A stretch of DNA of 64,000 bases. Source: Raja brachyura. Its lineage: Eukaryota. The stretch covers positions 57,226,001 to 57,290,000 of the forward strand of contig OY740793.1 in NCBI GenBank assembly GCA_963514005.1. The letters run 5' to 3'. Below, one piece after another: positions 1 through 64,000 of the stretch. Under the pieces are notes generated by a model, which saw only the letters and a program-made list of their open reading frames with translations, was not told the DNA's origin and did no database searches. The translations under genes and the position numbers were made by a program. Each line of letters starts with the position of its first letter. The stretch's first letter is position 1.

Positions 1-2084
1 CCTCATGTGGGAAATCATGTCCGCCAGGGGCAAGGTGGCCCACCAGGGCTGCCATGACAAGTACCTACCAAGAGGTGTCTCTTCCAAGAGTGAGAATCAC
101 TGCACAATGAAGCTGTGTCAGAAGACATTTCATGATGGGATACAATATGCCAATGTAAGCGGCAAGAATCTAGTCACATTGATGTCTTATGCATTCATCA
201 CGAGAGAGATACAAATCCAAACTGTTAACCTCACAGACTGCTATTACATCCACACTGTTCACATGAACAGTGTCCACACCTCACCCTGCCACTTCTAGCC
301 TACTCCACTCTCGCCCCAATTCAACACCTCCAACTGTACACTAATAAAGAGATTATTCAATGTCCTGCATTACACCCAAAATAATAAAGGAATAGGAGAG
401 GGGTCACCACTATGAGAAGGGCCCTCGTTCAGAAGAAAAAGAGAGGGGGGGGGGGGGGCGATTTGGAGTATTAGGTGAAATTAGAGATTGGGTAGTTGAT
501 GGAATATCAGGTGCATTTCTTCCATTTTATATGTGGCTCAATTCTGTTGAAACCAGGTGTCCCTTTTCATGATTCCAATATGTATAGTCCCTTATTAAAT
601 TAACCCAATCAGGTATAATTATTAACAGTGATTACTATATCCTTTTTGTATAGGACAAATCTAAACATCTTAACTACCATGTCTGTTGCTGCATCATCAT
701 TAAGGTGTCTTGGATACAGCTTTTATGCACAACGTCCTTGCTTTGTCTTTGTAAGACAAGCAGAAGGGCCCTCACTTGTCCTTCTCCTGAGCAGGTTGCA
801 TAGAGGAGTACGAGTGGAGGGCCCAGGCACCTGTGACGTGGGGTCTGTCAGCTGAGTTGTTCTCTGGTTTGGAGACTGGAATGCTGGAAATGAGGATCTG
901 AGCACTAACAAATTGTTGTAACGTTGTCCATCTGATCCCCTGAGAATTTGCCCGCTATGTAGGTTCAGGATCTTGATGTTCCCCTTCAAAGCAACAGCAA
1001 CTCAGCCCCCATCACAGCTCCTCGGGCTATGCCCTCACCTGTGTCCTTCTACTCCTCTGGCCTTTTGTATCTGCCTCCTGGTCCCGAGGGATGAGGTCAC
1101 TTCCTGCTCTTTGTCTAGCACTTGATAGCAGTGCTACCTATTGCTAGGTATTGCAAGGGATTCTCCATTCCTGCAGAGCATCTGCTACAGTGCTCACCCA
1201 GACTGATGAAAGCAGCGGAATCTCATCTTCAGGACACCAATGAGATTCCCCACTCCCGCTCTGGTACTTGTGTGGCTGTCGATGTGTGTCAATACTCAGC
1301 TGGTATAGTTGGATTGCAAACAGCAGTGAGAAAGCATTGCAGTAGAAGGCTGCCATAACACCCCAGAATACGTTCCACAAAGTGGCACTGGCCACTGCAA
1401 ACGTGAGACAATGTGGATTCAAAAAGGATAAGATGTTTGTTGACCTAATTTCTTGTGCTCCATGACCAGCTGGACATTCAGGGAGTGGAAGCCTCCATAT
1501 AATTCATGTGAAACCCTACTGGAACATTGAAAGCCATTAATATGAGTTTGGTTAAATCTGGGAAGGAGCAAAAAGACAGAGTAAGGACTGAAAATATTTT
1601 TAAGGTTGTAAAAGCTTACTGAGTTACTGAAGGGCAAGGCATTGAGGGATTTAAAAATAAGTGTGAGCATATAAATTGATTTATCAAATAATCCTTTTCT
1701 CAAAAGTCATTGAGGACAGCGACAGCAGGATGATCATATCAACATTGCTATGAAATCTCATTCATTGCTATATTAATGTTTTTAATAAAAACATCTCATT
1801 AAAAGATTCAGCACTGACAACTGATACAATACCCCCTGGAAACCAAATGCTGAGTTTCATAAGGCAGGTTACAGTTCAATAGATTGGCAATTTCTGTCTG
1901 TAATCATGTGCAGGTTTCAACTGTAAGTGCAGGAGTACAGGATTATTTAATTGTAGCCATTAAATCACTACCTCTTGCTCATTTCCCCCCATTCAAACAT
2001 CATGCCCCACATGTGCACACACATATGATACATCAGCCAATGCATGATTATATACGCCCAAGATATATATCTTTCAGCAAAAAC

Positions 2085-2467
2085 ACTTCCATTGCCAGCA
2101 GCATATTCAAGGATTCAAAATCCTGGCCATTCATTCTTCTCCCCTCTCCCAAAGGTATAAGGCAAAGAAGTGTGAAAATGCACACTACCATATTCAGGAA
2201 CAGTTTCTTCCCAGCAGTTATCAGACAACTAAAGCATCCCACCACAGCTAGAAAGCACTCTTGAACTACTATCTACCCCATTGATGACCCTTGGACTATC
2301 ATTGATCGGACTTTACCTTGCACTAAACGTGATTCCCTTATCATCTCTCTATGTAATGTAAATGGCTCGAGTATAATCATGCATTGTCTTTATGCTGACT
2401 GGTTAGCACGCAACAAAACCTTTTCACTGTACCTCAGTACACGTAACAGTAAACTAAGCTGAAACTA
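2085..2467 (+). mobile_element. Rex/Babar-like LINE 3' fragment
   Basis: C-terminal ORF remnant LLPS..TTIFRNSFFPAVIRQL, then 3' UTR ending ttttcactgtacctcagtacacgtaacagtaaactaagct. The same tail occurs at 50060-50220 and 35628-35740. Confidence 0.7.
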
Positions 2468-5460
2468 CCTTCTTGCCTAAAATTAGGTGACATGGCAAAG
2501 AGCAGCGGAGTCAAACTTAAGTTCCTCCAAATGAGGTTAGCAAGATGGGAACATTTCAGTGGAGTTCACTGTGGGAGTAAGAGAATTTGTTGCCACTGTT
2601 TCTAAGTGGCAGCCAGTGGGACTAGCTCAACAAATCCACAAGCATGTATCTGATTCATCCAGGAAACTGACTGGTGCACACAGGACCCACACAACAGCAC
2701 AGAACTGCTGAAATCTGCTGCCAAAGTGTACCTGAATTGTAGATGTTTCATTGCCCAAAAAGACAGGCCATACCATTGCAGCATACAATCTCATTCTGAA
2801 ACCCAAATACCAATGTTAATATTTTTTGATAAGACCTAATTGATCATACAATTACAGCAAATCTCACCTTCTATATATTAACCAAGGCATACCCACAAGC
2901 ACGACAGGTTACATGACTTATCTTCTATACGGCAACATGTATTGTCTAGTGCTAATAATTGCTATGCCTTTAATTAATATCCATTACTTAGATAGAATTA
3001 CAACATTTGCATGGAAGAATGCCTCTAATTATCTGCCAGTATCCATTAGTGACTCGAGCACAGTTCTTTATGCACATATTGAAGAGGCTTTATGCACAGT
3101 GGGGTACTTTCTTATGGTACAAATATTAGTGAAACTAGCTAGTGAATCAAAAAGGCCAGCAAACGTGACTGGAGTAACACAGAGTTGATTACGTCTTCCT
3201 TCACAGTTTGTTCATTCCCACTGTGTTAGAGAAGCTCTGGTGAAGACACAACAAATATCTCATCAGCATCAAATGGCATGGTTAAATCATTTGATTGCTG
3301 GTCACCTTCTCACCTCAGCTCTAGACCTTTCTTCTAAACAAAGTCCAGGTGCCACTTCCAGCTTCCAGAATGCACTGTAATAAACCTGTAATTCTGAAAC
3401 TCATGCTGATTCATCATGACTAAAGGGGGAATCAAATGAGTTCCTTTTAATATCAACCAACAGTTAAATCTGAAGATTCAAGACTTAACATATTATCAAT
3501 TGAGCCCTGTTATATTGTTTGTTACAAATGCACACAACAGATCTCGTCGAGTATGGTCAATACAATCAGAGGTAAGCTGTTTAATTGACTTTTATTGATT
3601 CTCGAAAGCATTTTGATTCTTTAGATCTAAGTATATTTTTACATTATATTGACTCCAGCATGTATCTTTTGACCAATGATCCCTGCATTCATTCTCATCC
3701 TCCCCACCCCCCAAACCCATCCTTATCGCAACCACTTAACTGGTTGGTTTATCTTTGCTTGTGAAAACGTGTACTAAGCCAGCTGGTAATGCATTGGGTC
3801 TCAGTCACAACTTTAGTTTAAGGTAATGGGCCATTGCCCAGAGTGTACAGTGGCCACCTTGCATCTGCACCTTTCTAGTACACCCTAACCAATGTCCTGG
3901 AATTTCCCAGTAAGTCCATTTGCTTCAGATGAGATGGAAAAGGGTTTACCTGTTGATTTCCGAGGTGCTCAGTGGGGAGAAGTAATGTAGAATTTGTCTA
4001 TATAAGGCTGAAGAGTGATCTCACCCAAATGTATAAATGTTTAATGGTGCTATGGAGCAACAGGCTCAGGGCATTGAAGCAGTTTCAGTCTCAACAACTG
4101 GTTGTAAATTATTGCTTCTCAAATTATATGCACCAGAGAATAAAATGCCACTGAGCCATATAAATAAATTTACTGAGGAATTTAGATGCAAATTTGTATG
4201 AGAAACAGATAGTAAATTTGTAAATCAGTAATGCCACAGTTTGTGTGTAATCGATAATTTAATCTAAGCAAAAATCTGAATTTGATGTGGAAATGATTAT
4301 ACCGCTGCAACTCTGTGAAGTGGGCAGTGGATTGATTTCATTTAGTATGCTCAACATCAAACTGTATTTGATATTCTGGAAGCAGTGAGCTGGTGAAGTA
4401 ATGTACAATGCTACACAGATAGGCTTTCAACAAAGATTTGCCATACTGCAGGTTCATCATCTCAGCAACGTGTTTGGGTAGTGCCAATTCAGAGAATGCA
4501 AGATGGGGTGAGAGTCTGAATTTTCCATCTTATAATGCTTTGCCTAGTATCAATAGAGGCTCAGAATAACAGACAAGCTGGCTACTTTCTTAATTTAACT
4601 GTAGTATTTCTCATCAGGGGGGAAACTAAATGTGTCTCTAATCTCATAAAGTAGCTGCGAACCAGACAATATCTGATCAACATATCTGACTAAAATATCT
4701 ATTTAAAATTCAAGTATATTATATAATTAATATGATAGAAAACAGTTTTGTCGACTGAAAATTGCCCAGAGTTGCCTCTACATATTATTGATCAACTCAT
4801 GTCTGTATAATTTCCATCACTATGAAGAGCTGGACTGGCTTGGATAGTCAACTCATCAACAATAATGCACCATCCATATACAGTACATTACACTTCAAAA
4901 TGTTTACAATAATGTCAATCTTCTGCTGTCTATTTTGCTCCCCAGCATAATTTCCATGTTATATACTGAACATCAGTATCCAGGTACGACTTCTCAAAAT
5001 GGTTGCCGTTACACAGACTTCCAATGTGATCTGGCCGGACGACACACAATTCCCCAAAACCACCACCTCCTCAGGGGATACACAATGCTGGCCATATCAA
5101 TAAAGTTCGTATCACATGAAATAACTCAAATCGGCCAACATTTCTTCCCTAAAGCAGCCTGGGTTATGTCATCAGCTACACCAAAAAACTGCTCAGAAGT
5201 CATTTGTAGCTGTGGCATTGCTGAGAAAAGATGGCATAATTATATTGTAAAATTGTTCATTAGAATCTTGTACTATGATGCCTTTGCCCTGAAGGACATC
5301 AGCCTTTATCACAGTGGCAAAGTTTTCCTGCCAGCTTTTGCAATTATCATTGCCCCGTATCAAGACCAAGTCTAATAAGGCAATTCAGACCCAGAGAAAG
5401 CACTGTGTTTAGTCCTGACACTGTTGCTTACATTCCATTTGATTACCATTTGAAACCAAC

Positions 5461-5608
5461 CTCTATTGTGCTGTTCCGTTGTGAGTTGTCTCTCTAAGGT
5501 TTCTCTCATTTCTCTCTCCCTGAACAGCTCCAGCTTCAGTTCTTTCTTCTCCTGTTGTATCTGCTTCTCCTGCACACGAGCATTGTCAACAGCCACCTTC
5601 AGCAGGCC
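5461..5608 (-). CDS. DACH2: DACH2-like internal coding exon, 148 nt, DD2/Box-C coiled coil GLLKVAVDNARVQEKQIQQEKKELKLELFREREMRETLERQLTTEQHNR
   Basis: Continues LLTNIQ|GLLKVA in frame. QEKQIQQEKKEL is DACH2-type (DACH1 has QEKQVQLEKTEL). Acceptor tatacAG|GGC, donor G|GTtggt; phase 0 to 1. Confidence 0.95.
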
Positions 5609-7247
5609 CTGTATAATCATTGAACAGTTTCACAATGAGCCACTGACCCAGTTAATACGCAATCCACAAAAGTCCTCAATATATGTAGAAGCTGGTGAAT
5701 GTTTAGTCAGCATAATTTCTATTTTCTTGCATTCATTCATGCCTAAATTATGAACATTAACAGCTCAATCCAATACTGTTTGATAACCAACTGGAAATAG
5801 CAGGATATTTTGCCATTTTCTGGTATTTTTTACCTTATCATAACAGTTGCTCTATACACAACTGCTGATCTAATTATTATTACAAATGTATAAAATACAT
5901 CATATGTTTTAGAAGAATTGGTGGTTTTCAAAGATTCTCTACTGTTTAGGATATGGACTCAATTGATCACAACAAATAATAGGGTTCGGGTTAGCGTTTG
6001 GAATTTTCACACATATTTATGGTGATATTAAATCTTTATTTACAAATTACCATATGATTTTCAAAAGTATGGTTTTCCATAAGATTACCATACGATTTTC
6101 AAAAGTAACCTACTTATAAATGTCATGGAAAATAAGTGTTAAGTGCAAAGCATTTTTTGCAGATCTTTTGCATCTTATAAATTTACTGCACACTTTGGCC
6201 CCTTGTATTTCCAAAGTGTAAAATTCATTAGCTTAGTGATCCTAGTTGTCTTGCAGTATTCTTGTAACATGACAGGGATAGGCAAAGCAGGAAATGGTGA
6301 ATAAATTGTGAGAGAGTTTATGGAAGTCTAATGGCACAGTCACAGGCACTTGAAAGCAAGAGAAGTATCAAAACGGGATGATTTAGTGAATAAGCAGTTA
6401 ACATCTACAGAAGCGCAAGGGCAGGTAATGTATAATCTGGTACAGATGAGTTAAGATCCTTCACTGTTAACAGGGGAAGGGAGATGGAGCCGGGATAAAA
6501 CTGCATGAGCAAAATAATTTCCAATGAAGATCATTGCTTATAAATCAAATAGTTGGGAGGTAGAGCAATTTTGCAAAGAAAGGAGTATCTCTCTCTCCAC
6601 TTCCAAGGAGATGTAGGCCAACGGATTTTGAGTAAATTGTATTTTGTGGAGAAGGACTATGAAAAGTAATGAAACTGAATATTGAGCCAGCAAGAGAACA
6701 TTGCATTAACATGAGACCATTTTTTTCCAAACACTACATAAATTATTACAAAAAAAGTCAAACTATAAAATTAACACTTTAACCTTGGAAATATATACCC
6801 TTTTACATCATTTTTAAATTAGGCTTTCCAACTAAAAATAGGCTGGTGTTTGAAAATGTTATTCCAATGAATTTTGTAATTTTAAATCACCAAAGTAGAG
6901 TTTCATTAGACTTGGTTCATGTCAATGTTATTTATTATGCAACACATAAGATGTTGAATGGCTAATGATATAATTAATCATTATTAACTACAATTTTCCA
7001 TATTTGTTGCATCACTGCTTCCCGTGATTAGATCTGCATTTTTTTTTGGTGGGAGGAAATTATGCTCATGCCTTGCACTGCTACTGAGTTCCCATCAGAC
7101 TCTGAGGCTCTCAATCGATATCAGAAGCAGAAATGCAATGGGATAATTGAGGAATTGTTTCCGATCCAACATCCAAAAAGTTGAGGCCAGGGTGATTCTG
7201 TAAAATGTAACCAAATCCCTAAGTATATCTCACAAAGTATCAGTGTT

Positions 7248-7507
7248 GTTTAGTTTAGTTTAGAGATAAACGCGGAAACACGGCATTCGGCCCACCGAGT
7301 CTACGCCAACCAGCAATCCACGCACACTAATACTATCCTACACACATCAGGGACAATTCACAAATTTTACCAAGCCAATTAGCCTACAAACCTGCACGTC
7401 TTTGGAGTGTGGGAAGAAACCGGAGCTCTCGGAGAAAACTCACACAGGTCACGGGGAGAATGTGCAAACTCCATACAGACAGCAAACGTAGTCAGGATTG
7501 AACCCGG
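7248..7507 (-). mobile_element. HE1-like V-SINE, 5' truncated
   Basis: On -: B box GGTTCAATCC, V-domain gagtttgcacattctccccgtgacctgtgtgagttttctccg, CR1-type tail ending (ctaaa)n. Similar to the copies at 20425, 35851 and 52420. Confidence 0.8.
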
Positions 7508-8859
7508 CCGCCGCTAAGGTTATTTGAATCGTAAATTAATTGAAAGGTAACTTACAGTTGTACCTAACTGCAGCAAGACTAATGTATCAGTATCTAGTAC
7601 ACTCCGAATGTGATTTAATTTTCTTCCAAAGGTAAATTCTACACCCCCCCACACCCCAATTGAAAAGCTGAATGCACAACCCTTCTGCCAGAGACAAGCT
7701 GTTTACACTTTGTGTTGCAGACTTCACAGATCACAAGAATCTATTTCCCTGTGGACCATGGTGACCATACCAATATATGCAAAGACTAAAGCTGGTGAAG
7801 TGCGGTTGCACTTCTCAACCGCATTCACTTGTTGCATTCAATAAAGAAAGGGATGCCTTGCACATAAGGATTTGTAAAAATGAACATAAAAGGTAAAGAG
7901 ATGGGGAACCAAAACCATTAAGTTAAAATAAACTGGAGAGTTTCAAATATATGCAGTTAGCAGAAGATGGATAAGGTCATCTCTGGCACGGAACTGATAG
8001 ATACTGTATGGCAGCCACTCGTATTTGTGTATCAATAAAGATGGAGATTGCTCTATAACTTTGAATGAAACATACTTCTGTGTGCACTACAGATTGAGTA
8101 GATGAAGAAAATGTACCTTTTAGGAGAACTGTAATGTACATTAGTTGTAAGGGGAATTGAAAACAGCAAATGCAATGTTCATTGGCATGCAAGATGACAA
8201 TTAATTCACAAAGGACACTATGACTTGAAATAGAATAGAGCTGCTTGAAATGAAACTGCCCGGAATATTTGAAGTTTTAAAAGTCTATTTCAATAATTGA
8301 TCCCCTGAATAAAAGGAAGTAATTATTTATCCTATTTTTTGGGGGGGATTCAAAATCAAATAAAATAGTTACATTTGCAGAGGATTTAACATAATATTTT
8401 GCAGTAAAAAAGTAATCCAACAAAAAACATTAATATTCCTGGATTTATCAGTCATAGAATTTTTCAGCACGAGAAAAGATGCATCAAGTCCTCACCAGCC
8501 ATCAATAACCCCTTTGCATTAACCCTACACTAATCCCACTTTATTCTCCCCATTTTCCATCAACTCCTCCTAGATTTTTCCACTCACCTAGACACATTTA
8601 GGTTGAGCAAACAAAATCGTGTTGCTACTTCTGCCGCTGTTGTTTGTCGATACCTAGCAAGTTATAATAATTTTGCTGTAATTACAAGATGAGAAATCCT
8701 CACTCAAATTAAAATATTACTACAAAATTAATATGCTTGATCCTTCTTTCTTTCCCCAGTTGCTACTGTAGCATCTGCTTGTTTTTGTCTCTGGGGTTGA
8801 TACGGACTTTAGTTTTTGGTAAAGTACAATATAGCATTGAACATGGACTAATACTTCTC

Positions 8860-8950
8860 CTGAAGAAGGGTCTCGGCCCGAAACAGCACCCATTCCTTCT
8901 CTCCAGAAATGCTGCCTGTCCCGCTGAGTTACTCCAGCATTTTGTGTCTA
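8860..8950 (+). mobile_element. Short Penelope-derived terminal-repeat insertion with hammerhead-like core
   Basis: ctgaagaagggtctcggcccgaaac...cccgctgagttactccagcattttgtgtct. Direct repeat acttctcct at 8853-8861 and 8951-8959. Confidence 0.75.
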
Positions 8951-8998
8951 ACTTCTCCTTAATCCATTTATACTGTTCTGTTTGTGCTAAAATGTTAC

Positions 8999-9144
8999 CT
9001 GAATATTGGTTAGAAGTGTTTCTATTGAAGAGAGTCCATCAGCAAATAAGAATGGTGCAGGAAACCCTGGGGGCAGGACCTGCCCAGCCATGTGGAACTT
9101 CTCAATGCTGGTTCTGATCGTGGGCATCACAAGCTGAGTCTCAT
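8999..9144 (-). CDS. DACH2: DACH2-like internal coding exon, 146 nt, xETQLVMPTIRTSIEKFHMAGQVLPPGFPAPFLFADGLSSIETLLTNIQ (start of DD2/Box-C)
   Basis: Manually translated; not in the ORF track. Contains the DACH signature FPxPFLFxDGLSSIETLLTNIQ. Acceptor ttttgtgcaccgtgcAG|AT, donor CAG|GTaaca; phase 1 to 0. Confidence 0.95.
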
Positions 9145-9399
9145 CTGCACGGTGCACAAAAAGGGCAATTAGTGAAAGATATCACATTTAGAATACATCA
9201 CAGTCACATACAGCCTGTACAATCCATGTTGAATGATGGTGGTAATAAATAAATAAAATAAGCTGCAAATGCTGGAAATCTCAAAAATATATAAAGAACA
9301 GACTGGAAATACTCAAACAGTCAGGCAGCCCCCGTGGAAAGTAAACACTGCCAACAATTCAGTTGTAACAAAGTTGGACATGAAATGATGGCTCTGTTT

Positions 9400-10164
9400 T
9401 TTTTATTTTTAGTGAGTTAAAGTATTCTGTTTGGAGTCTATTCTTTTTTATGTGGGGGGTGGGGGGGGGGGGAAGGGGGAAACTGCTTTTCAGGGTCCCT
9501 ACCTGGTCGGAGAGGCAGCTTTTCTCCGGACTGCATCTTTGACTCGTCCTCGCGGCCTACCAGCGGGCCTGGAGCGGCGTTTCTTGAGGAGACCGGCCAG
9601 AACCTCGGCTTCGGCAGCGGCGCAGCCCTGGAGCACATTGTGGGGCGGAGCGGGCGATACCTTGCCTGGGTCGCCGCGCTGGAACTCCGGTGAGCTGAAA
9701 CCGCCAACAAAAAAAAAAACGGAGCGGAGCTGCGGGACTACGGAGCAGCCAGCTGCGGGCGGCGGCGCTGAACTTCAACATCGGGAGCCAGTGGGGGAGC
9801 TCCATTCATCGCGGCCTTGTTGACTTCGGAAGCTGCGGACTCCGGTAAGGAAGCGTCCGTTCCAGGTGTCCCAAGCCGCTGAGAGGATTCTCCCGACGCC
9901 GGAGCACCATCACCCGACGAGAACGGCCTGGAACATTGGTCCTCCTTGAAGGCGACTGCAGAGGCCTCAATAGGCCTGACTATGGGTGGACATGGGTTGG
10001 GGACTGGACATTGTGCCTTCCCTCATAATGGAAACCATTGTGGGGGGGATGTTTGTTGTGTTTAAAATCTCTCTATTATTGTTGTCTGTATTCTTTTTTT
10101 ATGTGCTGCATTGGCAAAAAACGTTTCACTACGCCAATTGGTGTACGTGACCAATAAATACCTT
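9400..10164 (+). mobile_element. GC-rich non-autonomous retroelement (copy A), nested in an older Penelope-derived remnant (9260-9400 and 10165-10215)
   Basis: Collinear with the reverse complement of 16911-17749 over ~750 bp. LINE-like 3' tail ttcactacgccaattggtgtacgtgaccaataaa. Confidence 0.8.
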
Positions 10165-10515
10165 TGTTTCTCTCTTCACGGATGATGCCTGACCTGCTGA
10201 GTGATTCCAGTATTTTTATAGTGTTTATACAATGAGGTAGAGAAGCAGTCAATAGGTTGACATCAACCTTTATATATCTTGTTCATCAATTTTTCAACAA
10301 TCTTTCAATCACTGAGTGTGTATGAGATTGTGAATGAGGGGATGGTTGCAAAGTCCTGAATGCAATGTTACAATTCTCTAAAAAATATACAGACTGACCA
10401 CCTTTCCAGTTGTATTGTGTACAAAAAATGTGATTTGCCCCTTGTTTCTGGCTGATGAGCTGACTGAATAGGTGAAAATGTTAATACATTGAACAGGGGT
10501 TATTATGTCTGTGAT

Positions 10516-10911
10516 TCTCCGTGGATTGTCACCTTGTCGTGGTGGAGAAGCTTGTGTGGTCCTGAGATCCTGAGATCGATGGCGTCTGGAGGTATGCTCC
10601 TGGTAGGGTCACACATGGCGGTAAGGTCGAGGGGGAGGTCTCAGACAAAGAGCAATCCAACCAATACCTCAACGGTGGAACAGGTGGAGGAGGATGGCTT
10701 TAGTGGAGCGTCACAACGGCTGGGAAGGTGGGCGAAGGCTGCAGCAGAAAAGGGTCCCCGGTCGTCTTGGACTCCATGCCACTGGATTCTGACCCAAATC
10801 TGTCAAGGACCGTGCGGTGGCTGTCTGTGCACCAGTCTCCCCACGTTAAACAAAGTCACGCACAGGCGTCCTCCATGAGAGGACAGTCATACGCGTTTCG
10901 AGTGACCGCCA
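10516..10911 (+). mobile_element. RTE-clade (Expander/BovB-like) derived short non-autonomous element with 11-bp TSD
   Basis: Begins with an RTE-like 5' UTR (tcaccttgtcgtggtggagaagcttgtgtggtcc...cctggtagggtcac...cagacaaagagc). Perfect direct repeat atgtctgtgat at 10505-10515 and 10912-10922. Confidence 0.7.
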
Positions 10912-11509
10912 ATGTCTGTGATATAATTGTACGTTCAATAAATTTAAACCAGAAAACTCTGCCCACCTTCCCTGTAACTGAATTTATGGAATTCCATTAA
11001 TATAATAGACTGTATGTGCATTCTAAGAAGTTTTCTTTCAAAACACTGATGTGCAACAAAAAAAAATCCACACTTTCTTAGGTGCTAGGCATGAGAAATA
11101 TAAACACAAGTCTACCGCATGCTTCCAAGAAATATCCTACAAGTATTAAACCGATACATGATATTTTTATATAAGGAGCAATTTCCGTCAAGCAGATCCA
11201 TATTTAATGACGGTGTTGTTTTAAGTTGAGCTAAGGCGCTTACAATCATCGGCACAGGAATGGGGAGGTACAGGTACAAAAAGTATCTTGCTTGCAGCAG
11301 CATCACTGGAACATATATTCAGGCACCACACAAAAACTTAAATTATCAAAAACCTGATAGTTGTAGGAAAGTAGCTATGCCTGAACCTGGTGGTAAGAGA
11401 CCAAGTTTCTGCACCACCTGCCACATGGTAGCACTTAAAAGAGGGTACAGCTCAGATGCTCGGGATACTTAATGATAAATGCTGTTCTCTTGAGGCAGTG
11501 TCTCATGCA

Positions 11510-12015
11510 ATAGACAACAGACAATAGGTGCAGGAGTAGGCCATTCGAGCCAGCACCGCCATTCAATGTGATCATGGCTGATCATCCCCAATCAGTACCC
11601 CATTCCTGCCTTCTCCCCATATCCCTGACTCTGCTATTTTTAAGAGCCCGACCTAGCTCTCTCTTGAAAGCATCCAGAGAACCTGCCTCCACCATCCTCT
11701 CAGGCAGAGAATTACACAGACTCACCACTCTCTGTGAGAAAAAGTGTTTCCTCGTCTCCGTTCTAAATGGCTTACTCCTTATATTTAAACTGTGACCCCT
11801 GGTTCTGGACACCTCCAACATCGGGAACATGTTTCCTGCCTCTAATGTGTCAAAACCCTTAACAATCTTATATGTTCCAATAAGATCCCCTCTCATCCTT
11901 CTAAACTCCAGAGTGTACAAGCCCAGCTGCTCCATTCTCTCAGCATATGACTGTCCTGCCATCCCGGGAATTAACCTTGTAAACCTACGCTGCACGCCCT
12001 CCATAGCAAGAATAG
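11510..12015 (-). mobile_element. CR1/HER1-type LINE 3' fragment
   Basis: ORF2 C-terminus EGVQRRFTRLIPG..LGLYTLEFRRMRGDLI.TYKI..SRTRGHSL..FFSQRVV..NSLP; tail ...ctactcctgcacctattgtct. Confidence 0.92.
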
Positions 12016-12292
12016 CAAAAAAAATGCAGATTCTTTTGATGGCAGAGGGAGCTAGATCAATGACGACTTCATTACTATCTGCAGCCTCTTGCAACACTGT
12101 GTGTTGGAATTACAGTAATGCAACTAAGTCGGGATACTTTCTACAGTGCATCTGAAGAAGTTTGTTAGAGTGTCCAGTATCATGCTCAATCACTTTAAAC
12201 TAGGAAAGTAGAGGCGTAGCATCCTTCTTCATGATTACATCCTTCTGCTGGGCCCAGGAAGATGTTAGCATCCAAGAATTTGAAGCCTATAA

Positions 12293-13809
12293 AGGGCCTG
12301 TCCCACTGTACGAAGTAATTCAAGAATTCTGCCGAGTTTCCCCTGATTCGAACTTGGAGAATTACTGTAATAGCCGCCCGTAGGTACTCGGGGCTCTCGC
12401 GGACATTTTTCAACACGTTGAAAAAACTTCACGAGCTTACCGCGTTTTCCGAGTACCTGCCGTTAGCATTAAGAGCCGCTAAGAGACATCCTGAGCTCCA
12501 ACATACCCGCTACGTACATTCTAGTTACTTACCACGGGTTCAATTTTTTTTTAACTTGGGAGAGCTCTTTTTTTTTTTGAACTCCACATTTATTGACATA
12601 ACAAAATACACATACAGGCAAAACAAAGGGACACACAAAAGACAATCACAAAATGACAAAATACAAATCACCTAACCTCTATTTACATCACATCGGATCC
12701 TCTTAACATTCTATCATCGAAGCATCTTATTCACAGGCACCATAGCAAGCTCATCCATTTATATCCTTAATCAATCTTGGCATTTGTAATAGTACCGGTT
12801 TCCATATAATATTAAAGGCATCGGTCCTCAACAGGAGTTTAGCAGTTATACTTTCCCTCCACTGTTGAACATTTGGTGGCATTTCCTTTCTCCATAGCAC
12901 TGTTATCATCTTTTTAGCAATCAACAGCATCACCCCAAGCAAATATTTCTGATTTTGAATATCTGTTGCTGCTGGAGTATCTCCTAATACAAAACCAGCC
13001 GGTTCCAAAGGTAGATCCACTCCCAGAATTAATTTAATCTCTACCTGGATGTCTCTCCAGTATTGGTACAATTTGGGACAATCCCAAAAAATATGTGTGT
13101 GATCACCAATCTTCCCACATTGTCTCCAGCATAAGTTTTAGGTGTTACTGTATCTTGCCAACACTAAAGGGGTCCTAAATACTCTAATTTTAATTTTCCA
13201 GTCAAATCCCTCCAAGAGGGGCTGCTTGTCAGCTTATGGCCCAGGAGACATGTCCTTTCCCATGTTTCATCTGGAATAATAATGTTCATTTCAAATTCCC
13301 ATTTCTGTTTTGTTTCTATAGTATTTCCTTTTATATAGTCTTGAAGTCCTTGATATAAATGGGATATCAAATTATTTTGCAACACTCCCTCTATAGTCAT
13401 CAAGAAAGTATTTTCCAAATTTGAAGATAGTCTACATATCTGCACCCAATCTCCATGTGTCTGTAAGTAGTGCCATATTTGGCGGAACCTGAAGAAATCC
13501 GACCCTGACAGCCCAAATTCAATCTGCAAGTGCTCGTAAGATTTCAAGACTCCCCCACAAAAAAGCTGGTCCACTGTAATAAGCCCTTTATCTGCCCAGT
13601 TCCTAAATCCTTTATCAATTTTGCTGGGTATAAAATTGGGACTAGCAGCTATCTTCATTGCTCTAGATATCGAATTAAAAACATTTAATTGCTTTCTTAT
13701 AGCTAACCACGTTTTCATCGTGAATTTAATCCAATCGTTATCTACTTTTAATTTCTTCCAATTTACTTGAGTTAGCTCTTGAGCAAACTAGTATAGTGGG
13801 ACAGGCCCT
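12293..13809. mobile_element. PIF/Harbinger-like MITE (15-bp TIR agggcctgtcccact, TAA TSD) interrupted by an L1 fragment
   Basis: taa|agggcctgtcccact at 12293 and agtgggacaggccct|taa at 13809. Confidence 0.85.
12570..13773 (-). mobile_element. L1/Tx1-clade LINE ORF2 3' fragment (frameshifted), with poly(A) tail
   Basis: ORFs 13164-13718 and 12751-13071 plus the zinc knuckle CWRQCGKIGDHTHIFWDCPKLYQYW. FFRFRQI, KQKWE..II.DETW and IAKKMI..W motifs. AATAAA and poly(A) near 12570-12595. Candidate TSD agctctt (12563-12569 / 13774-13780). Confidence 0.88.
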
Positions 13810-14234
13810 TAACTCTCTCCACCGCTAACCCACTAATGAAAATTGACATTGAAAATCCTCCATTGATACGTGGTCCCCCATCTTTCCCTTTCTGAAATCA
13901 ATGATTAGTTATTTGGACAGACACAAAAAGCTGGAGTAACCCCCTATTAGTTCCTTGGTTTTGCTGAAGTTGAATGAGAGGTTGTTCTTGCAGCATCATT
14001 CAATCAGGTGTTCCATCCCTCTCCAACACTCCATAATTAGACATAAATTCCTAGCTTCATAAAAATAATTCTTCACTGTTAAAAATATTTTTTAATAATT
14101 GTACTTTCCCCACATATCCATGGAATATCTCTCACTTTTTAAGCCAGACACTATTTTATCTTCCTACCATTCATTTCTACTCTTTGCTCTTCGTTCTATC
14201 CAAATAGTGAGGCAAATCTGGGGAGCATATGATG

Positions 14235-14660
14235 GAATAAAAGACAAACTGCTGGAATAACTCAGAAGGTTATGCAGCATCCATGGAGGCAAAAGAATGA
14301 CTGATATGTTTGGGTGAATACCTTGCGTGTGTGTAGTGTGTAGAGAAAATACAGCAAGTGTATAGAAACAAGAGGGAAGAATGAGACAGAGGCTGGAAGA
14401 TGACAAGTGGAACTAAAAGAAGGGGAAAGGGGGGGTGATGTGCAGACAGAGCCAGATGGGGAGAGAGCGGGGGGAATGCTCAGAAAGAGGTATCCCTTCC
14501 TATTTAGTTCTGTATATTGACTATCTTCCCTCACCAGTCCTAGTCCTGAAGGAAGGTCTCAACCTGAAATGTAAACCACACCTCTACCTTCTCAGATGTT
14601 AATTGACCCACTGAGTTCTTCCATCACTTTATCTTTTGTTCCACATTTCAGCATCAACAA
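14235..14660. mobile_element. Degraded inverted pair of Penelope-derived terminal repeats
   Basis: ctgctggaataactcagaagg...cagcatccatggag on the left, and ctgaaggaaggtctcaacctgaaatgt...gacccactgagttcttcca on the right. Confidence 0.55.
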
Positions 14661-14819
14661 AATAGTTTTGATATCCAATATGGAGATGGATGCACGTAAA
14701 GAAAGTGAGAGATACAAAAAAGAAACTCCATTCTTTGAACCACTGTAGTCTGGCATATGAAACATCTGTTGGTCCAACGCATACAGGGATTCCATTTTAT
14801 GGTGGGAAAATGCAGTGTT

Positions 14820-15702
14820 CACAGGTAGATGGGGTGGTCAAGAAGGTTTTCAGCACTTTGGGCTTCATCAGTCAGAGTATTGAGTTGGGACATCATGTTA
14901 CAGTTGCATAAGACATTGGGGAGGCCTCATTTAGAGTATTGTGTTCAGTTTTGGTCACCAATTATAGGAAAGATGTTGTCAAGAGGGAAAGGGTGCAGTA
15001 ATTATTCATGACGATGTTGCCAGGACTTGAGGGCCTGAGCTATAGGGAGAAGTTGAGCAGGCTGGGAGCTTTGCCTTGGAGCAGGGGAAGATGAGGGATG
15101 ATCTTATAGAGGTATACAAGATCGTAAGAGGAATAGATCAGGTAAATAAACAGTCTTTTGCCCAGAGTAGGGGAATTGAGACCAAGAGGACAGGGGTTTA
15201 AGGTAAGCGGAGAAAAATTTAATAGGATTCTGAGGGGTTACGTTTTTTCACACAAAGGGTGGTGGGTATATAGAGTTAGTTGAGGCAGGTACTATTGTTA
15301 TGTTATGATACGATATGATAGAACTTTATTTATCCCAGGAGGTAAACGGATCTGCCAACTGTCATAAAACACAACAAGATACATGAAACATGAAATTAAA
15401 ATGATGAGTGGAAAGTCTAGGATTGGGGATGTGCAAAGATTGGGGAGGGGGAGAGGGGTGGAGGAGGAGGGGGATTGGGGGGGGGGGGAGGGGGAGGGTA
15501 GGGGGAGTCAGTGTACCACACGAATTGTACAGTTTGATAGCCACAGGGAACAAGAGACATTTGGACAGGTACATGGATAGGATAGGTTTAGAGGGTTATT
15601 GGTCATGCACTGGCAGGTAGGACTAGTATAAATATGACGTATGCCGGCATGGGCTAGTTGGGCCGAAGGGTCTGTTTCCATGCTGTATGTCTCTATGACT
15701 AT
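14820..15702 (+). mobile_element. CR1/HER1-type LINE 3' fragment, interrupted at 15301-15550
   Basis: RPHLEYCVQFWSP motif, RGDLIEVYKI remnant, tail ggccgaagggtctgtttccatgctgtatgtctctatgact. Confidence 0.88.
15301..15550 (-). mobile_element. Rex/Babar-like LINE 3' end with (TATCG)n tail nested in CR1
   Basis: FPVAIKLYN remnant, C-rich tract, then 3' UTR matching 43815-43938 in opposite orientation. Confidence 0.7.
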
Positions 15703-16679
15703 AATTGTTTGCAGTAAACTGGAAAGATGATACTCGGGTTCTAAGACTTAGATCCATGGACTGAAGCCTAGGTCACAGGAGAACGAACAGAAGGAAACAA
15801 TCAGATGCATTTTCAACCATATGTGGACAAATTCACAGTATTCTGAGGGCTGCTCCACGCAGTTGACAGTTATTAGGTTACAATGTGTCAAGTAGATGAT
15901 CGATAAAATTTGAGCTGTTTCCATTTCAAGATTTTTATTAATATAAGCCAACTGATTTGGTTTCTCCACCTCCAATCCAATAGCTCAGTTAGATAAAGTA
16001 ATTTATGTCAGTCCTGGTACCTACAAATTGCTTGTCATTTTTCATGAAATATATTCCTGTCATTTGAAGAGTTCACTTTTATGCTTTGCCGCAGTCATAG
16101 AAAATATCTGATAAGTCACCAGGAAATCAGTGTTTACAGTGTCAGCTCCACTCAAGGTCTAACCCTGGGCAGTTTTAATTCAACAACAGCTGCCATCATC
16201 AAAATTATTTATTGCAAAGCAAACTGAAAATTGAAATTGCGAAGCAAACACTCGTCATAAAATATTTATTAATTTCACCCAGTCTATGGCCTGCCTGCAC
16301 TAATGCTTTATAAGTAAACAATAACCCCAAATTTGTGGTCAGTGCTGAGTCTTTGTACTCACAGATTGTCCATGGTGCCATTCACCCAGGGCAGCTTGCT
16401 GGGAGAAATCAGCTCCATCTGTTGTGATCAAGTCCTGTTTGGCAAAAGGCCTTCTGTGAAGTAATAACCTTATTCTTTGAGTAATCATTCTGTGATGGGG
16501 TAGGATAGAGTTGGGAGGATGGGTGGAGAGCAGGCCAAGCCCCACCAAAAGCATAGCTGAAAAGGCCTGACATAGCCATGCTCCACTGCAGCTGTTGTCA
16601 AAGTTCCCAAACCTGGGAAGCAGCTAAAAGAGTGAAGTGTGCTAAATGTTCCTGGTGTCATGTGGTCCTAGAAAGATAT

Positions 16680-17878
16680 AGCATGAAGATAGACCTATCA
16701 GGTCCTGAGTCTACACCCACCACCTACCACCTACCTGTAATCCGAAATTAATCCCCCTTTTTTATATTTCCTAAATCTCAACTTCTTTCCCCATTATCTC
16801 CTTAGATTCTACCACATACTTGCACACCAGGGTAATATACAGTAGCCTACCGACATACATCTTTGGGATAGCGAAGGAAATTGGAGCACCGAGAGGAAAC
16901 TCATGTGATCAAGGTGCAAGGTTCAAGGTTCAAGGTTAGTTTATTTGTCACATACACCAATTGGTGTAGTGAAATGTTACTTGCCATGCAGCACATAAAA
17001 TAAAGAATACAGACATAACACTAATAAAGAGATTTAAACATAAAAAACATCCCCCCACAATGGTTCCCATTATGAGGGAAGGCACAATGTCCAGTCCCCA
17101 ACCCATGTCCACCCACAGTCGGGCCTATTGAGGCCTCCATAGTTGCCTTCACGGAGGCCCGATGTTCCAGGCCATTCTCGCCGGGTGATGATGCCCCGGC
17201 GTCGGGAGAATCCTCTCACCGGCTTGGGACACCCGGAACGGCCGCTTCCTACTGGAGTCCGCGGCTTCCGAAGCCGACAAGGCCGCGCTGAATGGAGCTC
17301 CCCCACTGGCTCCCAACGTTGAAGTTCAGCGCCGCCGCCCGCAGCCGGCCGCTCCACAGACCCGCAGCTCCGCGATGTTTATCTCGGCGGTCTTCAGCTC
17401 ACCGGAGCTCCAGCGCGGCGACCCAGGCAAGGCATCGCCCGCTCCGCCCCGCGATGGCGCTCCAGCCTCCGCCGCTGCCGAAGCCGAGGTACTGGGCAGT
17501 CCCCTCAGGAAACGGCATTCCAGGCACGCTGGTAGGCCGCAAGGACGGGTCGAAAGTGCAGCCCGGAGAAAAGCTGCCTCTCCGACCAGGTAGGGACCAG
17601 GAAAAGCAGTTTCCCCCTCCCCCCCCCCACCCCCCACATAAAAAAGAATAGGCTCCAAAACAAAACACTTTAACACACTAAAATAAAGAAAAGGGTGAAA
17701 AACATACAGCTGCAGGCTGGGCAGCCATACCATACAGGACGGCGCCCCCTAGCCAATCATACACTAACCAATCATAAGGAGAACTTGTAAACTCCACATG
17801 AACACCACAAAGGGTGAGATTGAACCCAGGTCCCTGGTGCTGTGAGGCTCTGACTGTACCACCTGTGCCACTGTGCCT
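16680..17878 (-). mobile_element. Old V-SINE split in two (16680-16910 and 17775-17878) by a GC-rich element
   Basis: ggaaattggagcaccgagaggaaactcatgtgatc...aggagaacttgtaaactccaca...gattgaacccaggtccctgg rejoin into the V-SINE consensus. Confidence 0.65.
16911..17749 (-). mobile_element. GC-rich non-autonomous retroelement (copy B, apparently full length)
   Basis: On -: starts gggggcgccgtcctgtatggtatggctgcc and ends gtatgtgacaaataaact(aaccttg)n. Homologous to 9400-10164. Confidence 0.8.
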
Positions 17879-18658
17879 CAAATTTATAGAAAAATAATAT
17901 TTAAAATATTTTGCAAGGAATTCAAGCAAAATTTAAAAAAAACATCTAATATATCAGTACTTGCTTTAGATCCCTGCAACTATTCTCCATTGAAATTACG
18001 CTGCTCTTGTGCTGATCCAACCTGATGCAGGTTGTAGGACTAGATCATCTGTGGTAAATGGTAGGAAATCAATTTCATTTTGCATTCCCTCACTGGAAAC
18101 TAACACCAGAATGCAACGTTCCACAACGTCAGAACTTTTTAATGCAGATGGAAATTTCGAAGTAACACAGTGCAATGTCCACACTTATTGGGTTAACTTT
18201 CAGTGTTTTCCAGCAATTGGAATAAGTCGCTGTGAATAAGGTTACCGTCACAAAATTATACCAAGTTTTCATAACGATGTATTATTTTTCCAAAATTATT
18301 ATTTTTTAAATGCAATATGTGTTCCGGCAGAAAGAACATTCTGTATAAATCTGCACATTTTTTTAGTAATACTTTGGACATGACTGATTTTTTTGACTAG
18401 CCTCTCAATAAAACTTCGATTTTAAAAAAGGTTGTAAGAATCATAGGGTAAGCTCATCATATGTTTGGTAATACTCTAATTAATCTTGCTTTGAGATATA
18501 ATGGTTATTTCAATCAAGTAACACTCTTAAAACAAGTGTGAATTTTATGGAAGACCACAAAAATGGGCTAACAAGGGCTATCCCAAACTACCCCAAACTC
18601 ATAGCTTGTGGATCTAATCTTTAACATTGATGAAATTGTCCAACAAGGAGTAGAAATG

Positions 18659-18849
18659 AGGGGTTACACAAAAAGCTGGAGAAACTCAGCGGGTGCAGCA
18701 GCATCTAAGGACCGAAGGAGATAGGCGACTTTTCGGGTCGAGACCCTTCTTCGCCTATCTCCTTCGCTCCTTAGATGCTGCTGCACCCGCTGAGTTTCTC
18801 CAGCTTTTTGTGTAACCCTCGATTCTCCAGCATCTGCAGTTCCTTCTTT
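18659..18849. mobile_element. Palindromic Penelope-derived insertion with 17-bp TSD
   Basis: Arms gggttacacaaaaagctggagaaactcagcgggtgcagcagcatctaagga and its reverse complement. Perfect TSD aacaaggagtagaaatg at 18642-18658 and 18850-18866. Confidence 0.85.
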
Positions 18850-19387
18850 AACAAGGAGTAGAAATGGTTGGGAAACTTGAATTGGTGAAACAAGTAAACA
18901 AACAGTGCCATGCACATCTTATTGCAATAATTGAAGTGATTATTTGCTATCGGATAATGAGAAAGTTCTGCAACTAGTTGGACCTGTCATTTCACACCGT
19001 TCAAAGGAATCAAACTTGAAAGTGTGGCCTCAGGGCATTTCACCTCCCAACTCACACCTCAAGTCTTCACCACATCAAAGTCTCACATCCATAGTTATGC
19101 CTGGCTCAAAATGCCACTTATCTAAGAAGCCGATCAAATAGCCATCTGACTAAATATTGATAGATCAACGTTTCAAACATTCATAAAACAGAAAAGTAAC
19201 AAGCAGAAATTGAAGGTATTTGATTAGTTTGTGGTATCTACTAAGCCAGTATACACTACAAAATACTCAACTCATTTATTTATATTGATCCTATCCAAAA
19301 CACGGTGTATGGATTGAACTTCTTATAAATTACAAATCTCTGGTCAAGGCTATAGTACAACTGGAGGTGGAGAACAAGGTGGTAGTG

Positions 19388-19597
19388 GACAATAGGTGTA
19401 GGAGCAGGCCATTTGGCCCTTCGAGCCAATACCGCCATTCAATGTCATCATGGCTGATCATCCCCAATCAGTAACCCGTTCCTCCTTCTCCCCATATCCC
19501 CTGACTCCGCTATTCTTAAGAGCCCTATCTAGCTCTCTCTTGAAAGCATCCAGAGAACCTGCCTCCACCGCCCTCTGAGGCAGAGAATTCCACAGAC
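19388..19597 (-). mobile_element. CR1-type LINE 3' tail
   Basis: LWNSLPQRAVEAGSLDAFKRELDRALKNSGVRGYGEK; closely similar to 11520-11720. Confidence 0.88.
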
Positions 19598-19987
19598 AGT
19601 GGACCATATTGGTGAAACTGTAAGTAATTCTTGGAGATTTGCAGGAGAACAAATAAGTATTCCATCCATTATTAATAACTTTTCCGCCTCCCTTCCAACT
19701 CAATTCCATCCTGTACAGAAAATCTTCCCAGCACACTGAAAAGCAAATCTTTGCACTGTCCTGGGGCAAAAGTAATGTAAATTGCATCATGGGAGTTAAT
19801 ACAACTCCTGTGGTTATAACTTCCTTGTTGAACATTGTTCTCCAGTATTTTCTGATCCATTGGGTGCCAAGGGTTATGAGGAGAAAGACTCAATGGGCCG
19901 ACTGGACTCAATGCTCCTATGTCTTATGAACATACGCTTTTTCAATGCTGAAAAGATTTGTATTTATTTTCCATCTCTGGCTACCAT

Positions 19988-20115
19988 CTGAAGAAGGGTC
20001 GTGGCCCGAAATGTCACCTATTCCTTCGCTCCATAGATGCTGCCTCACCCGTTGAGTTTCCCCAGCATTTTTATCTACCTTCGCTTGTTCCAGCATCTGC
20101 AGTTCCTTCTGGAAC
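19988..20115 (+). mobile_element. Penelope-derived terminal repeat with hammerhead-like core
   Basis: ctgaaga-agggtcgtggccc-gaaatgtc followed by the family tail ...ccagcatctgcagttcct. Confidence 0.75.
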
Positions 20116-20424
20116 ATCTCAATAAGATGAGTGGCTTGAATCTCTGCAGTGTCTTTGTTGAACGTACTCCCATAATGCTGTTGTACGGGAAGTTCCAGCA
20201 TTTGGATCCCACGATAGTGAAGGAGCAGCCATGCATTTCCATGGCAAGCTATTGTGCAAATTGGAGGGGAACCTGCAAATGGTTTTTCCCATGCTCCTGC
20301 TGCTTTTGCCCCTCTTAGGAGTAGAGATCATGGGACTCGGTAGTGGTATCGGAGTGGCTTATACACTGATAGAAATGCATATTGTGGATGGTCCACCAGT
20401 GTACTGAATGCATGCTGAAGTCAC

Positions 20425-20753
20425 TTTAGACTTTTGGACTAGAGACAAAGCATGCAAACAGGCCCTTCGACCCACCGAGTCTGTGCCAACCAGCAATCAC
20501 CCCATCCATTAACACTATCCTACACATCTGGGGCAATTTACAATTTTACTAAAGCCAATTAACCTACAAACCTGTACGTCTTGTGGGTGGAATCTGGAGC
20601 ACCCAGAATGTGGGCGGAATCTGGAACACCCAGAGAAAACCCACGCATCACATGGAGAATATACAAATTCCGTACAGATAGCACCCATAATGACTATCAA
20701 ACCCAGGTCTCTGGCACTGTAAAACAGCAGCTTCACTGCTATGCCACTGTGCC
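20425..20753 (-). mobile_element. HE1-like V-SINE
   Basis: tRNA-like head ggcacagtggcatagcagtgaagctgctg...ctgggtttgatagt, V-domain with a short internal duplication, CR1-like tail. Confidence 0.8.
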
Positions 20754-21061
20754 GTTCTAAGTCGTGGAGAAGGTGCAATTTGAGAAGGAGGATGGTTTGT
20801 TTTGTATTTGAAAGGATTGAGCTTTTTGAGATTTGGAGTTGCACTCACACAGGCAAGTAAAGAATATTTTGTTATGGTCCTATCTCTTGCAATAATCAAA
20901 TGGTAGTTTTACATCAGTAGAGCATACTATTGTTTCTGCCACGACCAAGTGATTTTAAACTGCTTTGATGTAAGTGTTTTGTGGAGGAAGGGGGGAAAAA
21001 TACATTCAAAGAGTTTTACAAATAATGTCTGTAAATATCTTTAAATAATATTTAAATAATA

Positions 21062-21834
21062 ATCAGAGAATCAGAATCAGAATTAGAATCACACTTTATT
21101 CGCCAAGTACATATTGCAACATACGAGGAATTTCATTGGCCAGGTCAGTCATACAATTAAAAGCAACAGATCACTCAAAAATAACCATTTTAACATGAAC
21201 ATCCACCACAGTGACTCCTACACATTCCTCACTGTGATGGAAGGCAAAATAAAGTTCAACTCTCTTCCTTTCGTTCTTCCTCGGTCGTGGGCCTTGATCC
21301 CCCGTTGACGGGATGATCTTGACTCTCGTAGCCGGCGGTGTACGTGCCCTCCGTGTCAAGGCAATCAGCTCCCGCGTCGGGGGGGATGTCAGCTCCCCCA
21401 TGCTGGAAGATCGAACCTTGCGTCGGGGCTGGTCGAACCTTCAGCGACGTTGGAGCTCCCAACTAGGCTCACCCGAGACTGCAGGCACTTCGTGGTGATT
21501 TTGTGGTGGTCGCGGTGGGAGTGATCTCAGGCAAGGGATCAGCTCTGATGTTACATCTGTGCCCCGCAGTGGGGCTCACGACAGTCCGAGGAGGCCTCCA
21601 GCTCCAGCGATGGTAGGCCGCAGAGCCCGGAGAATGTGATCCTAAAATTGATCACATCTCTGGGAAGGTAGGAACTTGAAAAAAAAATTCCCCCTCCCCC
21701 CTCCCCCCTCCCCCCTCCCCCCACATAAAACAAACCGAATAACAATAAAATAAACTTTTAATGCACTAAAATATGACAAAAAGAAAGAAAATACGAACAG
21801 ACTGCCGGAAGGGCAGCCATCTCCCTGGCGCCCC
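21062..21834 (-). mobile_element. GC-rich non-autonomous retroelement, related subfamily (copy C)
   Basis: On -: starts ggggcgccagggagatggctgcc, shares the ttttatgtggggg G-tract block with copies A/B, ends gcgaataaagtgt(gattct)n. Confidence 0.7.
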
Positions 21835-22197
21835 TGATGGCCTTGTAGTATCACCAAAATGTGCATTTTTTAATATCATGGAAACAGATGTGACATCTTT
21901 CCTTATACCAGTCATATTTTATAATTTAAACATGGATGTATTATTAATCAGTAACTAGCTAGGAAGGTCCGATGTTTGGCAAAACATGTCTCTGCCTTAG
22001 TGTCACCAAGGACTGGGGTCACCTGCACTAACAGAGAAGTCTCAAAACTACTGACCATGCTTCACTGGCAATTTCCTGACTGTACTCGTGGATTTCAGGA
22101 GTGAAACACAAAATGGTAAGTCCCCAGTCATCACATAGTGCATATGCCCAGCTGAACATTTTAATAGAGGAGAACCAAGGTGAATAGTCAATGAAAT

Positions 22198-22308
22198 ATG
22201 CAGGAAGAAACTGCAGATGCTGGTTTAAACTGAAGATAGACACAAAATGCTGGAGTAACTCAGCAGGACAGGCAGCATCTATGGAGAGAAAGAATGTGTG
22301 ACGTTTTT
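22198..22308 (-). mobile_element. Penelope-derived terminal repeat fragment
   Basis: ctgcagatgctggtttaaactgaagatagacacaaaatgctggagtaactcagcaggacaggcagcatct. Confidence 0.75.
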
Positions 22309-22334
22309 GGAATTTGGAATTTTATGTATGGTAT

Positions 22335-22810
22335 TGGTCTCCTTATTTAAGAAAGGATTTTATTGGCTTGGAAGTAGTTTGGAAAAGAGTTACCAAACCA
22401 ATGCCTGGAATGAGCAAGTTGTCTTAGGGGAATTATTGCAGAAATTAGGCTTGTATTAGTTAGAGTTAAGGAGACTGCGAGGAGGTACTGAAACATATGA
22501 TTCAGAGGGTTGTTATCTTGATGATGCAATCAATAGGTTTCCTTGTGGGAGAATCTAGAAGCAGTAGTCACTATTTAAGATAAGGTGGTAACTCAATTGA
22601 AACAAAGCTAAGATGATTACTTAATTCTTAGAGGGCCAAGAGCTTTTAGAACTTTTTGCCTGGAAGGAAAATGAAAGTAAAGTATTTGAATATTTTAAAG
22701 AGGTAGATAGATGCTTGAAAAACAAGGATAATAGGTTAGCATGGCTAGGCAGGAATTTGGGGTTGAGGTTACAAACCAAATGTTGGCAAAGGCTTTAGGA
22801 GCTGTGTGGT
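22335..22810 (+). mobile_element. Old degraded CR1 3' fragment
   Basis: tggtctccttatttaagaaaggat...ttggaagtagtt..., gagaatctagaa...gtcactatttaagataagg remnants. Confidence 0.6.
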
Positions 22811-22854
22811 CTACTCGGAATGTATGCGTGCATAAGCCAAGGAGCTTGGTTTAC

Positions 22855-23205
22855 TGGAGACACAGGGAATTGCAGATGCTGGTTTACAATAAGGAGATAA
22901 AGTGCTGGAATAAACCAGTGGGTCAGGCAATATCTCTGGAGAACATGGATATGTTGTGTTTTGTGTTGGGACTATTTTTATAGGCAGATGGTTGGACAAA
23001 AACCAGGGATGAAGGGACAAAATTGTGAGATAAGGATAAAAGAGCAAAGCCAGAGGAAGGATTATGGATGAAAGGGGACATGGTAAGGGCAAGGGAGAAG
23101 TGGGTGTGATTCCAGGTGGGACACAGGGAAAGGATGAGGGGTGGGTGGAGGGGAAAAGGTTATTAGTAGGTTAGTTATCTGAAATTGGATAATCCAATGT
23201 TCAGC
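22855..23205 (-). mobile_element. Penelope-like element 3' end remnant
   Basis: On -: ORF end LNIGLSNFR*, pyrimidine-rich 3' UTR, then the terminal repeat. Confidence 0.65.
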
Positions 23206-23599
23206 TTGGTTTACCGTGTCAACAAAATACTTTTAGCGATTCCTCCCTCCTCCATCAAGAATGAGATCCCATTTGTCCTACGGCTCTCTCCCCTGTACTC
23301 TCTCCCCACCCACTGAATTACATTTGAGGTTGAGGATAAGCTCTGGTTGCAAAGATGAATCTACACTGAAACACCTGATGACAATTCTAACAGTAACCAT
23401 GCTGCCTGCCCATTATGCTACACTCTTTAAGGGACAGCATAGCAATAACCCTTTGAACCTTTCAAGGCATGTCTGGTTGTATTACTCTTTAGGAGTTGGT
23501 ATTTCTGGTGTTCAAACAATGTTAACAATCATTTTGCAATTCTGCGTTCAAAATTATCATAAAAATTTGCTCATTCATGGCCGTGTTAAGGAGAAATCC

Positions 23600-23830
23600 A
23601 TTCACCCAGAGATGGTAAATCTTGAAATATTCTCCCCAGGAGAGCTGTGGAGGTTCAGTCACTGTATTCATTCAGGACTAGAGATATTTGGATATTAAAG
23701 GTATCAATGGATAAGAGGTCTGTTGAGGAAAATGAAGTTGAGATAAAAGTCAGCTGTAATCTTATTAAAAGGCAGAGGAGACGCATGGGGCCAAATAGCC
23801 TATCCCTGCTCCCATTTCACATGTTCTTAG
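23600..23830 (+). mobile_element. Old CR1 3' tail
   Basis: ttcacccagagatggtaaatcttgaaatattctccccaggagagctgtggagg...ggggccaaatagcctatccctgctcc. Confidence 0.55.
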
Positions 23831-26800
23831 TGTAGAAATGTTAACATGCCACACAATAATTTGATATAAAATATAACAGAACTATAAACAAAACTCAATT
23901 CACGCCTGCCCTTTAGGTCACACTACAATTTGACCATATTTAGCTTATGACACACATACTCCTCATCCCGTCGACAATCTTTCCAATCCATTAGAGGATT
24001 TAGAGGGATATGGCCCAAACACAGGCAAATGGGATTAAATCAGGTAAACATCATGATCAGCATGAGCAAGCTGAGTCGAAGAACCTGTTTCCGCAGTGAA
24101 TAATTCTGTAATTATATGACTCTGTTATCTATGTTGTCAATCATACCCAATTCCTGCAATCTGCTCCACCCCATTCTCTCTGCTTTCTTCAATCTCTGCT
24201 GAGATGGGAGATTTTAGATGAATGGTCTTTGCCACGCAAGGCAGGAATATGCTGATTCTACCACACACAACATTTTGGCCATGGTGTGTGTAGAATGTAG
24301 CATTTTAACGGGCATGTGATTTTTACACAACTGCTCTGCTTCATGGGAAAACATTACCAGAAGAATTCCAGGACATTATACCAACACCAGATCCAAATTC
24401 ACCTTTTGGTCGCGTATTCAAATTGCCAATCGCATATGGTTGGAGCAGGAAGGATGAAAATAACAGAGATCAAAATATTGCATGTTATCTTAAGGACTAT
24501 CTTGCTATTTAATTTCCTTGTTTTAAAATGCTGGACAAAATCAGAAAACCCGGTTGTATTCATCAACATGCTTCAAAAAGAAAATGTTTGTTTTATGTTT
24601 CACTCTAATTACTAATTCCGGTATTTTTTGTATAATTTGCACGTTTACAATCACAAAGTATCAGCTGGTCAGACACTGGGATTTTCTGCCCACTTTCTAG
24701 ACAGACCTGGAAACCTCTATGGACAGGGCTAATTCTGCATTTAAAAGAGATGTGTTATTTTCAGCTGTGAAATAGGTCATCTCTTTCCTGTTATAGTTTT
24801 GCCAGTACATGTGTTCATAGTACAGCAACTGAATGTAAGGAAGTCCTTGATACAAGGCAGCACAGCGCCACAAACTATAAGCTGCACAGTTTAAATGAAA
24901 GCACACAAAACCTTTGAAGCAGCTTTTTGTCACTCCAAAGGTATTTATTTTTCCATTTCAATGCTGGATCTCAGCCAGTTTTTTAAACATTTGCACCACA
25001 GTGTAATGGATTCCCAGTATCAACATCCCAGCCTACATTGTATGTTTGGCAGGGAGGTTGTAATTTGAACTGAATTGACATTTCCACTACCACCAGTAGC
25101 CACTGCTTACAACTCCCTCCCACCACTCATCCAGCTGCCCCCTCTCCAACTTTCCCAGACAACATCCCATCAGCACGGGGAAATAAATAGTAGTGTGAGA
25201 GGAGTCTGGGTGATTCATTGTGATAACCTGCCCCTGGAGAGCGGAGGAGATCACACACTAGATTGAGCTTCCAGAAGAAGACAAGTAGGACAGGCAGTGC
25301 ACCGGAGGTGGGAATTGGGATGACAGTAGCAGAGGTCACATCGATTTTCAACAGGATTTTCCAATGATAAGATAACCTCTTGTTCTCTCTTACCTTCTGT
25401 TCATTAGCTTCCTATTCCACAAGAAATATATTTCAAATATGTTTGCAAGGGCATCACCTGCTTTCGAATCCTTTTAATATAATTGTTTGAGAAATTTGCA
25501 GCATTTTATTTTAAACACACCAATCTCATTGGAAAAGAGTCACTGCATCTTTAAATTAATTTTAAAACATGTATTAAATTATCTGCTGTCACATTTCCAT
25601 AAATGCTTTTGGATGAAAGAGGCAGTCTGCAGTTTAGATCCCAACGGTGAGATTCTGAAGCACATCTGTGATCATTTTGGGTCATAAATCACAATTTTCA
25701 TCATTAACAAGTATTGCCACTGCCGTGGCCTCATTTTTGTAATGTGTTCTTTTGACTTTTTAATCCTAATGCACAATTTTCTCCAGCAGTTTACTGGTCT
25801 GATCACTGATGATAACAGTGGGGTTCTAAAAAATAACCAAGCTTTTTTTCAGGAACTACGTAATTAAAACAAGATGTAAAACGATCAGAGTATTTTAATG
25901 ACTTGTTTATTTCTCAGAAGCTTTTTCAGACTCTTGCCCCGGGTCAATAAAGCCTGCTAAAGTGGTTTAATTTATGTACACACATTTTGGGATTAATTTC
26001 AGAGAACATATAGATGATCTGCTATTTTTTCCACTTCAATTGCATTCATTTTTATTTAAGAATTGAGAGATGGGCAGATGAGTGAAATTCAGCTATATTT
26101 TACTTGGAAGACACACATGGCACGGCATTAAAGGAGTCACTACAAGCACAATTTCTGTGTAGCATCATTGAAAGAATGATTTGACGGCCAGTAGCTACTG
26201 TATTTGTAATGAAGATAGCATCCATTGATTTATAAGCTGTCACCGTGGACGAGTCGTTTAAAAATATGAGTGCTTCTGCTTGTATACACCACAACCCTAA
26301 CAACTCCCTGCCAGCCACAAGTATTTCAGTTGCTAATGTGACCAAGGTCAGAAATAGTCTAAGAGGGTCTAATATAAAATAGTCCATAGATCATTTTAAG
26401 ACATTTTGAATTTATGCATCTTACTAAGTACTAAGCTAAGTTTGTAATTCACAACAGAAGATTTCATCCCGTTTTCTTTATTTAAATACTAATAGACAGC
26501 TACATAGCAATCTATTCGATTTATAAGCTTAAATTAAAGTACATTAGTCCAAACATATTCAATTGTTTTATGACGGTTTTCAGTTGAAAAAAGGAAAATA
26601 TTTTTAAAAAGCAGCCAATAAATGGCAGCAAATCTGTCAAACGCATTTCCAGAGATTTACATGTTTTCATCTGGCCTCTATGCTGATCTAATGTTTTTCA
26701 GCAATACATTAATTCATAACATTCAACCCCTTTGAGGACTCGGCACGATCAGAAGAATTTAAAACAAATATAATTTCAGCTTTATGTTAGCTACTTGATT

Positions 26801-28611
26801 AAAAAAGGACTCTGCACTGCAAGCACTGATTGGGAACATGTTGCCTCCTGTATTCTGAAGTTGGGAATATTTCCTGACCCATTTCATTCTGTCTTACAAC
26901 TAAACCACGCCCAATCAAGAGAAACTGGGGTAGTAAATGTAAGGGTCTTGGAAGTGCACACTAAAATAGCATTACATATTGGATCTATGCCAATTTCATG
27001 CAGGGTAGCGAGGGAGTGATTATCTTGCACATGTGACATGCAAGAGGCTATCGACGTAAGCAGCACATTTCACACAGCTTCAGGGTAATTACATGTAAGG
27101 TGCAAAAACTGAAAACCACAAATTGCTCACATGGCAAGAGCAATTACAGCGGCAGCTCCCAACATGAACCTTTCTTGAGGGTTTTGGGCCTCAGTTGGGA
27201 TATCCAAACCAGTAGTGGTGGGTTAGAGTTAGGGACCCATGTTTTCAGGTATTTTACTGGTTGGTGCCCAAGCACCACAACAATGCCATCATCCCACCCC
27301 CTCAACTCTCCCAAAAGAAGGAGGCCTTTGCTGAAACATTTGGTCCAATGTTAAGGATTTGATAGCTGGCTTCTGCATTGGAACACTCAACTGCAATTTT
27401 TGTAGGGATGAAATTGTTACGTTCCACTCAATCGGGTTTTCATCCCAATATGACACTTGGCTTTTCCGGGCCAGGGCTTCCTTCAGTGTATGTAATGCTG
27501 CAAGCTTGTTGCAGGCAATTGGCACAAATTAACCCGTGAGCATATCACAAATAGGTGGTCCATTACTAATATGGAAATATAGATCATGATTTTCTGCTTC
27601 AAATCTATCCATAGCACATGAAAGTACAGCATATGATTACATTACTTAACCTATATACTTTCATCTTTTGAGTCCAAGTCTAAATGGTTGCACTGAAAGT
27701 CTATTCATGGTGCTAGCTGTAAGGACATTTGCAGGACCTTGACTAGTCTGAACCTAATTCCACGTGGAACTCCATAGCAATTGATAGCACTTGGTCCATT
27801 ATAGCAGACTTGCTTGTCAAGGTTGATGGTTATAAGTCGACTCATTTATGTAGAGTTGGAATGGTCCTCTGGGTGGACCTGGAGAAAGCAAATTTTATTC
27901 TATATTTAATCATGTTCCACCTAATCTGAAATGCATGATTTTAATAATAATTATAGGAAAAACTTCCTTTCTCCAACAATAATATCTCTCATCTGGAGTA
28001 ACATTAAATGAATGCCACAAATAGTTTTGACGGCTAATGCTACAAAATATTTAGAGCTATTTCTATTTAATAAGATTTATCTCACTCCTGCATAAAAGTA
28101 TGACCCCTTGAACCAAATCACTGAATTATGTGGCATTTCAATTTGCACTCTCCACACAATGATAGATGTCTGAACTTTCAAATGTATTTTCCAACTACGT
28201 GTGTTTTGACTGACTTGCATCTGAAGGGGGGGTTGGTTAAACCATAGTGTTATTGCACTTTTTTTTCACAAGTACAAGTAATTTCATGGGTAATGTAAAT
28301 GTGTTGAATTTAATCCACACAAATGAACCTCAGGACCCCAATATTAAAAGAGACCACTATACAATCACTGGTGAAAGTGATTGTTCAGATTCTAAAATGA
28401 ATGGCTGCACAGGACCAGGCAAAGAAAAAGACGAGAGCTCCAAGAAACAATTATAGCCAACGTTCTATGCATGTGTAAGAGACTGACAGCCATTCCTGTG
28501 CCCTGCAGCAGAAGATGGGCCAAAGTGATGGCACTCGTGCAATCTGCCGACCAATACATTGCATTGGGTCCATAGATCATGAATCTTGCCTCAGTATGAC
28601 ACTATTAGCGG

Positions 28612-28758
28612 TCATAGAGTCATAGTCATGGAGTGATACAATGTGTAAACAGGCCCACCCGGCCAACATGACCCAGCTATACTGTCTCACCTGCCTGCGC
28701 TTGGTCCATATCCCTCCAAACCTGTCCTGTCCATGTACCTGTCTAACTGTTTCTTAAC
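28612..28758 (-). mobile_element. CR1 3' tail
   Basis: On -: gttaagaaacagttagacaggtacatggacaggacaggtttggagggatatggaccaagcgcaggcagg; matches 30700-30870. Confidence 0.75.
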
Positions 28759-29798
28759 GTGTCATTCTCATCTGTCATTCCTAACGTGCCAGCTCCACAT
28801 GTCATTCCTATTGCCCCTGAGCCAGCAGTCCAGTCTACTTCCTACTTGTGGTGGGCTGGTGTAGATAGAAGCTGGCCCCAGTGCCGCACACAGACACGTT
28901 ATTGGCATATTCTCTACAGCAAAGATCCAACTATCCATCAACTGCATGCCCACGGTGGTTCTAACTATTTAGCAGTCATGGACCAAGCAAGAGTAGTTGA
29001 ATTTGGCCTGCAGGGTCTTCAGGAGAGGATGTTCATGTGGCACTGAGTGCATATACAAAACTGTTGTTTATGCTGAATTTCTGGTTCTTTTTGCAGAAGG
29101 AGTTACTGAGAGGGCTACCGACATGATGACTGTGTCCCTGTTGTGATTATGGTCTTTATTAATTAGCACTGGTTGACATTGTGTGTTGCAATGATATCAA
29201 TAGTATGGGTTTTGTTCACCAAGTATCTTGAGCAGCTTCTTTCAAGACTACTGAAGTATTTTGCTAAGGAAACAAGGACATTTGATGTCACTGGCTCAGC
29301 TCCCAAATTAGGGTTCAAGAGGAGTGTGAATACAGGAAATGAGGACCTTCCAGGGATCTAAACACCCAGCCTACAGCTGCCACAGTCTTTATATGTGGAG
29401 CAGGTTGAGGGTTTACCCTGATGATGGGCTGAAGGCTTTTCCTAGTTCCTAGAAACTAGGGAAAGTTAATAATACCAGAATCTCTGCTGCTATCATCTAG
29501 AATTATGTGGATCCTTGTTGGTGGTTTTGTCCCATTTCAGAGAGGCAAATAGAATGTTTCACTCCATCTGATTGGGGCTACTCTCACTGCAGCAAGTTCA
29601 CAGGTTTTGTCAACACTTTACATTTAGCAGATTTTCCAGCATCCTAGATTTAAGTCCCAGAGATGGAGTGACAGCTTTGCAAGATAAGCGGCTCACAGCA
29701 TCACTGATGTGTTGGCAGGCTCCGACATATTGGTGGGGTTTTTTAAGTTTATTGCCAGGTTGACATTACTCCATGATCAAAATTGATCTCTGCCATGT

Positions 29799-29931
29799 CT
29801 GAAGAAGGTCCTGACCCAAAATGTCGCCTATCCATTTTCTCCAGAGATGCTGCATGACCCGCTGAGTTACTCCAGCATTTTGTGTTTATCTTTAATATAA
29901 AACGAGCATCTGCAGTTCCTTTTTATTACAT
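29799..29931 (+). mobile_element. Penelope-derived terminal repeat with 16-bp TSD
   Basis: Starts at ctgaagaagg. Direct repeat ttga(t/c)ctctgccatgt at 29783-29798 and 29932-29947. Confidence 0.8.
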
Positions 29932-30564
29932 TTGACCTCTGCCATGTTTTCCAAGTAGGGAACGCACATACAACAGAGATTCAAGGCAAAGCATTAAGGT
30001 CATCCCACGATGGAGACATTCCCCATTGCTGATGTGATGACATTTGACACTTGAGATTCCAATCCATACAGTGGCAAGGTCTTGAAGCATTGATGGGTCA
30101 ACTCTCCATCGGAAGGGAGTTAAGGGTGTGGGATCCTGAGAGCAGCACATTGGTGCAGCTAGTAGACCTGTCATTGAAAACCTTAGTTGCCAGGTACATT
30201 GTTCCTTGGAGAACTGCATGCCACCCGGTAGGGTTTTGAGGGTCAGGCTCCCTAGCAATGTCCCGCTCACTGAGGTTCATTTGGCAAGTGGCTCTTGCCT
30301 ATGTGTATGTGGTCCTGATGCAGCTCCTGTGCAACCACTGCATATTATTCACAGGTAAATAGCTAGCTTGATCTCAGCATTCACCCTGACTCTGAGCTGC
30401 AGTGTTCTGCGCCTCAGTTATGTATTCATCATATAAGGAAATCTAGGCGTTTAGAGTTCACACAGGATAATGGCACCGAGGAAAAAGATCAGTCACTCTT
30501 CTAAGAAGGCACAAGGGGGAGGTGCTATCCTCCTGTTTCTATTGCTGGCATCCCTACACAATCT

Positions 30565-30872
30565 CCAGAGGACATGGGTTTAAGGTGAAGGGAAAAAGAT
30601 TTACTAGGAATTTAATAGGAATCTGAGGGGTAGCTTTTTCACACAAAGGGTGATGGGTGTATGGAATGAGGTGCTGAAGAATGTAGGGTCTATCGCAACA
30701 TTTAAGAAACAATTAGACAGGTACATGGATAGGACAGGTTTATAGGGATATAGGCTGAACGCAAGCAGGTGGGACTCATGTAGATGGAACATGTTGGCCG
30801 ATGTGGGGAAAGTCGGGACGATGGTCCTACTTCCACACTGTACGACTCCATGACTCTATGCTTCTATGACTC
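30565..30872 (+). mobile_element. CR1 3' fragment
   Basis: agaggacatgggtttaaggtgaagg...tttttcacacaaagggtg...(atgactct)n tail. Confidence 0.8.
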
Positions 30873-33859
30873 CAACAAACCTGTAAAAAGTTGATGATTC
30901 CTTTACACAGTGTTGGTTCAAGGCACCACCCTGCTATTCAGATCTACCTTTCAAAGCAGTGTTAATAACAAATCTGTAAATTAATTTCACAGGTGAGCCT
31001 CCATCTAAGACTTGCACTGGCATCAACATCAATTTTACTTGATAGTTATGCGACATGTGTGGGCGTGTCATGTTCACTGAAGTGCGTGGACAAAGTTTTC
31101 ACTATGCATAATGTGATCTATTAGTGTCCACTCACATTTCACAATTTTGCACGACAAATTCATCAAGCAGCAGTTTATACAAAACATGCACTGCACGACT
31201 GATCTTCTAAGGTTAAGTATCCACAGTGGGAAGGTACTATCCATCAAAGGCAGAGTTACATATTTCAGATGAAATGAACTAATGTTCTGAATTCACCAAT
31301 GTGGCTGACTAGATTCATGGTATTCAGTTTCATATGAAGACTTCAAAAATGCTACCAACACCATTGCAAATGGTCATCTGATAGGAGGGTGTCGTCATCA
31401 ACCAGTTGTTATTGATCTCAGAGAACATAATCCATTCTCCCTCTCCCTCCCAGTAGAGAATGAGCAGCAACCTTCCTCAGACTGGGACTCAAAGGCGCAT
31501 TCCTTCTCTTGTTGCAATTAAAAGACTAGGCAGTTGAACTGAACATATATTTGATAATTAATTCAGTTTGGGGTAAACCTTTGATATTTATTGACCAGTC
31601 TGTTTTAAGCCAACACATAAAATACTGCAGATGAAGATTTATGGTGTTTGTAAATAGTTCAATTTTTAACTTAATCACTTGTGATAAATCTACACAGGTA
31701 AATATGTTGCTAAACTGCAATCTGCAATGTACACAGACATTTAAGACAAATGGTTTGATTGAAAAAGCTGTATATTCAATGAGTAAGACACACATGATTA
31801 AATCTCAAACTGCTGTAACAGTGCTAGAACGTTGAAAAAGCGCTTTTTGTGCAAATAATAAATGATGATGTGTTTTATTTTAAATGAACCCCAGGCGATA
31901 TCAATGTAGAGATCTCTATATTTCACACTTCAATCAGTGATTGATCTATTTGCAGCTTTTGTTTCTAGACTTCAGTGTGAATGAACATTACATAATAGGT
32001 TTAGTGATCAGAACGCAACCATGAAATATTTCTTCTTCAAAGTCTTTGCTAAATAAATAGTACGTTTACCACTGGGTCTCCCACATTTCAGGAGTTTATG
32101 AAGTTTAATTTGGTTAGTATAACAACGTGGTTCCTTACCGCATCTCATGCAGAGAAATGCCTCAAAGTATTTCACTGAAAGTGGGAAAGAATGCACATGT
32201 ACGAAAAGCAGCAATCAGGCTCAGGAGGGCAATGACAGTATCGAAAATAACTATCTTGCAAAGGCTGTTGAATGCAATGTGTGAGGTGACAGGGTGGAGT
32301 TTTGGAAGGAAGCATACAATGGCCAACTGAGAGTACAAATGAGGGAAACGGTAAGCAAACTTAAATTCTATTAATAGTTCCCCAGGTAACAAAGCAATCT
32401 GTTCTTGAAACGATATTCAGACTTGGGCTGATAAGTGGAAATAATATTCCAGCTACAGAGATGCCAGACGATGGCCATCTATCCAATGTCCTGGATATTC
32501 AACATCAGAACTCCCTAAAGTGCTCTGTGTTAATTGGAATAAGTCCTGGAATGGAGCAGCATTTTTAATGGTCTTGTGTACCAAACAAATTGATACATGT
32601 GTTGCCAACCAGAAATCATGGGTGAACCGCCAGGTTTACTCCCAGACGAAGTCCAAGTCTGCAGATTTCAAGTCAAACAATCAATCTATCTAAGACCTTC
32701 ACAGAGCCATTAAGCATTCCAAGATGGAATTCTGGGTCAACCTGAAGGCAATGACACGGATAACCATAGATTGTGGCAAGGCTTTCACGCTATAACAGGC
32801 AGTATTGCTGGCAACAGATGAACTCAATACATTTCTATGCCCATTTTGAGCATAAGGTCAGTGGAAGAATGTCATCCACTCTGCTAGTCTCAGTCTCAAC
32901 AGTTACCTTGGCATTTGTAAGATCGGCGTTCCTGAGAGCGAATCCATGGAAAGCAACTGGTCTGGATGGAGTCCCCGGGCTCATCCTCAGGGCCTTTTAA
33001 GGAACAGCCTGCAGAGGTATTCACAGACATCTTTAACATCTCAATACTCCATTCTGAGGGCCCCACCTGTTTAAAGAACACTACTATCATCCCAGTACCA
33101 AAAACAAGTAAAACGGTGTCTTAATGACTAAGATGTCAGAGCATTAAGACTTAATTTCTTAATGCTCTGGCATCCACGATCATGAAATGCTTTGAGAGAT
33201 TGATGATGGCATACATTACACCAGCCTTGATCCATTGCAGTTTGATTCCAGTCGCAACAGATCCACAACGGACACCATCTCCGTAGCCCCAAACTCCTCT
33301 CTGTAACACCTAGACAACTAGACAACCTAGAAAAGACAGCAAGGATTCCTACGATAGACTCCTATTTACTGATGATAGCTTTGCCTTCAACATCACAATC
33401 CCATCCAAACTCATCTTCAACCACCTGAACCAAGGAATCAGCCCTCCCCTCTGGCATTGGATCCTGGACTTTCTGACCCACAGACCATAAACTGTGAGGG
33501 TAGGTGACAACACCTCCTGTGCAATAATTGTCAACACTGGTGCCCTGCAAAAGATACATTCTCAGTCCTCTATTATGTTCCCTCTACACTGGACTGCCTG
33601 ACCAATTTCAGCTCTAACTCCATCTACAAGTTTGCTTGTGACACCTCTCTGGCCAGAATCATCAACAATTCTGCAGATGCACCATCAAAATTGCAGAGAG
33701 TTGTAGATGTAGGCCAGTCCATCACACAGACCAGACATCCCACCATTGACTCGATCTACAGTTCCACGCTGTCTCAGATAAGCCACCAACATAATCAAGG
33801 TCTTGTCCCACCCTTCTTCTCCCTAATCCTGTCTGGCAGAAAGTACATAAGCTTGAAAC

Positions 33860-34052
33860 TAGAAACATAGAAACAGAGAAAATAGGTGCAGAAGGAGGCC
33901 ATTCGGCCCTTCGAGCCAGCACCGCCATTCATTGCAATCTTTCCCAATCAATAACCCGCGCCTGCCTTCTCCCCATATCCCTTGATCCCCCCAGAGCTCT
34001 ATCTAACTCTCTCTTAAATCCATCCAGTGATTTGGCCTCCACTGCCCTCTGC
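33860..34052 (-). mobile_element. CR1 3' tail nested in Rex-like LINE
   Basis: tagaaacatagaaac...aataggtgcagaaggaggccattcggcccttcgagccagcaccgccattc. Confidence 0.8.
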
Positions 34053-34547
34053 GCTGAACTGCACCACCAGAATCAGAAACAGCTTCTTCCCCTCAGTTAT
34101 CTGGCTTCTGCACAGTCCCATTGTGGACAATGAACTTTTCTATGGAACTGATGCGATACAATACTGAGAACCGTATTGTGCATTCTGTGTCTTCCCCTTT
34201 GCTCTATCTATTGTACTTGAGTTTGACTTAATTGTATTTATATATAGTACTAGACTAAGTGTGACCCATTGGGTCCCAGCATCACACAGGAGGGCTGATC
34301 CCCCAACGCAATATTCCACCTCTCCACCAATTCCAATATTGGTGGCCAGTGGGGGGGGGGGGGGGCTTTCTGGAGCGCTAGTATGGGTGCTGTGGGCTGA
34401 AGGGACTCGTTTCCAGAGGGCTAGTATAGACATTGTAGGCTGAATGGATTCTTCGACTGGCGGCTCAGTCACTCAAGCTTGTTCTGGCAGCTCACTCACT
34501 CACGGCTGGTGGGCTGGGAGTTGACTCATGGCTATTCCTTGAAATTC

Positions 34548-34717
34548 CATTTCAAGCAGGGTGCAAGGCCACCAAATTCAAGTGCAGTTTCTTACCACTT
34601 CAAGCAGGGTGCAAGGCCACCAAATCCAAGTGCAGTTTCATACCACTTCAAGCAGGGTGCAAGGCCACCAAATTCAAGGGCAGTTTCATACCATTTCAAG
34701 CAGGGTGAAAGGCCACT
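34548..34717. repeat. 48-bp tandem repeat, ~3.5 copies
   Basis: Unit ttcaagcagggtgcaaggccaccaaattcaagtgcagtttcataccac. Confidence 0.95.
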
Positions 34718-35048
34718 AAAGACAGCGAGTCAAACCTCTCCCTCCTCCATCTTGCAGGAACTGACCCTCGTCCACACCTCTGGGTTTCATAGTAGTCCTT
34801 CCCCTCCTCCCACCAGAGGGGGCGTGGCCTTCATGGCATGATTGACAGGAGAGAGAATCTCAACATTTTTTACCCACTAATAATTCTTTTATTTTTCATC
34901 AATGGAAAAAATTCTCGGCACCTGATGAGCAGAGAGGGACTCTGAGTAAGATGGCCAAAAATCACAGTGATACGTGGTAGCGTTTTTTCTAAAATCAATT
35001 TAAAGCCCAACCAGGCAGTGGTCAAGATTAGACTTTTAATTATATAGA

Positions 35049-35245
35049 AGGCAAGGCAACTTTAATTAGGCAAGGCAACTTTAATTAGGCAAGGCAACTT
35101 TAATTAGGCAAGGCAAATTTAATTAGGCAACACAGCTTTAGCATTTCCAAACCAAAGGCAACACAGCTTTAGCATTTCCAAACCAAAGGCAACACAGCTT
35201 TAGCATTTCCAAACCAAATCAACACACTTCAGCATTTCCAAACTA
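35049..35245. repeat. Adjacent 19-bp (x4) and 31-bp (x3-4) tandem repeats
   Basis: Units aggcaaggcaactttaatt and aggcaacacagctttagcatttccaaaccaa. Confidence 0.95.
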
Positions 35246-35850
35246 TATTTTCAAACCACATTAAGGGCACTGACAGGTCAGTAAAACCACTCGCAGTTTA
35301 GTAGACATGCGTTCAGTGTTATTCACAGCTCAAAATGAGAGACATGACCCTCTCACTCCCCCATCTTGCAGAGACTGACTGAGGCGCTCAACACTTCCGG
35401 GTTTTATAGTTCCTCCAGAAGGGGCGTGGCCTTCAGGAGAGAGAATCTCAACATTTTTTAAACACTAATAACTTTTTTAATTTTCATCGATGGGAAAATT
35501 ATCTTGTCCTGCGCGGCGGAGGGGGACTCTGAATACGATGGCCAAAAATCACAGCCGTAAGTGGCAGCATTTTTCTAAAATCAATATACAGAACAACAGG
35601 AAGTGGTCAAGATCAGACTTTTATAGATTATCTGATCTGTTTGGAAAGCATGAAAAACAAATAATTGAATTGTACCTCAGTACAATAATTTAATTGTACC
35701 TCAGTATATGTGACAGTAAAAAACCTAAACATAAACTTAAACCTCAATAAAGTTTGCATAAAACAAATTATAAATAACATTGAAATGCTGTTGTTTGTAT
35801 ATTCCCTTAGTAGCCTGTACCAGTATCGAGATACAGTACATCCCCCAGAC

Positions 35851-36061
35851 ACTGTGGCACAGCGGTAGAGTTGCTGCGTTACAGCAAAATGCAGCACCAG
35901 AGACCCGGGTTCGATCCCGACTACGGGTGCTGTCTGGACGGAGTTTATACGTTCTCCCCATGATCGGCGTGGGTTTTCTCAGAGATCTTTGGTTTCCTCC
36001 CACACGCTAAAGACATACAGGTTTGTAGGTTAATTGGCTTGATAAAAATGTAAAATTGTCC
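35851..36061 (+). mobile_element. HE1-like V-SINE, 3' truncated
   Basis: A box tggcacagcgg (35855-35865), B box ggttcgatcc (35908-35917), V-domain ...ggcgtgggttttctc...ggtttcctcccaca. Confidence 0.82.
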
Positions 36062-36829
36062 AAGTTGGCGATATGCAGCGTACTGCCCTGCCGACTACAA
36101 AATTCAGAAGGTTCAGAAGGTTCACTGTGCTAGGGAATAGGCATTCACTTTATTGCACAATAATGGCAGTGCATCAATAGAGGGAGAAGGCTGAGAAGGG
36201 CGCTCCATGCAAGAACATAACAATTCTGGTAATCCCTTTGATGGAATTTACGTTCATGTCGTTGCAGAGGCAAAATACTTCCCAGGAAATATCCGTCAGC
36301 AAGATCAGCAGGGAAGCCAGGCTACATTTTCAAAGCTTCAGGTGAGTGCAACTTCAGAATTTTTGGGGCCTTTTGCTGCTGCATAATAATATTCCTTTTC
36401 ACTAACTAATTTGGAACATTTGTGCACTTTGACAGTTAGAACTGGTCTTTTCCAGAAAAGACTCCTCCAAAACCATAAAAATATGAAAATAATTAAAGTA
36501 AACCAATTTGAGAAGTTGAGCAGATGAAGAAAATATTGTTTGATCCTCTCTGATGTAGACTTCATATAAATGAAGTTAGTGACATACAAAAGGGCCCTCA
36601 ATGTCTGGAGATGCCAGTAGTGATGTAGATGGTATAGCAGATACTAGAAGCCTGGTACTCCTTCAGTTGGAGCAATGATGTGTGGCGTCTCAAGGGGACA
36701 ACCTCTAAATATTTCCAGTATTGGGTGATGAACCAATCTTGTCCTTGTAAATAGCTTTTCTATATTGTCAATTTCCATCTACTTTTCCAAAATTCAACCA
36801 CATTTCCAGTCTCATTGATTAATGAATAA

Positions 36830-36885
36830 CCTAATATAATATATAATATATAATATAATATAATATAACCTAATAAGTAATAATT
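36830..36885. repeat. AT-rich (TAATA)-like microsatellite
   Basis: ctaatataatatataatatataatataatatataataacc. Confidence 0.85.
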
Positions 36886-36934
36886 TAACAGGGTTTATAT
36901 TGCAGACATTGCACATTGCAGATTTCCAAGAGGA

Positions 36935-37140
36935 GAGAAAATGTGGCTGCAGATGTTGGAATCTTGAGCAAAAAACAACGTATTGGAGGAATTCAGCAGG
37001 CCAATTGGTATTAGCATCTATGGAGATAAAAGGCAGCATCTGTGGTGGGAAAAGGCAGCATCTGTATCCTCTTCTCTCCACAGATGGTGCCTGGCCTGCT
37101 GAGGTTCTCCAACACCTTGTATTTTGCTTGCAGTTTTCCA
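36935..37140. mobile_element. Old inverted Penelope-derived remnant
   Basis: ctgcagatgttggaatcttgagcaaaa...cagcatctgtgg / ccacagatggtgcctggcctgctgag...ccaacac. Confidence 0.55.
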
Positions 37141-38749
37141 ACATAGACTCATATTGCGTAATATTTTGTTTGAGAGCCGGCTTGACTGGGAACTGACCAG
37201 TAACAGCCAGAACGATAACTATGCAAACTTATGGACCGTCATAAATAAAAATTTTAAAACATCTAGGAACCATTTGATCTCTTCAGCCTGAATACATCCA
37301 AAACCTACAGCTATAAATTAGACAGGAATTATCGTATTGTCCAGGAAAGATGTTCCAATCAGCCAATGATATGGATTAAGGTCATCTGTTAATGTTTAGA
37401 TGATCTGGCACATTTAGTTCTTTGAATATGAAATTTATGATGCTGAAATGCAGCGTCAAGCTTTTTCATTGATCCCTTATGACCATTTTATGAATTGAAT
37501 CACAGTTATTGGGATAAATTCTGGAGTAAGGAATCCATACCATATCACTCAGTTTAAGTAATTCCACAGTTGCTTCCAATTCTCCCCACACGAAAATGCA
37601 TGTTATACATTTTAGGACCCCTCTTAGCTTAATTAAAACCATTCCGTTCATATAACGTAATCATTTCCATTTCCAAAAATAAATGCAATTTTGTTTCGAC
37701 CAAGAAAAAAGAAAAGTTTGGCAAAGCAGGGAGCAAATCTGAATCTGACACCACCTCCAAGCAATGTAGATGAAGGTGTTAGTTTGGCTTTGTGCTTGGG
37801 AAGACTGGCTAGTTAGTTATATGCATGTGTAATTGGTTAGTATTTAATTATTTAATATCACCTTTTCCATTTGATGTAGCATTTAGCTGGTCACCTTCCT
37901 CAAAAACAAAGACATGAAATTTCTAATTGTTTTTATTTGGTATAAATTCCAGCTCCAAACACTATCCCTATGCTTGTGGGATATTCTATTTGTCCATTAG
38001 CAAGTTAAATATTTAGATCCTGATATTACATTTCATTCTGGTTCAGTCTTGTTTGCAAATTCAGAATAATATAATCTGATGGTATTTTTCAATTTCCCTG
38101 TAAAAATGCTAAATGCATTTTAGTTATGTTTTGTCAATACAGCTAGTGCTGTTTGGTGGTTGTGTGCCTTGTTCAATGTTCAGAAACATTAACTAATTTC
38201 TACAGTGAATGTGAACACAAACCAAGAAAGACCATCAATTATAATATTAGCAAGTTATTCAGAGAAAATTGCTCGAAACAATCAAACCAAACAAAGCAAT
38301 CTTGGCTGAAGCTAAAAATTAAAATGACTTGAATGATATATCTGATTCATGTTAAGTGCACAAGAAATCCAGCTCTCTCACTCTTCCTGGACCCTCAATT
38401 GTCCGGAGTTAACGTATTGAAGTCTGGCTTTGAATGTTGCAAATACACAGATTTCAAGAAAGAAGAAAACTCCCATTAGGTGATGGTGGAAATGCTGTGT
38501 ACAATCAAATAAACTAAACATGCTAATTACAAAGGTACGGCTCTTAAAATTATTTGGCAAGTTGTGTGCATGTGCATATTCAAATATGCAAACTAGAGAA
38601 ATGTTATCCCCAGGCATGTAGCCAAAGGTTGACTGGAATGAGTCAAATGTTTCTTGTACTTAACATTGTACTGGACTGGGGTGAAGTGTGAGATGGAATT
38701 ATGGTTGATTAGCTAATATGTTCTCTGCAACAAACCAATGAGAAATAGG

Positions 38750-38966
38750 AGGAGATAGACACAAAAAGCTGGAGTAACTCAGCGGGACAGGCAGCATCTC
38801 TGGGGAGAATGAATGGGTGACGTTTCGGGTTGAGACCATTCTTCCGATGTCTCGACCCAAAACATCACCCATCCTTCTCTCTAGAGATGCTACCTGCCCC
38901 GCTCAGTTACTCCAGCTTTTTATGTCCATTTTTGTTTTAAACCAGCATCTGCAGTTACTTTCTACA
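38750..38966. mobile_element. Palindromic Penelope-derived insertion with 14-bp degenerate TSD
   Basis: Inverted arms around a central gagaccattcttccgatgtctcgaccc. TSD caatgagaaatagg (38736-38749) vs caatgagagatcgg (38967-38980). Confidence 0.82.
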
Positions 38967-41900
38967 CAATGAGAGATCGGCTTGGCTTGGGAGACAGAGC
39001 TGGAGAAAATGCCTTGTTTGAATATAAGTAAAATCTGTTGTCAGATGATTTAATCGAGCAGTTATATAATAGTGGCTAGGAGGCTATAGACTGCTAGTGC
39101 ATAATAATGCCACAGACTGGTTACTCCCTATAGTTTAGGTTTTAAGACAGTGTTCTTCTATAATAACATTGAACATCACATGGATAAATAACAAATACAG
39201 ATGAATATTAAAATGATTTACATATAAGGTGGTCCAGAACCAGCAATATACCCAGGTGGTTTATGATCAAAGCCACCAGATTGCACATGTTCTATTTGTG
39301 ATGCTTTAACCCTGTCTTACAGAAGCACTGAATTTAATGATTTGTTTATGATTTTGGATCTTCTTTCTACTGAAATATGTTTTCATGTATTTTTAAACAT
39401 TCAAGGATTATTATTATTTATTTTTTACTGATGATAATCTCTCCCTTGTGATTTTCCCATCTATAGTACATTTCAAAACAACTGGACTAATAAACAGCGA
39501 GGAAAGAACTCAAAAGGTACAGCTTCAAAGAATGAGAAAGCAAAGAGAAGATTAGTCAGGTTTGTGAGAATAGAATGTTAAACAATTTTTACAAGGTATC
39601 TGAGTTAAACCATCCGCAGCATGAATATTCCATCTCTAGTTAACACCATTAACAAACAAGCATAATTTCCACGCACCTATAGTCTAAATCATTTAAAATA
39701 TAAAACAAATGTAGTTTATATTTTATTAGATGTAAAACAGATACAATGTCACGGTAACAATTTAATTAGATACCGATGTAGAATAAATCATTCCTTCCAT
39801 CGATTGTGTTCCTATCAAAGTAAACTGAATGAGTCTGTGGTAATGTGTCCTGTCATCATTTTAACTCCTGAATATGCTATAGGTACATTTGGGCGATTTG
39901 TTTTTGAAGTACCATCTTCCCCTACATGTAGAACTGGTTCATGAAGTGCACCAACAAACAGTTCATGCCCAATTCTCCAGATGTTTCTTCTTAATCAAAC
40001 ATTATGCACCACATTTGGACATGCTGATCTACGATTCTATGACAAAAATGTGCGCTGTCTTGACATATAAATGCTGACCTGGTTTCAATATTGTAAGCAA
40101 AGCTCATGTATGCCTTGGCCACCATACAGGTAAGGATGTTAAGATGTACAACAACAATGCCCAATGGAAATATGCATTTTAAGCAGATCCTAACATCAAC
40201 CATACAACATAGTTTTGTCATTTGTGCTTCTAAATTGGAGCTCGACACCTCCAAAAGCCAACCAGTTATTTGCAAGTTAGATACTTCTCGTTATCTATCT
40301 GCTGTTGCTGTAATTCAACAGGGATTTGGTGGTTTCTAGATCTCTTTTAAAGTTACAAATGACTCCAAGTAACTCCAGGGCACTAAAAAACATTGTCATG
40401 CTTCAATCAATTGCTTCCAGGCATGCTTGCTTTCACAGGACATTCCCCATTTCAGCCAACCAAGCAAGTGCAAGGAATGTAGGCGGTGGACTCGGCCCAG
40501 TACAATCTGGTGTCTTGGCTGCATGCACCTTACTTTGCGGGCTGCGCTTTGGTCCAGGATGCCATTGACCGGATGCATATTAATTTTAAAGGTTAACTCA
40601 GTGACTACTGCAACTGAGAGAGATTCCACGCTCACAGCTTGACATGTGGCAAAATGTATCACATAGACAAATGCCCTGTGCCTTCTCAGCAGACATGAAG
40701 CCTTGATTCCACTGTTCCATCTGCACTTAAACTACTGTGACAAGTCTGCCTCCTGAAGACAGTCTTATAATTTTGTCTGAAGATAGTGTAACCTTAACAG
40801 GCGAAGGTTGCCTTTAATTAGTGTGGATTAAATGTATTAAGCACAGATTACCAACATTTTCCAGTAAGGTCGGTGGACTGAATGGTTAGCATTGGCTGTG
40901 CATTGATAACATTTAAAAAGCTAGACCCTAGGATATCTGCCTTCAGAAAGCAAAAATATGCAGAAAGCGTAATAATGCATCATAATTTCTTGTCCATTTT
41001 TAATGGTTATCTAAATACAGACCAATTGGGACCTTTGGGTAAATTGATACAATTAAATTAATGACTTGGGAGAGATCATAGATTCAAATAGGATAGACAA
41101 GCATTTCAGGCCATCATTTCTGGACATCCTCTCTGAGGGAATTGCTAAATTCCACTCTGCTGCTCTTTTCCCAAAGCGATATATTGTTGACCCTATTTTT
41201 CAAGGAGTGGTCCAATTCCCTTTTAAAAGAACTGAATCTGTATCTACCACTGAAACTGTATCTACCATGCCTTCTCGTCATTTACTTCATTCACAATTTC
41301 AATGGTTTTTCCAATTAAATCATGTTAGGTTGTTCTGACCTACTATTCAGCTAAATATGAATATTCGACTATTTGCCAGCATTCCAAATGATGATTAGTT
41401 GAATAAATCCTTCCCTTTTGTTAATGGAATATGCCGGTTGATTTTTGCTCAATGGTAGGTTGTGGAAACTAATCAGCTACATATAATGATTGGGTTTTGT
41501 TTGGGATGGTCATGAGTCATTTGGTTTTCTGGCTCCATTTGTGCACCAGGTGTCAGGAAATTCCAGAATGAGTTGCCTTTGCTGAATTTGGTCCCAGATG
41601 TCGTCGTCCATTGTTGAAACCAACTGTCCAATTAGGCATTAGCTCCATGTGAACAGAATTGAGCAATGGTTTAATTTGCTTTGTTAGAAAGATTCAAGCT
41701 CACCATGAAAGGCAGCGGTATTAATAATTTCCGATAGAATTTTTGAACATTTGCATTCTGCACTGCGAGAGTCATACCGGTGGCTGGCAATTTCAAAGCT
41801 CCCCATTTCATGGCTTGAGAATACACGGTAAATGTTAAGGCAGATGTAACAAAAGGGTCATTGATCATTTGAAGAAGTAACCCAATAGGTTGATGAGGGC

Positions 41901-42149
41901 ACAACCATAGACGTGGTCTACATGGACTTCAGCAAAGGTATTTGATAGGATTCCGCATGGTATGCTGCTCTGGAATGTTAAATCGAATGGGATCCAGGGT
42001 GAGCTAGTCAATTGGATAGTGAATGGAGTTCAAGGGTAAAGATGAAAGGTTGTTTTTCAGATTGGAGGCCTATGTGGTTTGCCATAGGGATTGATGCTGG
42101 GCCCAATGTTGTGTGTGGTTTATATCAATGATTTGGTTTAAATGTAGAA

Positions 42150-42545
42150 TGTTCACGCGAAGTTCGCGCTAAGTTCGCGCGTGACATCATTTACGTCATG
42201 CTTACCAATCAGCTGGGCAGGAGGCAGGGCCGACTGAATTTGGGCGTCATCACGCAACGTCACGCGCTAGGCGTATGCCGTCAAGACGTTGCGTATGCCG
42301 TCAAGATGATGCGTACAATGTCAAGATGCTGCATACGACCGCAATGCGCCTGCGTGCCAACAGGCCGTTGCCGCACGAAGATTTCGGTCACTGCAAGAAT
42401 TTTGGAGCCCCGCGCGATGTCGGGACCAACCCCGCACAACTCTAAATGGGACTGGCCCCGCGCGGCCATACGGTGCCCGTACACCTCAAGCGACCACGAG
42501 GCCACGTAATTTGCGAGCCAAGGTCGCGTAAGTGGGACAGGCCCT
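42150..42545. mobile_element. Harbinger-like MITE, one TIR only (left end lost), CpG-rich
   Basis: Ends agtgggacaggccct|tag immediately before the CR1 FADD codons. Same TIR as 12293-13809 and 46440-47202. Confidence 0.72.
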
Positions 42546-42953
42546 TAGGTTTGCAGATGACACAAAAGTGGGTAGCATCGTAGCTAGCCAAGATGGTTAT
42601 CAAAAGTTACAGCAGGTCCTTGATCAGTTGGGCAAGTGGGCTGAGGAAACGTTAATTGAGTTTAATGCATTTTTAGAAGCCAGGGCAGGACCTTCACAGT
42701 GAATGGCAGGGACCCGGAGAGTGTTGTAGAGCAGAGGCTTCTAGGGGTCCAAGTTCATAGTTCCCTGAAAGTGTTGTCGCAAGTAGACTGGTGGTCACGA
42801 AGGCTTTTGGTACACTGGCCTTCATCAGTCAAGGTATTAATTATAAAAATTGGGATGTAATGTTACAGTTAAACAATATGTGGGTGGGCTGGATTTAGAG
42901 TATTGCATTCAGTTTTTATCACCCTCCTATAGAAGGATGTTGTTACGTTGGAA

Positions 42954-43800
42954 GGTAGACCAAAATGCTGGAGAAACTCAGCGGGTGAGGCAACATCTAT
43001 GGAGCGAAGGAAATAGGCAACAGTTCGGGTCGAGACCATTCTTCAGACTGATGTGAGGGTGGGGGGGAGCGGGAAGAAGAAAGGAAGAGGTGGGGACAGT
43101 GGGCTGAGGGAGAGCTGAGAAGGGGAGAAGAAAGTAGGGACTACCTGAAATTAGAGGTCATTGTTCATACCGCTGGGGTGCAAACTGCCCAAGGGAAATA
43201 TGAGGTGCTGCTCCTCCAATTTACGGTGGTCCTCACTCTGGCTATGGAGGAGGCCCAGGACAGAAAGGTCGGATTTGGAATGGGAGGGGGAGTTGAAGTG
43301 CTGAGCCACCGGATCATCAGGTTGGTTAGTGCTAACCGAGCGGAGGTGTTGGGTGAAGCGATCGCCAAGCCTACGCTTGGTATCACCGATGTAGAGCAGC
43401 TGACATCTAGAGCAGTGGATGCAATAGATGAGGTTGGAGGAGGTGCAGGGAACATCTGCCGCACCTGGAAAGACTGCTTGGGTCCTTGAATGGAGCCAAG
43501 GGGGGAAATAAAGCGACAAGTGTAGCATTTCCTGCGGTTGCAAGGGAGTGCCAGGAGAAGGGGTGGTTTGGGTGGGAAGGGACGCATTGACCAGGGAGTT
43601 ACGGAGGGAGCGGTCTCTGTGGAGAGCAGACAGCGGTGGAAATGGGAAGATGTGGCCAGTGGTTGGATCACGTTGGAGGTGCCGAAAATGTCGGAAGATT
43701 ATTTGTTGTATGTGACGGCTGGTGGGGTGGAAGGTGAGGACAAGGGGGACTCTGCCCTTGTTATGAGTGGGGGCATGGGGAGTGAGAGCAGAATCACGGG
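42954..43800 (-). mobile_element. Penelope-like element (Neptune-type) 3' portion: Cys linker + GIY-YIG endonuclease + terminal repeat
   Basis: PCNRRKCYTC linker, then (frameshift) CTSSNLIYCIHCSRCQLLYIGDTKRRLGDRFTQH...VAQHFN..H...RKLEEQHLIF.LGSLHPSGMN. The 3' repeat matches the dispersed palindromic family. Confidence 0.92.
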
Positions 43801-43814
43801 AAAATTAAGTTGGA

Positions 43815-43938
43815 AAGTCTCTCCAATCTTTGCACATCCCCAATCCTTTCACTCGTCACTTTAATTTCATGTTTCATTCACTTTGTGCTTTTATGACAGT
43901 TGGCAGATCAATTTCCCGCCTGGGATAAATAAAGTTCT
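43815..43938 (+). mobile_element. Rex/Babar-like LINE 3' tail with (TATCG)-like end
   Basis: Reverse-complement match to 15305-15445. Confidence 0.7.
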
Positions 43939-44243
43939 ATTGTATCATATCGTGTCGTAGAAGACCTATGAGGATGTTGCAAGGACTTGAGGGCCTGAGC
44001 AATGGGCAGAGGCTGGGTAGGCTAGGACTCTATTCCGTGGAGTGCATGAGGCTGAAGGGTGATCTTATATAGGTTCATATGATTATGAGGGGAATGGATA
44101 GGGTAAATGCACAGCCTTTTACTCAGAGTAGGGGGAAATCAAGAACCAGGGGTATAGGATTCAGCTGAGAGGGGAGAGAATTAATAGGAAACTGAGGGCA
44201 ACCTTTCCATACAGAGGTTGGTGGTTATATGGAACGAGCTGCC

Positions 44244-44407
44244 AAAGAGTTAGATAGGGCTCTTAAAAATAGTGGAGTCAGGGGATATGGGGAGAAGGCA
44301 GGAACGGGGTACTGATTGGGGATGATTAGCCATGATCACGTTGAATGGTGGTGCTGGCTCGAAGGGTCGAATGGCCTACTCCTGCACCTATTGTCTATTG
44401 TCTACCG
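44244..44407 (+). mobile_element. Second CR1-subfamily tail nested in CR1
   Basis: gagttagatagggctcttaaaaatagtggagtcaggggatatgggg...cctattgtctattgtct; the host resumes at gtagttaaggcag. Confidence 0.8.
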
Positions 44408-46439
44408 TAGTTAAGGCAGAAACTGTAACAACATTGAAAATACATTTGCACAAGTACATGGATAGGAAAAGTTTAGAGGGCTATGTTGTGATGCAGTAAG
44501 CTGTAAATTTCCTTATATTTATCTGTATCTTAAAAGAAACAATTCTTTACATCTGAATAGATTTGTCAAAAGGTTTATGTGAAAAAGGCAGATGTAGAGG
44601 TATTAGAGATTCATTGTTAGAACTTCAAGAGGATTTGTTTCTAACACCTATGGACATGCTGTACAGTGATAGATAGAAAGTATGTGTTCCCAGAGCTACT
44701 CTGGTACTTTGCCATGCCTATGAAACACCAGCAAAGTCTTTTAAATTGATAAACAACCTTTAACTTTATGTTCTCATGCTGTGTAGTACTGCTTACAGAA
44801 AATCGAGTATTTCCACTATCTCTACAAAATGAATTTTCCTTTTGTGAACTCGAAAGATGAAGAGTCATTGCAACTGTCCAATCTTACCTCCAACTTTCAG
44901 TTTTGTGCTGTATAGCATAAAGCAGCTCCTTCAGCTGGATCAAAGCCAGTCAAATCCCATTTTATGAGGTTCAGCTATTTCCTGACTGTCAGACTTCCTC
45001 GTCGGAACAAAAATGTGAATTATATCCATTAAATATTACATTTAATTTAATATTTTAATATAATCCTCGCTATGCTGTGGTTTATTAATAAAAATAAATG
45101 ATTAAAGTGATGTTCTAAAATCAGTAATGGATATTTCACGTCAATGCAATTGTCTTTATAATATTTTTTAGGTCTTGCTATTGCAAATCATTGAGAAGAT
45201 TGGCTTGTGTTTGAAAATAAAGCTGTCATCTTTTTATATAGCTAGACGAGGTAAATAAATATGATGCAAGAATTTGGAAACTGCATAATTCTGAAAGCAT
45301 TTTACATTACAGTGTGATCAGTAATGGGCCCTTACATTCTGAAAGAGAAAATAATCAGTTTACCTTGATTGAAGCACATCAGTTTTTTTATGAGCATATG
45401 AGCATAAAACAAAGGTTTACTCAGCAGCTTGGTAATATTAAAACATGGAATTTCTTTTTTATAAGAAAAAGGTGTAGAATGTGATCTCAGACTAGCCACA
45501 GGGTTGTCATTAATCTTTGTAATAAAACTGTTCCAAATAACAGGAACTGTTGAACATTAGTTCTGGTTAAAATGAGCATTTTTCATTTGGTCCGGTCGGA
45601 TATTACCACGTTGGTACATTAGAGCTAGCTTTTAGAGTTAAAAGTCGCAGTAAATGGCTGTCGGATGTGATTGGTTGAAATTCACAGCAAATTTCATTAC
45701 TTCCATACGATGAAAGCAAATAATCAAAAAAGATGGAACACCGAAAGGCTTAACTGATATACATGAAACATAAACATAACTAAAAATGTAACCTTATTTT
45801 AATTTGAGATAGTAAACTGATTTCTTAACTGATCATTTTGTGAGAAAGAGGCTGGGATTAGTGAATCCCTTCCTGTATGCTTTCTTACTTTCTTACTGTA
45901 TGCTCTGAAATAAAGGTTAAATTGTCACAGATCTGTAACTAAGAGATTTGTTTGTATCGCACCTCTAATGCAAAAGAATAGATTCCACAATAAATCACCA
46001 TTTATGTTTAGACAGCTTTATCGATCATGAGAAAAGCATTTCTATGGGGAGATCTGAAAAAATTGATCAGAATTATTTTGCTGACTGAATATCAACTTCT
46101 CCCACCTGCCGCCTGGGACCTCAAAATAGTAGAGTCAACATCAATTGCCCTCATATCATCTTTAAGTCTTAATTGTCTTCCTCTTTCCAATGGAGTAAAA
46201 AAGATTTGCCTTGTGACATAGCCGAAATGCTCCCATGTATAGGAGCCAATATAAAGTTTACACCGCTGGAGCAAGGTGGCAACTATTCAAACACGCACTT
46301 GTCAGGGTTACTTTTATTCTCACACGCAGCCTCATGTAATATAATTAGAGTGCATTTGCACCGTCGTCTCCTCTTAGATTTTAACAACTTTAAAGCACAA
46401 AAACACAACTTTGGCATAATTTGAGTTATACTGCACTCA

Positions 46440-47202
46440 AGGGCCTGTCCCACTTAGGCGACTTTTCAGCAGACTGCCTGCAACCTTCAAGCTCGAGGCA
46501 CTCGCCTGAAAAACCGCGAACTGGAACGGCGACCATCAGAGCGGAACACACATACAAACACATCGCAAAGGCGGGGTCAGGGAAAGCGGGTGAGCATTGT
46601 ATGAGTGAAATTCACATGGTGGAAAGACAAGGTGATACAGACACACACTGCGATGAACAGGAAGGTTAAGATGGCTAGCACAGTGTACGGTAAGTCCTTT
46701 AAGAGAGCGCAGGGGGGGGGGGGATGGGAGAAGGGGGGAGAAGAAGTGGAGACACTTTTAAGAAGCCAGACAACTTTTAATAAGCCAGAGATACACAGCT
46801 GTGAAGTTTGTCGGGCATTTAACATTACCGGTCGGTTTTCCTTGGTTCTGAAAACTCGTGCTTACGTTTTCTTTCCCCCAATGAGCCAATGAAAATTCCC
46901 GGTCAGCAAAGGAGATTAACTAAAACTACCTATGGCTACCTTGATTACCTATAACTACATGCTGACCCCACTACCACTGCACCTCCGACTACAAAAGTAT
47001 CGATTTTCTCCATGACGATTAATGTTTGGTCGCAGAAGGTTTTTCAACACGTTGACTAGTTCCCAGGATGCGGGAACTCCTCTCGACCATGAAGGAGACT
47101 CACCAGAGACCACCAGCGAACATGTGGCTACCATGTGGCAATCATGAGGCGAGCGCAGTCTCCTGCACTTGCCTAAAAAGTCACCGAAATGGGACAGGCC
47201 CT
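46440..47202. mobile_element. PIF/Harbinger-like MITE, complete
   Basis: agggcctgtcccacttaggcgactttt ... aaaagtcaccgaaatgggacaggccct, extended imperfect TIR; flanks tca/tta. Confidence 0.82.
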
Positions 47203-49224
47203 TTACTTATCCACAGCACATGCGCACACATACAAAGCATTTCATTGTCAGCAACATTTTTCCTGATTTAGATCAACTTGTACTCCACTTAAAGGCCTGG
47301 AAATTGATTGACACCAATGACAATAATTATTAATATTACAGCAGTATTAATGTCATAGACACTAAAAATATTTCAATTTGTGATCAGAGCTTGGCACAGC
47401 TATGCTGCAGCGATAGACGTCATGTATTTACCTTTCATCTGAGATCCATGGTGAGCATTTAATCTAAAGGAGCAAGAATCAAGGACACTGGGGGACAGTG
47501 AACTGTCACTGATCCCTCCTCTTGATGTCAGTTTGATCATCAATAAGTGCACATTTACTGGCCCTCTTGCAGCAAGAGTAGACATAAAAGAGGCATTGGC
47601 TGGAATGTGCCACTGGAGAATAATACTTCATAGGAATTATGCACAATTCACCACAAATTGCTCTTGAAGTATTGGCACATTCCATTCACTTTTTCCTAAT
47701 CTAACAAATTCAACCAAAAACCATTTAAAAATGACATACTTCATAGAATTTTGGTACAGTTCCCTCGATAATTGTTGCCAGACAAAATGTTTGATTATTC
47801 TCATGAAGTGGCCCATTGCATGTAATTTTAATGCCTACAACCATGCAGTTTTGGGTTGTGTACTAAGTGCAAATACTTTATAAATTTCAAACCCAATCCC
47901 AGAATAACTTAATGCTCTCATCCAATTAAAATTGAAGCGAGGTTGGACAGGGCATGGATGATCAATCTGTTCTCCAGGAATAGGATGAAATGTCCATTCC
48001 TCTGATTCTACTTTTAACTCTTGGGAAACTTGGTATATAAAAGGAAGCAAGAAGGACTGCACCAGTGAAGTTTCTGTACTTGCATAATTACTTATGGGCT
48101 AGCAGGCACAGTTGTAGAACCTCCAGGCTCAAATAGGCACCTAGTAATACCATACACCACAAAAATGCTACACATAGTCCCTGCTACCACCACTAGGTCC
48201 ACCTGCGGCCTCACTGCACCTTTCTGCTTTGCACTTTGCTACCTGTTGGATTTAAGCAACCATTCAAAGGAATCAAAATATATCGCAATTTTCGGGGAGT
48301 AGTTTCCCACCCAGCCTGAACAACCAGCTTGGTAGATTTTGGGAACATTCGGAACACTTTGATTCAGTTGGAACAATCCAGCCTACATCAGCTGCAAGAG
48401 TCAATATGGAACACAGGAATGTAAGACCTTGTTGGGACATCCTGACTGTCAAAGACCTGTATTATGATTTAAAAAAATGTAAAGCTTGGCATTTATTTGA
48501 TATTTCTTTCCAGTTGTCTGCAGGTTCTTTCTAAAACAATTTATGCTCTTAAGTTCAAAAAATGTATTAAATATTGTTGCTGAAAATATCTAATAACCGG
48601 ATCCAAATTACTTCTGATGTGCTTGTGTGCAACTTAAAAGGAAAACGTGTTGATCAATTCCATATGTTATGTGCACTTTTCACACAGTGGCTGTTAATCA
48701 GTGCAGTATTTCCTTACAATGCTAGGGGCCTCTCTATTCCTTTTTGCATCTGCTGTGACAAGGTCACATCCTCTCGTCGCATCAAGTACACTTTTTATCT
48801 TTAATTTTTTTTAAGCTGGTCAAATGTTTAGAAAAACTCAGGAAATGCTCCACATTGAACAAACCCACAGCACATGTTTCACTGTCAGTAGCCATATCAA
48901 GTGTTTTGCACCTGTTTTTTCTCTCCAAAGACCTAATTCTACCTGACAATGATGGATTGGAAGTTTGCTACAGGGAAACATTCAGATGCAACATTAAGTG
49001 AAAGCACATACAACTGGACTTTGAGAACAAGCTTCAACATTGGCATCAAGCATTGTTACTATGAAACAATATTTCTGAATGAATGTGAAAAAGAATTGAG
49101 GTTTACACTTTAAATATTTCTTCCACATCATGTGCTTAATGTTGCCTCCAATCTTCTTTCACTGTGTCACGCACAATCTTTTAGCAAAGAAGAGCTCTTC
49201 TCATTCCCTTACTGGCATTGGAGG

Positions 49225-49935
49225 TACCAGAAACTGCAAAAGCTGGAATCTTGACCAAAAAACGAATGCTCTGGAACCTAACAGGTCAGGCAGCTTCAGT
49301 GGAGGAAATGGACAGATGATATCTGCAGAAAGACCCCAACATGAAACGTCATTTGTCGATTCCCTCCACAGATGCTGCCTGACCCGTTTGAGTTCTTCTA
49401 TCACATTGTTTTTAACTCATGCCAACCTTTCTATCGTTGGCCTCCAGAATTCCTAGATTGAGCAAACTGGAAGAACAACACCTCATATTCTGCTTGGGTC
49501 TATTACAGCCCAGCAGCATGAACATGGAATTCTCCAATTACAAATAATACCCACCTCCCCCCCCCCCTCTTCCCCCAGTCTCCAACACTCCAATGCTCAC
49601 CTCCCATCCCTAAGTCCCATATTGTCCATTTATCACCTCTCTTACCCCGCTTCCCATTCCATTACATCCATATCCCTCCCAACGGTTTTGCATTTCACTC
49701 ATCTTCTTTCCTTTTGACATACTTTTTGTCTCTATTTCACCTCGGCCCTTTGTCATTTACTCCACCCATCTTCCAATCACCCCCCACCCTGGTCACCATC
49801 TATATCAACCTTCTACTTGCCAGGCTTTGCCCAACCCCCATTTTTTCCAGCTTTTTCTCCTCTACTGCATCAGTCTGAAGAATGGTCCTGACCCAAAACG
49901 ATGTTTACCCGTTACCTCCACTATGTTAAATGTTA
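49225..49935 (+). mobile_element. Penelope-like element remnant with inverted 5' repeat, GIY-YIG C-terminus and 3' repeat
   Basis: KLEEQHLIFCLGLLQPSSMNMEFSNY at ~49465-49545, C-rich UTR, cagtctgaagaatggtcctgacccaaaacg at ~49871. Confidence 0.78.
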
Positions 49936-50061
49936 CTTGAGTTCTTAAATAATGCTAGAAGATACCTGACCATTAAGGGCATGCCTTATTATGATCCACT
50001 CTGTGGAGGTGACTAGTTTATGTGCTGTATTTGTCTCCATGACTACGAGCTCTTCTGGCTT

Positions 50062-50220
50062 GCTAGCTTTACTTTGCACTTAAGGGTATTCCCTTTTCAT
50101 GTATCTGTACACTGTAAATGGATCGATTGTAATCAGATATTGTCTTTCCGCTGATTGGTTAACATGCAACAAAAACCTTTCACTGTACCTCGGTACACGT
50201 GACAATAAACTAAACTGACT
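50062..50220 (+). mobile_element. Rex/Babar-like LINE 3' tail
   Basis: Matches 2310-2467; ends ttttcactgtacctcggtacacgtgacaataaactaaact. Confidence 0.72.
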
Positions 50221-50234
50221 TACCTCTGTATCAA

Positions 50235-50472
50235 GGTGCAAAGGAAATAGGCGGCGTTTCGGGTCGAGACCCTTCTTCAGAAGAAGGGCTGCTGGCCTTC
50301 TGAAGATGTCTGAAGAAAGGTCTCGATCCGAAACGTCAGAGTCTGAAGAAGGGTCTCGACCCAAAATGTCACCTATTTCCTTCGCTCCATAGATGCTGCC
50401 TCACCCGCTGAGTTTCTCCAGCAATTTTGTCTACCTTCGATTTTCCAGTATCTGCAGTTCCTTGTTAAACAA
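50235..50472. mobile_element. Penelope-derived insertion with three hammerhead-like cores and 14-bp TSD
   Basis: Perfect TSD tacctctgtatcaa at 50221-50234 and 50473-50486. Cores at 50253-50280 (-), 50310-50337 (+), 50343-50370 (+). Confidence 0.85.
50310..50337 (+). ncRNA. Minimal type I hammerhead-ribozyme-like motif (best preserved core)
   Basis: CTGAAGA-aaggtctcgatcc-GAAAC-GTC: CUGANGA and GAAA boxes, short stem II, palindromic ACGT stem III, GUC triplet. Stem I is weak and activity is not shown. Confidence 0.55.
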
Positions 50473-51150
50473 TACCTCTGTATCAATATGCCTCACCATT
50501 GTTCATTTTGCTCAGTTAAAACCCAATCAAAGTTGTGGAACATTTTCTTTCTTCCTCGTATTCCCATGTTTAATATTTCCTGAATGTATCCAATGATATG
50601 AAAAGCTGATGAAGGATTTGTGGTCGAATCCCACAGTATTGGAAGGACCTCTACTTAACCTTCACCGTAACCATCTGCTTCAGTTTCACATTTCCTCCCA
50701 ATAATCATAAAGGAAGTTATTTTCTTTGGCTAGATTTGCATTTGTCTCAATTGCAAATTGTGGATTATATTCCACCAAAACTAAATTTCTTCCACAAAGA
50801 TATTTTACATTTTATATTTCAGTTAATCTGAGACAAAAATGAGTGGTTAAATTCTATCTTCAGTGAGAGAGCTCCACCTTTATCTGAAGTTTACCACAGC
50901 AGAAACAAATCTATGGCCAGAAATTGTATCACATAATGAAATGATTTTGTTTGCTACGTGATACGACTTTGTGAGAAGATAATTTGCAGAGCACAGCATG
51001 AGGACCATAATTTTCCTTCCAGGTCCTTCATGTAACTAATGTGCCACACCTAGAGGTGGTAGATCATGTGAAGCAGAGTCCCACGACATGCAATAAAAAA
51101 TCTGGACAGCATTTCTGTGATTTTAATTTGCACACTAATGGTGGGGGGCA

Positions 51151-52353
51151 ATAAACGAGTTCGGTATTCCGACTGCGCATGCCCAGGTCATAGGTCACTT
51201 GCGTTGTGTGCAAGCCTGTGTTTCGTCCATGGACAGGGGAGGGACTGGGTCTCTGGCGCTGCGAGCGCTGTTGAGTTGCTGCTGGGCCGTTCCCGTCTCC
51301 TCCTGGGAGTCCTGTCCCTGTCCGGGGGTGTCCTGGGCTGGTGGGGCGATGGTGGCTCCGGCTCCCGGGGAGTCCGTTCCCCGGCGGGCCGTGGACCGTC
51401 GGCTGCGCCTCTCGCCTTGTCCAGTGGCTGTCAGTTGGCCCCCTCATTGCTGGCGGGGGCCGAGCGCCGGTCATCGGCGGGGATGCACACGGTGTGATAC
51501 GGTGGCTCGGCGGTTCAGCCAACATCTCTGGAGAAGGGTCTCGACCCGAAACGTCACCCATTCCTTTTCTCCGGGGATGCTACCTGACCCGCTGAGTTGC
51601 TGCAGCATTTTGTGTGTGTCCTCGTTGATGGCTAGTGCTTGGCTTTCGCCAGTGCCGGAGGTTTGGCGGGCGGCCACTGGTTGGGGCGGGGTTGTGGCTG
51701 GCGGACCCTGGCCCATCGTGGAGTGGGTTCCTCGGGAGTTGGAGCGGGGTTGGCCTGGAGTTGCCGCTTCTTCTCCTCGCTGGCGATGGGCATGTGGGCC
51801 GCTGCTCATCCGGGCCATTGTCTCATTGGTCCGGGTCTGTTGGGCGGCCCGGCAGGACAGGCGGAGTTGAGCTGGGGTTGGCGCTTCTCCGTGCTGGCTG
51901 TGGGCCTGGGGGCACTGCTCCGGGCTGGTGTCCCGTCGGTCCGGACAGCTCTGGCCACCCCATGGGCGAGGATGGGACACTCGCGGGGGGGAGGTACCAG
52001 GACAGTCCAGTGGCGGTTCGGCAGCGCTTGTGGCGCCGGGGACACGAGTTCGATACTGGCTTCGGATGAGGCACTGTGTGCATGCAGCTGCCGAGAATGT
52101 CTCTCCGCCGGTCACAGTCGTGCCCCCCCCCACCCGTCTCCCATTCGCATCTGCCCCCTCTATCTCGCTGTTACACCCCACTCTCCCGCTACCTGACACC
52201 CCCGTTTCTCAGATTAAGTATATTTTTAATATAAATCATGAATAAAGATAAGAATTTATACAGTCAACGCTTCGTTCACTTGTTCTTTATAGCAAGTGAC
52301 CTTTGAAAAATCCCATGATTCCTTGCGTTTTTCGGAATACCGAACTCGCTTAT
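51151..52353. mobile_element. Unclassified GC-rich non-autonomous DNA element with 22-bp TIRs
   Basis: ataaacgagttcggtattccga (51151-51172) vs tcggaataccgaactcgcttat (52332-52353), 21/22 complementary. Contains a Penelope repeat fragment at ~51520-51620. Confidence 0.75.
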
Positions 52354-52419
52354 AGACAAGGCGCAGGCCTTCACTCCACTACTGAGCATACTGTGTTTTT
52401 ATTGAAAGTGAGCTGATTT

Positions 52420-52738
52420 GGACTTTATCTCTAAAGTCTTTATCTCAAACTTTAGAGCTATAGTCAGAAACATGTCCTTCGGCACACCGAGTCCGCACCG
52501 ACCAACGATCACTAACACTATCCTACACACACTAGGGACAATTTACAATTTTACCAAAGCCAATTAACTTACAAACCTGTACGTCTTTGGAGTGAGGGAG
52601 CCAGAGCATCTGGAGAAAACCCATGCAGTTACAGAGAGAACGTATAAACTCCATACGGACAGCACCCGTAGTCAGGATCGAACCCAGGTCTCTGATGCTG
52701 TAAGGCCCCACCTCTATTGCTGCGCCACTGTGCTGCCC
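52420..52738 (-). mobile_element. HE1-like V-SINE, near full length
   Basis: On -: gggcagcacagtggcgcagcaatagag...ctgggttcgatcctgactacgggtgctgtc, V-domain, CR1-like tail. Confidence 0.82.
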
Positions 52739-55700
52739 AAATGTGATGTGGAGTCCAACATCAGAATCCTGCCTCCGGCAGATCATCCAAGATAAGAACA
52801 TGGCTGATAAGTTTAAGAACTGACCAGAAGTTCAAGTGTCACCACCCAATTGATCTAGACCCCAACCATCCTCACATCCACTGTCCAGACCTGACCCTAA
52901 CGCTCCCTTACTAATACTTTGCACACCGGCCCTCTAGGCACCTCTGCTTTTCTAACCAGACTTCTGACCCACATGCTCTCCTTCATGGGTAGACAAGACC
53001 TCCAGCATTCAAAATAAGCAAGGCTTGATATGAAACACATAGTGCCTTGGGCCTTATGTGCTGTGAAATATTGCAACAGCAGGCCCATGAATAAAACATT
53101 AATTGGTCCACTGTCCACTGCCTATTTAACACATCTCTTCTGGTGTCGATCAATTTCCAGGCCTTTAATTTCACTACACAGGGCTTTGTATATTAAACTC
53201 ATTGAATAAGAATCGCTTATTGGTTCATACAAATCTTTGAATCAATGTTAATAATAGCAATGTGAATTCCTGATGAGATCAATGCCTAATAAAAGCTAAA
53301 TCTTTATTGGAAATTTCTATTTGTGATTAAATGGAAGGAAATGACTGCAGCTGGAAATGTTATGCAACAATATATCAATCCTAATGTATAAAGTATGTGC
53401 TTCTTTATTTGGACTTAGTCACATGGTAACACTGACTCAACCGTTAGCAACCACTGCATGATGATGTGTAAAATGTTGTACTTTTTGTTTAAGAGCTCTC
53501 AGAATTCCAACCGAAATGCAATTTGCAAATGTCCTAGTTAACATTTTTACATAGTCTATGAAACTGTACATCATTATTAAATTCCTGCTATTTTTCAGGT
53601 CAGCCATTTATACATTTGTTCGCCCAACTTTAAAACATTTATATAAAAAAATCTAAAATATGTCATGGTAAAAATAGGTATTGTTAAGATGAGGAAACTA
53701 GAATGGGTAAATGGAGGGTGGAGGAATTATAAATGTTTCTCGTATGATATTGCAAAGTGACAAAGACTTTATTGACTCATGTGAATATAATTTTTATGGC
53801 ATTTATTTGTGCAGGAAATAATGGTAAATAAAGTCTCTTTATGGTAAATAAGAGTACAGTTATGCAGCTATTTATTTTTCTCTTTCCTTTAAATTACTTG
53901 ATAAGCTGTCCTACCTTTTTCCTTTTGGCTTCTCTTTATATTAGGACCATTATCGTGATCAGCAATCTCTCCTTCTCTCGGCTGACCAGCTGTTGGCAAA
54001 GAATCATAATATTCCACAGTTTATCCACCCGAACCAGTACTGGAATTTTAGTTTAGCCATTCACATTTTTCCTTATTCTCCCAAATACCAGGCATTAAAC
54101 ATCGTAGTAACCTGAAGTCTGGAGACCAATTTCTTAAGGGGGTAAAATGCATTTACATCAAAACAATCTTTTTCTCCCCAAAGATAATAGTTGAACACAA
54201 ATTCCACAAACTCACTAAAAATTTAGATGGCAATGCAATGCCATGTTCTTGGATGAGATATAGTTCTCTCCTGCTGATTATGGTTTTAAGGATACCACTT
54301 ACGTACAAAAATCACTATGGAAAATCATGAGAAACTCATCATTAGAATAATGATGCAATTTCCAGGGAAAATGACCACTTTTAAAAATAATTAAATAAAA
54401 AATGTTTGTACTAAAATATTAACATTTTAGTGTAACATCACAGCCATAGTTACAAAATGTTCTTAATAGAGAATTAACATTCTGTAATTGATTTTGAAAT
54501 TATTTCTAATTATTTTTGCGGAGCCCCTAAATGAACTATATTTAAAGGCTTACAATTTCCTGTGAATAATTTCTGTTTATTTAACATGATATACAGTAAT
54601 ATTGGAAATGATCCTTACAGACCATTACATTTATTGTTATTCTTGTACTAAAATGATTGGGAATTGAAATGCAAATACAGCAGGGTTTCCAATGAACAGT
54701 TGTTCTGCCTCAACCTGCCCAATTACTGACCATGCAATGAAGGTGACAAATGCCCTCAAATTTGTGTGTACATGTGCCGATTTTTCCAGCAAAATTAGCA
54801 AGGCATTTTTGCTTGTTACACTCAAGATGCGAATTGGATCATTGTAAATGAAGTTTTTTTTCCAGTGATTGGTTCAAATCTTGTGTGAACAGAGCAAAAA
54901 GAAAATCACAACAAACTAGAAAAATAATACATTAATTAAGGAAGAATACTGTCATACAGATGCTCAGTGAGCAACTAAAATAGATGTGCAATTAAACTGT
55001 GTTTGTGAGTAATAGTCATAGAGTGATACAGTATGGAAACATCCGGCCAAACTCCAGCCAACATTTCACAGCTTCACTAGTAGCTGCAATCTGCAAAATC
55101 TTAGATTATCAAACACAAAGCTAGTAAAAAATATATAAAAACACCTTTAAGAAAGTTGAGAAGTGATCTTTAATGCTATATTATTTGCTGTGTTTTGAAA
55201 TGACATTGTGGTAGCTTTGTGAACTTCTGAGAGGTTTAAGCTCTCTGATTGGCCCAAACAGGCTGGAGCATCCAGCATACATCAGACCCATACCCTCCAA
55301 AGCTGATTAAATAATAAACCAAGTCTTTCCAAGTCAACCCCTCCTGCACTCTATTGTTGTAACTGGAAACTTGCAGTGTGGAGAAAAAAAGGAAATTATA
55401 TTTAGGACATTTCATACACATCAACAAAGTTGGAGTAAGATATGAACTTGTGTGAAGAATTAGATGCGTTATCACGAGACAGTCTATTGGTTGTCTAGAT
55501 TGTAGTGCTATGCTGGTCTATGTTTTTGAGCTTCCGATATACAGTTTGAAACTACATCCTCTAGTTCGGAAGTAACTGCTATTACTGACCCAAGAAGTCA
55601 ATGGTTACAAAATATCTTGTTGTGGGATTATGCAACAGGTGATTATTTTACCTTCCCCATCACTACATGACTATCCTTCTCCATTCCCTACCTTTTCATT

Positions 55701-57162
55701 CCCATTTCTATTGTTATCTCTACCCATATAAATTATATGTTCAGTCCCTTGAAATTTCTCTTAGATAATCCAACCCACTGTTCTTTTTTAATTTCACCTC
55801 CTCACAGCTGGTAATGTAGAAGCATAAGGCTCCATGTCCTTAAAGTTATTTACCTCTTAGATTCCTCCAGCTTCTATCAGCGATCATTTGGGGTTAATTT
55901 TGAACTAACATTAAATTAAGGAAGACATTTTTTTCTATCTACCTTTCTGACAGACCAGCCATCTATTGCACTTACTCTTAACCTGGTTTGCTCAGTTTTC
56001 TTTCTGTATTTCTTACATCAACGGTGCCTCAGCTAAGCATATGCTTTAAAATTCCTAAAAATATAGCAAACTAACTTTAACAATGCATGTGCAGTCATCT
56101 TCTGGTGATTCATTTCCCCACTATGTCCTCCCATTCCAATATCATAAAATTCATATAAAATAACAATGTAACCTTCAAACCTTTTGTAATCTGCACCTAT
56201 ATTTCAAAATTACACGAGTACAAGCTGTCCAACAGGAAGCTAAGGAAGTGAGCAATCATGTTAGTTGACCGAGAAATAGCAACATGTCCTGGAGCATTCA
56301 GCCAAATAGACAGGTTGCAACTGTACAATCAAAATTCAGCTCATTCAAAGCCAGCATTTTGGAGAGGCCGAAACCATTAATATTAAGCTCAATTATAACA
56401 TTAAAATGCATTATGTCACACTGATCATTTTAATCATGACCGTGAATTAGCTTTAAAAAATTCAAATTTGTATAAATTCTTCATGTTGATCAACATACAT
56501 GACTTTTGTCGAGAGAGTGAGAAAAAATAGTAAATGAGGAAATTAGTTTTTAAGTGCCTCAGGCTCCAGGTTGTTTCTCACAGTGGCAAGATGACATAAC
56601 CAAACCATATTAGAACTATGGGCACAGGAACTTAGACAGGGCCAATGTTAGAACAAAGAAAATACAGATGACTGTACACATAACCAAAATTAATATAGAT
56701 TTTCAATATTAAGTGATTGGTATAATTGGTGCTTACTCTGCAGTTTCTGTAGAAATCTTTATATAAATGTCTCTTCAAATGCTAGTGTGGAGGAGTGCAG
56801 CCCCAATTACAACTGTTTGACTTATGGTCTCAATGATATGGGAAATTTTTGAAATTGTGTATAATGTTTTTGATAGATTTATGCTTTTTAACATGACTTA
56901 TTTTTTCCTGTCAATCTACTGAACATTAAATAGCTAATTTTAAGCTTTGAAGCATTTACATCATTTGTATCTATTCCATATCTCTTTTGCCATGGGTTCA
57001 ACATATGTATATTATACGTGCAAGATAGTCTAGCTACCCCAAAAAAAGCGATTAAAGGTGATTCAAGGTGATTAAAACCATCCTGGAGTGCGATTCTTGT
57101 TGAAATTTAGCAGACATTTTTTCTATCTTCATTGTCGTAGGGTTGGCCAACATTAAAGTATA

Positions 57163-57414
57163 GATAGACACAAAAAGCTGGAGTAACTCAGCGGGTCAGA
57201 CAGCATGTCTGGAGAAAAGAAATCGGTGCCGTTTCTGGTTGAGACCCTTCTTCAGACTGAGAGTCCTTTCCCCCCGACTCAGTCTGAAGAAGGGGCTCGA
57301 CCCAAAACATCATCTATTCCATTTCTCCAGAGATCCTGTCTGACCCGCTGAGTTACTCCAGCTTTTTGTGTCTATCTTCGGTTTTTAACCAGCATCTGTA
57401 ATTCCTTCCTACAT
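57163..57414. mobile_element. Palindromic Penelope-derived insertion ~175 nt from a DACH2 donor site
   Basis: ~100-bp inverted arms (57163-57262 / 57277-57377). Degenerate TSD attaaagtatagat / actaaagcatagat. Confidence 0.85.
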
Positions 57415-57588
57415 ACTAAAGCATAGATCATGAGTAACTCTACAATAATTTATGAAAGGTTACACAACCTGTATTTGAAACCTAGGGGAAATTCTCACAC
57501 AACAAGCAAATCTAACACACAAGCAAGAGCAGAAATCACTGGACCACGTGTAATGGTTCAAAATGTACAACAAGAGGAACTTGCTTAC

Positions 57589-57724
57589 ATATTCTGTCAG
57601 AGGCAATATCATGTTGGGATGGTGAACTAGATATACTGCTGCTCTGGTGTGAAGAAGGGTGACTTCCAGGCCGTTGAATATCTTCAAGGGATGGTTCTGG
57701 GGATGGGCTATTATGAACCCGCTC
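57589..57724 (-). CDS. DACH2: DACH2-like internal coding exon, 136 nt, ERVHNSPSPEPSLEDIQRPGSHPSSHQSSSISSSPSQHDIASDRI
   Basis: Matches the DACH ERxPxSPSPAPSLEE..RPGSHPSSH.SSS segment. Acceptor ttttgttctgccaccAG|GAG, donor T|GTaagc; phase 0 to 1, in frame with the upstream exon. Confidence 0.92.
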
Positions 57725-60700
57725 CTGGTGGCAGAACAAAAATTCAAGAGGTTGTCCAAGTAGATGAGTGTAACCTTTACCGGCCTGTAGTGGCATTCCC
57801 TACATTCCGAAATATAAGGTTAATTTTCATTATTCATTCAGGTTTGTAAACACTTTAGTATATTGTTTCCTTTTATGATGAAAACACTAAGGTTTGATAA
57901 TTCTACAAATCTCTATGCCACTATGGGTTACAATGAAAAATCACTTTGACAATCATATTTGTTAATATCTTAAAATCAATATATTTTCTGCTTATATTTA
58001 CGTCTTCATTTGTTGTAAACAAAACACAAAGAGAAGGGACGTTTCCACATGAATGCATTATCCAAGGCATACAATGAAAAATAATTTACTCAGAATAAAA
58101 CTTACTCATAATTATGGTGGTCCTATTCTATAAAATTCATTCTCAGACTGCACTCAGTTTTATACAGTAAATCATTCCCACCTCCATTACTTTTTAATCT
58201 GTGCAGGCCGTATTCCAACATAATTAAATTTGAACTGGTATAGCCCATGTTATACTCCATATGCCTCAGGTCTGGTGGAATACTTACTGTATGTTGGTGA
58301 AAATAAAGTTGAGCAAGAAAAATAACAGGAATAGTAATTTGGGAGCTCTTGTTGGACCCCCAAGAAGATCAGTGTATGTCTGGTAGGCTCATGTTTTGTT
58401 CCCTTCAATGGGAAAGATCAGCAGTTTTAATAAGCATGTTTGATGGAGACTATCATAGCAAAAGAACATTTCACAAATAAAACGAGGAAATCATTTCACT
58501 CCACGGAGTATTATTGGATAATGGCCTCCACCTTTCATCCACTCAAATGACTGAGGAAAAATACAGGAGGAATTATCAAGGAGTTTTGAGTTGGAGTAGT
58601 GGGATATAGGGCTGACACAAGTAGAGACATTGATTTATGACAAAAAATTGTTAATGCTGTTAGATTGTCATATCACTCAGAATAAATCTGTATGTCTTTC
58701 ATTGAATGAAGCTAATGGACATTGTTTGATTTGCTTTCAAATGATATGAGTTAATTGCTCTGTTGTTTGACAAAAAATGTACTCAAAGTCGCTTCTGTAA
58801 GATAGTTGGACATTCAGTTATCTGTTGATAGGGTAACATCAAATAGGAGTTTGCTTGCGTTTGCTTTTAACATTGACAAAATGGCCACCCGACATTCTAT
58901 TCTCTGATTGGGTGAATAAAAAATCTCTGAGCCATTTCCCAACAAATAAAAGGTCAATTATTTCAAGGCATGTCCCATGTTGCAATTGATGAAGCTTACG
59001 TAAAGGTTATGTTAAATTTTCAAATAAACACAGGATGGCTTTTTAAAATATATATATAAATTGTTACATGAATCTGAGATAAAGTGAAATATTTTTAAAC
59101 AATCAATTAAAGCGAAGGCCGTTAGTAAATGATGGCACTGTGGTTCAAAAGAGTGAAAGGGGTGATAAAGCAAGTGGCCCCAAAGCTTAAAGCATTATGA
59201 TTATAGCAGGAAGGTAGGGAATTCCAACATTTTAAGATTGTGGGACAATATTAGGAGTCTGACGTCATCGGGAGGACAAAAGTGCATATTGTACAATATT
59301 GCTGGTGACAAGGAGAAATGGAAGCGGGAAATTTAAGAACAAAAGCAGAAAAGTTTGTACAGAAAGTATGAAATAGAATGTTCACATTACCAGTGCAATG
59401 TCAATTTTTAGGAAGTGACAAGAAACATTCAGGATGACTTTCCCAGATCCAAGGAAAGCTCCTGGAGGGATAAGAACTAACAATTACTGTAAGTGAGGAG
59501 GACAATTGAGAATGCATGAGCAATTGGGACGTATTATTTTCAGTGAAAGGATATTCCGGGTCAATTTTGTAGTGCATCGCCTAAAATGGTAGCGGAATAT
59601 ATCCTTTAAATTCCCGGCCTCAGGCTCCTGGAATACCTTTTATTCTAAGAGCCAACATTCACATTTACAAATTCAGTAGAAACAGAAATTAATTTGGGCC
59701 TCAAGATGAAAATATATCCAAATGCTTTATTTTGCAACAACTAAATTTAATCTATATTAATTGTACTTTTGACAGTCCATGTTGACTGAAGAGGTTCCTG
59801 CAGGCAAGCAGTGAATGTACACCCAAATAAACATGTGAGATCATGTGTTTCCATGATGGCCCTTTTGACCCTTGCAGGAAATAAGCTTGCATTTAGCAGA
59901 CTTGAACTGACTGGGCATTTGCCAGAAATATCTTGAATGAGCATAACATAAATTGCATTAGTGGGATTATTTTAATCAACTATCTGGATAGTGAGCTGGT
60001 GCTTGCTAATTCTGGCAGAGTTCCCCCTCAAAATAAAATTGCAAACTGCTAGTGCCCATATTCTTAAAGTGGCAGTGCACTACAGAAATGCATATGAGCT
60101 CTAATTCAGTGGAGTGTCACACTATAAGCAAAGAATCCACCTTTTTTAAAACAATTTTTTAATTTCTATTCTTGATTTCTCCATAAAATCTATTTACCTT
60201 TGGAGACAGATTGACTGCTCATTATTTTACAGCAGCTTCTAATAATTTATCTGAGGACAACTTATTTCCAAAAGTTGCCTGGTAAAGAATTGTGCTCCAA
60301 TTGTCTCCTAATCTAACTTTACATCTGCTATGTGTTTTGCACAGATGCAGTGTCCTATTGTATTCATTACAATTAATGTATTTTCATTTACAGCAGATTG
60401 CTTTCATATGCAATGGTTTATGGAGAGAAACATGGCAGCAATTTTCTTTACAGTAAAAACCCACAAAGAGCAGTTGGATGGATGACCAGTTAATCTGGCT
60501 GGGTCAATTGAATGCTGTCCAGGCCATTGGGACATCTCCCTGTTTTACTCTCAGCCATGTCTGGGAGATCTGAAAGCAACCAGCTGAGCCACAGTCTTTC
60601 ACATGATTATCCCTCGTGTGACACTAGAGAGTTGGTCACATTTCTATTCTCAGAATCTGCAATAAAGCTTGAATCCAAATTGTCTTGATGATGAGGCCAA

Positions 60701-63535
60701 GCTGATGCAAATCTATGCATGATATTGCTCCATTGATTCAGCTGCTTTTACCAAAGGGTGATTAAGTCTTAGAATGACAAAGATTGCTTCTGGGCCAGCG
60801 CTATGCTCACAGTTGGAGAGCTCTTTATACTAGCCCCAACAACTGTGGATTGGAGGGGAAATACTGCCCATATCATGATCTAGGCATTCAAGTTTGAACG
60901 TCAAGATCAGTACAAATTGAACCCTATTATAAACTGTCTACTGTAGCAGTTCCTCAATTTGACCATTGTAACAGAAGGCGAAAGGTGATCATAAAACAAG
61001 CTTTCAGCTGCCTTCGGTTCAGTGAATATTGAAATGGAGGAAATTGGTTGGGAAATAGAAGCAAAAATACTTGTGTGAACTAATTCCCAATATAAATTAA
61101 GTAGGATTCTGTATCATAGAATGAAACATCTGTGCCCCGAGGGATCATTTAAATATGATACTCGGCAACTATTTTAATGCCTTGTTATTTTAAGGCATGA
61201 CTAGTTTAGGAATTATGCTTAAGCATGTAACTAAACAAACCTATTATCAGTCAGTGAGCTAATGAGTCAATATGCATTTTGTTACTCAAGCCCTACATGC
61301 ATCGCCTCATTAGGTAACCACTATCCTGTGGAAGCCTGTTTTAAATCTGATAAGTAACTATATCATTTGCTAAATAAATCAAGTGACTAATGGTATGACA
61401 TTAAACCAAGCAATGAAAGCTTAACGATGAAAGTAATCATACATGTGTGAGCACTTGAAACTATCCGCCTGTGCAGAGAGAAAATACATCAAGTCTATTT
61501 ATTTCAAACCATTTTCTTTGGTTGGGATAAACAGAAAATATATATGGTGATACTATTGGCTTGTGTTGTTTAGGTATTGGTAATTCATTTTTTATCTTCA
61601 TATAATGGGTCACAATACTTTACATAGTACTTCTACAAAGCAAAACTAGGGTGTTAAGCTGATTTATTTAATTCTTTGATGTTGAGAGTAACATGTCTGC
61701 TTGGAATATCTGAATTTAGCTCAGCATTAAATCAAATGAAACCTGATTGTCCAACAGAGCAGGAAGACTAAATTTTGACTTAAGGATGAAATATCTGACC
61801 AAATAAAAATCCGTTTCTTTTCCTCTCAGTTGGGATCTTAACAATGTTAAGGTTTTTAATGCCAGATATAGCTTTGTCATGGGGAAAAGGACAAATCTCA
61901 CCCAATTATGAATGCAGATAACAAGGTTACTTGCCATTGCAGATGGTAGTGTTTTTATTTTTATATTATGTTTCCGACCATCAAAGCAACCAGTACCAGT
62001 TGTGACAGGTTTATGAAGGTTATGGTGATCACATTATCCTTTTGCTCCTAAACAAGGCTATTCTCCAAAGATTTGCACCATTACCTCCTGTCACTACAGG
62101 AAGGATTTTCAATACTGTACTGCGAAATGTATTGCATAGTATGAATTGATGTCATACTTTCAATGAATCTAATCTAAATTATATTCAGTTTGTAAAAGCG
62201 AAGAACTCTCATGCCATGGCCAACAATTAATTGGCAGACATCAGCTGTTACATCACTTGTTAATTTAATCAGATTTGCTCAACAATAATACATTTCTGCA
62301 GCATTTCAATGTAGCATAAAGGTAACATTCAAATGTTCATGTTTGGTTTGTTGTACTTGCTTTGTACACTGGTGGTGTTTTTTCAAGTAAGGTGCTGCTG
62401 TTCAGCTTCAGCTTAGCATGTTGGAAAAACAGCAATGTGAAGTTTGGCATGAAAAAGGATGGAACATTGGATGTTTCTTCATGCCCCCTGGTGGACACAT
62501 CAAATTGGCATTAGAGGGAGGCCCAAGAGTGGGTCACCAGTGTGTCTTCCCAGGTTTGAGTAACACCATTCAGAAAGACCACAAAACACAAATATTGGAA
62601 GATTAAATGCTAAGATTTTTTTGAAAAAGATTGGGGTTTTTTTTTAAATCAATTCTGCATCAGAATATAATGCATCAGCCAACTGCATTAATTCTATGGA
62701 AAAGGAGTGGCTAACATTTGTCAAAACATTGTAAGCTCTACATGAAAGCATTGGAGCATCAACTCTGTTTTACTGGACACAGTGACAAGAAGCTGCATGG
62801 CTAGTCACGCATAATCTTCTGCAGTTCTACTATTAAGGATTTTTTTTCAAGGAATAGCCTTGAGGCATTAGGGTGACCCAATTAATTCATACTTTTAGAA
62901 TACGAGTGGACTAGTTCTTAGAACTAGGATGAGCAAGTTTACCCACACTGCTATTCACATCACCCTGCCATCCTGCTGCCAACTCAATAAGGACAGATCC
63001 TTCTAATGTGCAGGGTCAGCAGTTTAAAATGATTATCAATTTCTATCAGCCATTTTGAAGCTTATCCAACAGTTTCTGCATTCCGTGCATCATTTTCCCC
63101 TCTACCTTCAGGACAGGACAAGAACCTGGAATCCCAAAGACTTAACTATCTACCATTTGATGCAGCTGTACTAATTTAAGAGATCTGCGATAGTATCAGC
63201 AATTTAGGGCTGCTCCTTTGAGGGAAGGCCCAACAGTTGTTATTATGGAGAAGCTGTGTGTGTTCAGTTACCACATCTGGATTTAAAATCAGATTTGCAG
63301 TCTACAAATTTCAGACCAGACTGCTATTAAATCATTAATGCAAGATTTTTTTTTTTTCAATTTTAACCTGGTGTATTCAATCCCATTATTCTTAAGTAAT
63401 ATTAGGTCACATCTTGATATGGACCAGCCTTTGGGGGGAAAAACAACATTCAACAGTTTAGACACTGATCAAGAAACAAAATGAAATACTGATGCCAGTT
63501 ATTTTAAGTGTAAATTGCAGTGGTTTCCGTCTTAC

Positions 63536-63708
63536 CTTGATAACAGAAGCTCCTGCTCTTGAGAGGGGACTGTGCATTTGGGCTGCCACTGCCATGTTAG
63601 CTATGGTGCTGAGGTGACTCATCTGGCTCATTGCCATGGTAACCGATGCAGGAGGTAGGCTGACAGGGATGAGGGGGTGGGGCATCATCATGAACGGCAA
63701 CTCGAGTC
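63536..63708 (-). CDS. DACH2: Dachshund homolog (DACH2-like) internal coding exon, 173 nt, (G)LELPFMMMPHPLIPVSLPPASVTMAMSQMSHLSTIANMAVAAQMHSPLSRAGASVIK
   Basis: Peptide matches the conserved vertebrate DACH segment. Acceptor ...tttaatataaaAG|GA, donor AAG|GTaaga; phase 1 to phase 0. HSPLSRAGxSVIK is DACH2-like. Confidence 0.93.
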
Positions 63709-64000
63709 CTTTTATATTAAAGAAACAGAAAAATAAGTTAGAATGTCTTTCAGTGACCTGTTTATTTTATTATATATCTGTTGCTGTGTTTCATCATCAG
63801 AGCTCTATTTTAACACTTTGTGATTATTGAATGAAAACTGCGAGGAGGTAATAAGTATTTATTCAATGTCTGTAACGTAACGATTGATGGTCATATGAGG
63901 AGTGTTTTTTCTGTTGCCTTCCAACTCTCATTCTGAGAGCAACAATTAATTATGCCTTAGTATCTGACCATTGCATTCTCCATTTGTTCATTACACCACA

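Follow-up and report, generated by a model that had tools for sequence, protein, structure and literature searches.

A dead Neptune-type Penelope-like insertion in Raja brachyura and the probable origin of the short hammerhead repeats related to it

Penelope-like elements (PLEs) carry minimal type I hammerheads in their terminal repeats (pLTRs), a point that an earlier note on this DNA had taken as established and that is borne out by the accessible text of Cervera and De la Pena (2014, PMC4209133). According to the portions of the literature at hand, a CX2-5CxxC linker between the reverse transcriptase (RT) and the endonuclease (EN) marks the Neptune or Nematis clade (PMC8557442), Neptune and Poseidon are the only PLEs reported in vertebrates (Li et al. 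2026, bioRxiv 10.64898/2026.07.22.740005), and the promoter of D. virilis Penelope sits in the pLTR (PMC2377424). Work on PAc, a Poseidon element of the green anole, has shown that the tail is set by two internal sites of RT initiation, that both target strands undergo cutting and extension, and that mutation of the hammerhead does not prevent insertion in vitro (Frangieh et al. 2024, PMC11167929, as far as its accessible text goes).

We analysed a 64-kb stretch of Raja brachyura DNA (the window), in which a PLE remnant at 42954-43804 is accompanied by numerous short repeats resembling its end. The reading that we favour, and consider likely, is that 42954-43804 is a dead Neptune-type PLE insertion and that the short repeats are pLTR end pieces, made as run-off copies of the 5' end of uncut RNA.

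The insertion at 42954-43804 and its element family

The minus strand of 42954-43804 holds a single 5'-truncated, frameshifted Neptune-type Penelope-like insertion of 851 bp, in which the C-terminal 216 codons of a PLE ORF, spread over two frames, are followed by about 100 nt of pyrimidine-rich UTR and by a 96-nt terminal repeat. Its features are as follows.

42943..42953: target-site duplication, left copy, 11 bp, with one mismatch to the right copy; it lies in a LINE fragment that we take to be CR1-like
42954..43049, minus strand: pLTR core, ending at the short 3' end without tail
43019..43046, minus strand: core of the minimal type I hammerhead, with C3 at 43046 and the cut predicted to follow 43019; it is broken at 10.1, 15.1, 15.2 and 17
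43050..43150, minus strand: pyrimidine-rich 3' UTR, subfamily-specific
43151..43804, minus strand: C-terminal remnant of the PLE ORF (end of the thumb region, linker, GIY-YIG endonuclease), frameshifted and without RT domain
43337..43432, minus strand: GIY-YIG catalytic motif region, amino acids 125-156 of frame 43804
43516..43542, minus strand: C-x4-C-x2-C Zn-finger-like linker, Neptune/Nematis type
43805..43815: target-site duplication, right copy

The earlier note had described a GIY-YIG remnant with a Cys-rich linker followed by a terminal repeat, and this description proved accurate. Frame 43804-43151 matched Pfam PF01541 (GIY-YIG) with E=0.0019, below the curated cut-off, and its 216 aa aligned at 68.5% with the C-terminal end of an ORF that is intact elsewhere in the genome; the linker (43542-43516) sits in the second frame, so that the remnant is frameshifted, and the repeat follows after the UTR. 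Since the 11-bp duplication flanks the insert, all 851 bp were inserted together, and a reverse transcriptase was lacking from the outset. From the 5' ends of related copies, we infer that 43048/43049 corresponds to the first base of the element RNA.

These findings do not agree with the view that this copy is 'autonomous' or the 'parent' of the window repeats: it was inserted without RT, its frame is shifted, its hammerhead core is broken, and only two other copies in the window, at 19986 and 50338, share its subfamily. Judged by its sequence, the insertion is a dead sibling of the window repeats, not their parent.

When the endonuclease piece was used to search the 2.7-Gb genome, 111,997 candidates were obtained, and the 150 that were scored showed 78-90% identity (the 42954 copy itself excepted). 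Walking upstream revealed a young sister subfamily, whose DNA was 83-84% identical to that of the 42954 copy over the endonuclease region. Among 20 loci taken (18 for their long frames and two for a tandem array), 17 contained uninterrupted M-to-stop ORFs of 1191-1238 aa, the elements being 95.6-99.9% identical in DNA and arranged as pLTR-ORF-pLTR or in tandem. All 17 ORFs comprised RT motifs, a C-x4-C-x2-C linker (at residue 1059 of the intact ORF) and GIY-YIG. Pfam RVT_1 and GIY-YIG both matched the family ORF below cut-off (atlas matches, 0.98), and a PDB sequence search with the RT-EN part gave 0 matches. The family thus has the single ORF with RT and C-terminal GIY-YIG of an EN+ PLE, of which the 42954 copy keeps only the C-terminal 216 aa, and also the partially tandem pLTRs, the optional 30-40 bp tail and the inverted copies of such elements. 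The linker and GIY-YIG support the Neptune-type assignment made in the earlier note, with the clade assigned by motifs rather than by a tree. As the linker is shared with Nematis, we favour Neptune because vertebrates are reported to have Neptune and Poseidon only.

A subfamily split of 533 pLTR copies gave 213 young copies, 56 of the subfamily of the 42954 copy and 119 old ones, 145 being left without assignment; mean divergence was 1.6%, 7.5% and 10.4%, respectively. Endonuclease-linked copies amounted to 70/172, 29/38 and 8/78 in the same order, for loci that had partly been chosen for the presence of the endonuclease.

Several other observations were made on elements of this family. A head-to-tail array (G000:C18:46359500-46379300) contains at least 4 whole elements with a period of 3,965 bp and frameshifted ORFs. 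PLEs are known to keep introns; in one intact young element (L080:1885-1900) the first ATG of the ORF lies within a donor-like AAG/GTATG. At one locus (L106) and in contig joints, units made of a pLTR and the initial ~100-170 nt of the ORF were joined to a new copy with the same 5' edge, and such joined units are a possible route to retrozyme-like tandems.

The surroundings of the insertion are repetitive. A GC-rich repeat at 42130-42548, within the CR1-like fragment, adjoins the PLE insertion, and pieces of it recur in sampled loci at 74-91%; one of its ends resembles, we presume, the terminal repeat of a non-autonomous DNA transposon, the other end not being evident. Another GC-rich repeat of ~600 bp is present as two inverted copies, 85-92% alike (9444-10047 and 17051-17648), and tandem repeats with periods of 48 bp and 19 bp occupy 34544-34768 and 35030-35143. 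Frames 11582-12109, 13164-13787 and 19458-19889 resemble C-terminal regions of LINEs (CR1-like, L1-like). None of eight window frames matched Pfam, and no host exon was recognised within the window. In sampled loci, we take a minus-strand frame of 308 aa beside a cluster of PLE copies (L020) to be a NACHT/LRR-like host frame and L035:712-1920 to be a DIRS-like RT frame.

Terminal repeats in the window and their hammerhead motif

The terminal repeat gave 22 blastn matches in the window at E<=0.05, and 24 pieces after merging the results of six seeds. The earlier note had counted more than twelve occurrences and named ten coordinates, and a copy is indeed present at each of these ten.

8858..8966, plus strand: solo pLTR, old subfamily
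18661..18853: young-subfamily head-to-head pair, short arm and tailed arm, with a 17-bp target duplication
19986..20111, plus strand: solo pLTR with tail, subfamily of the 42954 copy
22199..22310, minus strand: pLTR piece with tail, most of the hammerhead missing
29795..29921, plus strand: solo pLTR with tail, old subfamily, with a 16-bp duplication (one mismatch)
38745..38966: old-subfamily head-to-head pair, with an 11-bp duplication (one mismatch)
49868..49899, plus strand: short fragment of the hammerhead region
50233..50472: a single insert combining an inverted arm, a repeat of the initial ~30 nt and a tailed arm, with a 14-bp target duplication
51506..51624, plus strand: pLTR copy with a short inverted piece on its 5' side
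57162..57410: old-subfamily head-to-head pair, no duplication found

At least three subfamilies are represented among these repeats, and all of them include members linked to an endonuclease. The main arm of the insert at 50233..50472 is of the same subfamily as the 42954 copy, and the tailed arm of the pair at 18661..18853 begins at the predicted cut site (2-nt microhomology).

The pLTR consensus fits the succession CUGANGA, 1-nt bulge, 4-bp stem II, GAAA, 2-nt palindrome and UH, and so agrees with the definition of a minimal type I hammerhead given in the accessible text of PMC4209133, with a helix I of 2 bp and a helix III consisting of the 2-nt palindrome. The proposal that the repeat fits the hammerhead core thus holds at the level of the consensus, in all three subfamily consensuses. 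A strict minimal-hammerhead descriptor was passed by one window copy only (19988), against a chance expectation of 0.04 (max 1) in 100 first-order Markov sequences; the 42954 copy deviates from the consensus at 10.1, 15.1, 15.2 and 17. In the genomic loci examined the descriptor matched 278 times, overlaps kept, and among the matches listed all were variants of one pLTR motif. The conserved core, the G10.1-C11.1 stem II and the palindromic 15.2-16.2 were intact in 137/172 young copies, 16/38 copies of the subfamily of the 42954 copy and 18/78 old copies.

Two checks that the earlier note had suggested did not bring further support. An Rfam scan of the window returned no hammerhead at E<=1, and four Rfam matches on the 18.7-kb pair were rejected as hairpin look-alikes. 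Stem covariation across copies was not found either, with 0/6 pairs changed on both sides in 16 aligned copies, a comparison that has no power because the master elements are invariant. In folding predictions, the hammerhead was not the best fold for the monomer or for longer RNA (z 0.5, -1.7, 0.5, 0.1), stems I+II of the monomer amounting to -4.2 kcal/mol vs -5.3 kcal/mol for its best fold. We consider the motif likely to be a weak ribozyme, dependent on a dimer or on a protein.

Among 275 copies spanning the hammerhead, core losses fell mostly at CpG sites, as neutral decay predicts. The three subfamily consensuses are identical over core and stem II and differ downstream (0/28 vs 11/59 hand-picked columns, p=0.014). 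Sequence comparison therefore suggests, indirectly, that selection likely maintains the hammerhead in master elements and that the copies carry it as a passenger, keeping in mind that a promoter or a protein site would give equal conservation of this segment.

Ends of the short copies and their probable origin

Exact counts in the genome amounted to 33,400 for the 3' 39-mer of the young subfamily and to 30,305 for a 35-mer that spans the complete core. In 8,497 of these 30,305, the match to the young element extends upstream by 14 bp; this proportion overstates the upstream drop because other subfamilies share the core. In the numbering used for the ends, C3 is at -55 and the cut at -27. Among 87 copies picked by the 3' anchor, 48 had their 5' end at -50..-60 and 26 beyond -62, the latter scattered over 1.5 kb. 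In a wider young set, drawn like the former mostly from the first 5 Mb of one contig and including partner arms of loci chosen by their 5' start, 73 out of 128 ends fell inside the 11-nt window (-50..-60) at the 5' edge of the hammerhead. The 3' ends were bimodal, lying 0-3 or 30-38 nt past the anchor in 84/87 copies, which corresponds to sites about 35 nt apart and recalls the two sites of RT initiation described in PMC11167929, and many copies were flanked by target duplications of 8-18 bp. The short copies are therefore not random truncations: they have fixed 5' and 3' ends.

We considered the possibility that self-cleavage of the hammerhead makes the short templates. The intact core of 137/172 young copies would allow it, and two arms, one of them within the window, start at the cut site. 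Yet, only 3/128 5' ends were found at -29..-26, which is no excess over neighbouring positions (p=0.34), and this rules out a pile-up at the cut site as the main route to short copies. Furthermore, insertion of the anole element in vitro is unaffected by hammerhead mutations in the accessible account (PMC11167929). We regard this explanation as highly improbable.

The bases that precede the 5' edge are also informative. There were 13,798 copies starting at G(-57); in the first 100, A being excluded, the preceding base was G in 58, T in 36 and C in 6, a G excess with p=1.6e-5 vs a background of 36-37%. In clean duplication-flanked copies with 1-7 extra bases, the extra sequence ended in G in 9/9 cases, 21/30 loci having been dropped (no or short duplication, inversion, long extras). 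An extra G has been ascribed to cap copying in full-length L1 (PMC11702581, accessible text). Before A(-58), a hand count of the first 100 copies gave 43 A, 37 G and 20 T; because these bases are rich in A, untemplated purine addition rather than a cap may explain part of the G excess.

These ends would be accounted for if transcription of the element started 2-3 nt before CUGANGA and if RT primed at two internal sites of the RNA, one per nicked target strand. Priming in the first pLTR would then lead, by run-off, to short copies of ~95-135 nt, and priming in the downstream pLTR to long, randomly truncated copies such as 42954-43804; two cDNAs meeting by microhomology would give head-to-head pairs. 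The templates would be uncut RNA.

The 5' boundary also resembles a splice acceptor (pyrimidine tract plus CAG) and a quasi-palindrome, which weighs against the run-off reading. The 5' pile-up could accordingly reflect a 3' splice site, or stalling or template switching of RT on a longer RNA, at the quasi-palindrome that precedes the core. The pyrimidine tract and CAG precede the core in three subfamilies, the intron of D. virilis Penelope ends at helix I of the hammerhead (PMC4209133, accessible text), and the donor-like AAG/GTATG overlaps the start codon. However, duplication-flanked copies have 0-7 extra bases and no upstream exon, and many copies begin at -57/-58, whereas a spliced exon would begin further downstream, at -56. 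Nor does the donor-like site form any of the joints listed for contig assemblies; the 24 public runs listed were all contigs, most of doubtful RNA status, and the four used here revealed no splice, and no RNA start or cut either. We therefore think a splice or stall quite improbable as the source of the pile-up.

In 33 out of 38 head-to-head pairs examined, one arm was tailed and the other untailed; the remaining five were old copies, in which the tail aligns poorly to the young reference. All 26 young pairs (one of them a tandem duplicate) combined a long-tail with a short-tail arm, and a target duplication surrounded 27/38 pairs. In the window, pairs of this kind lie at 18661, 38745, 50233 and 57162. 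The commonest junction was shared by seven pairs, the 31 others having other junctions. When pairs with the commonest junction were oriented alike, its central base was T in 3 and A in 3 of 6 independent pairs, which fits fresh annealing of two cDNA ends, not one spreading hairpin.

These results bear on another explanation, namely that the short copies form a separate non-autonomous SINE- or retrozyme-like family, in which pLTRs, as solo copies or hairpins, produce transcripts of their own that the PLE protein mobilises in trans. Their fixed 5' and 3' ends, their own target duplications, their large excess over ORF-bearing copies and the junction common to 7/38 pairs are all compatible with this, and non-LTR retrozymes have been proposed, in the accessible preprint text, to derive from pLTRs (10.64898/2026.07.22.740005). 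Against it, the commonest junction has either central base, most pairs have other junctions, and the window is without tandem monomer array. In the 533 copies compared, short and long ones also have their subfamily-diagnostic bases in common, and the short copies have both 3' ends and the target-duplication size of ORF-bearing copies, and each subfamily has endonuclease-linked members; this fits by-products of the autonomous RNA. Moreover, a solo copy starting at -58 would represent the same RNA as the 5' end of the element, so that no separate master is needed. A separate family thus appears unlikely. From the earlier proposal that the dispersed repeats are non-autonomous derivatives, descent from the element family of the 42954 copy stands; the separate family fares less well, its features being shared with ORF-bearing copies.

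The run-off reading has weaknesses of its own: similar copies would be expected from a SINE-like master, or from a short transcript made by Pol II, provided that the ends were the same; the hammerhead fold shows no covariation, and the best predicted fold of the monomer differs from it. In a broader and more tentative form, for which the case falls just short of even, PLEs would insert by two-site, two-strand priming, with one RT copying from the far site of the RNA on one nicked strand and a second from the near site on the other; both cDNAs could run off a capped start, which in this family would coincide with helix I of the hammerhead. In that case, self-cleavage within the initial 30 nt would decap the mRNA and switch it off, and tens of thousands of such insertion reactions would be recorded across the genome by the short copies.

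Comparison with known systems

The insertion at 42954-43804 is in itself an ordinary object: it is a dead remnant, its element class is known and its ribozyme motif has been published. With the metazoan pLTR hammerheads (PMC4209133, accessible text), the Raja motif shares a helix III reduced to a 2-nt palindrome, a bulge before stem II and G10.1-C11.1, together with the location in the pLTR of fish Neptune, the thousands of solo motifs ascribed to truncated PLEs and the close opposite-strand pairs. In contrast with those highly variable hammerheads, the Raja motif is nearly invariant within the genome, with a helix I of 2 bp and a stem II of 4 bp; in the accessible text, neither a fixed 5' start for solo copies nor any cartilaginous fish is mentioned.

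The family resembles Neptune-clade EN+ PLEs (Craig et al. 2021, PMC8557442; Arkhipova et al. 2013, PMC3846280; accessible parts) by its RT, CX2-5CxxC linker and C-terminal GIY-YIG, and also by partial tandems, an inverted 5'-truncated copy, a 30-40 bp tail at one end and target duplications. It differs from them in that Raja inserts often consist of just two pLTR arms, with the long/short rule observed in 26/26 young pairs. Head-to-head palindromes were explained in PMC3846280 by self-priming on an antisense template, whereas the Raja data fit two-strand priming on sense RNA.

Non-LTR retrozymes, which the accessible preprint text (10.64898/2026.07.22.740005) reports in the one cartilaginous fish sampled, are likewise pLTR-related, hammerhead-bearing and non-coding. 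They consist of tandem units, each with a full hammerhead, whereas the window copies are solo or head-to-head and mostly decayed; tandem units with a complete hammerhead were not found within the 64-kb window, where a 30-nt stutter occurs at 50306.

The accessible texts already describe solo minimal hammerheads left by truncated PLEs, pairs on opposite strands, inverted copies of the pLTR and the one-sided tail, and the family may be listed in the supplements of PMC4209133 or 10.64898/2026.07.22.740005. A fixed RNA start of solo pLTRs and the long/short pair rule were not found in the literature accessible to us, Repbase/Dfam and subscription papers lying outside its scope, which does not imply absence from print.

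The value of the locus is indirect, in that PLE integration and the role of the hammerhead are open questions (PMC11167929, accessible text). Near-identical intact elements and more than 30,000 young copies lead to predictions, i.e. an RNA start at the hammerhead, an uncut template and one priming site per strand. PAc agrees with the Raja reading in that its two internal RT start sites, which set the tail, lie downstream of the hammerhead, in that both strands are used, and in that insertion does not require cleavage (PMC11167929, same text). PAc belongs to the Poseidon clade and has its start codon inside the hammerhead, whereas the first ATG of the Raja element is ~140 nt downstream of the cut site; and the Raja copies suggest that the RNA begins at the hammerhead motif.
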